Part shown: positions 1 to 64,000 of the stretch, in pieces
Numbering within the stretch: position 1 is the stretch's first letter
Layout of the letters: every line of letters starts with the position of its first letter
Assembly: GCA_017499595.2 (NCBI GenBank)
Contig: CM039002.1
Span: forward strand, 930,001 to 994,000
Reading direction: 5' to 3'
Length of the DNA stretch: 64,000 bases
Source of the DNA: Psilocybe cubensis
Taxonomy: Eukaryota
Position numbers and translations under genes: made by a program
The notes under the pieces: generated by a model
What the model saw: the letters and a program-made list of their open reading frames with translations, nothing else
Databases searched by the model: none
What the model was told of the DNA's origin: nothing

Positions 1-356
1 CCAAACCGAAGGTTAAAATGGCGCCTGCTATGGGTAAGAAGGAATTCTTTACAAACTCTTGCGATGCGACTCACTTCCGAGGATGAAAAGCCATGAATCA
101 AGATACATCAGCACCACCGCCATTCTCGGCCAAGGCATCGACCGTATGCCCTGTATCGACAAGTTCTCATGTTGAAGTCGTCTTGAAATGCAGTGGGTGA
201 TGGTGGTTAACCCTGAAAGATCAAGTATAAGGTAAAATGAGCCATGCTAAAGCAGTAGGTAGTAAAATCGATGAACTCACCCAGAAAGTAAATGAGGGCG
301 GTCATGACCTGTAAACCCGGGGACGGGAAGAACACAGGGCGCGGGGCAACCGCCAT
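1..356 (-). CDS. 5' part of a multi-exon hypothetical membrane protein; continues off the left edge
   Basis: ATG at 356 gives MAVAPRPVFFPSPGLQVMTALIYFL. After a GTGAGT...TTTCAG intron it continues in frame as GLTTITHCISRR...WPRMAVVLMYLDSWLFILG, followed by another GTGAGT donor. Hydrophobic segments. Confidence 0.65.
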
Positions 357-2208
357 GACTGGAGCCTGGAAGACGGGAACAAGGCTGGCAGTGAGGCGGA
401 GGGAGAGTTAAGCCAGCGGTGAGTAAATGGCGACGGGAACTTTTATTGCACCCTTATATCCAGGATCTTTGGCCCGCTACGGCGATCTACCAGGAGCTCA
501 TCTCCCCTGTTTAGAGATGAACAGGTGGCGCATATCCAGGAGTAGCAGACCGATATCGACACACGGACCACGGCCATCCGGCCAGTACTGTTTTTTCAAG
601 ATCAGGGCAGTGATGTTTGAATTTGAATACCAGAACATGTGGACGAGCCAGAGCCTGCCAGAGCGCTCAAACGCACAACACAGTGCGATAATTTGTCTTG
701 ATCCTCCTTTTCAGATTCTAAAGATTAAGTCCCTGAGTACATTCTTTACAATCCTATTGAGAAAACTCTACCAATTGGCAGAGATAAAGATAAATTTTAC
801 CCAAGTCAACCTGGTAAATATCGTCGGCAGACGACCAAATGCGACCCCGATGATCACGAGTTGGTCCCATCATGTGTAACTTCAAATTGCCCCATTATGA
901 TCATGGTGGAGTATGGTACCAATAAACTTGGCCCTGGAGACCTGGAGAAATCGGGCGAAATAGTACAGCGTCAATTTTCAAAAATGAACATCAGTATCTT
1001 GATTCGTAGACTCTATATTCGGAACCGATGTTCAGGAGGATTGGTGGCTTTAATGGACTTAGACGGCTTGAGTACTGGAATCGATTAAATTCTACAGTCA
1101 ATAGGAGAGAACAACTACTCACTTTCTTCTCGCACCGGAGAGGTGAGAACCCAATGTTGCCTTGCCATGTGAAATGTGTCAAAACCGGATGTCATAAGAG
1201 TTATCATGCTTTTCAGAGTCCGGTTTGGACTCTTTTGGACGATAGTCGAACTGGGGACCACCCGAAGATGACCAAGATTTAAAAGGGGCCACCACTCTAG
1301 ATTCCAGCTCATAATTGACCAAACAACTTGCCCTCAATAGGCATCCAGGACAGAAAATGATTTCGAAATTGCCGCTAATTCAGAGACGGACCTAAACCGA
1401 TAGCCAAGCTGCAGCCAGTCGGTAGAAGTCGTTAAAGACCGGCAAGAGGTATAACGCTAAGATCAAGTCGATTTATTCTTCACGCAAAAGGAGGCAGCTC
1501 CAGGCTTAGTCATCGAACAAACGTAAGCATTGCACTGCATCGCAATCGTCTCAGGGGTCAGTTCCGTTGGACGTCGAGGAGCGTTAAACGCCAGTTGCGA
1601 TCATGTTTTCTCAACAGGGAAAATTAAACACGGTCAGGTGGACAGATAGCTAGATTAGACTTTAATTTTTAAGGTACTTTCATTCGTGGTTATTCAAATA
1701 TAACCTCCTGTCTCATTCACCAACAACTGGGATTAGCGCCTAGGATGCCAGCAAGTATGTACCAACATATCTTCAAGCCCGTTATTTTCCGATAAATGTT
1801 GCAAGCCTATAATCTGATTTTGTCGACGTGGTTAAACAGTACTTGCGGGGGGTACTCAGCCCCACGCCCATCATCGTTGATTGTACCCCAGCTGGGCGTC
1901 TGGGGAATTTCCAATCCAAGGTCGCTCGACAGTATCATTCCCCCGAGTATCGTGTACATAGGGGAAATGCAGAAACAACGGGCATGAAATGCTTCTAACA
2001 CTTGTTGTTTACGATTGATCGAGTGAGAGCAAGCATTGAACATGATTATTCACGAAGGAAAAAGGGGTCGTTCGAGAGGTGTCCAGGGTATTCTTAAAGA
2101 AGGCGAGATAAAATATCGACATCATATATAACACGACATGACTGTAATTATCTGATAAGATGCTACATACAATCTTTACCGTCGCAACAAATGGATCAAA
2201 GGTACGGC

Positions 2209-3609
2209 CTACTCATCGTCATCATCATCATCATCATCAGCTTCTTGGAGCCACTAAACAGAATGAAACGTCAACCAATGTTTCAAACCATGGACACGGA
2301 GACGGAATTGTACCTTCAAGAACGGCTCACTAGCCTTCCTAACCTTCTTGCTAGTATCTTTATCAACATATTTCTTGCTGACATGAGTGCCCCACTGCGT
2401 GACTACATCTTCATCAATGAGATCAATCTGATAGAAAGCCATGAGGATCTTGGGCACAGCAGCAATGAGGTCTGGATGAGAAAAGCCGACGAAACGTTCT
2501 ACTCCTCCGAGGAGGGCCTTCTGGTGCTTCTCTGAAGTGACCATCTATTGGGATTAAAGAATTAATTAACATCACACGAAACGAACCATAACCAATTACC
2601 TTCGTCAACAAAGCTCCGTATTTCTCGATCTCAGACACGATGTTGGCAGTGAAGAGGGTCTGTACGACAACTGTCACAGCCTTGTGCTTCTTTTCAATAC
2701 CAAGCTCTTCTGCCTTTTTGTAAATGGCGAGAGAGCGAGCTTTGGCATCGTCGTCCTTGTTTTCTTCAATCCAGTGACCAAGAATAGCATACGGGCTATT
2801 AGCGTCGTCGTCGCTGCCATCTTCATCACCCCCACCGAGGGTAGCATTTGCCATGGCACCCTCAAGAGCTTTCACGCGCTGTTTAACAGCTTCGGGTGAC
2901 GTATCGGCAGACCATTCGTCATTGGCCAAAGTGGATTCGGTGTTCAGGTCAGCCGCTTCTGCCTTGATCTTCTTGGTGAGATAGTCATCGCTCTCGTTGC
3001 CGTCATTCGTGGTCTCGGCTTCCCCAGTCGGATCAGGAGTGCCTTGTCCACCGACGCCTCCGGCAGCATCACCACCGGTGTTCTTGCCCTTGCCCTTCTT
3101 GATCTTGACGGGAGGATTCTTTACGATGAACGTCGTCAGTTTGTGACGCATATCAACCCCCGTTCTCTCTCCGCAGGCCTTGCAATCACGGATGATGTCT
3201 TCCGTGCGACCAACCTTGAGGATGACAAGCTCGGTCTCTGGGTTCTTACAAGACTTGCACAGCACGAATTTGTCAATGAAAACGTCAAGGAGCTCTCGGA
3301 GGCGATTAGCGTCGTGAGCACCGTTGACGATGTAGCGATCATTCTTCTCGTCGAAGGTGGTCTGTGCACCAAGCTCGCAGCCGAAGAATTTGGTGGTATA
3401 AGTAGGCGGACGACTGAGGGCGCGGGCTACGTCCGACATATTGGGGATGACAGTTTTGATTCCATTCCCTTTGCCTTCAATTTTGGTAGTAAGGACGGGC
3501 ATGCTGTTTATTTTCACATGAGTATTGTAAAAGTGAAAAAATATCAAAAAATGTACCGATAGCGATAGAACTTGTCATCGACATCGCGGCGAATGTTTAC
3601 AACGGCCAT
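2209..3609 (-). CDS. TIF5: Eukaryotic translation initiation factor 5 (4 coding exons)
   Basis: [45 protein letters not shown], Zn finger CKSC...CKAC, and a C-terminal W2 domain ([15 protein letters not shown]...[19 protein letters not shown]). Confidence 0.97.
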
Positions 3610-3690
3610 GCTGGGCAATAAATTGTATTTTAACGCTATTGCTGAATTGTCAACATTGATTGGAAACACACAAAATTGATCAATACTCAC

Positions 3691-3756
3691 AAGACGACTA
3701 CAGGATTTGGGAAGATATCTTTTATGCTTTGGTTTAGCAATTGGCGGTCGAAGCAT
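3691..3756 (-). promoter_or_regulatory. Upstream AUG/uORF in poor context in the eIF5 leader
   Basis: The only ATG between 3691 and 3840 is at 3756 (ttcATGc: -3 T, +4 C). A 5'UTR intron donor GTGAGT follows at 3690. Confidence 0.55.
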
Positions 3757-4610
3757 GAATCCTCTGCCTTGACAGAAGAGTATGCGAGAGTGGGAGTGGG
3801 GGAAGTGGGAAGACGAAATTGTGAAATCTAAACGATGAACCTTGTAAATAGAAGGTAGACGAGGAGATGGTGGTGGTTCACTGACAAGCCGGGTTGGCAC
3901 ACGTTGGCACGGCTTGCACAAAACTTACCCTCCAGGGTTCGGCATTTTCCGAGATGTATTTGTCAGTTCAGCATGTGACTTGCCCATTACCAGTGCAATC
4001 CATCATGATGTCCGTGTTGTACAAGCCATGCACGCACATGCGATGATTCCATTCGGAATCGCCTCGAACCCTTGAATATGGATGCGGAGTCGCACATTGT
4101 ATTGAGAAAATAGAGGTGAGCAATGCCACTATTTCACATGTGCTCCGTCGGAACCTACTGCCGGACTTGAAGACAAACTTCTACAAGTGTCATCCAAATA
4201 CTATTACTTGTATCACTGCCAGGTGTTCTGTATCAACACCGCGCATGCGTATATGATTATCAAGGAACGTGATATAAAGTACCTCAAAAACATACAGTCT
4301 CTATCATTATCATAGGCTCCATTTCGGCGATGTGCCAAAATACCTGGGAATCACCGAGATTTGGTTCAATGGTTAGAAGTACTATCTTCTGAATGCATTG
4401 TGTATGAAGGTATTGAGATGCATGGTACATTTAAAACTCAGCGGAACAATAATATATCCGAGTTGAAGACTTTTGAAAGTCAACATATGATTATGAACGC
4501 TTAAGCGCGCAAGATGCCGCAGGATTCAGAACCAAGCAGAAAAGATAGACCATGGTATAATATGCAAATATACCCAAAAAATTAGAAACAAGTAAAGAGG
4601 CCAGATGCAG

Positions 4611-6266
4611 TCAATGGTGCTCGAATCGCATATGGCCCCTACCAAAGAAACTTCTCACTGAAGGAATGCTCCTTGCCAGTGCACGCATAGTTCGGGAATC
4701 GACCTCCCTTTCACCATAGCACAAAGAGATATCTGCCAGCTTCCATCCATTATAGCATCTGTCCCCCAGTTTGTTGACAAACAAACGCTATTTAAAAATA
4801 AAGAATGTTAATCGATCGTCGATAGCTGTTGCGCTCACTTACAGGATAACCGTCGACAAAAGAATCAACAGTTGAAAGCCGCAAGCTTTCTAATCGCGGA
4901 AGCTTCATGTATAGCTGATCGAACAGATTGATATCTAGCTCCCAGATATTTAGGTGCAAAGATATCAGATTAGGGCAGTGCGAAGCTGCGTCTATGATTA
5001 GATTGACTTCGTCTGCTTCAAAGTACCGATCGCGAATAACGATCGACCTAAGATGCTTAGATGCCCGTCTAATGTATCCGAGTACTATATCACAATTTCC
5101 TCCTGTCGGGTAGATATCTAATACCTGGATACACGACAATGTTTGGGGCTCTGTCAGACAATCAGATAGCCATGGAATAAGTTGGCCTTCTAGCGCCCAT
5201 GGAAGGGAGAATCCAGCAGGGTTGAGACGGAGACAGACGTTTTCAAGATTATGAGAACTTTTTGAAAGGAGATTTTTTAGGCCAGAAGGATCGAGAAGGT
5301 TCTGGTTAAATGGCATACGGATTTCAAGAGTGCGAAGATAAGGGAAGAAGGGCATCTGAATGAAGAGTTGAGAAAGGTCTGTGGGTATGGAATGGCAAGG
5401 CTGAGATTTGATCCTCAGGGCCTCCAGACGAGAGTTGACTTTACCGAGAAATGGTACAAGGGTATCCATCAATACAGACGCCTTGCTATTTTCGCAATCA
5501 CCGATAAGTTTTGGGTCAACTGTGAGGTCCATGCCTAGCTCTTTCAAGTTCGGGAACGTGGGCCTGCTTGCTAGAACCGTACAATATCCCTGCGCAGTTC
5601 CCTTGAGAAAAAGATGTCGCAATTTCTTGCGAACCAATGGCCACAGTGATCGAATGAATAACCCGAATCCCAGTTGCGGGCTTGACACCGGAGAGATGCT
5701 TGAAAAGTCGAGAGTGAGCTTTCGTAGGCTTGTTAGCCCAGCGCAAGTATTCAGAAGGGAGTTCATGATAGAATTTGAAGCGTCCGAGGAACGAAGACCA
5801 AGTTTCGTAGAGGTGGGATTGTACTTCCTAGTCGTTTCCTAAAAGGGATTGTAGGTACCAATTGTCACTTATAACCACCCGATTTAGAAGGTAGATTAGT
5901 TACGTACACGCCTGGCGTAGTCGATGTTGTGCTGAGTGGAAGGGGCGAGTACCAAACCATTCTGAGAGGGCTCCCAGCTCGCCAAGTGAATGGTAAGCGC
6001 CCTTACTCTTACTGAGATATATGGATCGCTTTATATAATGTATTTAGGCGCAAAATCGGTAAAACAACACAATTTAAGACTCACGAAATTCGATCCAAGA
6101 TTTTCTTGGCTTCGTAGATCTGCTTGGTCGAAATGGTGACCTCTTTCCACCTAATATTGATGGCGAGCTCCAGGAAGACAGAATTGACGCATCGCAGTTG
6201 GTAAATGACCTTGTCTGGGATAAAATCGGCAACGTAGAGCCAAATGTCTGGAGGCATATTAGCCAT
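4611..6266 (-). CDS. F-box-like / LRR (RNI-like) protein, paralogue 1
   Basis: N-terminus MPPDIWLYVADFIP...LRCVNSVF, LxxLxL repeats in ORF 4792-5766, and a last exon ending WKLADIS...ALARSIPSVRSFFGRGHMRFEHH*. Confidence 0.8.
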
Positions 6267-6558
6267 TGCGTGGATTAACGGAGGGATACCGAGGAAAGCG
6301 CCATTTGTGAGAAAGGCCTTTAATATATTGTGGTTCTGTAGAGGTCTGTGCACCGCCTGGGTGTCAGGAAGATGCCACAGTTCGTATCAATTTCATGTAT
6401 CGTATACTGTCGTTTCGGAGAAACCACGAGCTATGATCGTCTATTAATAGAATAGGAAGATAAGAAGTCGAATTGTCATGATGGAATAGGCAAGGTACAG
6501 GTGGCAAGTAGAGTAGTCCGAGGTCTTCCTAAAATAACATCGAACGTGTAGTCCAATC

Positions 6559-8147
6559 CTAGGCCGAAACTGGAACACCGAATAGATACCGTGCAGAAGG
6601 GAGGCTGCGAACGATGATGAGCATAACATCTCGACGTACGTTTTGGTCAGAATTCTTGATCCAGATATCTTTAATATTCCAGTCGGCGTAATATCTATTC
6701 TTCAGATCCTGAAAAAATAGGGTCTTTAATATAACAACAGAGTTAGACTTCAAAACAAAATAGCGAACATCAGAAGTGTGTAACTTACGGTTGATTCACT
6801 GTTATCTGCGAGGTCAAGTCTTTCTTTGACGGAGATACAGAGTCGGTAAAGATACGGGAGTTCACGGGATAGCTGATCGAATACCACTACGCCCAATCGG
6901 TGAATATTGAACGATAGGTCCGTCAAATGGTGGCAATGACCTAGCGCGTGCGCCAAGATGGAGAATTTGTTCGGTTGCAATGGCTGCGAACGAATTGTCA
7001 GCTGCGAGAGATGCGGCGCTGTCCTATGGATGTAAGCCAAAGTAATGTCAATGCTTTCCATTGTTTTGGTGGAATAAATCTCCAGAGACCGCAGCCCAGT
7101 AAACAGGTTTTCATTCGAGATGCACAATAGTAACCAGTCTCTAAGAGTCTCCTGAACGGCAGGCTCTAGGTGTAACTTGAAAGGTATAACAGGGAGTGAC
7201 AGATGTTGTAGATTTTCGGTGAATAGTGTTGTAAGACTTCGGGGATACCGAGACGGTCTGATAAACGCCGAACGAATGTCCAGTCTTATCAGGGAGTTCA
7301 TGGGAGCCATTGCCAGAAAGAAATCTTCGAGTTCTTGATGTTCTCTTTTACAGAAAGACATAATCGACAGTGTCTTTAAATGTGCTCCTAGACTGTGTAT
7401 AAAAGGCGCAATGATGTCAACGAGGATTGATTGATTACCACTATTGGCGTTGCCTGTATGCGACTCCTCCTTGAAAACGAGATTAAGCTCTTCCAAAGAA
7501 TAGAGTATAGGCCTCTGTTCAAGCATAACTTTAAGCTCTTCGAGGCTGGCTTCCAGCGTCAGGCAACAGAGACGGATTCCAGCCGCGGAGGAGAAGGCGG
7601 ATACCAGGGGACGCATCGATCTGTGCGTCAGGGATGGCTCCAAATTCCATGTACATCTAATAGACAATTCTCGAATTTCGACGAACTGAGGTGCAGCTGC
7701 AGCGATAGACTCAAGGACTTCTTCAAAGTCGGCAAATAGCTCGGGTTCAGGATCTCGCTGCCTACGAGCTTGACTATTCGCTCCGCGAAAAAGTCTGAAA
7801 GATGATACTAGACTGGATATACGTCGTTGAATATTTCCGACTTTCTTTCGCGGTGGTCCATGATTTCGGTACAAAATTAGAGTTAAGCTTCGAATCCATT
7901 TCCCTAGAAAAGGGTCACTGCCTTTATGCATTAACGCCAAACATTTGTGAGAAACTGACTGCAACACGACTTACCAAAGCCTTTCCAAAAACCTAAGCTG
8001 TATGGCGCCTGTGGAGAACTTTACACATTTCCAGTTGGCCATGGCCAGCTCGAAAAATGTGCGATTGACGCCAGCTAGTCGACCCAGGTCGTTTCGAGGT
8101 ATAAATGAGGCAATATGGCGCCAAATATCAGGATACAGCTCTGGCAT
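6559..8147 (-). CDS. F-box-like / LRR protein, paralogue 2
   Basis: MPELYPDIWRHIASFIP...LAGVNRTF, an intron before DPF, LRR-like ORF 6750-7967, and a last exon YADWNIKDI...RSLPSARYLFG. Confidence 0.8.
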
Positions 8148-8896
8148 GGTGGGTGCAATGATGAAAAGATGAAAAGCCCTAGTAATGGTGCATGTCGCGT
8201 TATATATGGCGTGTCGGTGCGAAAATATTGAATCAATCACGATCACAGTAATGGCTGTGCTGATCCTTTGGAGCATCACTACGACGCTATTATTCGATGT
8301 CTGCTCGCTCACGAATCTTTTCGATCAAATCCATTGATTCTTGTGACCTTGCATCCAGGTCAACCACAGTGACTATCGCTGATCCACACTTTCAGAAAAC
8401 GGGAACAGGATTTCCCTTTTTATTCCAAACCGGGACACGCACCACGATTGGTCGTGTTTTCAGGAGTAATCAAAAACGGAGACAACCTGAGAACGCTTGC
8501 TTTTCATTTAAGGACGATGTTGCGGAGTGAATTAGGCGGGAAAATGGCAGTAAAGAGGACCCTTGAAGACCATTGACCTTTACGCCCCATCCCGTTTGGG
8601 GCGAGGTCAAGTTGTGAGCACAAAACTGATGCTTTACAGCAAGATTCGCTGACGTGCGTGTCAAAAGATAACATCCCAATTGAACATTAGCATGTATATA
8701 CATGTGATTAGAGTAGGGTGCAGATATTGAGGCACTTAGGTGGACCTTGAAGCATCGCGAGGCGTAATAATTCCAATACAACTTTATGGTGCTAGATGAG
8801 CAAAAGTGTCAAAGAGGACGAGTGATCATGGTCGCTCACAATTAAAAGATATCCAGAAAGCAGATTTGTGTCGTCGTAATCGACCATCAGCAAGGT

Positions 8897-10461
8897 TCAT
8901 AACTTCATATGCCCATTCCCGAAAAAGCTCCGAAGAGATGGAACACTTCTAGCTAGGGCATATAAAGTGTCAACCATCCGTTGATGACCCTCCAGGTGCC
9001 AAATCGAGATATCCTCAACTTTCCAATATTCATAACGTCGACCTCGTAGTTGCTAGTGAACAGAATATCAGAAACCTAACCAAGGATGTCTGATAAACCT
9101 CCTCACTGCTACAACATCTGCCTCCTGCGGATATGGCTCTCCTATGGCAAGATATATCCGTCGCACATCCGGGACTTTATCCGCGAGACATTCAATTAAG
9201 GCAATATCCAACGTCCGAACCGTCAGTCGCAGGTAAGTCAGATTGCTGCAGTGCGCAGCAGCCTTGATTACTGAAACGGCTTCATCGAAGGAAAGATATC
9301 TGTCACGGACGAAGATTTCCGTAAGCCTGTCGCACGCCTTGTATATGAAGTCCAGAAAAGCGCGAATTCTATCGGCCATGTAGAGCGCGTAGACATCGAG
9401 TACCTGTATGCAAGGAAGATTATTCTTGTTCGAAATGAAGTTCAAAAGCCACGGGCTGAATGGAATATCCCAAAGGGTGTCCAATGACTCCATTCCCATC
9501 CCTAATGAGCGTGAAGCACTCCCAATTGCAAGTTTTTTTAATCGAGGAGCTGCATTCGAAATAATGGTTTGTAGACCAGATGGATCACGTAGCGAGCGGG
9601 AAAGGAACATCTTCACTTTAAACCTTTGAAGGGCAGGAAACAGGGCTAGAGAGGCGAAAAAGTGTGATATATCGAGGTCACTTCGTGACCAAACCAAAAG
9701 GTCTTCCAAATGTGCATTCATCTTGTTGATAAAAGGAGCGATGACGTACGTCAACACTGAAGAGTCCCCTTCGCCTTCGTAACTTTGTTCGAACCGCAAC
9801 TGTAGTTGTTTGAGAGACCTAAAGGTACTAGCTCCTGAACCAAGCATAAACCGAAATTCTTCCATAGTTCCGTCCAGAGAAAGAGATATCAAATTGTTGG
9901 AAAAGGGTAACCAAAACAATGGAGATAACGTTGGCAGTGGGATTGGATTCTGCGAGAAAAATAGACATCCATCGACGGAAAGTTCGCGAACGTTTGGAAA
10001 GTTGCCATTAGATGCACTGATCACATCTATGACGTCCTGCAGTTTACATCGGCGAGTTGTTTCCTTTCGTTCAAGCTCCACGGGTTTTAGACGGAAGAAA
10101 TTGGCAAGAGTCTGGTGCGAGCTTCGGAATCGAGAGCGGAGTAGTTTGTATAGCTGAGAGTTATCATTGCCTGTCGATTTGTCGAGGGTCAAATAGATAG
10201 CCAGACTGGTCACTCTTCTGGCAACGAATGGATCTCTGATACTCAAATATCAGAGAAGACTCGAACATAGGGGTTGGAGCCTTACGACAATCGTTCCAAA
10301 GTCTTGTACCATGTAATGTCCGATGAAATCCTTGTCCTCGACCATTGTGCATCCATCGCCAACATGAAGAATATGTGGCTGACTCCCCGGAGATTGTAAA
10401 GATCATTGTCCGGGATGAAGCTGGCTATTCGTAGCCAGATTTCAAGTGGAACATCGACCAT
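8897..10461 (-). CDS. F-box-like / LRR protein, paralogue 3
   Basis: MVDVPLEIWLRIASFIP..., an intron before DPF, ORF 9068-10246, and a last exon YEYWKVEDIS...ALARSVPSLRSFFGNGHMKL*. Confidence 0.8.
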
Positions 10462-11315
10462 TGCGATGAGGGGTCGTGGACGAATGACGGAGGAGAGATC
10501 TCCCAAATAACTTGTGGTGGCTGTGAATGATTAAAAGATACGGGCAATCGTAATCACGAAGCGAAACAGATCTTTTTAATACCATAATGAGGTACTACAA
10601 GTCGTGAACTACAGCCCCGGTGAGAACAGATTGGTATAAATAAGGAGAAAAAGATCCAAAGAATGGAATGAGAACTCACATTTATATCGAAGTATTTCAA
10701 AGCAATTAAATACCTAAGCCCTCCTTACTAGCCCCTAAGCGGCACAGCTCTGACCTGGCATAATGCTCTCTGTCGAATATAAATTTGTCGCATTTTCCTT
10801 CCCAAACACCCAAGCGAGCGTCCGCCCCGCGAAAGAATCGACGCGACGACTGTCAGAATTGAGAAATTACGTGACGGAGCGGTGGCGTAGTTTTGTGTAG
10901 CCGTTGACACGAGGCAGCAATCCCGTACATCGTGTTGTCGGCAGAGCCGCAAGGTTGCCACGATGAACAGCAGAAAAACAGCGATCCACGATGCACAAAA
11001 CACATATACGCTGACTAATCCGGGGATCTGATGCTTCTCGCCGGTTTCTTATCTCTTCTTATTTGAACGCCGTCAACGCAGTGAGTGAATTTAACCCAAC
11101 ACTGAAAAGAAAAGTGCTTTATTGCCTAACGTTCAGAACGAATCTGCAGAGGTCTTACACTTACTTACAGGACGTTATGATTGAATTCAAGATTGATGGG
11201 AATCAGCCACTGTGATACCATCATCGTTATAACAAAAACGCCTGACACATTAAACCTTAACAACCATGTACGACAATGAATTGTCCTGCATTCTTATTTC
11301 TAAGGGCAAACCACC

Positions 11316-12044
11316 ATGTCATTTCCTTCTTTACCACTGAAACTCAACCCGGCGCCTAACTTCTTCTCTGAATACTCCGTTGTCGTGCCAGCCTCCTTAA
11401 AAGACGCATATGCGACCTTGGGAACCTCGGCTGGTCACGAACGCGTCTGTCGCCTTTTCAAAGGTTGCACCTCGGTCGATCTGTTGCATAAAGACGAAAT
11501 CGCGCTCCCAATACCCACGTATCCGGATGGAAAACAGCTTGCTGACGTTGCCGTGCGCACAGCCAAAGCCAGTGACGATGCAGCCAAAGACGAACGTGGC
11601 AATTCCCCTATAATAACGCGTCAACACTTCACAATGGTGGAGACAATCCCTCTTCTATTCGGCCTCTTCAACTCGCAGGTCATGCTCAAAGGAACTATGT
11701 CATGGGACAACGTTGCACTCACTGCGCTGTCGAAATCGTCTGATTCTCCAGAATCAGGCGTTCCGCCAGCCCAGGAAACCCCCACTCTTTATGCTCTGTA
11801 TGAAACCGTTGGAAATATGGGAATCATGGTATGGAAGTTGCGGATATTTACTCGCGATCAGGGTGACCCCTCGAGGACGAAAGTGACGGAAAAAATTGAA
11901 GGATGGGCACCAGGTTGGATTCGGCCTGTCGTGCAAAACGAGACTACGAAAGGACACAGGTGAGCTCGATTGATTGGGTTTAACGCGTACCTAATGAGAT
12001 TTGTTTGTAGAGCGCATATGCATTTGTACCACACCCTTTTCTAA
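11316..12044 (+). CDS. Hypothetical protein (2 exons), possibly START/helix-grip-like
   Basis: 215-aa ORF with an ACCATG start, intron 11960-12010, and an in-frame last exon RAHMHLYHTLF*. The fold is a guess from the strand/C-terminal helix pattern. Confidence 0.7.
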
Positions 12045-12482
12045 GATACCCATCACAATAGAATCTCTTTTAACATATCTGGTTTCGGATAACGCGCAGA
12101 TTTAATCATCTCAATTATATTGGTGACGTCTTCCTGCCTCGCGTGAATGGTTATACTACTCACCCTTTAATATCATCTGGCTGGTCTTTGCTTGGACGGT
12201 TGTCTAACCTAATCATACCATCAAGGTTGCTGATTTCTCTGATCGCAAGGAGTAATTTGATTTGCAGATGTTGGCTTCAGGCGCACCATTGTTCAAAAAT
12301 GAGTGGCAAGATTTGTTCAAGTTTGGAAGAGTGCCATCCATCACGAGGTGTTTAACTCGAATCGGTGGCCCGTTGTTTACATTTTATTCCGGGAGGCACC
12401 GATTTTTTGTATATATAATCATCATCCTCCAGGCCACCAGTCACAACTACCTTTTTCCCCAGTACATTTTCTGTGGTTCATC

Positions 12483-13230
12483 ATGTCCGAAGAACCGTGA
12501 GCACCCTCTTTTGCCTTATTTTCTTTAGTTTTTCCAATAACGATTTCCTTGTAGAATCCCCAAACTCGACGCTCAGTTGTTCGATTCTAAAAGCCCTCAC
12601 CTTACCTCTGGGGTCAAGATTGGTATTGGTTTGTTTAACAGGGACACTGGGGTCGTTGGCAACAACAACAAGCCAATCAAAGTCATCGAGTGGACTTTGA
12701 TCTTGCACCATAAAAACTATCGATCTTCTTCCCGTACAATCCACGGCATCTACAAATCTCAGCCGGACCCGACCTCCAAATCTGACGCAGAACGCGCGCA
12801 GGACCGCGACGAATGGGTGTGGAAGTTGCGAGACCCTCAGAATGCACAGTCCCACACCGATTTATCCGAGCCTATCGGTATCATTCACGTCGCCAATTTT
12901 CCATGGTCGCATGAACTTCTACAATCTGCAATCGAGACCAAATTCAAAGCTGAAAAGGGTAGCGATAACCCTGGCATGGTCTCCATGTGGTCCTCCAGCG
13001 GTTGGACGATCCGTGTGTTGCATTACCTGCAAGAGTGGTACGGGACGGACACTGGGTTTCGGCTTCCGTGCAGCACTCGCAGGCTGCACGACCTGATCAA
13101 GGAGAAAGCGACCGCGTTGAAGGCGATGAATCATCGAAACGGGAAAGTGCCCATTGTCAATCTTGATGACTCTGAACCGTATAATACTAAACGCAAAGAT
13201 AAAACCAAGAATCGCGGAAATCGATCGTGA
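12483..13230 (+). CDS. Small permuted-papain-like family protein, copy 1 (His and Cys absent)
   Basis: Exon 1 MSEEP (12483-12496) splices in frame at 12555. Motifs KIGIGLF, EWTLILH, IGIIHV, WSSSGWTIRVL. Confidence 0.75.
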
Positions 13231-14260
13231 GGGATGGATTGCAGCGCATTGTCCCCCTCTCTAATGTACTAGTTGCATCTATGTCTATGATCTTCTTGCT
13301 TATGCTCTATGTATGCCACACATTATGATTTTACAATACGTCCACTCTGTTTTACCTCGTTACTTAGCATAGTATACTTCTCTATATGCTTGGTTATATA
13401 TTTGATAATCGTTATCCTGTGTGACCTCTCTCTGAGTACTGGGTTGATATGCATGCCACAATGGTATTCCTGTCATGTTGTTTGCCCTCTTTCCTCATTA
13501 GGAAGCTAAGCGCTGAACACAGTTACGCTTTCCAGTGCCATTTAAGCACGTCTCTCTCTCAAAAAAAAAGACGCGATGTACAAGGATTTGTATAATCACA
13601 TTGACCGCTAGACATTATGGCAGATGTAGATGCAGAGGTTTCAATATGTAGTACTGTGTAGCATTCGCAAAAACACCATGAGTTGGCACACGCGACATTA
13701 AAGTTGGTGATATGTCCGAGTATATGTATACATACATTAGGAGGCAACAATGGCTCGTGTAGAAACCCCGGTTTTTTTCCAAGCAGGCGCACAATAGTCG
13801 AATTTGATAACGAAATCGATAGAGAAACTAGGACCTCCATTTCTATCAGATTCAACAGTCATGCTCAATTATTCGGCTCTTCACGCAGTGCCATACCCTT
13901 AGTTTGGAAGACTGGATCTGGCTCTGCCCTTTTAGATAATGAAGCTTCTCATCACCAAGGTTAGTAAACTCGGACATAACACCATAGTGACGGAAACCGG
14001 GGCCAAATATGGTGGAGGCCTGACAATTTCAAAAAATATTGAAGACAATGGACGGCTTCCAGGACCTTCTTGTTTAGGACAACAGTGCCACAAATTTTAC
14101 TCTATAAAAGAGAGCCGTTCGAACACTTTAACCAACATAGTACTTCCCCCTCATCCACCGCATTCCAGCTTACAGTTAAGTACGTCCTTCAAGTTTCGTC
14201 GTCAGTAATTTTTTGCTACCTATATATAAAGTTCAACTAACAAACACCCTTCTTGCAGAA

Positions 14261-14800
14261 ATGGCTCCAACTACCAGATTCGGCATTGCTTTATTGAAGA
14301 AGTTGGACCGCAATCGAAACGGCCCCGAAAATCAGTGGGCGCTCGTTGCACATCCCACCGATTTCACCGCCAGAGATGCTGCATTATACTGCGCCACAGA
14401 GTGCAATACCACAATGTCCGGATGGACCATCTTGATCCAACGTGGATCTGTTTTGCAAACCGCTAGAGAATTGCACTGGAAGCTAGTTGGGATTCTCGAA
14501 TTCGATAACCGAAACGGCCCTGACGTGAAGATGAACATGACAGAGTTGGATCAGTTTGTTCGATGGATGGACCCGCACATGAATGGCTGCGACCCCAGCG
14601 GCGAGTCGGGGGGATGGTCCTCTTTGAAGTGGGTTATACGTGTCTTGAATATATTGCACGAGGCAAACAAGGTGAAAATTCCGCTCCCACCGGCGTTGAT
14701 GGGAGCTAGGATTAGGGAAAGGGCAGATTATTTGGTTCGGGAGGAGTTTAGAAAGAAGCCAGCGACGGGAGTGTTGGTTATTAGTATCTACAATAGGTGA
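14261..14800 (+). CDS. Small permuted-papain-like family protein, copy 2 (His and Cys absent)
   Basis: MAPTTRFGIALL, QWALVAH, VGILEF, WSSLKWVIRVL. Preceded by a probable 5'UTR intron ending TTGCAG. Confidence 0.75.
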   Translation: MAPTTRFGIALLKKLDRNRNGPENQWALVAHPTDFTARDAALYCATECNTTMSGWTILIQRGSVLQTARELHWKLVGILEFDNRNGPDVKMNMTELDQFVRWMDPHMNGCDPSGESGGWSSLKWVIRVLNILHEANKVKIPLPPALMGARIRERADYLVREEFRKKPATGVLVISIYNR

Positions 14801-15837
14801 CCTGATCAGAAAAAATATTCTGTGTACTCCAATCACTGCTAGTTACTGCGTTTAAACTCTGTACATTGTCTAACTCGTGTGTTATCACGTTTTTCTTCCA
14901 ATTCTACTACTTTGACATCTTCATCAAACTCTGAATGAGAAACACTTTATTTGCGGAGACCAGTGACCTGAATCTTGGCCCTTAATTTTTTTAAATCCAC
15001 CATATCGCACACAATAACGTGTACATTTACAAACTGTGGCATTTTACGTTGATTATTTCACAGCGTAGTAATTGCTGACCCACCAAACGAAACCGGGCGA
15101 AGGCACGCGCGCTTGAAGATGGATGTTAGCCACTGTTGACTAAATGGGACTATATCACTTCGAGTTCCAGGTGATTCCAGATAGTAGCATATTCTATTTT
15201 CCCGATCCGAGGCATTTTTGTCAGGTCTAAGCGTCCCGACGCTTTGTTGTGTCTAAGTTTAGACGCCAAAGCAGCAAATGTACTATGGTTGGTATTGTCG
15301 AACGCATTCGATATGTGTCCAAAGTTCTCAAAATAATAGGCTCATTCGGGAGATGTAATAGACGAGTTGCGAGGGAAACACAGTGTTGGGCCAAGTTTTC
15401 TTTGTGTGTTAAAATTTATTGCACCTAGTCATTTCAACAGTGAATTCCGTAGAATTACCGTTATCCCCGGCGGGGTCTCTGAATGGAAGAATGAAGAAAG
15501 GTATACTCGAAAGTTGGTGATTAGATTAACATCCTAATATGGACTACAACGACGCTCATTAACGTTAGTCCTATCCGTGGCCATTGTCTGCCTGGTGAGC
15601 AGCATATGCAGCGTTTAGGCTTCTTTACGTTCTGGGATATAGGATCCCCAATGTTGCAAAGGGTTATGGTATAGAAATTAGGTATAAAGAGGCCCACCTC
15701 TGCGATGGAAGACAGACCCATTTCCTTCGTCTCCACCATATCTACATCCGTTCTTTCCTCCGTAAGTATCCCATGCATGCTACACTTCCTTCATTAGACG
15801 CTGATTTTTATAACCCCAAAATACCAGAACCAACATC

Positions 15838-16317
15838 ATGCCTTCCGTTCACATTGGTATTGCGGTTTACCACCAGGTCGATGACCGCGGTCGCACCATC
15901 AGCCCACACTGGGCCCTCGTCGCACATTCCACCAACTTCCTCACCGCAGAAACCACCGTGTACCAAATAGTTCGCACTACCACTGGCTGGGCTACCCGTC
16001 ACAAATCCAACGTCTACCTCCCCGACGCACCGACCCTCATCGGTGTCATCGACCTCGGCCACATAAACGTCCCCCTCACAGCCCTCTCGTCTCATGTTGT
16101 TGAGGTTCCGCCTTCCAAGGGCGGTGAGAACCCCAGCGCGCTGTTCTTGTGGGACTGCGCTGCGTGGACTATTAAGGTTCTATATGGCCTTCACGAAAAG
16201 GGATACTATACTTTGGCATGTCCTGCTCAGCAAGTATACTCGCGTGTTTTGGAGAGAGTCGGGACGCTGAGAGCCATGCGCGCTTCCGCAAACACCATGC
16301 CCATCATTCATTTCTGA
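15838..16317 (+). CDS. Small permuted-papain-like family protein, copy 3 (His/Cys intact)
   Basis: HIGIAVY, PHWALVAH, LIGVIDLG, WDCAAWTIKVL. Confidence 0.8.
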   Translation: MPSVHIGIAVYHQVDDRGRTISPHWALVAHSTNFLTAETTVYQIVRTTTGWATRHKSNVYLPDAPTLIGVIDLGHINVPLTALSSHVVEVPPSKGGENPSALFLWDCAAWTIKVLYGLHEKGYYTLACPAQQVYSRVLERVGTLRAMRASANTMPIIHF

Positions 16318-16918
16318 GTTCCGATATTTTTAGGAACCCCATCACCGACACATGCCTCAGGCTGCTTCATTTTATACCCCTTTCTTCAGTATCTTCCAAA
16401 ACCATCGAAAAACACAAAAAAATGACATTCAATAGCTACAATAATCACATCATCTCGTCTCATTTGCATTTTCTAGCTTTCTAGTTTTCAGTTTCTCCTT
16501 CCATTGCTTTGTATGTACATGTGTTGTCATGCTTTCCCTTTGTGTACGTCGTCCAAATACAGATTGTGTGCCCTCTTTCCTCTTTCGGAAGTTGAACCAT
16601 GTGGCTTTATGACTTTGAGCCCCGCGAGCCGGCGGTTAGATCAGATAAGATGAATACAAGGAGGTATTAGTGAATCCGCTGCCTGAACTAGACAGTAAAT
16701 TGAGGTCTTGAAAGTCCGAGAGGTCCGCTATGAACGACAATGGAGATGCAAGAACAATGGAAATCAAGCCACTCATAGTACAGTTTGGCCCAACACCGCC
16801 AGAGAATACATATATAACGCGCGCCACGGAGATCCTCTGCCTCTTCGCAGCCAACCTTTACATCCAACCCCAAGGCAGCAAGCAGAAGGCACCTCACACA
16901 CCACCCTCCAACCGTCCA

Positions 16919-17536
16919 ATGTCCTCAACTAAGATAGGCATCGCCATCTACGCCCAACAAGGCACCTACAACCGACCGCGTCCCCCGCACTGGGCGCTCG
17001 TGCTCCACCCGACGTCGTACAGCGCGCCAGACGTGCGGGTGTACCATATCAGGGGCCGCAACGGCGTGTGGACGCTAGGACACGACGTACGCGAGCTCCA
17101 GGGTATGGGCGACCTTATGGGTGTGCTGCATATCGCTGACATCCCTCCGGAGCGAACTGCACCACTCAACGACAACAACAGCACCCACAACCACGGACAG
17201 GAACATATTCACGGCGAGCCCGTCGCGACCACAACCACCACCCCAGCACCTACAACCACTGCCGTGCAAAGGTTGTCCAGCTTCCAGCTTGATGATCTCG
17301 ACGCGTTCATCCAGCAGTTCCCGGCGACGAAGCAGGGAGATGACCCGAGCAAGCTGTTCGTGTGGACGTGCGAGTCGTATGTCATCCGTGTGTTGGCATA
17401 TCTGAGCCGCGAAGGCGCGCTGCAGCTACCGTGCGTGCCGGAGGAGATGTATGATTACACCAGGCGAAGGATTGCGGTGTTGAAGGCGCTGCCAAGAGAC
17501 GGGGATGGGATTTGCATTGTGCCTTTTGCAGAGTGA
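16919..17536 (+). CDS. Small permuted-papain-like family protein, copy 4 (His/Cys intact)
   Basis: MSSTKIGIAIY, PHWALVLH, LMGVLHIA, WTCESYVIRVL, with a Thr/His-rich internal insertion. Confidence 0.8.
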   Translation: MSSTKIGIAIYAQQGTYNRPRPPHWALVLHPTSYSAPDVRVYHIRGRNGVWTLGHDVRELQGMGDLMGVLHIADIPPERTAPLNDNNSTHNHGQEHIHGEPVATTTTTPAPTTTAVQRLSSFQLDDLDAFIQQFPATKQGDDPSKLFVWTCESYVIRVLAYLSREGALQLPCVPEEMYDYTRRRIAVLKALPRDGDGICIVPFAE

Positions 17537-17789
17537 ATTTGTGAAATATGGAATTGAGGTTCGTTGCATGTTGCGTCTTGTTCGCGAATTGGACCTGAGT
17601 GGATGAATGAAAACATCAGGAAAGAGAAAAATGAGGGTATATGTTGTTGTATTCAACAGTTTTTTGTACTATAAAGATTAGAATGAAAGATATAATCGTC
17701 CTAGGGGTTAGATATGGTGATTTCAAGATACAATCTCCGTCGAACGAGCTGGAGAAAAAGCAAAATAAAGTTTGTACAAGTATCAACAG

Positions 17790-18815
17790 CTATTGTTGCT
17801 GGAACAACGGATACGCTGGAATATCTGTCGCGTTGACGACTGGTGTTGTGGCAAACAGGGATGCAATGAAATCGGCGCCTGGAATTGGGATGCCTTTCTT
17901 TTGCCTGTTGATGCATTGAACAGTCAGTAGGGTTCGGGTCGAACGTTTCATCCGAGACTCACAACTCGCGAACTAAAAAAAGAGTGGTAAACGACGAACG
18001 TGGGTACTATAATTAGCGGGGCAATTGGTGAAAGTAAAAAAGCAGGCCGCACGCACCTCGAATGATGAAATTGGCTAGGACAGCTACAAAGAGTACAACA
18101 CTGAGAATTACAGGGCCTGCGAGCGCGTCTGGAGGCAATTCATCAGCATACACACGAAAAAGTGCACGATAGAGTACGAACCGAAATGGCCAGGGTCTCT
18201 GCGACGAATTAAGGTGATTCGATGTTGATACAAGCAGTAGCCATACACCTAGAACGTCGGATAAGTCGATGAGGCGGGAAAGTTGAAAAAAGAACTCACG
18301 AGCACGCAGACGCTCACAAAGGCGTAGAAATACGCGAAACGACGTGCGATATCATCTTTTGAAGCGTTGAAAAGCCCCAACGATAGCGCAGCCATTAAGA
18401 CGGAGATCCCGAGCCATGATATCCATGCTATTCATCAGATGTGAGCATCCTGTTGACTGCCAAACCAACAAAGGAGATAGAGCGCACTTCGTTCATTCGC
18501 AAACCAGACTTTGCCCTCAACCTTGACTGAAGTCGGAATCTTCTTCGGAACGCGCACCTTGGGCGGGAGAGTGTTTATAGAATGATAATCTCTGACGGTT
18601 GGGCGCTCGTTCGCATCGTTGGTCTCGGTCTCTGGGATGTTGTCCGCGCGAAGATGACGACTGGGGCGTCGCACATTGGGGAGGGACGCGAGAGCGGACT
18701 GGGAAAAGGGGGAGAGGATTGCCTGCCAGGATTTGCGGAGAATTGATTCGCTGTGCTCCGAGTCCCTGAGCTGGGCGTCGGGGTGAACGCCGTCGCTGTT
18801 CTGTGCAGCGGCCAT
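17790..18815 (-). CDS. VTC1: Vacuolar transporter chaperone (polyphosphate polymerase complex) subunit 1
   Basis: KVEGKVWFANER|TWISWL motif and three TM segments. The C-terminus NFIIR|VREL|QKKGIPIPG...QQQ* is reached via a 10-nt microexon at 17963-17972. Confidence 0.9.
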
Positions 18816-18946
18816 GGAGGTTGAGCGAAAGGAGGATAATGCGGCAGGAGACGGCACGAAGGCGGAGATTGAACAATGAAAGCCGGAATGATGTGTGTGA
18901 CGGCCTCGAGATGTCTAGAACAGTGTGACATCATGTCGTAGTTGCT

Positions 18947-18966
18947 AGAATGCTCTCGGACATTCA
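18947..18966. promoter_or_regulatory. Degenerate heat-shock element between VTC1 and SIS1
   Basis: aGAAt gCTCt cGGAc aTTCa: alternating nGAAn/nTTCn pentamers, two perfect and two with one mismatch, about 80 bp upstream of the Hsp40 ATG. Confidence 0.5.
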
Positions 18967-19047
18967 TTGGGCACGCACACCATACCGCAATAAATACTCC
19001 TCTCCTGTTCTTTCTGTCCGACATTTACTGTTTCCCCAACACACACT

Positions 19048-20400
19048 ATGGGCAAAGACTACTATAAGCTTCTTGGCGTCGACAAGTCGGCGTCAGACGA
19101 TGAAATCAAGAAGGCCTACAAGAAAATGGTATGTCCCGCTCTCCTCCCCTCCGCTCAGTTTCACTGACATAGCTCACAAGGCCTTGAAATGGCATCCTGA
19201 CCGCAATACCAAAAACAAAGAGGAAGCCACTACCAAATTTAAAGAGGTAATTCTCCTTCTATTTCTGTCTTCCTTATTACGTCTCATTAACGCCCTGTCC
19301 AGATCTCAGAAGCCTTCGAGGTTCTGAGCGATAGCAACAAACGTGCGGTCTACGATCAGTTTGGAGAGGAGGGCCTCAAAGGAGGAGGTGCGGCTCCGGG
19401 AGCCGGCGGACCCTCTGGTTTCTCTGGATTCAGTGGTTTCCCTGGTGCGGGAGGTCCTGGCGGAACAACATTCACATTCACTTCCAACGGTCCTGGAGGA
19501 TTCGGCGGTGCTGGTGGAGGATTCAACCCAACAGACCCAGAAGAGATATTCAGGTAGGCTCCTTTCGTTACAGTTCCGTAAGTTCCCCGCATTCTGACGT
19601 CATGGCTTCTTTACAGGCGGATGTTTGGCGGTGGAGGTTTGTTTGGTGGTATGGGTGGTATGGGAGGCATGGGCGGAATGGGAGGCGGCCCACGGCGCGG
19701 CAGCGCCAGTATGTTTGCCGACGAAGACGACGACATGAATGGCGGTTTTTCATTTTCAGGGATGCCCGGGGGCATGCCTGGCGCCGGCAGAGGGCGACCA
19801 ACAGCACAGCGGACAAATTCGCGCCGTCCACCGTCACCAGAAAAGCCATCAGAAATCACAAAACCCCTCAAGGTTTCCTTGGAAGACCTCTACAGCGGCA
19901 CAACGAAGCGTCTCAAAGTTGGCCGACGGTTACTGAACGGCACCACAGAGGATAAGGTGCTCGAGATCCAAATCCATCCCGGATGGAAAAGTGGAACAAA
20001 GATTCGTTTCCCCCGCTCAGGCAACGAGCAGCCGTCCGGAGAATCGCAAGACCTCGTCTTTGTCGTCGAAGAGAAACCACACGCTGTGTTCAAGCGCGAA
20101 GGCAACGATCTACATGCGAATGTCAAGATCCCACTCGTGGAAGCGTTGACAGGCGCGCCAACGCCTACAGGCAAGCTGTCGAAAACACTTGAGATGCTTG
20201 ATGGGCGGAAGCTGCAGATACCTGTGCCAATGGGCATCGTCAAACCTGGCCAGTCATTAGTGATACCAGGAGAAGGCATGCCCATCCGGAAAGACGGCGT
20301 TGCGCAGAAGAAAGGCGACCTGATAGTCAACTGGGAGGTCACATTCCCTACCACCCTGACGGCTGCGCAGAAGGAGGGTCTCCGCAAGATCCTCGCGTAA
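19048..20400 (+). CDS. SIS1: Class B Hsp40/DnaJ co-chaperone (Sis1/Psi1 type, 4 exons)
   Basis: [11 protein letters not shown]...[10 protein letters not shown]-domain, G/F and G/M regions, and C-terminal domain LEDLY...[11 protein letters not shown]...GEGMP. Confidence 0.93.
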
Positions 20401-23232
20401 TCCCCCTGCCCATCTCTGGTTTTCACCCCCTCAATCTACATCACTAAAACCTATCGACTTCCCTAATTTTTTTTCGGACTTTCGTTGTTGTTTTATTATT
20501 TTCGTTTATTTCTATCTTTTCATTGATACTAGATAGATACCCACCTGTATTTCAACGCAATGTATTAACACCGCATCATTCAATTGCAGCCGCTAGCTTC
20601 TGATTCTGTGCTTGGTGTGTGCTAGATTGTACGAATAAAGTTACAGGCAAGTTGATGGTGCAAATGCACGATTGTGTTTTAACACCGACAATCGTGTGAC
20701 GGTCACAGTGTACCCTTGAGTCCTGATTAAAATTACTTGTTTTCCCAAACCACCATCAAGACGGCCAGCCATTGGGAAGCCATGCAACATTATGATAATG
20801 CGACGCTGATGAAACGGTCATAAGACCAACCTTCTCTTCTTCGCAGTGCCCAAGATGTTTCGCAATGATTTCGCTCAGGAGAAATTGTGGCACCAACAGG
20901 CCCGGAGTGCTGCGCTTTGAATGAGGCGTCGTCAATTCAATATCTGTTATCTTTTCCCAGAGGCGGCGCGAGGGGATTCTTCGCTAACGTCCAAGTGCGC
21001 TCCCATCTCTCTGCTGTGTCTCCTTTTTCTGACAGATTTTATTTAATTTTAATTTTAAACTCGATTTTTGCGCAGTGTGACTCAAAGTTGACCTCGAACT
21101 TTGTTTTATCATGCGCAACTCGCTTTCTCTCACTGGGAGATTGGAAAGAAAGTTTGATGGTAAACCATCATACATACTTCCTTCTATAAATTCATCCCAT
21201 CATCATCATCATCATCGTCGTCTTCATCGATCATATCCAATTGCGTCGTGAGTTCTCGCATACCCAATCTTACCTCGTATTTTAAACCAATCTTTTTTTC
21301 ACATGTTTAGCGACAGGCCAAACATAGGCTGAACTATACTAGCCCAGTTATTTCTGATGGATGGGGTTGGTACAGGCGCGACCAGAATAGAATGTGCGGC
21401 GATGGACGACAACGAGCGAACGCATGGGGTTGGACATCGTTGGGCATATGGCGCGCTGTTCGCTATGCTCGTCGCGAATTTCTCATGTTGCTCAGTGGCG
21501 TATACCAGGACGATGGTGCTTCATGATCAGGGTTTCTCTGTTCACGTGCAACAGTTTTCTCAAACTCGCTCATGCGCATATACGAAGGCCTAATAGTAAT
21601 CAATAATCTTGCCTTTGTGTGTGGCTCTCATGTTGCTTCGATTGGCCTTTGGCTCCTACTCGGCACTCTACCCTACCCGAGCATCTACACCCCTTTGTTA
21701 TTGATCTTGCTCTTTGACTTACTGCATGGGGTTCCCGAGGTGCTATGGTCTATTTTGCTCTCGACAGCGTATCTATCTCGATGTCCAATAACCTTCGATC
21801 ATGGGCAAGTATGCTTAACCAAACTGGGGCACCACGAAACGGACGGACCAACGACTAACTTATCATATCCTAGAGGACGATCGCCGTCAAAAACGTTGTC
21901 TCCAATGAGGACCTTGATGCCTTTTCCCAGACTTTCTGGCAACACTTCCCGCTGCTACTGGATTTAGGCGCTAGAAGATGTTCTGTAGCGCCTTGCTATA
22001 TGTTTAAACATATCTGTTTTTTGACATGGCGTCGCATGAGCTTAAATGCCATTGCATCATATCATTTGATGGAAAAACAATGGATCCACCGTTTTTTTTC
22101 CTCGAAAGAGAGCCATTTGGACAGGACAGAGTATGTGAGACTCTCGAACATAGGCAGACGCTACAGAAATATCGTCGATGTATGCCTCCCTGATATCAGT
22201 GTGCTAAACTCTAAGTGCATCATTGTGCTCGCGCCTGCTCGGTCACAGGTCGGCCTTTAGGCTGGCCGAAGGATTTACCTTTTTATCCTTTCCTGAATCC
22301 GCAGCGTCCGTAGGCCTTGCAATTCAATGTAGTCCTCGAGCGGCATTCTCTACCCTCATTCTTACTGCCGTACTAATCATCGTCATCGATTGTGAACGGC
22401 TATGATCCTCCTTCATGTGATGTCACGAAATGTACGGGCCAATGACTGCTTTGTACCCTCGAAGATCGTTATCAGCATCGTTATCAATTTTCTTCTGACT
22501 TCAGTCCGGTCGGTGCTTCATCTTAGGCTTCTTCGCGACAACTACGGCCAGAAGAATAGACTAGAAGGCCATGCGCAGCCTTGCTTTCTATGGTTTGCGT
22601 CGACTCCTGCAGCGTGAAGGTGATGCGGGAAGAGATCGTGCATCATTTCGTATGATGGATAAGTACATATTGCTCGTATGTTCCATCCCAATATGTTTGC
22701 CCTCAAGTTTTCGTAGAATGAATTGTTGTTTCCCAGCGCTCCAGCGCGGCGAAAATTTTCCCCACCGCATGCGGCGGCTTAATCCCGGGGGGTAGCTTAC
22801 ATCGCCTGTAAAGCGTCAGCAAACTTTATATGATGCAGGTTATGCTCAGCCGTGCTGATCGAGTACTCTGGCCGCGGGAGAATGGGTTCCTCCTCTGCGC
22901 GTTGGCTACGTGCGTGGTTTGTGGTGATATTTTTAGCTCACTTTAGCCGCAGAAAACGGAGACTTTGATGGAGACTGACATGATGGCAAAGCTCTTATAT
23001 CCGAAATAGGGAAGCCACAAATACCCAATATCTCGGGAGATGACATTTGACGATAGGAGCGTGGAGTGCCTTGGGTAAAATGGGCGTGCTTAGACATGCT
23101 TCTATCAAAAGAATCGCGTGGACAACCAGGACGCAAATTGTATCGTACACTTAAACCTAAGGACATGCCGACAGTTTTGACTCCGTCCCTTACATCCCCC
23201 TTCAACCCTTCTCTCTTTGTCGAGCAACCACG

Positions 23233-25185
23233 ATGTCGAGTCTCAATAGCGGTTTACCACTCAACAGTACCTTGGGCGCGGCTTATTTGGGGACGCTGGC
23301 GGCGGCATTGTACGTTTACTATTAAGCCAACTTGAAGAAAATGGAATGGAATTAATTTCTAATTTTATAACCCGCTTGTAAACAGGATGTATGGTTTGAC
23401 CACCTTGCAGACCTTCTTGTACTTCAATAGCTATAGAAGTGATAAGCGATGGCTTTCGACTATGGTGTGTTTCTGAATAATCCAGTGATATAACCTCCGA
23501 TTCCTGAAGCTCGCGCTTGTAGATCCTGATCCTGTGGTTAGTCTAAATTTTCTCTCCTACAACAGACAGACAGTTGAAGGGGGCCCTCCTAGGATCCTGG
23601 ATTCAATACACTTCGCCTTCACCGCCCATGGGGTCTACTTCTATCTGATAACAAACTTTGGAAACTTTGCCGCAGTTCAGTCGCCCACTTGGTGAGTACA
23701 CTTTTAATTAAATTAAATCAAGTCAATTAATCGGATTAATCTTGCTGCAGGAGTATACTGGTGCAAGTATATGCCTCGGTAGAGTCCATCTTAATACTCT
23801 ATATTGAATGTATCCTGATTTTTACGTCAGACAATGATTGGCGCCATGGTGCGATGGTACGCGTCTATTTTGCTAAACACTATTAGATCAATCCACTGAT
23901 ATGATGGTTGCTCCCAGTATATTTGGGTGGAGAGTTCAAATACGTGGGTCTATACCGTTGTGTGACTTTTCAAGGTGCTGAGAGCGGGTGACACACAGTT
24001 TGCGGAACTCAAAGAGCGCTGGGTGCAGCAATTTTCGGCATTGTGGTGCGTAACTGTGATCATTCAGGCGTCCGTGCGGGTTACCAATGTGCTGTTAACA
24101 GGCTGTCCTTTCTCTCCTCTCTGCTGGTGAGTTATTTGTCACCCTGCTTATTTCTTCTTTATTGACGAAGAACACCAGTTACTGCATATGGTTAGTGACT
24201 GATGAAGACTTGATTCCTTTCGTTCGTTCGAGCTCATAGTATTGTCTTTAAATCCAGTTTTTGCATCACGATCGTGAGTCGAATATTTAACTTCATGCTA
24301 CACATCCTCATAGGTCTTTAGATTTACTCTAAATACTTTCGCCAAAATGAACAAGATGTCGGTGAGTAGATTACTCAAAATTCGTTAATTAAGCCACCTT
24401 GACTCATTCATCGTCCTTTATCGTTAAAAGTGGCTTCTTTACCTAGGATTTGCAGCCGACGTTATCGCAGATGTTTTAATTGCTGTCTCGCTCTGTACAA
24501 TTCTGCTTCGCAGCAAAACTGGCATCAAAAGGTGCTTCAAATTTTGGGCACTATATGACTCGTTACTCATTTTTTCTATAGTACAGACTCGAAAGTGTCA
24601 TTTATCATGGCATTTACGGTTAATACTGGTACGTAATTCCCGAAGATCGACATTAAATGACTGAAATTAACGCGGCAACAGGTCTGCTCACAAGGTTAGA
24701 TTTTTGTATAATACATATCAGCATGCTCTCGATTTTGATATTAATATTTGACTAGCATTTGCGCCCTGGCATGCCTAATCACGGTAAATCTCGTTCATTT
24801 TCATCATGTTGGTCTCCAATCTGAAATTGTCATCTAGTACGCGATCTGGCCTCAACGTTTCATTTTCCTCGGTATCTACTTTGCCCAGAGCAAACGTGCG
24901 TGTTAGCAGATACTATCATCCGTGAGTAAATAACTGACGGGCACTCATTCAAATCTAGTTTATGTCAACGCCTTGTTGGGATCTTTGAACGCACGAGGCA
25001 ACATAGGACAGTCACAAGCCGGAACTACAATGATCGTCCCAGGGACATCCCTTGGAACCAGGTCCATTGCTTTCAATGATCTAGATCTGATAGAAATTGG
25101 CACGACAGTTGAGAGGAAAACATTCAGCGATGGGAGAGACCTCTCACATCATGATTCCTCCGCCGGATCAGAAACAAACCACTAG
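23233..25185 (+). CDS. Multi-pass membrane protein with about 18 small exons (DUF6534-like basidiomycete family)
   Basis: LNSTLGAAYLG...YGLTTLQTFLYF, LWILDSIH, NTGLLTS, KLYVNALLGSLNAR. About 17 short introns read by eye. Confidence 0.8.
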
Positions 25186-26509
25186 TACACTCCCTTTAAC
25201 ATTTTCTATGTATCACCACAACGCATATTATATACCAACTGACTGTATAGTACTTGTAAGCATGAACCAAAATCAAACAGTATTAACAACAACCTTTACT
25301 TTGCTCTTCTTTTGCCACCTAACCGCAATTCCATTAGGGACGTCGGTATCAACTATTGCCGAGATATGTCAAACATTGATTCTCACACTACGACACCGAG
25401 CAAAGCTCACATGATTAGAGAAATCAACTGCTACGTATTGCTTGATTTGTGAGCGCTTGTTTGAGCTAAAAATAGACCATCATCTCCTAGAAGCAAAAAC
25501 GTCCGTTTATCTCTCATGGCTATGTCTGGCTATGCTTTCAAGCTGGGTGGTTACCGGCACAAGCCCATTAAACCTTCTATCTTTGGATAAAATACGAACT
25601 GTAAACAGAGGCGCAAGGCCGGAACTACATCACAAAAACCCCGCCTAACCCCGACCAAATTTCCTCCTAATTTCCTGAACCAAGATCTTCCACTATCCAT
25701 GAAGAATTTATGAGGATTCATGCTTCAGCCTCCGTGTTTCTCTGATGAAATGATTAGGTGGGTCATGGTTCAAATTTTATGCAGGTCTTACGATCAATAG
25801 ACTGCTAGAGGATCCGGAAAAATGTGACTATCATGATTACTTGACTCTTTCGCTCGATATATTGCCACATGATATTTCTATTCTACACCAACAGTCCGCA
25901 AAGGAGTGACGTTACCATAACAAATGCATGAAACGCAGCACCTATCAGGAGTTCATAATGTGAGCGATACCCGCATAACTACCCTCATTCCTCGACATCA
26001 TGCAAGGTGAAACTGGCAAAAGAGTCTGTAAACCCATAGTCTGCAGATGATGGCCGTCTGCTCGGGCCGTGAATACTTTATCAGATTGATTAGGATGCTT
26101 CCATGACTCTACTCTATTGTCAACTACCGTCACAAGTTCGCACAGGAATAGGAAGCCTATGTACGTTCCATTTCTATTCTCGGCGATCAGGATTCTAACG
26201 CAAAGTGAAGTCCACTGCCGTGTCTACATACAGCGATACATGCGCAGTTGGGCTTCATATTTGGGTATCTTTGCTGGTCTTCTCGAACAAGAGGGTGTAC
26301 ATTTCACACCAAAACATCAGATCGATGGAAATTTGGCTGTGATTACACGGTTCTTGATATCGGGACGCGCTTAGCCTAACACATACAGAGAAATAGCATG
26401 TGTTGGTGTCCCCACAGCTTGTAGATAGGCTACATTGTTTTCCACTTAAAGAAACGCTCTTTGGATTTTATGCCTTTCGATCTTGGCTCTAGGCCACCAC
26501 CCCCTCGAT

Positions 26510-28666
26510 ATGGAGCATACTTCGGTTCAGGAGAATGAGAGCTCACTCAGTAACAGAGCGTTGGCAAAGTTGGAAGATTCATCACTGGAGTCCAATAACC
26601 CTACCAACAAGCCTGCAAGAGGATTTCGGTTTTGGGTGGTTTTTTTCTCGCTTTTTGTAGCGGTATTTCTTATTTGCCTGGAGGCGGTGAGTCTTTATGC
26701 TTGGTGCCTGTGGCTACCGCTCTGAGACGTAATATTATGTAGACTGTGGTTTCCACTGCTTTACCAACAATTGCAAAGGATCTAGCCCTATCACAGTTTG
26801 TGTGGATAGGATCTTGTTATGCATTAGCAAATGCAGCCGCGCTTCCCCTATGCGGTGGTTTTGCTCAGGTGAGAATTTGACTTCAGTATGTTTGCCCTGC
26901 CTCGAGCCTCTGAACTTGATTGCCCCAAGGTGTTCGGCAGAAAGCCCGTAATATTGGGCTCGCTTATTTTGTTCATAATCGGGTCGGCTATTGGAGGATC
27001 TGCACATAATCAGTCAACAATACTAGCCGCCCGTGGTACGTAAAATTGTTCCTGAAGCGATAATTACACGTTTCATGCAGAAGTGTTTAGTTATTCAAGG
27101 TGTTGGGGGAGGGTGCACACTCGCAATTTGTACCATTATTGTGTCTGATTTAGTCTCTTTGTCGGAACGAGGAGCCTTCAATGGGATTCTGGGCCTGTAA
27201 GTCACCATATGATTCAGTTAATATACCGACTGATTGAACCATGACAATAGTGCCTTCTGTATTGCTGGTGGTATAGGCCCTGTGGTTGGCGGTGCACTAG
27301 CTCAAGAAGGACAATGGCGATGGATTTTCTGTAAGAAGCAACTTGGCATTGTGTTACGACAAAATATTGATTAGCTTTGATTTAGTCATGAATATTCCAA
27401 TTGCTGTTTTTTGCATTTCAATAATCATATTTTCTTTGCATGTGCCCACTCCGCCAGGAAGTGTGAGTGAGAAGTTAAAAACGATTGACTGGGGGCAAGC
27501 CTATTTTTTGCTTTCCAACGATTCAAATACTTATATTTCCATTCATTTGTTTGTAGTGGCAATTTTATTATTGTTGCCAGCACGGCGTCCTGTAGTACTG
27601 GATTGACTTGGGGAGGAATTGAGCATCCTTGGAATTCGCCACAAGTCCTCGTACCACTTATTCTAGGACTCCTAGGAACAGCTGCATTTTTTGTATATGA
27701 AGCTTTTGTTCCGACATATCCACTTGTAAGTAATTCGGAGATTCACATCAACTCTGTAACACTTACTTTTAATTCTAGATACCATACCACATCTTCGCAA
27801 ATCGAACCAGTATAAGCGGGTAAGCGGTCACAATTTCTTATTTTGCTATCAGGGAAGAGGCTTAAAATGCAAGTTTAGATTTATTCAGACGTTCATACTC
27901 TCCATCCCTCATCTGAGCCTCCTCTGTGCGTACAATATTTGTGCTCCGTCGTTCATATTTCCATGTCTGAAACCATCTATTTTTAGATTACCTTCCTGTG
28001 TACTATCAGGCATGTAAAGATGCTTCCCCAACTGCGTCGGGCGTAGACCTTTTCGGCCTTGTGTTCAGTGTTGCACCCATGGCAATGATTTCTGGGCTTT
28101 CCGTCAATATCTTTAAGGTTTACAGACCCCAGATAATTGCCGGATGGGTAATCCTAATCGTTGGCTCCGGAGCACTCAGTATTGTAAAGGAGAATTCAAC
28201 AAGAAGTTTGTCTCTCGGCTTGCAGATCGTTAACGGCATAGGAATTGGGCTGGTTTACATGACAGTATACTTCCCTATCCTGGCGCCCTTGCCTATAACA
28301 TCCACTGCCCAGGCATTGGCGCTGTACAATTACCTACGCGCCATCGCACAAACCTGGGGGGTAACAATTGGTAGCGCGGTCCTCCAAAATCAGCTTAAGA
28401 GTGACCTTCCGGTTGGCTTCACCGATCAGTTTCCAGCCGGGGTCGCTATCGCATACTCGATCATTCCTATCGTTCCAGGCCTGTCGCAGCCGCTAAAAGA
28501 CCAAGTCCGAGACGCCTTTGCAAAAGGATTGGCGACGCTTTGGCAGGTGCACACAGGTATCATTGGTGCGGGACTTATTGCCTGCCTTTTCATGCGAGGT
28601 CTACCATTACACACAGAAGTCGACAAGAATTGGGAACTGGAAGAAAAGGCAGTAAAATCCAAGTAA
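26510..28666 (+). CDS. MFS drug:H+ antiporter-like transporter (14-TM DHA2/Azr1 type)
   Basis: FWVVFFSL...LEATVVSTALPTI, FGRKP, QGVGGG, VSDLVSLSERG, GPVVGGALA, WRWIF, WGGIEHPWNSPQVL. Confidence 0.92.
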
Positions 28667-28762
28667 ATAGATAGAAGTATACTGGCACAGCTAGAGCATA
28701 ATGTACCAAAAGAGAAGTTTTTGAATGCGTGCACCAGTCACATTGAACTAGATTTCAAGTTA

Positions 28763-30950
28763 TTATGCCCGAGGGCTAAGGACAACTGGAAGAACACCCT
28801 TTATAAAAACAAAGCAGTCTTCAAGATCGTTTAACCAATTTGCAGGATCCCAGCCAACTTTGAAGTCCATTTCGAATTGTTGTACCAGAGTAGCCACGAT
28901 GATTCGCAGTTCTAATTGCGCGAGTGACTTGCCAACACAATTCATTGGTCCAAGTGAAAAAGGGAGGAAGGCTGCTTGGTTAGTTATCACCTTAGGCTGT
29001 GTATTCAACCATCTCTCAGGCCAGAATCGATCAGGATCAGGGCTAAAGTATCGTTCGTCGCGATGAATCACATACGGAGGGGTATACACTCCAGTCCCTG
29101 GTGGGATGAACCTGTCCCAAAATAATGGAGCCGCTTTAATATCATCAATCTCGCCAGGTAAAAGGTTACTGACATGTTGCCGACCATTTTGCCCTCGGCC
29201 CCAGGCTCGGGCCCCCGTTGGAGACCAGTTGGAACAGGTGGTTGCAACCGTAAGGCCTCATTTCTATAGGCAAAATAAGAAATAGCGAAGATGGTGAGGA
29301 TTTTGACATTACATGACTGCATTCAAATAAGGCATGTTTGCGAGCTTTGTTGAATCGTCACTAGGGGCTGTGCCTTCTTTTCTTGGGAAATTGTGGTCAA
29401 CCTCTTCCCGAAGCCTGGAAAACAAAATCAGAAAGCGTGAATGGAGAAAATCCGGAAAAACAAACCTTTCGAATATCATTTTATCAGATAGAATGTAGAA
29501 AAATATGTTGCTTAATACAGTGGCCGTGGTGTCTGAGCCAGCAACAATAGCCAGGAAAGCATCGGAGGAAAAGTCACCGAATGAAGCCGGTTGTGGTGAC
29601 GCACTGACTTCATCAAGCTATCACAATCTTTAGATTGCGTTTTACGACGAAGCTTTGAACATACCAGATGGGAGCTGAGGTCTTCCCCAGTGAATGCCAC
29701 GCCACGTTCTATTCGTTTTTTAGATGTCTCTATCACGAAGTTCATCAACTTCGACGCATTTTTTCCCATCCCCGGCAACTCATACAAGATCGGGGCAGCC
29801 CATGGAATATGTTGTGTGTAGGCCTGTACCCTAATATAATGTAAGGGGCTTTGTACTATAGTAAGATACTGTGCATACCTGATGCCCTTCTCCATCATTT
29901 TCCAAAGGCCATCGACATCACCATCTCGCATCAACTCGAAAAATCCACCAAATCTATACTTAATTTAGGTAAAAGTCTGTAGGGCAGCAAAAAATGCTTA
30001 CGCCATGTCACCCATAAAATCGTATCTATTGATAATGTTAGTTCCCGTGTTCAAACGCGCTAAACATGGCACGCACGCAAAAAATGACATCCACTCTGCT
30101 AAATCAACGTGTTTATTTGATCTGGAAGCGGCCTGAAGTGCATCTACTAATTGGTCCAGACGTTTTCTTAGAATAGGTTCGTAATTTTTAATTCGAGGTA
30201 TGCTGAATGCCCTATTCCAGACTTTCCGTCGTCGAAGGTGTTCAGCCATGTTCCGGATGCTGATAAGGGAGTAGTGCTTCCGTTTCGGAGTATGCCTTCC
30301 CGACCAAACTTGCGTGATATCAAATCATTGTTCAATGCATTTCGACTGGAATGCAACTCACTTGGTCCTTTAGCTAACCCATCTGGTCCAAGTATGGCCT
30401 GGACAACGTCTGCGTCACATACCGAGACCTCATTAGGACCTAATTTATGTTAGATGATGCTAGAACAGGTGAGAATGCATGCTTTACCTGTCCGAACAAT
30501 GGGTCCATAACGTTTGTGAAGATTTAAGTGGTTGAGATGCGTCCGGCCTGTATACGAGTTGTATATGTTCCAAAATTGACTGCATTTGGCAAGGAGTGGT
30601 CCAGGGTACTTGGCTAGTGGGTGGATAGGTGATAGACGGTAAATGAGAATTGATGCGGCGAGTGTTCCATAAACAATGCCATAGGACACTAGGATTGCAA
30701 CCGAGGCAGAGTTGGGATAGTGAGGGAGTATAGCGGGCACTGGAAGCAGCGGTGATAGTATCAATATACGTTTCAGAGCAGTAATGTGGGTGATTTCAAG
30801 TTTATTGAATAATAGATGAAGACTCTGATAAAAGCGTACAACGAATGTCAGCCGCGTCATCAGAGATTAAAATAAACGAACCAGTCCGCAGAAAACGGCA
30901 CTCAACAGTGCGTCTGAATGACTGAGGTGTACACTTGGAATCTTCGCCAT
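28763..30950 (-). CDS. Cytochrome P450 monooxygenase (CYP67/CYP5035-like)
   Basis: YRLSPIHPLAKYPGP, I-helix AIVAGSDTTAT, EALR, PERW and heme motif FSLGPMNCVG. Start ATG at 30950. Confidence 0.93.
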
Positions 30951-31894
30951 AATGAAGCTGGTCAAGGTTTTCAAGGTCCCACGTTGCAGTGGTAATATAT
31001 CCCAAAGTCAAAACGTAGCGCCAAAAGGCGTAAAGTGATCCAGTCTGGAATTGTGATGCTTGGCGTAGGCTTGACGTGTTCATGCGATTCCCCCGTCCCC
31101 GTCGTATCACGACTGCGTTAAATTTAGCACGGAATCCAGATGTGTACTTGAAGCAACATGTGATAAGGAGACAAAGAGAAGGAGTAAAGGTAAGGTGGAA
31201 CATATGTAAATCCATTAGAAATCAAAAGCGAGTCCGTACCGCTCTTCAGTTTTCAGTTTCATTTCAGCATAACATCCTGGCGACTTCCTTCTTCACGAGA
31301 GCATTCATCTTCATATACAGTTGTTGACGATTCTACAAGTTGATTCCCAGATTTCACCCAATTTCAGCAATCCAGAATTTTCAAAATGCGCTTCTTCGAG
31401 AGTAGTTCATGAGCCACAAATGGGCACAAGGTTGAAAATTTGTTGAATAGAAAAAGTAACAGGACGAGAGAAAGTCACTGGTGGCTGTGACGTTCTAGCA
31501 CTTCAAACTCCGAAATAAATCACGTCACGTGATGTCTGTCACGATTTGAAGTTTTGCTGGCGGCTCCAACGGTCAGCCAACTCAGGCATTTTCTTCAAAT
31601 TCTTACCTTCACCACCTACTAATTTCCAAATTCAATTTACCCTCCTTCACAAAGATTGGTGCTTGAAAAATTTTCAGACGTCATTCCTATGGTATCATCA
31701 TTGGTGCAACCCTTATGATTTTGTTCGCCTTAAATTCCAGCTGGAGTAGAGGCTCCAAGTTCCAACGGCATTCCATTTAAATAATATCTAGCCAGGTATG
31801 TCTCTAAATAATATGGGTATAAATAATCCGATATAATACAACTTCAAAATAGCAGTCTCCATGAAGAGTCGATCGACACGACGGTAACAAGCCA

Positions 31895-33893
31895 TCATGA
31901 ACAAATGATGGATTCCTGGCCCTGTTTGAACATTCAGCTGGGGAAATCTTATATAAAAAACCAGAAAAGGGCGCTTACCGGACGTTTCATTGCCCACAAG
32001 GTCAACCCTAACCATCTGCGTGAATAAGCTACGTCCATGTACATGAACATGTAGTGCCATTTGCGCCGAAACATGGACATCTGGGCAGGGTCGCCCAGTT
32101 TGGGATGTTTCTGCGTCAACGTCAGCGCAAGTTTCTCGCTCCAGTTTTCATCGAACCGTCTGATTTTGAACCTATTAGTGATTGATTTTCCAAAGTTGAT
32201 CATTTGAACTTACCTCCCCCATTCACGAAGGCATCGGGGATAATCTTGAATGATCTATCAAATCAAAATGAACCCTCAAGAATAGACTATGATGCTTACG
32301 GTCTCCTAAATCTTGCACGGTATCAACACAGAATCGACGCGGAACATGTCGCTGAAAGTCAACCAGAAGAGAAGTAGGACTAGGCGAAACACCATTTGGC
32401 CAATGGTACTTCCGCGTGAAGTCGTTCCCTCTGTGAAGTTACATTTGGTATTAGGTGGCTGTCATACTGAAGTATGGGTCGTGCTTACTGATACGGAGTA
32501 TAGGTACTCTCTGGATATGTTGTCGACGTAAGGACCACGGTAGCTTTATCGTCTTTAAGCGCCCAGTCAATCTGCGAAAGATATACTTTCATGTTTCTCG
32601 CTCCTACAGCCTTTTTGGATTGTCAGCATGCCGTACTGCCACAGAAAAATATCGTCACTTACTTCCAACATTTCCGTGCTGACACATGCGTCGAAAGCCT
32701 TCTCGAAATGGGGAGGCATGTGTCGATAGTCCATAAAGTGGACAGTCACCCTATCCTGTACATTTGCACGTCTTATATTCTCTTCCGCTCCCCGCTGTTG
32801 CTCTACAGAAATGGTGATAGTGTCAACAGTGCATCCCATTTTTGCGGCCTACATTTTTCAATGAGTCGAGCCAAAGTTATCTGATTGACGGTAAGCACGT
32901 ACGGCAATCGCAAGTCCTCCCCATCCGCTTCCTATTTCTAGTAGACGGTCGCCAGGTCGCAACCGCGCTTTGTCAAGGATGTACGCGATTTTGCGGGCCT
33001 GTGCGTCTTCGAGGTCTCCTGGGCGTCGATGGCCTTCCAAGTCTCCTCGTACGCCACCTTCCTCTTTACCCCAAATGGGACACGAGTACATCATCTCTTT
33101 GCTGAGAAACGCCTAGCCATGGTTGTTAGCCTGCTTTTTCACCTCTCAAAATATTTACATACTCGATACATTTCGTTTGAAGCATTGTACCCAGCCACCT
33201 AGATATCGGTGAGAATGTCGGTATTTTTTTAGTTGATTGATTATAACTCACATTCTCTATGGATTTTGTGATCCCATGGCTCAGGAAGAATGTAGTGACA
33301 ACGTCAAAACATCTCAAGAGTTTGTAAAACGGAGATGAAAGCCCTCCTAATTGGTCTAAATTGTCGATGTAAAGCTAGTGGTTATTGTGCGTTAGTAAGT
33401 CCGTTAGCGCCGCTGGAGGTCCCTTACTGACATTGAGCAATGCTTTCAAATCGGAGGTTTCGAATTCTCCGGCCATGTAAGCTTCGGAGACTAACAGGTG
33501 GTACGTAGGTCAGAATGAATTTATGGTAATTCTCGTTACTTGCAGCTTACATCCAATGTCATAGGAGAGCAGGATGCGAAGCCAGAACATTTCACTTCGG
33601 ATGATGAGGGTGACTGGCGGTGTTTGTTCACCCTCATCCAATGACCCGAATGTCCTTTGTCCTATGGCAGCATCATACAAATCAAGCCGACCCCTTGTGA
33701 CCCCTTCTTGAAGGGCAGACAGGACTCGATTTCGCGCTAAAAATGGTCAGTAAGCTACATGGAAGTCCACGCAAATCCGAATCTAAAAATCACCGAAAGT
33801 AATGACATAATCCCAAACAATGACGGTTAGGTAGCTCTTCAGCTGATACAGGGATGGGGGAGTCAATGCAGCATACGTCGATGATGAAGTCAT
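31895..33893 (-). CDS. SAM-dependent methyltransferase of the cyclopropane-fatty-acyl-phospholipid synthase family (CFS1-like)
   Basis: FLSKEMMYSC, LEDAQARK, LLEIGSGWG (motif I), TISVEQ, DYR, FDACVSTEMLE, FRRKWHYMF. The last exon is approximate. Confidence 0.9.
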
Positions 33894-34905
33894 TGTTTGC
33901 TGAGTTAGCGTATAGAGAATTTAGTTTCTATTGTCTTCAACTTCTACGCGGCTTTTAAACCCCTGAGGCTGGAGTATCCTTGAAAAATATTTTTTCCACT
34001 TCGAGTCAAATGCTATGTGTCATTGTATCAGATCTCAGTTGGGCGACGTGGTTATGCAGATTAGTTGGCTCCAAGTAATGCTCGATACGATATTAGATCT
34101 TGAAACGGATCAATCTGTTTGAATATACAAGCTGTGTGTGTGAGTAGCCCACAGGTCAATCTCATGCTGTTCCCGTAAGAATGGAAGTTCGAGTCAACAC
34201 ATTGTATCCGCCCCGTTGAGCGCCGTTGTCTCCCCGAAAAACGTCGATAATGGCCGCGTTACAAGGATGTCCACTTATTCGACGACCTGGATATTTTTCT
34301 ATATTTAATCTCAGATCAAATCAACATGCCCCGACTCGTGGCAAGAGGAGACACACTTGATTGTCTCTGGGACGAGGTATTGTAAACTTTATACTGAACG
34401 GGATCGTGTTTCGTCGCTGTGCATTTAATGACGCCGGCCAGCGTTATGATATCACATGGGTTCCTTCTTTTTTGCTTGACTTTTGTTAACAATACCATAT
34501 CAATACTATGATGATCACGGAGGGTTTCCTTAGTGCTCAGATTCAGAGCTTGCGAAGCATGATGGAACTAGGTGTGCTTCTCATCTGATTGATCGTTTAG
34601 AGTTGAGTGCACGATCTTACAACCTCGAAGTAATCTATAGCTGAATATAACAACAGATCTACTTATACCTACTATGTTTTTTTTGAACTCGAAGTTGACT
34701 CGACTCAGATATGAGACGTCGGTGTATGAAAGCCCGGGGGCCCTGAAATAGTCTAAAAATAGAACAATCCCACTGCATCTCCCCGGTTATGAAGCGGGCC
34801 TCCATACTAATCGCGCTCTCCCCGATTTTTCCATTAGGAAAGCACATGGGTGAGGATCTCGACCTGTGAGGATCGCAGCGGCTGTTTGTGATCATATCTC
34901 ATTTA

Positions 34906-35695
34906 CAGTTGACTTTTTCATAATGCATAACGTTATAATGCATATTTCTCATAATGCATGACTTTTGGGCTTGCATCACGTAGGGAAGCAGGGAATTGGC
35001 ACCCATATTGCATATTGCATAATGCATGGGCTTGAGATGTAAATATGCATTATGACAATGGGTATAAACAGAGATTTTCTGTACATTTTGGTAGTAAAGG
35101 CCGACATCAGGCTCATCATAAAATTTATTGGGTGCATTAACGCACTATCTACACAATTTTGAGCCCTTCAGAGAACAATTTCACCTGTTTTCCCACATTA
35201 CGGTTCACTATTTCTTCCCAATGCAAAAAAATACGGAAAAATACTCAAGTCACGTGAGAAGCCAGCTCCATATAACTGGCAAATGCAAAACAAAAATTGT
35301 ACCAAAGATGTACCAAAAACTTCATCCAGCTTAGCTGCGGCAAAATCACGGTTAAATTTGACAGTTGCTGACTGGCCGCTTGTCTTTGATTTTGTCAAAA
35401 AGCACCCATTACTGTCCCAAGGTAAGATAGTTGCTCATTTTAAAAATAGGAAAGAGGATCCACTACTTTTAATCAATCTACACTTTCAAGAAAGCTAGCA
35501 AAGAGCACACAAGCAATTTTCCATCCCAATACATTGTCTACAAAGCGAATGAGAGTCGTGGATCACCATTCATGTCACGCATTTGGCTGGGGTCACACCT
35601 CAGTCACAATGCGTGACTATCTTCGTATTGCATACTTGTCATAATGCATAGCTTTTGACCGTTACAACCGGTATGCATTATGAAAAAGTCAACTG
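34906..35695 (+). mobile_element. Non-autonomous pogo/Tigger (Tc1-mariner superfamily) deletion derivative, 790 bp
   Basis: Perfect 24-bp TIRs CAGTTGACTTTTTCATAATGCATA (34906-34929 and 35672-35695) flanked by TA. Contains a frameshifted transposase N-terminal remnant RLNLTVADW...SQGKIVAHF...NQSTLSRKL...PNTLSTKRMRVV. Confidence 0.9.
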
Positions 35696-35912
35696 TACTC
35701 ATTTCTTCTCCACCGGCGCCGGCGCCGTCTGTCCCACACTACTTCTACGAGCAACGTTGCCAGCTTTCTAGCCGAATTAGATGGAAATTACCTGTGAGTA
35801 GCACTGTGACAGCCTGCTAAATGTTATACTTATACTTAGAAGCAAGGTAACTGTCCATATCACATATCCAGCAGAGACTACGCCCACCGTCAACCCAGCG
35901 TCAGCATTCAAC

Positions 35913-37110
35913 ATGTCCCTCAAGGTCGAAACTATCACCCTCAAACAGCCCACGACAGGCCTAGTTTCTCTGGCTACCCGCTATACGTCAGTAAATCAGT
36001 CGCCAGAAAGTCTAACTGTCCTCTTTACGCATAGCACAAGCAATCGTACGAAAAATTGAGATGCCTCCTATGCAAGTTCATGCTTACTGAACTCGAGTTG
36101 ATGTAGACAAAGAACAATGGGACATACCGATCCGACGTATCTTTGAAATTTGTCCGGATGTTATTGGGGAGGCATGGAGTATCGACTGGCAAAGCCATGG
36201 ACAGTCAGCTCTGGTAAATCAGGCAGTGTTGAGTCAAAGAACAGCGAGTAAGCACATCTATAGATGTAATCGTTCGCATGTCAAACTTACCTTCATTAGC
36301 TCTTACCGACTACGCAGACATCTTGAGGCGGTTACTCGAATCCAAATATCTCGAGGGAAAGAATGTCGTCGTTGTTGGACATTCATCATCAACACTAGCC
36401 TGGTACGAATGACAGACTTCGGATTGATGGCAAAACTAAAACAGAATACGTCTAGGACACTGGCTATACTTCAGGCTATCATATCCCCATCTCTTATTAA
36501 AGCGGTTGTTTTCGTCGAAGCTGCATATGTCCTTCCTCCGCTCAAGGAAAACGACGAGCGAGTAGCTAAAGGAGTTACCAACGAGAAGGGTGTTAAATCC
36601 AGAAAACACACATTTCCCTCGAGGGATGAGGCTGCTAAATGGTGCCGAAGGCGCATGCCCTGGAAGCTCTGGGACGAGCGAATGTTCAAATGTTACATGG
36701 TAAGCGTTTAGCGTCTCCTCAACGTCAAGTACTGATCACTCTTGTGAGTGTAGGAATACGCTTTCCGATCAGTAGCACCTGGATCAACTGAGGTGACGTT
36801 GAACTGTACACTAGAGCAAGAGCTAGATGGTTATGGGCCAAACATTCCCCTTCTTGCTGGCCATCTCTACCCGAAGCTCTGCGCCACCTATCCAGTACAC
36901 GGAATATTTGGGGAGCGCCCTGATCTCTATTCAAATGCCACCAGGGACAAATTCTTTGACGGACAGGAAGGACGAGTAATGGCCAGTGTCCATATCGTTC
37001 CTAAAGCAGGGCATTTGCTAGTACAAGAAGTCCCTGAGACTGCTGCAGACATAATTGCCGGGATCTTGAAAAGCACCGGCCACCAGCGCACTCCTATGGC
37101 GCGCCTTTGA
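35913..37110 (+). CDS. Alpha/beta hydrolase (Abhydrolase_6-like)
   Basis: LFTHSTSNH|KEQW, EAWSIDWQSHGQSA, nucleophile elbow VVGHSSS, AGHLLVQEVP. Confidence 0.88.
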
Positions 37111-37372
37111 TGTATAGCACAATGTGAGTTCTGAGAGTCCGGGGACAGAATTATCAAACAGGTTGCTGCGTTTTTGATAGAGCACAAGGATGATATGTAT
37201 GTTAATCATACTGCAATTTCGAGTCTTCGGCCGCAGAGTGAACTTGGAGAAGGATATTTCCAAAAAGTCAGCATTGATGACGATTAAATTTGATCCCACT
37301 AGATTCTACCAACAAAAAAATTTCTAGCTTAAATCTCTCCATGAGGTCCACTGAAATTGCACGCGATACAAT

Positions 37373-38452
37373 CTAAGGGGGTGAAGGTTCAAGCTTAATG
37401 TTTTTCCTCGTCCTCTCCATATCATAATTGTCTTCCAAATCATGGTTCCATCCTCGCTTCATATACGTCTCTGTGGGCTTGTATGCTAGACCTGGACATC
37501 TGTGTGAATAGCCTGACAATCCGGGATTGCGTATGACACCGTAGGCCTGAAGCATTCCTAGATAACATATAAGAATAATATCACCGCCCAACCCAATGAA
37601 CTGACCACGAGGACGGTAATTGAAGATAAACGTCGCTAGTATGCCGCAATTTTTGGATTTATAGGCGACCTGCTTCTCAATCATCTTCGTTTCACCATAC
37701 CTGAATTAACCCATTTTTTACCTATCATTACATGTTGAATGGATGTGAACTTACGTGACAATATGGGCAAGTCCCTTCTTTGTTTTCTCGTGGATTATTA
37801 CGGCTTCAGATACATCATACGTCGAAGATATTTTTTCTTCTTTAGGATCGAAGTCAGACTTTTTTCTAATGACCATTCTGATATCTCCAATGTGCATTGA
37901 AGATTTATTATCCAGATACTGGTCGTCGTCTAAAAGCAGTTGGAAAGAGTTGGAAAGTCCATGATAAATATACATAGGCTTGTTGGAGGTCTATGCCCCT
38001 CACCGGTAAGTTTAGGCGTACCAAATTTGAATTGGCGCTCTTCTGTAGGTGAAGTCAAAGCACCGGATACTGTACCCACCAGTGTAGGTCGATGTGGAAA
38101 TAGAAATTTCTTCCGAACAATCTTTCCGTCCAACAAAATCTCGACTCCCATTGCGTATTCTGTATTATCACAAATGCTTTTATACTTCAATTCGAACGGT
38201 TATGTATTAGTTGGTGAATATTTGAGCAGAACAAGCCGAATTAATCATTGGGGAAGAAATAACAGAAAAACCCACCTTGTCGACTAGAGATTCGATCCAA
38301 CAGCTGACCTCTTTCTTGGCAGAATCATAGTATACTGCGTGATGAGTGACCGTTTTCCCGTCAATTTCTATCCAAACTTCAATTGGCGCAGCTTCGCAAG
38401 TCATCGATGTCGTGGGGACCTTGGGGTTTTGATATGACCCGGCCAGATCCAT
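37373..38452 (-). CDS. Hypothetical protein, DUF7918-like, tandem copy A
   Basis: IEVWIEIDGK...EVSCWIES, ERQFKFG, LDDDQYL, IHEKTKKGLAH, ATFIFNYRPR, LQAYGVI. The start could instead be 38404. Confidence 0.72.
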
Positions 38453-38946
38453 GAGATTCAAATGAGGGTAAGAGTTTTCCAAGTCGTTTACTGGTCGCAG
38501 ATATTCGCAAGACGTATGGGGATAACGATAACGCTGGGAATCTTGAAAACGAGTTGTGGGCCAAATAGACGCCAACGTCGAATTCAGGGGTCGCTCTTTC
38601 GGTTCACGTATACCACGTGATTAATGTTCCACCGCGTCGCGTCGCGCCATTGCATCGTAATTTCGCAGCCGTCAGCGTTTAATCCATCTCTAATTTTACA
38701 AAAGACGTTCAATTTACAAGCCACTGTAGCAAAGTGAGTTAAAAATCGAATATACTCAGGAATCCCAGCTTTGATTTCCTATCTATCATGCTACTAGTAC
38801 TCTTGACACATAGTAGAAGGTTGGTCGTAATATTGATATACATATCTTCGAGTCATTTAATTATATAACGATTACATTCTCGAATAATATAGTAAGTTAT
38901 GTAATTACGGTTTGAGACTGAATATCCCAAATAAAAGCCCATGCTC

Positions 38947-40231
38947 TCATGTGAGGTCAATAACTGGCGCAGGAGTTTTCGGAACCACTGTCCGCTGACG
39001 AGATTTCGCTGGAGAATTTTCATCTGTCAAATCGATGACTTCATTCGGCAAAAAATGCTTTTTAGGCTCTAGCTTGATTTTCTTCCTGGCCCCACCCTCT
39101 GCTTCTCTCTCCAGTTTCTTCTGTCGAACTTTATCCAGTTGAGCCTGAGGGTAAGTAGGGGACACGAAAAATAATTGTTCGTGGTCAATAGTAAAGGCGC
39201 AATAGAGTGACCTGTACATACAAGTAAGACCCTTTCCTCTTCATCAACACTGTTTTCGCCTTCATCCTCTTCATCCTCTTCGTCCTTCACTTCTGGTTCC
39301 TTGCGTTTATTCGAGGGACCTGGTTCTGGTGTTGGGGAAGCAGATGCCCTTTGATCACGCGCAACAATATCCGTAGCCATGAGCCACTCTAAGCCAGTGG
39401 ATTAATGCATAGTTCTAAGGTAAGAAAATGGCAGTGCGTACCAAGAGGGCGATACTTGACGATAAAGGTTGCAATTACACCACAGCTTACCGAGCTGTAA
39501 CTGCTGCGGGTAGCTACGACACTCTTTTCACCAAATCTAGACAATGATTTTTGTTTAGTAAAAAAAACGGAGGTGGATGAAGTATGGCGCTTACTTAACA
39601 TGATGCGTCAATCCCTTCTTTGATTTTTCGTGGATTTTATCTACCTCAGGGATATCATAATGAGCTACCTTTCCTAAAGAGGCTGCAAAACTGGTCTTCT
39701 TGTCAACAATTAGCCGGATTTCCCCAAAATGAGGGTTTTGGGCAAGCTTGTTAAGATATGCATCGTCGTCTGAGCTATGCAAGTCAATCTGCAGGCTCAA
39801 AGTTCGACATGATGATTTGTGGTACCCACCAGTTAATTGCAAACATCCAAATTGAAACAAACGCTGCTCCGTATCCGAAATTTGGACCCCAGTTATGGTG
39901 TGTCGAAGATTGCAAGCTTCAGGCAACACTATGTAGCCGCCTGATGTTACTCCATCTAAAATGATTTTCAAGCCCATTGCGTACTGGTCGGTAGTGGGTT
40001 TATACATGATTGCGAAAGGCTGCAAAGCTATTGGTGAGCAATCAATTGACAAACCAGAATGAAGAGACGTACCTTATCCGATTCCGATGCTATCCAGCAG
40101 CTAACCTCTTTCTTTTCCGCGTTGTACTCTATGGAGTAGTGAGGAACCATCTTCCCGGCCACTTCGATCCAGACTTCTATTGGCGCGCCTTCGCACGTAA
40201 GAAAGGTCGGTATTTCGGGCTGGGAGGTCAT
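38947..40231 (-). CDS. Hypothetical protein, DUF7918-like, tandem copy B
   Basis: IEVWIEVAGK...EVSCWIAS, QRLFQFG, DDDAYL, IHEKSKKGLTH, ATFIVKYRPL, and C-terminal EVIDLT / VIDLT*. Confidence 0.75.
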
Positions 40232-40890
40232 GGAGAATTGTACACGGCCTATGTGACGTTGAGGAATTACAGAGAGGGCTAACAGATCGGTTAGCCAGGG
40301 CCTCAGTGGCAGCACAATCTAAATTGTAGGAACCTCACCTGATAAGACTTGTACAAAGAGAAAGGCAAGGTTTGGTAGATAAGATTATACAATTTTCCAG
40401 TACGGCAGAGAGGAAATAGAAAATAAATTATGGCGTGGGGTGACAGGTGTTCGGTAGGTCCCTGAGGGTGTAGTTGGAAGAGATGAAAGGGAGCATGTAA
40501 ATTACATTTGACGTTTTTTTCACACGTGATATTTTAATTTACACACGTCGCGTCGCGTCTGATAAGTAGCTCATTTAGAAGACTCAAAATGGCGCGCTAG
40601 TCTTCCAGGAATAAAGCAGTACCCGAAATATTCAAATAAAAACTGAGCGTCCGATTTCAACAGCTCCCAACACTTCAAAGGCTCAGTGTAAGCAGTCTGT
40701 TGCAATTGAGGTAGCTATGACCCATTTGGTAGTTTAGACATGTCTTCAGAGTGTCAAAACGTCGGCAGGTCATTTGACTAACGACCCGAGTCTACCGTAT
40801 AGATCCAAAGTATTATATGAGCATAAGCGAACCACACAGGTACAACAGAGCTGTCCAAATCAACGTAACACCATAGGAGCACGGCCAACT

Positions 40891-42518
40891 CTAAACAAGC
40901 CCACTGCCAGCCATCCGCACCGTATCTCCTACAGCGCGGACAATCTCCCACCACGCTCTCGATACCACGCCGCCCTCAGCGCCCCCGCCTGCAGCATGCA
41001 GTCTCCGCCGTACTAGCTCAGCATTACTGCTGCCCGCTGAGACAGCTGCCGCCGCGATGCCGGCCGCAGTCGTCCCTCCCCCGCCTATCCCCAGCGCGCC
41101 CAGCCCGGATTCCAGCAGCCGTTTCTGGCGCCTCATCCGCAGAATGAACGATATAAGCGGAACAAGAACAAATAACAGGATGAATGTAGTCGTCTTCGTG
41201 CTAGTGAGGTACGGAGCTAGCGATGCCCGGATGAGCGCGTAGATGCTGGGCGAACCTGGCCGCGCTGACACCTGGTGTGCAAGATGTGCGCGGGGATGGG
41301 GTGTTGAGTAGGCAGAACTCGCTGATGATGACATTGTGCGAGCTTTTGAAGGCGAGCGGGAAGATCTCTGGGCGGGGTTGCTGCTTTGAATAGTGCCATT
41401 AAGGGGTATAGGGCCTGATTGTTTTATGGGTGTAGCGGTTTCATCAGATGCTACAGATATTGAGGATGAAGATGCCTGAGAGATGTTTGTCAATCCGGAT
41501 GGTGAGAAGCGATTGCCCCTTGAAGTTGCAGGGACGACGGTATGTGTTGAAGTGGTGGATAGTGAGGAAGAGGAAGAGGAAGAGGCGGAGGAAGGGGCAG
41601 GTGAATAAGAACGAGGCGATGACGAGCCTGATAAAGGAGCAGAGGGAGTTGCGTCTTGCGTAGGAGTAAAAGTGCGGCGGGCAGCTAAGGCTTGCATGTA
41701 TTGGTTGTTCAGAGTGGCCTTCAGATGCTGGTTGTCATAATTTTTGGTTAATTTTACGTCCAAGAACCAAAAAGATCATATCAACGTACCTCTCTTTTCT
41801 GAGCAGGCATTTCGCCTTCATACTCTAAAAACTCCTTCGCATAATCCCATTGGCCCAGTTTTGGAAGGATGTGAAGACAATACAAATCCAAGACTTTCAC
41901 ATAGCCGTCACCCCCAGCGTCTGCTTGGTTATCTCTCCGAGCAAGCCAATCTTCTATGATCACGCGTCCTACATCCGGTGCGTCTACCTTTAGGCAGCAG
42001 TATACCAAGGTAGTTAGCACCTGAGTTGGGAGGTATGCGGCGTTTAAGACAGTCTTCTGAGCGCTACCAGCCGTCGGAGTGAATAAGGCAAGTGAGCGAG
42101 TGTATATAGAAGTTGCTAGAGCTTGCGGTGATTCTGAGAGAATTTCGCGGAGGGCCTCCGGTAGAGAATCGCTTGCGGATGGTGGGGACGTGTATACTGT
42201 AGACTCAAATGTGATTCGTAGAATATCCCATTTTCTCCTCTGGTCCGATAGCGAGTCAGTAGAACTCTGAGGCGATTGCAAGAGATCAAACGCGGATCGA
42301 AGAAGAGTATGTGTGAGGGGGATATCTCTCAGCACGAAAGCTCGCGCTGCACGATTGTAGAGGGAACGAAGGGTCGTCCCTACAGACGCCTCAAGCGTCT
42401 TGGACTTGAATGGAGACAATGCTGGCGGTATATTTGAGGACTCCAAGGTTGCTTTTAGAGGAATTTGTGCCTGAAATAAGGCTGTCTTTGCGACTGTAGT
42501 GGTTGTCGCGGTTGGCAT
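40891..42518 (-). CDS. PEX26: Peroxin-26-like tail-anchored protein
   Basis: YNRAARAFVLRD, LPTQVLTTLV, IIEDWLA, YVKVLDLYCLHILPKLGQWDYAKEF, a Ser-rich linker, a C-terminal TM and a VGDTVRMAG tail. One intron at about 41730-41789. Confidence 0.65.
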
Positions 42519-43325
42519 TGAAGGAGGAGACGGAGAAGGAGGAAGTGCAAGGAGTAAATTCCGGCTCCTTAGAGGGGTCAGGTTCGGTAAGCGGTTTTCA
42601 CGTGTGCCGGTGCGGCTGCCGCCAAGCGCCCACGTGCTCTTCTTCTCAACAATCGATGCAGCGCCTGTCTTCCTTCTTGTCTTCATACTTTGCCGTCCGT
42701 CCGACTTGCACCCAGTTGTTCTGGCCTAACCGCAATGCTCCAATGTACATTCGCAGGGCGTCTTAGCTGGATCTCAGCTCTCTATCACGCGCAACCAACG
42801 CTATCAACCAATGAACGACGGCCGCCTGACGTGCTCGCTGGCAGCTCCCATCCATTCATTACTTCCTTGGGTGCGGATTCGATGCCTCCTCTGTCCGGAT
42901 ACATCTGTATTCCCATTAATGCGCTGTCGGATGCACTTGGGTGATATAAGTACAGCCTAAATATAACCAAGAGCGCTTTAAATCGTCTTTCGGGTTCACA
43001 TGACGAACGCGCGACCCCCTACTTCTCAAAGTATTCCATTGGCGGATTTTTTTGCTGTCGTGGAGGCCCGATTTACAATCTTAGCATATATCGTACAAAA
43101 AAGGAGCGGTCCTCTTATCTGCCTAAATAGCGGCAGTGTCTAATCAGTGCTGATGCAATGGCCGAGAATGCTTTCCACTACATACCTACAATTCATCTGG
43201 TGTGACTTATCTTGGGCTTTATGGTAATATCCACGCCGACCAACTGTCAGGAAACAATATAAAGGATGTGATGTCAGATTCTCAAAGCCTGGGACTCGTC
43301 CTACCACTTCGTAGTCGACCACGAC

Positions 43326-44953
43326 ATGGTCGATATCCCACTGGAAATATGGTTCAATATCGCACATTTCATTCCTGCCCAAGACCTCCTTCGTCTCATG
43401 AGCCTCAACAGAGTCTTCTTCTACGTTGCAATGGATATTCGGTACAAAGGTGTTACAATCCCTACGAAAACTGGGACGGAAAGCAAACAATTACTGACAC
43501 GTCTCTCGTGAGTGTAAGGCCCTGCATAAACGATGAACACAGGCTAACGCTTGTGTCGCATCCCCCAGTGATCCTTTTGTGTCTTCCCGAGTTCGTCATT
43601 TGTCTCTGGTTTTATACGCCAAACCTCAGTCTATGGTACCCAACCCCGGTCGGTTCATGTATCTCCGCACCACTCACGGCCAGCAAAGCATCACCGACAC
43701 CGTTATGTTTTTTCGGCTAGGACAACAAATCTCCCCGACCCATCCCCAGTCCCCAGATTTTGAAGATCTGCTTGGTGAATTCATTGCCGGATCGTCCGAC
43801 TTTTCAAACATCAACGGATTTACTATCAAGACCTGGTATATGCCGTCTGCGTATAATTTGTCTGCCATTTACTCGTCTATCTGGTCAGCCTTTGGTTCAA
43901 AGCTTCAAAAGCTTTGCTTAGAAGGAAATTTGGAGCATTATCGTCTGCTAGTTGACTCCCGTCCGTCGTTGCCAGTGCTGAAGGAGCTGAATATCGACTT
44001 CGACCGCAATTCATTCCATCATGGCCGAATTGCTAACAATGCACTCAGCGATATCATCACTTTTCTCAATGGCCTCAGCTCCCATCTGGAAGTGCTCCGG
44101 ATACGGTCCTGGTTTGCCCTGGACATCTCTGATTTGCTTGCTCCGCTACCGATTTTTCCCAAATTGGTGCATCTCGAAGTCAATGTGACGTTCATGTCCT
44201 GCAGGGACCCCGCCGGCCTTCAGAATTTCATTTATCACCTCTCTCACACGGTCAGGAAAATTAACCTACGCATCAACCCCTCTCAATCTTTCGTTAATTC
44301 CCTTGCATTCCAACCTTCCACTCGATGGTTCTTGACTTGTGTGGAGGATGACGAATGTTTCTCGCAATTGAGAACGATTGATATCTACCTTATTCCAACG
44401 ATTGGAAATGGCCTGATGGACATTGCTGCTGCATTCATTCGGCGTGCGTCGAGCAGCCTCGGGGAGCTGGGAATCCACGAGCGCAACCTCAGTGAAGACG
44501 ATGCGATGCTCCTCATCGACGCTCTGTCGGGGTGCACAACTATCAGGTCCTTGCATCTCAGTGTTCTGAACATAACCATCGAGTTGATCGACAAGTTGGC
44601 CTCGTCTACGCCCGGTCTACAAAGGCTTTGGATTTCAGTGGAAGGAGCATTTGATAATGCCGAGGCAGAAGGTGGCCACGTACGTTGTTCTAAATTCATA
44701 GCTTATGGTGGCGCTATGGCTTATGTTTGATGCTTTTCGTGTTCGCCCGACACAGGCCACTTTTCTTCGGGAGCTACAAACCCGTTCTTACCCCGATTGG
44801 AAGCTGGAAGACCTTTCCGTTATGCAGAATAAATTCCGGCTTCGCGAGGTCAACCATGATACCATGATGGCGTTTTCGCGCAGTATACCTTCACTCTTCA
44901 GCTTTTTCGGGAATGGACATATCGACCGAACGGCTACTTCAGGAGACATTTAG
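43326..44953 (+). CDS. F-box-like / LRR protein, paralogue 4
   Basis: MVDIPLEIWFNIAHFIP..., an intron before DPF, LRR-like ORF, and a last exon YPDWKLEDLS...AFSRSIPSLFSFFGNGH. Confidence 0.82.
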
Positions 44954-45034
44954 AACGCTATCTGCCTCCTGTCAATTTTTTTCATCTTCTTTTCCAATGG
45001 GATGCCGATGGCAATGTTAGATTTTGATCTATTA

Positions 45035-45511
45035 ATGAATGCCACTCAAGCTTCCTACCGAAATGATATTTGCCGAACTGAAGTAGTACTAAGCATCACA
45101 AATGGGTGAGTCTCTATCAGCCTTCGAAACCTGGCTCATGCATACAAACTGGCGATTTGGCGTGTCACTAGATTTGGCGCTTTTCGGAATAGTATTCACT
45201 GCATCTTTGTCTCCTACTCTCTTGGCCTCGTGTTGGCTCGGGAACAAACACTTCTAAATGACAGAGAATCGAGAAACCCTTTGCCACGCCTCTATCAGTC
45301 TCGTTACTGCATTCCCGACCCACTGCATACCATTTGGTATCCAAGTATGTACCTACTGTTAGTCCTTTGCGACCAGTGGGCCACGAACAACGTGGACGAA
45401 ACTGCTGTGCCATCAACAGATATCCCGAAAGGGAATTATCCGAGCATGGCTGTAGATGGGTTAACCGGCCAAACAAAGGAATGGGTTCTACTCTCAAATG
45501 TCTCACAGTAA
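45035..45511 (+). CDS. Possible small hypothetical protein
   Basis: An exon from ATG 45035 (MNATQASY...ITNG) splices via GTGAGT...CACTAG in frame into ORF 45230-45511. No recognisable motif. Confidence 0.3.
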
Positions 45512-46023
45512 CCAACACATGCAACTTCCATTGACTTTCTTTTTCTTTTGCTCGCTGTCTATTTCGTTTAAGCAGATCGCAAATTGCATATAGTGGTTGC
45601 TATGAGAAGGCATTGTTCAGCGGCTTTTTTTTGCGTAGTCGCGAAGGCCTGCTCCAGGATTAGATCAGAAAAAGGTGTGTTTTGAACGTGGTCAACACAA
45701 CATGAGGCGCGCCCACAATGATAATCAAAAACGAATCGAGAAAGTGGAGGCACAAATTCACACATGTATGCAAAACAGATTCTTCTGCCACCGCCTCGTC
45801 CCGCAATGATCTATATATGCTTTGTTCTGGGACACCGACGCGGATATCTGCCTCGTTGCATTCAATTTGATTCCAGTATAAATGCTGATTCGTTCTCTGT
45901 GGTGGCCCACCAAACTTGATCTTCTGCTGTTTCTCTCTCTCTCCTCGTATTGTATCTCCACACGTCCTCAGCTGTCTGCGTCTGCATCCACTTGAAAATT
46001 ATACCATTATCGGCTGAATATAC

Positions 46024-47411
46024 ATGGAAGCTCACGAAATCCTCGGTATCTCAAAATACGCGTCGGAAGATCAGATTAGGGCTGCCTACAAGGCTTTGGT
46101 ACGTAACCTAGTGTGTCCATCCGACCCAACTCCAACCTTTCCCTTTCTAAGGCTATGAAATGGCATCCCGACCGCCAATTAAATAATTCTGAAGAGGCTA
46201 CTGCCAAATTCGCCGAAGTGAGTCTCTAGTTTTGAAGCAGGCATCTTTGGACACTAACGCGGTACTACGCAAGATTAATAAGGCTAACCGAACTATGCTC
46301 CGTAACCTTCGTCGCGCTCGTCGGGCAGCACAGGCCGGGCAAACTCCCTCAGCGTCGGAGTGTTCTGCACCACCTTCTCCCCAGTCGGCCACCACATCCT
46401 TGTCTGAATCATCGACATGTTATTCGGCTTCTCAATCGAGAGCGTCATCTCCGGCACAGAGATCGTTAGAGTTGCCTTCGAGTTCTTCTGCGACTTTAGA
46501 CCCTTTTTCGTCTCCTCGGTCCTCTTCCTCCGATCTACGTCACACTCGAGGAGGGGATCAAAGTCCAAAGTCAGTCAGGCATCCCGCTGCGGACACCCTA
46601 AACTCCCACGCGTCTCCGAAATCGTTCCTTTACCCTCTTTCGACAGATCCGCTACGTAACAAAATACGAAAGAGTTCGAAATCGAAAAACCCCGATCTGG
46701 AGTTAAATGCATGCGAAGACGAAGACAACCAGCCTTTACTCCACCACGGCGGACGCGACGTCAAGACCTTGCGTCCTGGGCGCGTCGCGCTGCACGGAAC
46801 CGGGGCCGAAGTCCCACGAACATGGACACACACCCTTCACATGAGCCTCGAGGACATCTATCGCGGGAAGACGTTTCATTTCCGCGTCGTTCGGTATACG
46901 CGATCAGGCAGGAAGCACGTTTTGCCTGTGAGCGTTCGCGTGCCTTCGGGCAGCCGCGGTGGGACTGAGGTCATCGTCCAGGGCGCTGGGAATGAGTGCA
47001 AAGACGGCTCGTGGCAGGATCTCAGCTTCATTGTGAAAGAGACCAAGCACGAGAAATTTAAGCGCGTTCATAATGATCTGATTTTGGAGATCAGGCTTCC
47101 TTGGGTTGAAAGTTTGAATAGCCAGGAGGGGCAAGTTTACCTTCAGGGCATCGACGAAAAAGACTATTTGTTCAAGGTCGATTATCATATCACCCGGCTT
47201 TTGAGTGGAACTGCGGTTATACCGGGCGCTGGAATGCCCTGCCGTGACGGAGGCGGTCGAGGTCGGATTATTGTTCGGTCAGTAATGTTGTCCAAGTTTC
47301 TCCACGTTCTGCGATGCTTATGCACCTATTTAACACAGATGGCAGATTTACCAAAGTTCTTCCTCTTGGGATACGATAAAGAATGCCCTTCGGTTTTCAA
47401 GTAAACATTGA
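46024..47411 (+). CDS. Divergent class B DnaJ protein (Sis1-like paralogue with Ser-rich linker)
   Basis: MEAHEILGI...AYKAL|AMKWHPDR...AKFAE| J-domain and C-terminal domain SLEDIYRG...GAGNE...FKRVHNDL...GAGMP. The last exon ends SKH* at 47411. Confidence 0.85.
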
Positions 47412-47846
47412 TTTTAGCCTGACCTACCTTTTATGATTATTATAAAAAGTATCAGCAAAATGTCTGAGGATATCCCTACTTATCGTAGTTCCATGGTATA
47501 TACTCTAAACTACATCAGCTTTTAATTGAACACCAGAAACTGGAATTCGTATAAGGCAACGCTTGTTTATCGACAATCGCTATGTCTCATATCACGCTCA
47601 TTTGTGAGACTGAGAAACTGTTGACCCAGGTTTCCGTGGCACAGTCAGTGAAATTTGAATAAAAACATCTCATATATTGGGGAAGTAATACTTGTACAAG
47701 GAGTGTGGATCGGTAATCAATACCGTACGCAAAAAGCAAAGCATACTTGTAAATGAACATAAGATGCGATGTTTGTGTTATAATTCATGACTACAAACGA
47801 TTAGATTCTGTAAAATAAGGGATTAAAAGGTCAAGTTGATCAACGA

Positions 47847-48687
47847 CTAGATCAAATACCTACCATCCCTGACAGTTGTCATCTGGCTGTACACAGAAAC
47901 ACTATCATGAGGATTTGCGGTAGCACCATGTTCCTTAGACGCAGTCCTTGTAGTCATCATCAAGGGAGGACGAAAAGGGGTATAACCCGGCCCTGGTTTC
48001 TGAGGAACACTGGTCAACGCTGGCTGGGAAAACGCAGCAGCTTGGTTCATAGGATAAACGGTGCATCGAAGGTGCACTTCAGGGAATAGAGCAACATCTC
48101 CAGCCACTTGTGTCGGATATGGTGGACGAAATGCAAGCGGGCCTTTGTTAACCTTTCGCTGACTTAGACCTGGAATCCCCGGAAGGCTCTTCTCCTTCCG
48201 ATAATCGAGACTGCGGAAACTTTTCTGAACGTGAAGCCTTTGAGACTTGCGTGCCGCAGTGGTAGTTGCCCGAGAAGGCTTCTTGTGAAGTTCGCGTTCA
48301 CGCGGGAGCTTTGTTCGCTCGGCTTGGACAGACTGTTTGGCCCTGAGCACTTCTTCCTTCCTCTTGCGGTGATATTGGTTGACCATCTCCGTGACGATGA
48401 AGGCAGTGACATTGTAGACGCCTTTGCACGGGCGGCCATCTGAGCGACGCCCTAGACAGTTGTACAGACCGACGGCGGCCTGAGGTGGATTGGGGTACCA
48501 GCATGCCTGCACGCTGCATTTACTGTGTAAATCCGACGGCCAGTCGGAAGGTAGAACCATCTGGGACGCTTCGCCCTTTCTGGGACCTAAGGAGCGGACT
48601 GCAATCGTTAACAGTGAGATACGCACTAACAACAATGATCATGCCACAACCCGACTTACAAAAGTTAAATAATTTCGTGGGGTTCAT
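47847..48687 (-). CDS. Hypothetical basic protein with a Cys/His cluster
   Basis: TATAAAAG upstream. Exon 1 MNPTKLFNF splices in frame into ORF 47847-48635, which contains HSKCSVQAC...NCLGRRSDGRPC. Confidence 0.6.
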
Positions 48688-49742
48688 TGGGATAAAAATG
48701 AGTGATGTATCAGAACGAAATAGTCGAGGATGATATCAACGAGTAGTAGGGGTGAAGAGAAGGTTCGAACGGAGGGCAAGTGAGGATAGCAACTCCCCGC
48801 AGTGCAGTCCCTTTTATACTGCCAACACCGGCAAGATAGCATTGTTCCGACGGAGATACTCGAACAAAGCGGGAAGCAAGTAGTGAGGCACATTGCAGGC
48901 CTGTTGCATCGCTGCGGACATCTCGAGGCCTAAACAAACTTGAATGTGCCATTCCGGGGCCATAACAAAGGCCATACAGATTCACCACCTCGAAAGTGCA
49001 AACAATCACATTCTGTGTCAAACAGAACAAGATCATATAAGCATTTGTGGTAGATTTCTGCTCTCCAACAATATATAAATCGAGGGTGTGAGAGGTTAAA
49101 CGCAACACATGGAAGTAGGTGTGGTCGAGGAGCAACTTGCCTGAAACTCTGGCCAACACACCTTGGCGGAACTTGCAAAAAATCGTGGCATCGAGGCACG
49201 TGACCGTGGTAAAATGTGAGTTGTTCGGACTTGGTAACGGCGGTAAACTTGAGTGAATCCTGAGTCAACATGATTTTCATGACAACGACCTATTACTTGC
49301 CTAGCGAATCCTTGTTCAATTGTTTGAATTATCACATTCCCAGACTAGTGGAGATTAAAATCGAAAGTATAGAACGACGTGAGACCGTAGATGTTGTTTT
49401 AAAATTGATTTGACAAGTTGAAGGTCAGGGCCGAGTCTGTTCCAAAAGGGCGTCTAAATCCTCCAATGCAAAAAAAAAAAAGATTGCCTTTGTTGAGTAT
49501 ATTCACGCGCTAAGGAAAAATTAAACCTGCCATCATATGCTAAATTGATCATAGATCAACGAGTCACAAAGTTTCTGTTTATGTCACTATCGATCCAGGT
49601 GCATATTTGTTTCGTGACGATTGTATCCTTGTTTTCAGAAATATTTATTGGTATTTGGCACTGGATGATTGTAAATGAGTATGGTATGACTCGTTCATTG
49701 AGTTAGCAAACAGTGCATACATCAGCCGCTGATGGGTAAATA

Positions 49743-52700
49743 TTAAAACCTGAAAACCCTATCTAAAGCACGGCCAATAGGAGTGAAAAAACCTCCACCT
49801 CCTCCTCCGCCACCACGGTTAGCCATCCGCAAACTCTGAATTTGGGATTCAAGCTCAGATTTCTGTTTGTCTGCTTTAGCAGAAGTCTGCGAAAGCTGAT
49901 CTCTAAGCCCAGACAGCTGTCGATTGTGCTCGGCACTCGCTCTTTCTTGTTCCCTACGTGATGCTTCTGACATCTCTTGCATTCGATTTTCAAGCCTCTC
50001 TTTTTCTTTGCGGTAGTCGGTGGCCAACTTTTGAGATTCATTCTGCACGCGCATCATCTCCGCTTGGAGCTTGTTCGCCTCTGCCTCGAGCTCTCGTCTT
50101 GCCTCCTCGTCTTTAACGCGTATCGCCTCTGGATGTGACAAAATTTCCTATGATTAGAATTGCAAGATATATACAAATAAAACCTACCTTTCATTTCTTC
50201 TCTAACAGCCTTGATCTCCTTACGGTGCTTCTCAATCTGCTCCATCATCTCCTTATTCAACTGCGCTCCAGCGGCCGTCTGCGCCATATCCTTTCCCTCA
50301 TCAACCAGCTCGCGCTGGATCTGCAGCGCCATCGGGTGGTTCTGAAGTATACGCCTAATAACACTCAACGCCGCAGCGCGCGTATTATCGTGCCGGAGGA
50401 ACTGCGCGCCTTTCGCGATGACGGGCTTGAAAAAGATGTCCTGCGTAGCGAGCTCGTGCGCGCGCGCCTCGCCTACCTCCGGTTTGACTTCGCCCCACAT
50501 GTTGGTGAGGATGACAACGTTGCGGAGCGTGCTCTCGCCGCAGAGCTCGCGGAACATTTTAAAGTTCCTTGTTGAGATGCCGGTCATACGGAAATCTGAG
50601 ATGCGGTGGATGTAGATCACACCCGCGAGGCGCTTGCCGTGTTCGTACCTATTTGCAAAGAAGAAGGGATATGAAGAGAAGATAATTGCGTAGACGGTGA
50701 GTTTGGCCTACGTTTCAGCGAGAAACATGGCGATCATACGCAGAACGTCCGCGTCACTCTTGGTGGTATCATCAAACCCGGGGGTGTCAATGAGACTAAC
50801 GGACCGCCCGTCGAGCTCAAAGGACGGCGCTAGCTCGACCGCGCCCGTGCAAGAGTGGAGACCCTGCCCGACTTTGAGGTTTGCCCCGCTCGCGAGGTTG
50901 ATGAACTGTGCCAGGCAAGGTGCCGTACAACCGACGGTCAGTTCAGACGATGCGTCGAGTCAAAAAAAAAAAGGACAAAGGCTTACGCTGGTTTTGCCGG
51001 TGCCTGTAGCTCCCATGACACTGTTGGAGAGAGACATGGTTACGGTTGCCGCCTCAAACATGGCCTACATAAGGCAACTGTTCCGCTATCAAGAAGCGGT
51101 GGATGGGGGTCCTGGCACTGCGTTACTTTCCTGTTTGTCACGTCAGGTAGAACTGCTGTTCAGACCCTCTATGTGTGGCTGTGGTTGGCCGGCTCGGGGG
51201 AAGTCGGAGTTTCAAATTTCAACCTCTGTCCGTGAGCCGGAGCCTCGAGGTGCTTCTCCGAAATATCCTTACCCCACCTCCTCGTTCTCTAACAAATTGG
51301 CATACAGCTGTACAACTCCCTCAAGTCACCACTCATTATACCTACCTTGCCGTCGGCTACCCTCCAACCTTGAGACAGGCATGCCGCCATGTCCCCGTTT
51401 AGATGGAGCATTTTGTGTGTTTGTTTAAGTTGGTGGTGTACAACGCCGTCTTCCAGCGTATTCCTGCGCTGTAAAAATTGGCCCTTATTCTACACAGCTT
51501 ATAAGTAGATTAATTAGGTTGTATTATATATTGCTCATGAATTGGACTATGAGAAATGTTATTTTTTGATGAAAACTAAATATACAATAAGTCTCAGCCG
51601 AATGAAACAAAGGGCTGATATATTGACCTAAATATACGATAAGTCTACAAACTCAATCAGCTATGTTTTATGAGTGACAAAATTGAATTTACCTCAGCCG
51701 AATGAAACAAAGGGCTGAGGTAGTGAGACGAGATGAGCCGGTATATGTGAGGATTGTGAAGTCAGAGAAGTTGATGAAGAAAATAAGGAAGGTGATGCGT
51801 TGTACGCTGAAGGAAAAGAAACTACTGAACTCAGTAGTAGGACAGGGGCTACCGGATCGAATGGTCCGACTACAAATAAGGAAGGTCCAGGTGTAAAAAA
51901 GGAAAGAAGGGAGAATAAAACATAAGTAAAGAACTCGTATTCCAACACACCCCCTCAACGCATCGCCTTACTGACTGTTTTCAAATCGACAAGACCCAAG
52001 CGAGTCACGCCTTCCAGGAATTTGACACGCTGAAGTGGTTTCGTGAGAATGTCGGCAGGGTTCTCCTTCCCAGGAATGTGAAGAATGTGAAAGGTCTTTG
52101 CTTCGATGTGGGAGCGAATAAAATGATATCGGATGTCGATGTGTTTGGCTTTGGAGTGTGAAGAGTCATTCTCACAGAGAGACTTGGCGCCTTCGTTGTT
52201 GGTAGCGACCACTAAGGGATTCGGGCATACAATATGAAGATATGAGAGTGACGACCCCAGCCATAAGCCTTCTTGAACTGTCCGTGTCAGTGCGATGTAC
52301 TCTGACTCTGTTGAGCTTGTCGAGATACAGGTCTGTGTCTTTGATGACCAACTCAACGGACCGCCCGCGACCATCCACACGAAGCCCGATACAGACGCAC
52401 GGGATTCCTTGTTCCCAGCCCAATCTGCGTCGGAGTAGCCTTGAAGTGCTTGAGATGCATCTTTACCCCCGTAGTGGAGACGATAGTTCCGTGTTCCACT
52501 CAAGTAGCAAAGGACTCGTTTGGCCGTGGCAAAGTGTCTGGGTTGAGGATTTGAAGCGTGTTGTGAAAGTAAGAGAACGGCAATGGAGATATCAGGACGA
52601 GAATGACGTTGTATGAAGAGAAGGGACCCTATGAGACGCTGAAACATGGACTTGATGTTTGGAATGTCTGGAAATACATCTGTTTCTTGCCCGAAAATGT

Positions 52701-55700
52701 TATTGGCGTCGAGTGGGGTCGAGACGGGGCTACAGTTGAGAAGTCCGTATTCGTCTAGAACACTCTCAATGTACGGTGTCTGATGGATCCATACTTCTCG
52801 GGTGATTGTGTTTCTCTCGTATTGAACTCCCAGATATGAGCGTAGAGGGCCGAGGTCCTTGATGCCGAATCTTTTATTAATTTCAGATTTTGCGTGGTCG
52901 AGAAATGCCTTTGAGTTGGAGGCACCAAGTCCGTCGTCAACATGAATGCACAACCAGCAGTGCACCTGTACCCCATTCCAAACTCCTTTGAAGATGAAAG
53001 TTGCATGGTCTTTCTCTGATCGCTTGAATCCTATGTCCTGAAGAGTTGAACGAATCAGAATATACCACACGCTACTTGCCTGCTTCAATCCGTAAAGCGA
53101 CTTCTTCAACCTCCATACGCCTTTCGGGAAAGGAGATGAGTAACCAGGGGGGCACTTCATGTAGATGACCTCTGTTAAATCTCCCCACAGGAAAGCCCTC
53201 GTAGCATCGAAACATTCTATGTGCCATCCATTAAGAGTTGCATGCACGACTATAGCTCTGATGCTGACAGATTTGGATACGGGCGCAAACGTTTCATGAT
53301 AGTCAATAAGGTATTTCTGGGAGAACCCTTGAGCAACGAGCCTCGCCTTGTAAACTAGTTCTCCATGCTCGTCTATTTTGAACTCGAAGACCCATCGACA
53401 TCCTATAGTGTGTGTGCCATCCAGAAATTGCTCGTCCATGTACACGTTCATTGACTTGAGCATATTTAGCTCCTTTTCGACAACTTTCTGCCACTGGTCG
53501 GCGTCAGGACGCTGCATTGCTTCAAAGTAGTTGGCTGGTGGAATTTTGAGATCGTAGTTGGGGGAATGAGGGTTTCTTCTCTGTTCGCTCCTGACCGAGA
53601 GCAGAATAGCCTCGAAAAAAGCGTCCTTGTCTCGTGTAAGGTAGTCTTCGACGTCAAGAGAAACTAGTAATGCTTCTTCAGAGACATCGCTGTGAGGATG
53701 ATGTTCTAGCATTCCAACGGAGCACAAGGATATAAACGGATTGTCATCGTCACCCCCTTGCTCGGTGGAAGGCTGAACGGTTGACGATTTCTCGGCACTA
53801 GTCGCCCTGCGTGAAGCTTTAATGGACTTGCTTTTTGCTTTCTCTGCGTCGCGGAATTGGTTGTACAAGAGTCCTCTCGAGAAAAGATGACGTTCCCTTG
53901 ATGATGAAAGAGGTGGTGGCAAGATACGTCGAGCTTCTGGAGTCGGAGGTTGTTGAGGTGGAAGGGAAGGGGGAGTTGCAGGAATAATGTCAAGATTTAC
54001 TGAAGGAGACGAGGTGGAAGCAGAAGAAAAGGTAGAAGAAGAATTAAGGAGTTGAGGAGAGTCTAAGTCAGAGGGAGTAGCTGCAAGATTTGGAAGAAAA
54101 GAAGGAGAAATAGTAGAAGGAGAAGAAGAGAAAAGATCAGAAAAGAAAGGTAAGGACGAGTAGTCTATGGGAAGAGAAGAGGTACTGTTAGAAAGAAAAG
54201 AAACATTTTTGTCAAACACAGCATTAGAAGAATCAAAGAAATGTCCTGTTTCAAGATGACGGAACCGGTACCCTTTTCCACCTGGCGGGTAACCCATAAA
54301 TCTGCATTGCACAGATTTTGCTCCCAGCTTTGATTGCTACTCGTCGGGGACATGGACGAACGCGCGGCATCCCCATACACGGAGGTGAGAGAGATTAGGT
54401 GGACAATGATACATATTCTCGAAGGGAGTGATTCCATCCTCGTCGGTGCTTGTTACGTTGAGAAGGTAAGACGCAGTCAGAGCAGCTTCACCCCAATATG
54501 TCATGGGAAGTTGGGCCGTGGTGAGCATTGCGAGCATGCGGCCTTGAATTGTTCTCATGAAACGTTCAATTTCGCCATTCATCCAATGTTCGCGTGCCGG
54601 CGTGACTTCCTGTTCAATTCCCACATCCAATAGGTAAGCAGCAAAACTTCCTTTCCATTCCGGACCCCCATCACATCGAAAACGTTTGATTTTGCAGCCT
54701 GTACGCGTCTCCCAGCGAGCTTTGACTATCTTAAAGGCCTCTAACATTGTGTCGGTGGTTTTGTCTGCAGTAAGCTGGACATTATTGACTTTCATCCCAA
54801 CGCATCTGAAGGCGACAAAATATTCTTTATGGTGTGGTGTTTGAACCGGGAAAGGACCGCAGGTGTCGGCAACTACAAGTTCGAGGGGTTGATAGGCGCG
54901 CTGGCCAAGAGAGCTTGGCGGATGTGGGGTAGCGGGGTGCTTGGCAATGATGCACGGTTCGCACTTTATGTTTTCATCTCTCACGTCTGCTTTAATCACC
55001 CTTTTGACCAGCATGCGTGTGGCTTGTTCTCCAGGATGTCCCAGATGGAGATGATGAAGGTACATCGTCTCCGGGACCTTCACAAACATAGCTCTTTCGA
55101 CAATAGAATCTTCAGATCCTGGTACGAAGACTCCATTGTCTATTGCAAATAAGCCGTTAATGAGTGAAGCGGAGGCAAACGCGACACCCCTTTTGGAAAG
55201 GTGTATTCCACGTCCTGGATCGAAATTGCATCCGATTCCTGCGATGAATAATCGACTAACGGAGAGTAGGTTTACGGCTGCAGAAGGTGCGTGAAGGCAA
55301 TTATTGAGCTTTAGTTTGATTACTTTGCCCTTATAAGTCACGTTCAGGATGCATGTACCGCCGCCCTGGGTTCTGAGAGTCCCAAGATTGGCTGTAGTGA
55401 CGTTCCTGGCATCGCCCTCGGAATAAGTGTGGAATAGAGAACGCGATTTGATGATGTGGGAGGTAGCACCGGAGTCGAGCAGGATAGACGTGGATAAGAA
55501 AGATCTCGTATTCGCAGAGGCGACAACGTCAGTGTTCTGATGTATATCTTCGATGTCTTCAATTAATGCACAAGAGATCTCGCCACTGGTTTCCAGAGAG
55601 GCAGAGTCAGTTGCTATCGAAGCCATTTCCGCCCTTTTCGCTGCGACTGCTGCTTGATATGCCGGTCCCTGCCCTTCCATGCCTCCACCCTTTGCCCAAC

Positions 55701-58206
55701 AGTGTTCTTTGTCGTGCGAACGATTTTTACAGTTGGTGCAACGTACTCCATTCGGATTGTTAGCATGTTTGGCTATAGGGCGATTTTCATTTGAAAAATT
55801 GGAATATTCCGAACCAGGAGGGTGACGTTTAGAGCCTGCTTCCGCTTCTAGGCGCTGACATTCTATGGTTAGGCGCGATATAATTCTCTCAAGAGCAGTG
55901 TTTGGTGCAAAAGGTGTTCTCCCCTCGTCGACTGCGGCTTTGTCCCTATCCAATGTGTCTTGATACAACTGTATCATCAGTTGTTTGAAGTTGGGCCATA
56001 TACCCGAAGACGGAAGACCACGAATAATGTGGTGAATGATATCGCCCTCCGGGTAATCGACGCCCATGTCTTTAAGACGCTCCCTGCCAGTGCGGAATTC
56101 CCCAAGGTACTTTTCAATTTCAGTATAATCCTTGAGTTTGATGGACGCTAGTTTCTCCTTGATAGCGAACTGAGCATTGATATCGACACGAGCATACCTC
56201 GTCATAATTTGATTCCATAACATTCGCGCAGTAACGTCTTCTCCTACGCTCAAGTTCGATTTAACGAGCGCTGACACCTTTCTGGTGATTAGTGTTTTGG
56301 CGCTATCGTTGTCGCTCCACCATTTTCTGTAGGCAGTGATGACTTCGTCGGATGCGTCGTTTGCAGGTTCTGCAGGTTTGGGTGAGACCAGATAGCGTGC
56401 AGTTCTGCTTTCGGATCCCTCAATATGTCCATAGACGCCGCAATCCTTTAGGATATTCCTCATGTCATCCCTCCATGCTATGAAATTTGATGTTCCCTTG
56501 AGGTTGACGATATGATCTACCTTCGCATTTGCAGGTGTGATCTTGTTATTCATTGTGAAATTGTTGATGGTGGTATGGGCAGTGTTTGGAATCTCTGCTG
56601 CCATTTTGGTATGATTTTGTCAAGTGAAATGAGTATGGAGTTTGATAATAAAACTGGTGTCCTTTGAAGAAAAACTGTGCAAGCCTGATAGCTGAGTTTC
56701 GTCTGTCTTCGTTTACTTCAGGCGCGAGCGGGGCCCATAACCTGATGAAAACTAAATATACGATAAGTCTCAGCCGAATGAAACAAAGGGCTGATATATT
56801 GACCTAAATATACGATAAGTCTACAAACTCAATCAGCTATGTTTTATGAGTGACAAAATTGAATTTACCTCAGCCGAATGAAACAAAGGGCTGAGGTAGT
56901 GAGACGAGATGAGCCGGTATATGTGAGGATTGTGAAGTCAGAGAAGTTGATGAAGAAAATAAGGAAGGTGATGCGTTGTACGCTGAAGGAAAAGGAACTA
57001 CTGAACTCAGTAGTAGGACAGGGGCTACCGGATCGAATGGTCCGACTACAAATAAGGAAGGTCCAGGTGTAAAAAAGGAAAGAAGGGAGAATAAAACATA
57101 AGTAAAGAACTCGTATTCCAACATTTTTCACAGTATATAACAGTGCTTTACCGGAAAGTGTGAATGTGACTCAGAAATTGGACATAGGATACAAGCAACA
57201 TGGAAACCCGATCACCCTTCAATTTAAGTTTTTGCTTGTTTCTGCCTCGTGTTCTGATAAACTTGGGGGTTCGTTTCCATTTCTATTGTCAGGTTCGAAC
57301 CGCTGAGGCAACGAGAAAAAAAGAATAAAAACATTGAAACCTTGACATGTTGTTGAACGATGAAAAAGAGGAAACCTTCGACTCGTACACGGAATATTTA
57401 ATTTTGAGTCTTAACAAACGGAAGTGAGTGTCGATTACACCTTAGCAGCATGAGCCAGGACTACTAATTTGTCAATTCACTTGTAACCTCTGCAACTGAA
57501 AAGCAGACTCGTTATCCAATATGGCAAAACACAGCCGTACTAACAGCCCAGTGGCTTCTTTTAATTGGACATTGTAATTTATTGTATTCATAGATGCAGA
57601 ATCATTGAAGCGCGTCCGGAGCCGCTTCAACGATTCAGAGGCGAGTCAGCGATTCCGATTGAGAGGCGATTCTGCGTCTTCCCACGCTTCTGATGAGGAG
57701 AATCACCTCTGCGTTTGAATCGTCTACTCTGACCTCCCATAATGCATATAATACAAACTTAGCTCTACATATTAAACTGATAGAATAATCTGATACTCGA
57801 ACTTCAACTTCAATTTTGTTCAGGCTCATGTGCCAGCAGCCAGTAACACTTTGGTAATGGCACTAGCAAATGATTTATCCTCGGCTGTCGGCAGAACATT
57901 GACTGTACAGTGTCGGAGATTGTAAAGCTGCAAAAGGTGTCACAGAGGTAACGGAGAGTTATGCTACGAGGAAGGGACCCCGATTAACAAAAACGGACTC
58001 AGATTCGACGATCTGCAAGAAAGTTAGACCATGTTTGAGGCGGCAACCGTACATGGTTATTTCCTTGTCTGATATTTTGGAAGAGGTTCAGCTGCTCACG
58101 CGATTGTGACTTTGGTGTTATCGACGACGCTAGCCTGGAAGATACTCAGACAATCATGTTATGTATGTCAAGCAAGAGGACATCTACGTGCCTTGTTACT
58201 GCTCAT
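49743..58206 (-). CDS. P-loop GTPase (AIG1/MMR_HSR1-like) with C-terminal coiled coil; intron 2 expanded to 7.1 kb by transposons
   Basis: Exon 1 58206-58192 (MSSNK, GC-AG intron) and exon 2 58134-58100 (ASVVDNTKVTIA) join exon 3 at 51020 (VMGATGTGKTS). Later motifs SCT, LIDTPGFDDT, IYIHRISDFRM, VILTNMW. Confidence 0.88.
51567..51947 (-). repeat. 3' LTR of the Copia element
   Basis: 381-bp direct repeat of 56743-57123, with 2 mismatches found by eye. Preceded on the minus strand by PPT GAGGGGGTG. Confidence 0.96.
51955..56604 (-). CDS. Copia gag-pol polyprotein interrupted by one in-frame TAG at 54337-54339
   Basis: Gag knuckle CTNCKNRSHDKEHC, protease LLDSGATSH, integrase HLGH...CEPC / DTCGP / RCDGGPEW / NGEIER, RT YKARLVAQGF / SLYGLKQ / HVDD, RNase H YSDADWAG / KHIDIRYHFIR. 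Confidence 0.93.
56729..56742 (-). other. Primer-binding site, half-tRNAiMet type
   Basis: GGTTATGGGCCC directly follows the 5' LTR, the PBS type known from Drosophila copia and Ty5. Confidence 0.85.
56743..57123 (-). repeat. 5' LTR of the Copia element
   Basis: 381-bp direct repeat of 51567-51947. Confidence 0.96.
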
Positions 58207-58787
58207 GGCGGAGGGAAAGGAAGAGATGTGTACCCTACTTCACGTCGAATGCACCTTTTTTATATGTGCTCTTCACGGTGTCTACACGTGTGAGGGTGGT
58301 TCGATTGTGTCTCCAATAAAAGACCTTCCGCAGCTCATATTACACCTTAATCCAGTCACCAGATGTGCACGCAAATGGCGAGTACAGGCGTTGAGGGCTT
58401 GCGCACCAGCATGTGGAAGGACTCTGCTGGAACGATTGTGATCCATCGGATAGACGCCCATCGAGTTCACCGCGAAAGATGCCGTTCCAAATTGAAAACT
58501 TGTTCGCACGTTACAATAACAAGAGGCAGCAGCAGAAATTCCAGAACGCATGGTTCAGGACAACCTCGTTTGTCGGGACCTGACTGTCACTGTCAAATGT
58601 GAACAGGCGGAATGGTTGGACATATATTTGTGCAGTGTGCCCAGCGCCGCACAGCACACATATCGTAAGCAGGCTATGCTACGACTGCACATATATTAAA
58701 CAGCTGCTTCGTCGCGCAAAGCAGCCTCAACGCAGCCAACATCCAAACAATTATCCAGTCTCCCATCAAAGAAAACATTGCAGCACA

Positions 58788-59939
58788 ATGAGCGCCGGCC
58801 TTATATGCGCGTACCCGCTCTCTGGCGGCTACGGACCCATCCCACGGTTCCTCTACTACATCCTGCTGATCATCACGCTCGTATTCCACAAAACGAAATG
58901 GCTGGTCGACAGCACACTCGGCGCGTCCATGATCTTCAGCTCCATCGCAGCTGTCCACGCGCTCGCGCTGGACGCGGCGAAAGGGAAGGCAACGGTGGAT
59001 TTGGACATTATCCCAGTATATGCTATCACGGGCGTCGGGCTCGTCGCGGCGATACCGCTGATGGTGTGGTCCAAGGCGCTAAGAGAGGCGGAGACGTCTG
59101 CACGACTGCTTGTATTTTTGTGGATCCTCGTTATGTTCACGGGGAACATGGCGTCTTTAGCAAGCATCAAGAAGATCCCGTCGCCCGCGCCGTGCGACGC
59201 AGACGCGTGCACGGCGCCAGTGTGCAATGTCACGTTGCCGCTGAGGCACACCCAGCAGATCGTCTCTGTCCCGTTCCACCGTGGCCTCGGCCCATTCGCA
59301 ACCGACACATGGGCCACGCTCTTCTCGTGGATTGCAGCCTGTCTCGCGCTCACAGCCGCCATGTTCTTCTTGGAGCAGAAACGCCCGCTCGATATTGCAC
59401 TCGCACAGCTGAAGACCAAGGCCGGCTCGCGGCGCCTCCGCCGCAAAAACGCGAATAGAATCGCAACGTGCGCGGTATGCGCGCCGCCGCTTGCTATTGG
59501 GTTCTGTGTGGGCCATATCGTTGTGATGGAAGTGGCGATGCTCGGGCCGAGGGGGTTGCCCGTGGGCGAGGATATGACAGCCATTGGGCAGTGGGGGCCG
59601 TTAGTTGGCGCTGCATTTGCGACAATCGCGTCGATCATTCAGTGGGGGTTCTACGAGCCGGAGGTCAAGATGGCAAGCACTAGAGATGTGGAACAGATGC
59701 GTAGGGTTTCTCAGACTGACCGGGCACCTGGGGCCGGGAATGGTGTTTTTGATACGGCGATGTATTTTCAGGAAGGGTATTGGTGGGGACGAGGGGCGGA
59801 TGCGCTGCCTGTTATGGAACACGGAGGTGTGAAATGGATTGTTAGGGATGGAAAGTTGACGCGATTTGAACAGTTACTTGAGATGAGTAGTGTAGTTGTT
59901 AGAGACGAAACGAGGAGATGCAAATATCCATTGTTTTAG
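58788..59939 (+). CDS. Intronless multi-pass membrane protein of unknown function
   Basis: MSAGLICAYPLSGGYGPIPRFLYY..., several hydrophobic helices, a Cys-rich loop, EDMTAIGQWGPLVG. Confidence 0.8.
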   Translation: MSAGLICAYPLSGGYGPIPRFLYYILLIITLVFHKTKWLVDSTLGASMIFSSIAAVHALALDAAKGKATVDLDIIPVYAITGVGLVAAIPLMVWSKALREAETSARLLVFLWILVMFTGNMASLASIKKIPSPAPCDADACTAPVCNVTLPLRHTQQIVSVPFHRGLGPFATDTWATLFSWIAACLALTAAMFFLEQKRPLDIALAQLKTKAGSRRLRRKNANRIATCAVCAPPLAIGFCVGHIVVMEVAMLGPRGLPVGEDMTAIGQWGPLVGAAFATIASIIQWGFYEPEVKMASTRDVEQMRRVSQTDRAPGAGNGVFDTAMYFQEGYWWGRGADALPVMEHGGVKWIVRDGKLTRFEQLLEMSSVVVRDETRRCKYPLF

Positions 59940-60625
59940 CAGAACACCACTGACGAAGGCAATGAAGTAGAATCTGAATAACTGACTGAGAGACTTCATA
60001 ATTGTCTTGATACCGTTTTTCCAGGGGTTTAATGGTCTGCGTAATATTGGGAGCCTTCCAATACTATACCCATACCGCTAATCATGACGAATGCTGGAAT
60101 TCTGTAATGTGGATGAGAGAGAGCGTTTAGATAGTAGTCTACGTAGTTACTAGTATGCAATTGAGCAATGAGCAATGAGCACACTCCCTCCATCTCCTCG
60201 GAAGTAATATACGTTTCCTGTGTTTATAACCGTAAAAGAACGCAACAGAAGATAATGATGTCGATTCGGAGGAATTCATGTATGACTAGACTTTTTATCT
60301 TGGAACTTTTTTTTGACTTTTTTTCTAAAAGTTTTGGATTGGGCTATTGCCAGTGACTCGTATTTTAGATTTTAATTTAGACTCCGAAAGAAAGTGCAAT
60401 ATGCCGTCTATATGCCGCATACTTACTTAATAAGTTAGTATTAGTAATACCAGTAATTTAGGTTGCCGGATGGGGTTCCAGCCTTCCAAGTGGACCGGTT
60501 ACACTTACATCTAGATTCTACAGTTTCCTCCAATTGCTTGATAACTTCCTCCTTTTCATTCCATTGAAGCTCGTTACGCGACGCGGCGTCGCTCAGGATA
60601 AAACGCGTCGTACCATCTACCATCT

Positions 60626-60668
60626 ACCGTATACCGTATACCGTATACCGTGTACCGTGTACCGTGTA
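60626..60668 (+). repeat. 7-bp tandem repeat (TACCGTR) x6
   Basis: taccgta x3 followed by taccgtg x3. Confidence 0.85.
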
Positions 60669-60765
60669 TTTATCCCCCAAGCACCATTGAGCCGGCACCC
60701 TCGATCATACCGACACATCCTCGTTCACGTTCACGTTCGTGTTCACAAGCAGATAAGAACGCACT

Positions 60766-60802
60766 TTAGTATAGATTAGTATAGTATAGTATAGTATAGT
60801 AG
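60766..60802 (+). repeat. (TAGTA)n pentanucleotide microsatellite just upstream of RAI1
   Basis: tagtatagattagtatagtatagtatagtatagtag. Confidence 0.85.
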
Positions 60803-60815
60803 GGTAGAGTAGAGA

Positions 60816-62622
60816 ATGAGCACCTCAAGCACACATCCCCATCCCCATCCCCATCCTGCATCCCCACCCCCGCCTTCACATTCAGCTTCACATTCACGGA
60901 CTTTGCGGAAGAGACGCGCGGAAGATGAAGATGGAGTCGGAGAGGGAGAGGGAGAGGGTGTGGAGTATACAAGTGCGAGTGCGAGTGCGAGTGGAAGGGC
61001 GGGTGAGCGGCCTGCGACGCGTCGGAGGGTTGAGGTGGATGGGAGGGGGGTGGATGGAGGAGGGGGAGGAGAGGGAGAAGGAGGAGGGCAAAGGAGGGGA
61101 ACGCAAGCGTTCGACGCGTCGAGCCGTCTAACGAAGGAGCAGCAACACACCGAACCCATCTTCATCCCATACCCAGACCCAACCAAAACCACACCCAACC
61201 CCATCCCATTCCAACAACCAACACAACTAACATCCTTCTCCTACACCCCCGCGCACATCCAGGAATTCAACGACGCGGCGCTGAGATACTTTGTCGATCC
61301 GCCGCTTGGCGCGAGTTTGCGGTATGGGTATGAGAGGTGGGTGAGGAGGCCGGATGAGAGGGGGAGGTTGGATGCGCTGTTGCGTGCTTTGTGCAAGGTG
61401 AGGCGTGAGGCGGAGGGGAGGGGAGGGTTCCCGGAGATTGGGGTTGTGGCGTGGAGGGGGATTATGACCAAGTATGTGTTGTGTTATGTACTCTTTCGCT
61501 TATTCTATGTGTTTAAGAGATTACCTTTGAGGTTAGAATTTTGACGGCGCCTTATGAAAATCGGGATGGGTGGGATTTGAATGTGATGTTGGTTAATGGG
61601 ACGTTATACCTCGAAGAACATTTGACAGAGGAACGGTTAAATGAAAAGTAGGTGGTTTGTTTAATTGATTAATTCAAAACCAAATTTCTGATGTGTTTTG
61701 TATTGTAGAAATAATATGAACGAAAGACAGAGGTCTCAGACATATTATGGCTATGCGTTCGAGTCGTACTGTACGTCGGAGACACCGCCGGGGCAGGCGG
61801 CAGCGGGGCGGACAGGGAGAGCGCATGGGGAACCGGTGGGCTGGGGTGGGGACGTTGACACGAATGTGCAGTGGTGCAGTGTGGTGCGGACGAAACTCGG
61901 GGATATGCGTATGATCATAGGTGGTGAAGTGGACTGCGTCAGAGGTAAGGGTTAGAAAGTGAGCCCCGAGGGCATCCGGCTGATCCTAGGATGTAGGAAA
62001 GTACACGGGACAGACGGACACATTTGTGGAATTGAAGACGTCGCTTGCAATACGCGGCAGACAGGACGAAGAACGATTCGAAAGGTATAATTTTCGACGT
62101 TTGGTCTGACTGGCTTGTGGCTGACTGGGCTATAACAGGAAGCTGCTCAAGTTCTATTTCCAGTCGTTTCTGCTTGGGGTGCCGGTGAATCCGCATTGGG
62201 CTAATTATGTCTCTGACGCGATTTGACGATGTGTTTGTGAGTAGGAGATCGTGGTTGGATTCCGCACGCCAGCAGGGGTTGTAACAACTGTGCAATCATT
62301 CAAGACGATGCAGCTGCCACGCATGGTGCGCGGCAAACCGGGCGCATGGGATCCGATGGTCTGTATGCACTGGGGCGCCGGATTGCTTAGGGAGCTAAAG
62401 GTCCTCATTGACAACGCGCGCGGCGATATTGTTAGTGACACGTCGGTGTGGCGCGCGAGATTCGTGCCTGGGAAAGGTGTGAGTGTGGCGGTGCTAGAGG
62501 GCAGAGAGCTGGAGGAGGTGGTGAATGGGGAGGAGCGGGTCGGATTCCTGCCAAGATGGTACTGGGACACATGGCGAGAAGCATCACAGGGCAGACGCAC
62601 CCATTTAGCTTCCGTCATCTGA
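60816..62622 (+). CDS. RAI1: RAI1/DXO decapping exoribonuclease
   Basis: FQQPTQLTSFSY, WRGIMTK|ILTAPYE, YYGYAFESYCT, GGEVDC, FVELKTS, KFYFQSFLLG, IVVGFR, VGFLPRWY. Confidence 0.93.
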
Positions 62623-62859
62623 CTTTAGAGGGGGCGCGTATTATAGTAATAGTGTAGACCTTGATGCAATGGATTCAGAACGGAGGATTCTTCACCCGAA
62701 ACCCGGAGAATGCCGATACGCGTCGTCGCGTTTCTCGCGGGCCCACCCTCTGACCCTCCACCCACTGACCATCCTCTCTCTTCTCACCACAAACGCGCGA
62801 GTCTCATAGTCCGCAACAGCGGCCACCCACTCTCCTCCTCCACCAGCGAGCACGCGCAC

Positions 62860-64000
62860 ATGGCTACGCCCTCGTCCTCAGCCACGTCCCCCTCGCCCCC
62901 AATGCCTTATCTCCCCGCAACCCAGCAGCCCGCTGCCTCCCAGGACCAAGACGACGAGCAGCAGACGAGGACCAAAGCCGTACAAAAGTTCCTCGCTAGA
63001 GCAGAGGTCGCAATGGTATGTAGCCCCTCCTCCCCTCCCTACCCTCCGACGCGTTGGCGTCGACGCCTTCCGAGCTGCGCGGAGTCCCCTCAGCCCATCC
63101 GTCCGTCATGTCCAGCCAGCCAGTCCCCATGCAGCTAATTTACATCTCATATTTCACGTTAAATCTAGTACAAAGTTCTTACTCATGTTTCTGCTAGGTA
63201 ACCCGCGCGCTGCGAACGCGTCTGGCGTACGCCTCGTACAAGGCCACCCACAATGTCCCACACGTCCCACTACGCGACCTCGAGGCGCAGAACCAGGGCC
63301 AAGCGGCCTCCTTCAACCGCACCGTCGCAGCGAAACGCAAGGCCGTCGGTGCGGCTCCAACGTATTACACCCAGGGTCAGGGTTCCAGCAGCGCAGGCAC
63401 CATGCGCCGAGGCCCACCAGGCCCCATGGCCCCTCCTCCATCCACATCCACCGCGATCTCATCACCACGCACGCACGCCTACCCACCCTCCGCACCCAGC
63501 ACACCAGGCTACGCAAGCTACCACGCCGCCGCCGCCACGATGCGGAACATCACCCACGCGCACTACCAACACCAACAGCAAACGGCCCAAGCGCCGCCGA
63601 ACCTGTACTCGTCCATCCTCGCCCCGCCGCCGACGAACAGGGCGAGGACGATACATAACCCGAATGATCCGCCCATCCCGGCGCCTGCGCGTCCGGTCGC
63701 TGGGCCGTCTCCGCGGTTGCGCGCACAGCACCAGCAGCAGCAGCAGGAGAAGAAGAAGATGTCGTCGCCGCGCGGTGAGACGCATCGCGATCGCGATCGG
63801 GAGCGGGAGCGTGTGCAGGGCAAGGCGAAGCAGGCGATCAAACCGGGCAAGCTGCCCGCGTCGCCTGACAGACGGCGGACCAAGGGCGGCAGTGGCAGCG
63901 GCGGCGGGTCAATGGATAAAGGCAAACAAAAGCAACACAACAAAAGCAATAGTATCAGTGCCAGTTCGGGCGAGGTGGATGTGGGTATGGGCGTGGATAT
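62860..64000 (+). CDS. Whi5/Nrm1-like G1/S transcription repressor domain protein; continues off the right edge
   Basis: AVQKFLARAEVAM|VTRALRTRLAYASYKATHNVPHVPLRDLE resembles the LxxRLxxAxxK (GTB) motif. A low-complexity S/T/P tail follows. Confidence 0.6.

What the first reader, a model, noticed from the sequence alone, without database searches (positions are those of the whole stretch)
49743..58206. Russian-doll locus: Copia inside a TIR element inside a GTPase intron (62 nt expanded to 7,079 nt)
Seen: the GTPase lacks a start near 51.0 kb, but two small exons at 58206-58192 and 58134-58100 join perfectly (VTIA|VMGATGTGKT). Removing 51042-58050 plus one 8-bp duplication leaves a normal 62-nt intron. 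The insertion hit the branch-point region, yet the element end plus the duplicated target recreates TAAC (ataac becomes gtaac) at the same distance from the CAG acceptor. The exons I read show no lesions. Inference: either an intron about 100 times the local norm is spliced through TE chromatin, or this is a recent knockout allele. The Copia is co-oriented, so its 5' LTR could terminate the transcript and its 3' LTR could drive the downstream exons from the in-frame Met of VMGATG.
Basis: partly seen in the sequence, partly recalled or inferred. Interest (0 to 1): 0.8.

Follow-up and report, generated by a model that had tools for sequence, protein, structure and literature searches.

The report
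Strain-specific nested transposon in GTPase intron
A mushroom (Psilocybe cubensis) GTPase gene carries, in this assembly only, a 7-kb transposon-within-transposon inside a normally 62-base intron; other strains have the clean intron, so this is an ordinary recent insertion allele.

Summary
A six-exon G-domain GTPase gene (minus strand, 58206-49743; NCBI JR316_0005793 of Psilocybe cubensis) has intron 2 swollen from 62 to 7,079 nt. The insert is 7,009 bp (51042-58050). It is a 1.45-kb non-autonomous TIR element (perfect 22-bp TIRs, 8-bp duplication) that itself holds a co-oriented 5,557-bp Ty1/Copia (381-bp LTRs, 379/381 identical, 5-bp duplication, one in-frame stop).

New here:
- The predicted empty site exists. 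All 3 other DNA runs laid show a joint skipping exactly 7,017 nt (7,009 + 8).
- An intron-free (RNA-like) run joins exons 1-2-3-4 exactly as predicted, including a GC-AG intron 1.
- That expressed allele differs from the window's and probably comes from an empty-site strain. It proves the gene model, not splicing across 7 kb.
- The public protein's start (MSLSNS...) uses an ATG in the target duplication and is an artefact of the insertion.

Most likely this is a recent, polymorphic insertion allele that no longer makes the full-length protein. A strong decoy acceptor lies 37 nt inside the element. This loss of function is inferred, not shown. The kind of event is known, so interest is modest.

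The parts
58192..58206 (-). GTPase exon 1 (ATG at 58206; MSSNK)
   Evidence: model. The X10 intron-free contig covers 58190-58225 with 0 differences and joins it to exon 2.
58135..58191 (-). Intron 1, 57 nt, GC-AG
   Evidence: The X10 joint skips 57 nt, with 4 ambiguous bases. Only the +2 register gives GC...AG.
58100..58134 (-). GTPase exon 2 (ASVVDNTKVTIA, beta-1 strand before the P-loop)
   Evidence: Orthologues read ...VVD..VTIAVMGATGSGKT. 45 of 62 P-loop-bearing homologues have this hydrophobic motif.
51021..58099 (-). Intron 2 in this allele, 7,079 nt (62 nt in the empty allele)
   Evidence: X10 joint 51020|58100 with GT..AG ends. DNA joint 51033|58051 skipping 7,017 nt in X5, X6 and X13.
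58051..58058 (-). Target-site duplication, upstream copy (AACCATGT)
51034..51041 (-). Target-site duplication, downstream copy. It holds the ATG (51037-51035) used as the start in the public annotation.
57124..58050 (-). TIR element, upstream arm (927 bp). TIR 58050-58029. Decoy branch point CTAAC 58027-58023 and decoy acceptor CAG ending at 58013.
51042..51566 (-). TIR element, downstream arm (525 bp). TIR 51042-51063. Cryptic donor GTAGGC at 51068.
51567..57123 (-). Ty1/Copia LTR retrotransposon, 5,557 bp, co-oriented with the gene, flanked by AAAAA (57128-57124 and 51566-51562)
   Evidence: Copia-free copies of the TIR element (joint skipping 5,562 = 5,557 + 5) occur in X13 (44 reads) and X5.
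56743..57123 (-). 5' LTR (381 bp, TG...CA)
51567..51947 (-). 3' LTR (381 bp). It differs from the 5' LTR by two C-to-T changes, at 51819 and 51586.
54340..56619 (-). Copia ORF part 1: gag (Retrotran_gag_2), Pol_BBD, gag_pre-integrs, weak rve, and the start of the SH3 domain
54337..54339 (-). In-frame TAG that splits the integrase SH3-like domain
51958..54336 (-). Copia ORF part 2: rest of the SH3 domain, and RVT_2
50987..51020 (-). GTPase exon 3 (VMGATGTGKTS, P-loop)
50712..50905 (-). GTPase exon 4 (includes DTPG)
   Evidence: X10 joint skipping 81 nt.
50188..50648 (-). GTPase exon 5
   Evidence: X10 joint skipping 63 nt.
49743..50128 (-). GTPase exon 6 (coiled-coil tail and stop). The 3' UTR reaches at least 49649.
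   Evidence: X10 joint skipping 59 nt and contig reaching 49649.

Best explanation
This is a recent, strain-specific (polymorphic) nested transposon insertion in intron 2 of an ordinary, expressed G-domain GTPase gene of Psilocybe cubensis.

Shown:
- A 1,447-bp non-autonomous TIR DNA transposon sits 21 nt upstream of the acceptor, with an 8-bp duplication.
- It carries a 5,557-bp Ty1/Copia with a 5-bp duplication.
- The ancestral allele, with the 62-nt intron, exists in other strains.
- The gene is transcribed and spliced exon 1-2-3-4-5-6 in an RNA-like run.

Inferred: in the insertion allele the full-length mRNA is lost or strongly reduced. Fungi pair splice sites across short introns. The native donor (58099) now meets a good decoy acceptor only 87 nt away (CTAAC, then 11 nt to CAG at 58013). 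Using it puts a stop 15 codons later, giving a 32-residue peptide. Plain read-through stops right after exon 2. Any longer transcript must cross a co-oriented Copia with two LTRs. With many paralogues in the genome, the loss is probably tolerated.

The public protein model (363 aa, MSLSNSVMGATG...) starts at an ATG inside the target duplication. It is an annotation artefact caused by the insertion.
For: Identity. Exon 5 is 100% identical to P0005, JR316_0005793 of P. cubensis.

Structure., as under the observation check.

Empty site:
- The joint 51033->58051 skips 7,017 nt, with 9 ambiguous bases.
- X5 shows it in 1 contig at depth 10.3, against single-copy contigs at 11.1-12.4.
- X6 shows it in 1 contig.
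- X13 shows it in 36 raw reads. The upstream flank depth there is about 34. About 35x is expected from 1,631.7 M letters read over a 46.6-Mb genome (abstract of PMC8220353).
- X5's flanks have 0 differences in 49400-49905 and in 58081-58490.

Nesting. The joint skipping 5,562 nt (5,557 + 5) is seen in X13 (44 reads) and X5.

Gene model. A 300-nt X10 contig lies on 50709-50905, 50987-51020, 58100-58132 and 58190-58225. Together with X10's two other contigs, all five introns are removed. X10 depth is 0 over 51266-57796.

N-terminus. Orthologues read ..VVDSSDVTIAVMGATGSGKT. 45 of 62 P-loop-bearing homologues have the V.IAVM-type strand.

Decoy acceptor and early stops..

Context. The neighbourhood is gene-rich: 0 TE domains were found in the 20 large ORFs I scanned of the 41 listed.

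Literature:
- Fungi recognise introns mainly by intron definition, and short introns under 200 bp are the ones recognised this way (PMC2397502, passages).
- In Pleurotus ostreatus up to 50% of TE insertions were polymorphic between two strains. 21 genes were inactive in the TE-bearing allele and active in the TE-free one (PMC4905642, passages).
Against: - No RNA from a strain shown to carry the insertion was examined, so loss of the full-length mRNA is inference only.
- The donor, branch-point-like TAAC, polypyrimidine tract and acceptor of intron 2 are all intact. All six exons are undamaged. Correct splicing is therefore not excluded.
- The LTRs differ at 2 of 381 sites. That is slightly more than the 0 of 916 differences between the window and X5 flanks. 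It fits an older Copia better than one that arrived after a very recent TIR insertion, although the counts are too small to be significant.
The frequency of the insertion allele is unknown.
- Whether the assembled strain also carries an empty haplotype is unknown.
Confidence: 0.72

Rival explanations
1. The 7,079-nt TE-filled intron is removed correctly, at useful levels, in the insertion-bearing strain, so the gene still works.
For: All authentic splice signals survive. TAAC is recreated 19 nt from the acceptor. The exons are intact.
Against: The local introns are 57-81 nt. Fungi use intron definition (PMC2397502). Four decoy acceptors with branch-point-like motifs lie 87-197 nt from the donor. 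The Copia is co-oriented. Intact exons say little for a recent insertion. The X10 junction cannot count as support, because its allele differs from the window's.
Confidence: 0.13
2. Exons 3-6 are expressed from a promoter in the 3' LTR or the TIR arm. The product is an N-terminally altered GTPase starting at 51061, 51037 or 51016. It could coexist with the best explanation.
For: In-frame ATGs at 51061, 51037 and 51016 are open into exon 3. A cryptic donor GTAGGC at 51068 could pair with the authentic acceptor, giving a 48-nt intron.
Against: Between the LTR and exon 3 lie six ATGs that end in stops, two in frame and four out of frame, and they would act as upstream ORFs. The product would lack the conserved V.IAVM strand before the P-loop, which 45 of 62 homologues have. 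There are no expression data.
Confidence: 0.12
3. The empty-site reads come from a paralogous copy (for example JR316_0005799), not from an allele. The insertion would then be fixed and old.
For: A paralogue more than 90% identical exists on the same contig. X6 depth over 49943-50924 is about double the single-copy level (43.8 against 24.7).
Against: The paralogue's annotated protein shares nothing with exons 1-3; similarity to the window ends inside intron 3, near 50950. X5 and X6 contigs break at 50924, as expected if the copies diverge there. X5's joint contig and both its flanks are at single-copy depth (10.3, 11.1, 12.4). In X13 the upstream flank depth (about 34) equals the expected genome depth (about 35), and the 36 joint reads account for it.
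Confidence: 0.06
4. The TIR element already carried the Copia at another locus, and the 7-kb composite then transposed as one unit into the intron. That would be one recent event instead of two.
For: The TIRs and the 8-bp duplication are perfect. LTR divergence (2/381) is not lower than flank divergence to X5 (0/916).
Against: No run shows this Copia/TIR junction elsewhere. X13 and X5 show the TIR element without the Copia at this site. The source genome could not be searched.
Confidence: 0.25

Closest known systems
Polymorphic TE insertions that silence adjacent genes in Pleurotus ostreatus (Castanera et al. 2016, PMC4905642; passages read)
   Same: Both are Agaricomycetes. In both, an insertion (mostly LTR retrotransposons) is present in one strain and absent in another, and the TE-free allele is active.
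   Different: Those cases were scored in 1-kb windows around genes; the word 'intron' does not occur in that paper's main text. Here the insertion is a two-level nest inside an intron, and expression of the TE-bearing allele was not measured.
The 4.6-kb strain-specific insertion at the psilocybin-cluster N-methyltransferase gene reported for a P. cubensis HiFi draft (PMC8220353; passages read)
   Same: Same species. A kilobase-scale insertion in one assembly appears as a 'deletion' in other strains' DNA and RNA-seq.
   Different: It is a different locus, at the gene's 3' end. The nature of that insert is not described in the passages I saw. I did not establish whether that assembly is the one this window comes from.
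Ty1/Copia LTR retrotransposons
   Same: LTRs with TG...CA ends, a 5-bp duplication, and the order gag - protease-like barrel - integrase - RVT_2.
   Different: This copy has an in-frame TAG in the integrase C-terminal domain. The integrase core matches Pfam rve only weakly (E 0.096).
Non-autonomous TIR DNA transposons with 8-bp duplications (hAT-like; recalled that hAT, P and Merlin give 8 bp and Mutator 9-11 bp)
   Same: Perfect 22-bp TIRs, an 8-bp duplication (9 bp also possible), multiple copies in other strains, a precise empty site, and no ORF that looks like a transposase.
   Different: The superfamily cannot be assigned. The termini (ACGG...) do not match the hAT terminal or target-site patterns I recall. 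At 1.45 kb it is larger than a typical MITE.
Intronic heterochromatic TEs transcribed through in plants (IBM2/EDM2-dependent; recalled, no call)
   Same: It would work like this only if the 7-kb intron is in fact spliced.
   Different: No evidence for that here. Fungal introns are recognised across the intron and are very short.

Membership tests
Ty1/Copia LTR retrotransposon | Two long terminal direct repeats ending TG...CA | tested here: met
   381-bp LTRs, 379/381 identical, TGTTGG...CATCA
Ty1/Copia LTR retrotransposon | Short (5-bp) target-site duplication | tested here: met
   AAAAA on both sides. Copia-free copies skip 5,562 = 5,557 + 5 nt. The repeat is low-complexity, so it is weak on its own.
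Ty1/Copia LTR retrotransposon | Integrase upstream of reverse transcriptase, with Copia-type gag and RVT_2 | tested here: met
   Retrotran_gag_2 1.4e-12, Pol_BBD 3.2e-15, gag_pre-integrs 4.8e-05, rve 0.096 (weak), SH3_retrovirus, then RVT_2 1.7e-51
Ty1/Copia LTR retrotransposon | Uninterrupted gag-pol frame (autonomy) | tested here: not met
   One in-frame TAG at 54339-54337
Non-autonomous TIR (class II) transposon | Terminal inverted repeats flanked by a target-site duplication | tested here: met
   22-bp perfect TIRs, 0 expected by chance. 8-bp AACCATGT duplication.
Non-autonomous TIR (class II) transposon | Precise empty site in other genomes | tested here: met
   Joint skipping 7,017 nt in 3 of 3 DNA runs laid
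Non-autonomous TIR (class II) transposon | Repeated in the genome with different flanks | tested here: met
   In X13, loose ends at both element ends (52 and 72 reads, agreement 0.61-0.69). Arm depth reaches 2-3 times the flank depth. There is no second copy in the window.
hAT superfamily | hAT transposase or family-typical termini | not testable with these tools
   No transposase ORF in the 1,447 bp. The source genome is not held. The TIR was not found in metagenome contigs.
TRAFAC-class G-domain GTPase (Pfam MMR_HSR1 / AIG1-like) | G-domain profile match above threshold | tested here: met
   P0005 scores 23.7 bits on MMR_HSR1 (cut-off 21.9); orthologue P0007 scores 30.1 bits. AIG1 is below its cut-off.
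TRAFAC-class G-domain GTPase (Pfam MMR_HSR1 / AIG1-like) | P-loop GxxxxGK[ST] preceded by a beta-1 strand, and DxxG | tested here: met
   VTIAVM-GATGTGKT in the six-exon model. DTPG in exon 4. GTP binding was not assayed.
Spliceosomal intron (intron 2, empty allele) | Removed from transcripts at GT...AG | tested here: met
   X10 joint 51020|58100, with ends CT..AC on the + strand
Spliceosomal intron (intron 2, 7,079-nt insertion allele) | Removed from transcripts of the insertion-bearing strain | not tested
   No RNA run of a strain shown to carry the insertion was available

The most novel reading that the evidence does not exclude
The 7,079-nt intron, more than 100 times the local norm and filled with a co-oriented Copia inside a DNA transposon, is spliced correctly in the insertion-bearing strain. 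Together with the near-identical empty-site strains, that would give a natural allele pair for measuring how far an intron-definition fungus can stretch an intron, and whether it has a read-through mechanism for intronic TEs.
Probability: 0.12. Interest if true: 0.6.

Novelty: new member of a known kind. Interest (0 to 1): 0.3.

Why it matters
Practical points:
- The public protein model for this gene (JR316_0005793) has a false N-terminus and misses two exons. Gene models of the whole family often miss the short 5' exons as well.
- The locus documents recent activity of a TIR family and a Copia family in P. cubensis lineages.

The scientific value is modest. The locus offers a natural pair of alleles, a 62-nt and a 7,079-nt intron with otherwise identical flanks. 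One RT-PCR on that pair would show what a short-intron fungus does with a TE-filled intron: decoy splicing, premature termination, silencing, or splicing through.

Tried and rejected
- Whole-genome search of the source: no genome is held. Other copies of the TIR element and Copia, the paralogue's DNA and heterozygosity in the source could therefore not be examined.
- RNA runs: no RNA holder listed. X10 is only guessed to be RNA. I treat it as cDNA-derived at this locus because its contigs lack all five introns and it has 0 depth over the 6.5 kb of TE.
- X10's 51020|58100 junction as proof of splicing across 7 kb: rejected. X10's allele differs from the window (12 differences in 480 nt and 5 in 461 nt of its 3' contig), and all DNA runs laid carry the empty site.
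- Alternative intron 1 with the GT donor at 58188: rejected. It breaks the frame into exon 3, and only the GC...AG register fits the RNA joint.
- Pfam on single exons: no hits. The whole annotated protein was needed.
- Second GTPase copy in the window: none.
- Other copies of the TIR arms, LTR or Copia in the window: none.
- TIR in metagenome contigs: 0 matches.
- tRNA genes in the window, to check the primer-binding site: 0.
- Earlier notes of this scan: none for this genome.
- TE-rich neighbourhood as a cause of silencing: not supported. None of the 20 large ORFs I scanned, of the 41 listed, has a TE domain. They include eIF-5/eIF-2B, DnaJ and RAI1 genes.
- Dating the insertion from LTR divergence: not attempted beyond p = 0.0052. 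No rate comes from any call, both changes are C-to-T (one at a CpG), and the counts are tiny.
- Literature: searches found no paper on this locus or on TE-filled introns in Psilocybe. I read only passages of PMC8220353, PMC4905642 and PMC2397502, and no supplements.

Full report
**What the window is.** Exon 5 of the gene in question is 100% identical to a 363-aa NCBI protein, JR316_0005793 of Psilocybe cubensis, from a 3.68-Mb contig. The search gave 299 proteins at E <= 0.001 among 1,108 candidates, and the best 120 were listed. Nearly all are 'G domain-containing' or 'P-loop NTPase' proteins of Agaricomycetes. The annotated protein passes Pfam MMR_HSR1 (23.7 bits, cut-off 21.9). The Galerina orthologue scores 30.1 bits. 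No whole genome is held for this window.

**Checking the observation.** On the minus strand the exons are:
- 58206-58192
- 58134-58100
- 51020-50987
- 50905-50712
- 50648-50188
- 50128-49743

Together they give a 374-codon frame with only the terminal stop (my first exon 5 boundary was one base off and was corrected). The introns are 57, 7,079, 81, 63 and 59 nt. Intron 2 contains 51042-58050 (7,009 bp), bounded by a perfect 22-bp inverted repeat. That repeat occurs only twice in the window, with 0 expected in 100 shuffles. It is flanked by AACCATGT on both sides. Removing the element and one duplication copy leaves 62 nt.

Inside the element, 51567-57123 is an LTR element. Its 381-bp LTRs are 379/381 identical, with TG...CA ends and AAAAA flanks. 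The two LTR differences are both C in the 5' LTR against T in the 3' LTR, and one lies in a CpG. Pfam finds Copia-type gag, Pol_BBD, gag_pre-integrs, a weak rve (E 0.096), an SH3-like integrase domain and RVT_2 (1.7e-51), in the Copia order. The SH3 domain is split by a single in-frame TAG at 54339-54337. The Copia is on the gene's strand. The branch-point remark also holds: ATAAC in the restored intron and GTAAC in the filled one both lie 19 nt from the acceptor. It missed the GC donor of intron 1 and the stop in the Copia.

**Evidence from other strains.** One search for sequencing runs and one laying of reads were allowed. The search with 49743-51041 listed 15 runs. No holder is on record as RNA, and two runs are guessed to be RNA. 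I laid X10 (RNA?), X5, X6 and X13 (DNA) on 49400-58700. There were three results.

First, the predicted empty site exists. A joint from 51033 to 58051 skips 7,017 nt (7,009 + 8) with 9 ambiguous bases. It is seen in 3 of 3 DNA runs:
- X5: 1 contig at depth 10.3.
- X6: 1 contig at depth 35.8.
- X13: 36 raw reads starting at 19 places.

In X5 the neighbouring contigs are at single-copy depth (11.1 and 12.4) and are identical to the window: 0 differences over 49400-49905 and over 58081-58490. In X13 the upstream flank depth (about 34) matches the roughly 35x expected from 1,631.7 M letters read over a 46.6-Mb genome (abstract of PMC8220353). The 36 joint reads therefore account for essentially the whole locus.

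Second, the nesting is real. A joint skipping 5,562 nt (5,557 + 5) shows copies of the TIR element without the Copia in X13 (44 reads) and X5 (1 contig). Loose ends at both element termini in X13 (52 and 72 reads with mixed flanks) show that the TIR element is a multi-copy family.

Third, X10 confirms the gene model. One 300-nt contig lies on 50709-50905, 50987-51020, 58100-58132 and 58190-58225. Its joints skip 81, 7,079 and 57 nt. Other X10 contigs remove the 63- and 59-nt introns. X10 has no depth at all over 51266-57796. Of the five possible registers of the 57-nt joint, only one gives GC...AG.

**What the RNA does and does not show.** It does not show splicing across 7 kb. X10's expressed allele differs from the window by 17 positions in its 941-nt 3' contig. 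Several of these variants are shared with X13 or X6, which carry the empty site. The haplotype closest to the window (X5) also lacks the insertion. X10 most likely comes from a strain with the 62-nt intron.

**Could the empty-site reads come from a paralogue?** A paralogue more than 90% identical, JR316_0005799, shares the cluster. It is not in the window. Its annotated protein matches the window only from inside intron 3 (about 50950) onward, and its first 18 residues match nothing here. X5 and X6 contigs break at 50924, as expected if the two copies diverge there. Combined with the single-copy depths above, I give this rival about 6%.

**The public annotation.** The 363-aa model begins MSLSNSVMGATG. 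Its ATG (51037-51035) lies in the downstream duplication copy, and the model reads through the acceptor. Orthologues read ..VVDSSDVTIAVMGATGSGKT, which matches exon 2 (ASVVDNTKVTIA). I examined 120 other proteins on file:
- 62 carry the P-loop motif.
- 45 of those 62 have the hydrophobic V.IAVM-type strand directly before it.
- 10 of the 62 start at the Met right after this intron position.
- 58 lack the P-loop altogether.

The short 5' exons of this family are evidently often missed by gene callers.

**Most likely mechanism (inferred).** Fungi recognise splice sites mainly across short introns (PMC2397502, passages). In the filled allele the donor at 58099 meets, 87 nt downstream and 37 nt inside the element, a CTAAC followed 11 nt later by TTTCTTGCAG. 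Three further candidate acceptors lie at 136-197 nt. Using the first one gives a stop after 15 more codons. Plain retention gives a stop directly after exon 2. Longer transcripts must cross a co-oriented Copia.

A transcript started in the 3' LTR would meet six ATGs that end in stops, two in frame and four out of frame, before the open in-frame ATGs at 51061, 51037 and 51016. Its product would also lack the conserved strand before the P-loop.

In Pleurotus ostreatus, up to half of TE insertions were polymorphic between two strains. 21 genes were inactive in the TE-bearing allele and active in the TE-free one (PMC4905642, passages).

I put about 70% on loss or strong reduction of the full-length mRNA, about 13% on useful splicing-through, and about 12% on a TE-driven truncated transcript, which could coexist with the first.

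**History.** The surroundings are gene-rich. The 20 large ORFs I scanned, of the 41 listed, include eIF-5/eIF-2B, DnaJ and RAI1 genes and none with a TE domain. This is an isolated recent insertion, not part of an old TE cluster.

I cannot tell whether the Copia entered the TIR element after that element landed in the intron, or whether a pre-formed composite moved as a unit. LTR divergence (2/381) is not lower than flank divergence to X5 (0/916), which leans slightly towards the composite. The counts are too small to decide, and the source genome could not be searched.

**Verdict.** The phenomenon is a strain-specific nested TE insertion in an intron of a member of a large paralogous family. 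That is a known kind of event, with modest interest as a natural test of intron-length tolerance and as an annotation correction.

Noticed in passing
window 57842-57846 (TIR arm), seen in runs X13 and X6: Opposite-strand joints link both LTR ends (56743 and 51947/57125) to 57842-57846: 15, 7 and 6 reads in X13 and one contig in X6. In those strains a copy of the same Copia family (or a solo LTR) therefore sits in another copy of the TIR element, at a different site, in the opposite orientation, with a 5-bp duplication. That makes two independent Copia-in-TIR nests, which hints at a target preference or at co-location of the two families.
   Followed up: partly
paralogue P0121 (JR316_0005799), not in the window: Its annotated protein lacks the P-loop exon and reads through the 3' end of intron 3 (..APCLAQ|FINLASG). 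The model is either wrong or the paralogue is 5'-truncated or disrupted. It has no Pfam hit at E <= 0.01.
   Followed up: partly
window 56742-56721 (minus strand, just after the 5' LTR): The stretch after the 5' LTR does not begin with the usual TGG. From recall it looks complementary to the anticodon stem-loop region of an initiator tRNA-Met, as in Drosophila copia and yeast Ty5. There is no tRNA gene in the window to test this.
   Followed up: no
window 58135-58191: Intron 1 is a GC-AG intron (GCACGT...CCAG), confirmed by the RNA-like contig. Gene finders restricted to GT-AG would miss exon 1.
   Followed up: yes
window 58419-58700: The intergenic or promoter stretch shared with the divergent gene that starts at 58787 (+ strand) has very low depth in X13 (about 7, against about 34 next door). 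X6 has none here and almost none (0.92) from 58108. This suggests an indel or more than 5% divergence between strains.
   Followed up: no
window 50076-50085: X10 has four differences spaced three bases apart, all at third codon positions. A minority of X13 reads share them (2-7 of 36 and 3-5 of 28-34 reads on the two strands). This could be an allele or gene conversion from the paralogue.
   Followed up: no
homologues P0003, P0021, P0054, P0062, P0065, P0073, P0075, P0077, P0102, P0106: Ten public or metagenomic models of this family start exactly at the Met before the P-loop (MG.TG.GK). This suggests that the intron at this position is conserved and that the short upstream exons are routinely missed.
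   Followed up: partly
window 51041 and 58051: In X13 the loose ends of other TIR-element copies begin one base outside the element on both sides. Other insertion sites therefore also tend to have T/A at these positions. Either the target is biased (A......T on the + strand) or the true termini are one base longer.
   Followed up: no
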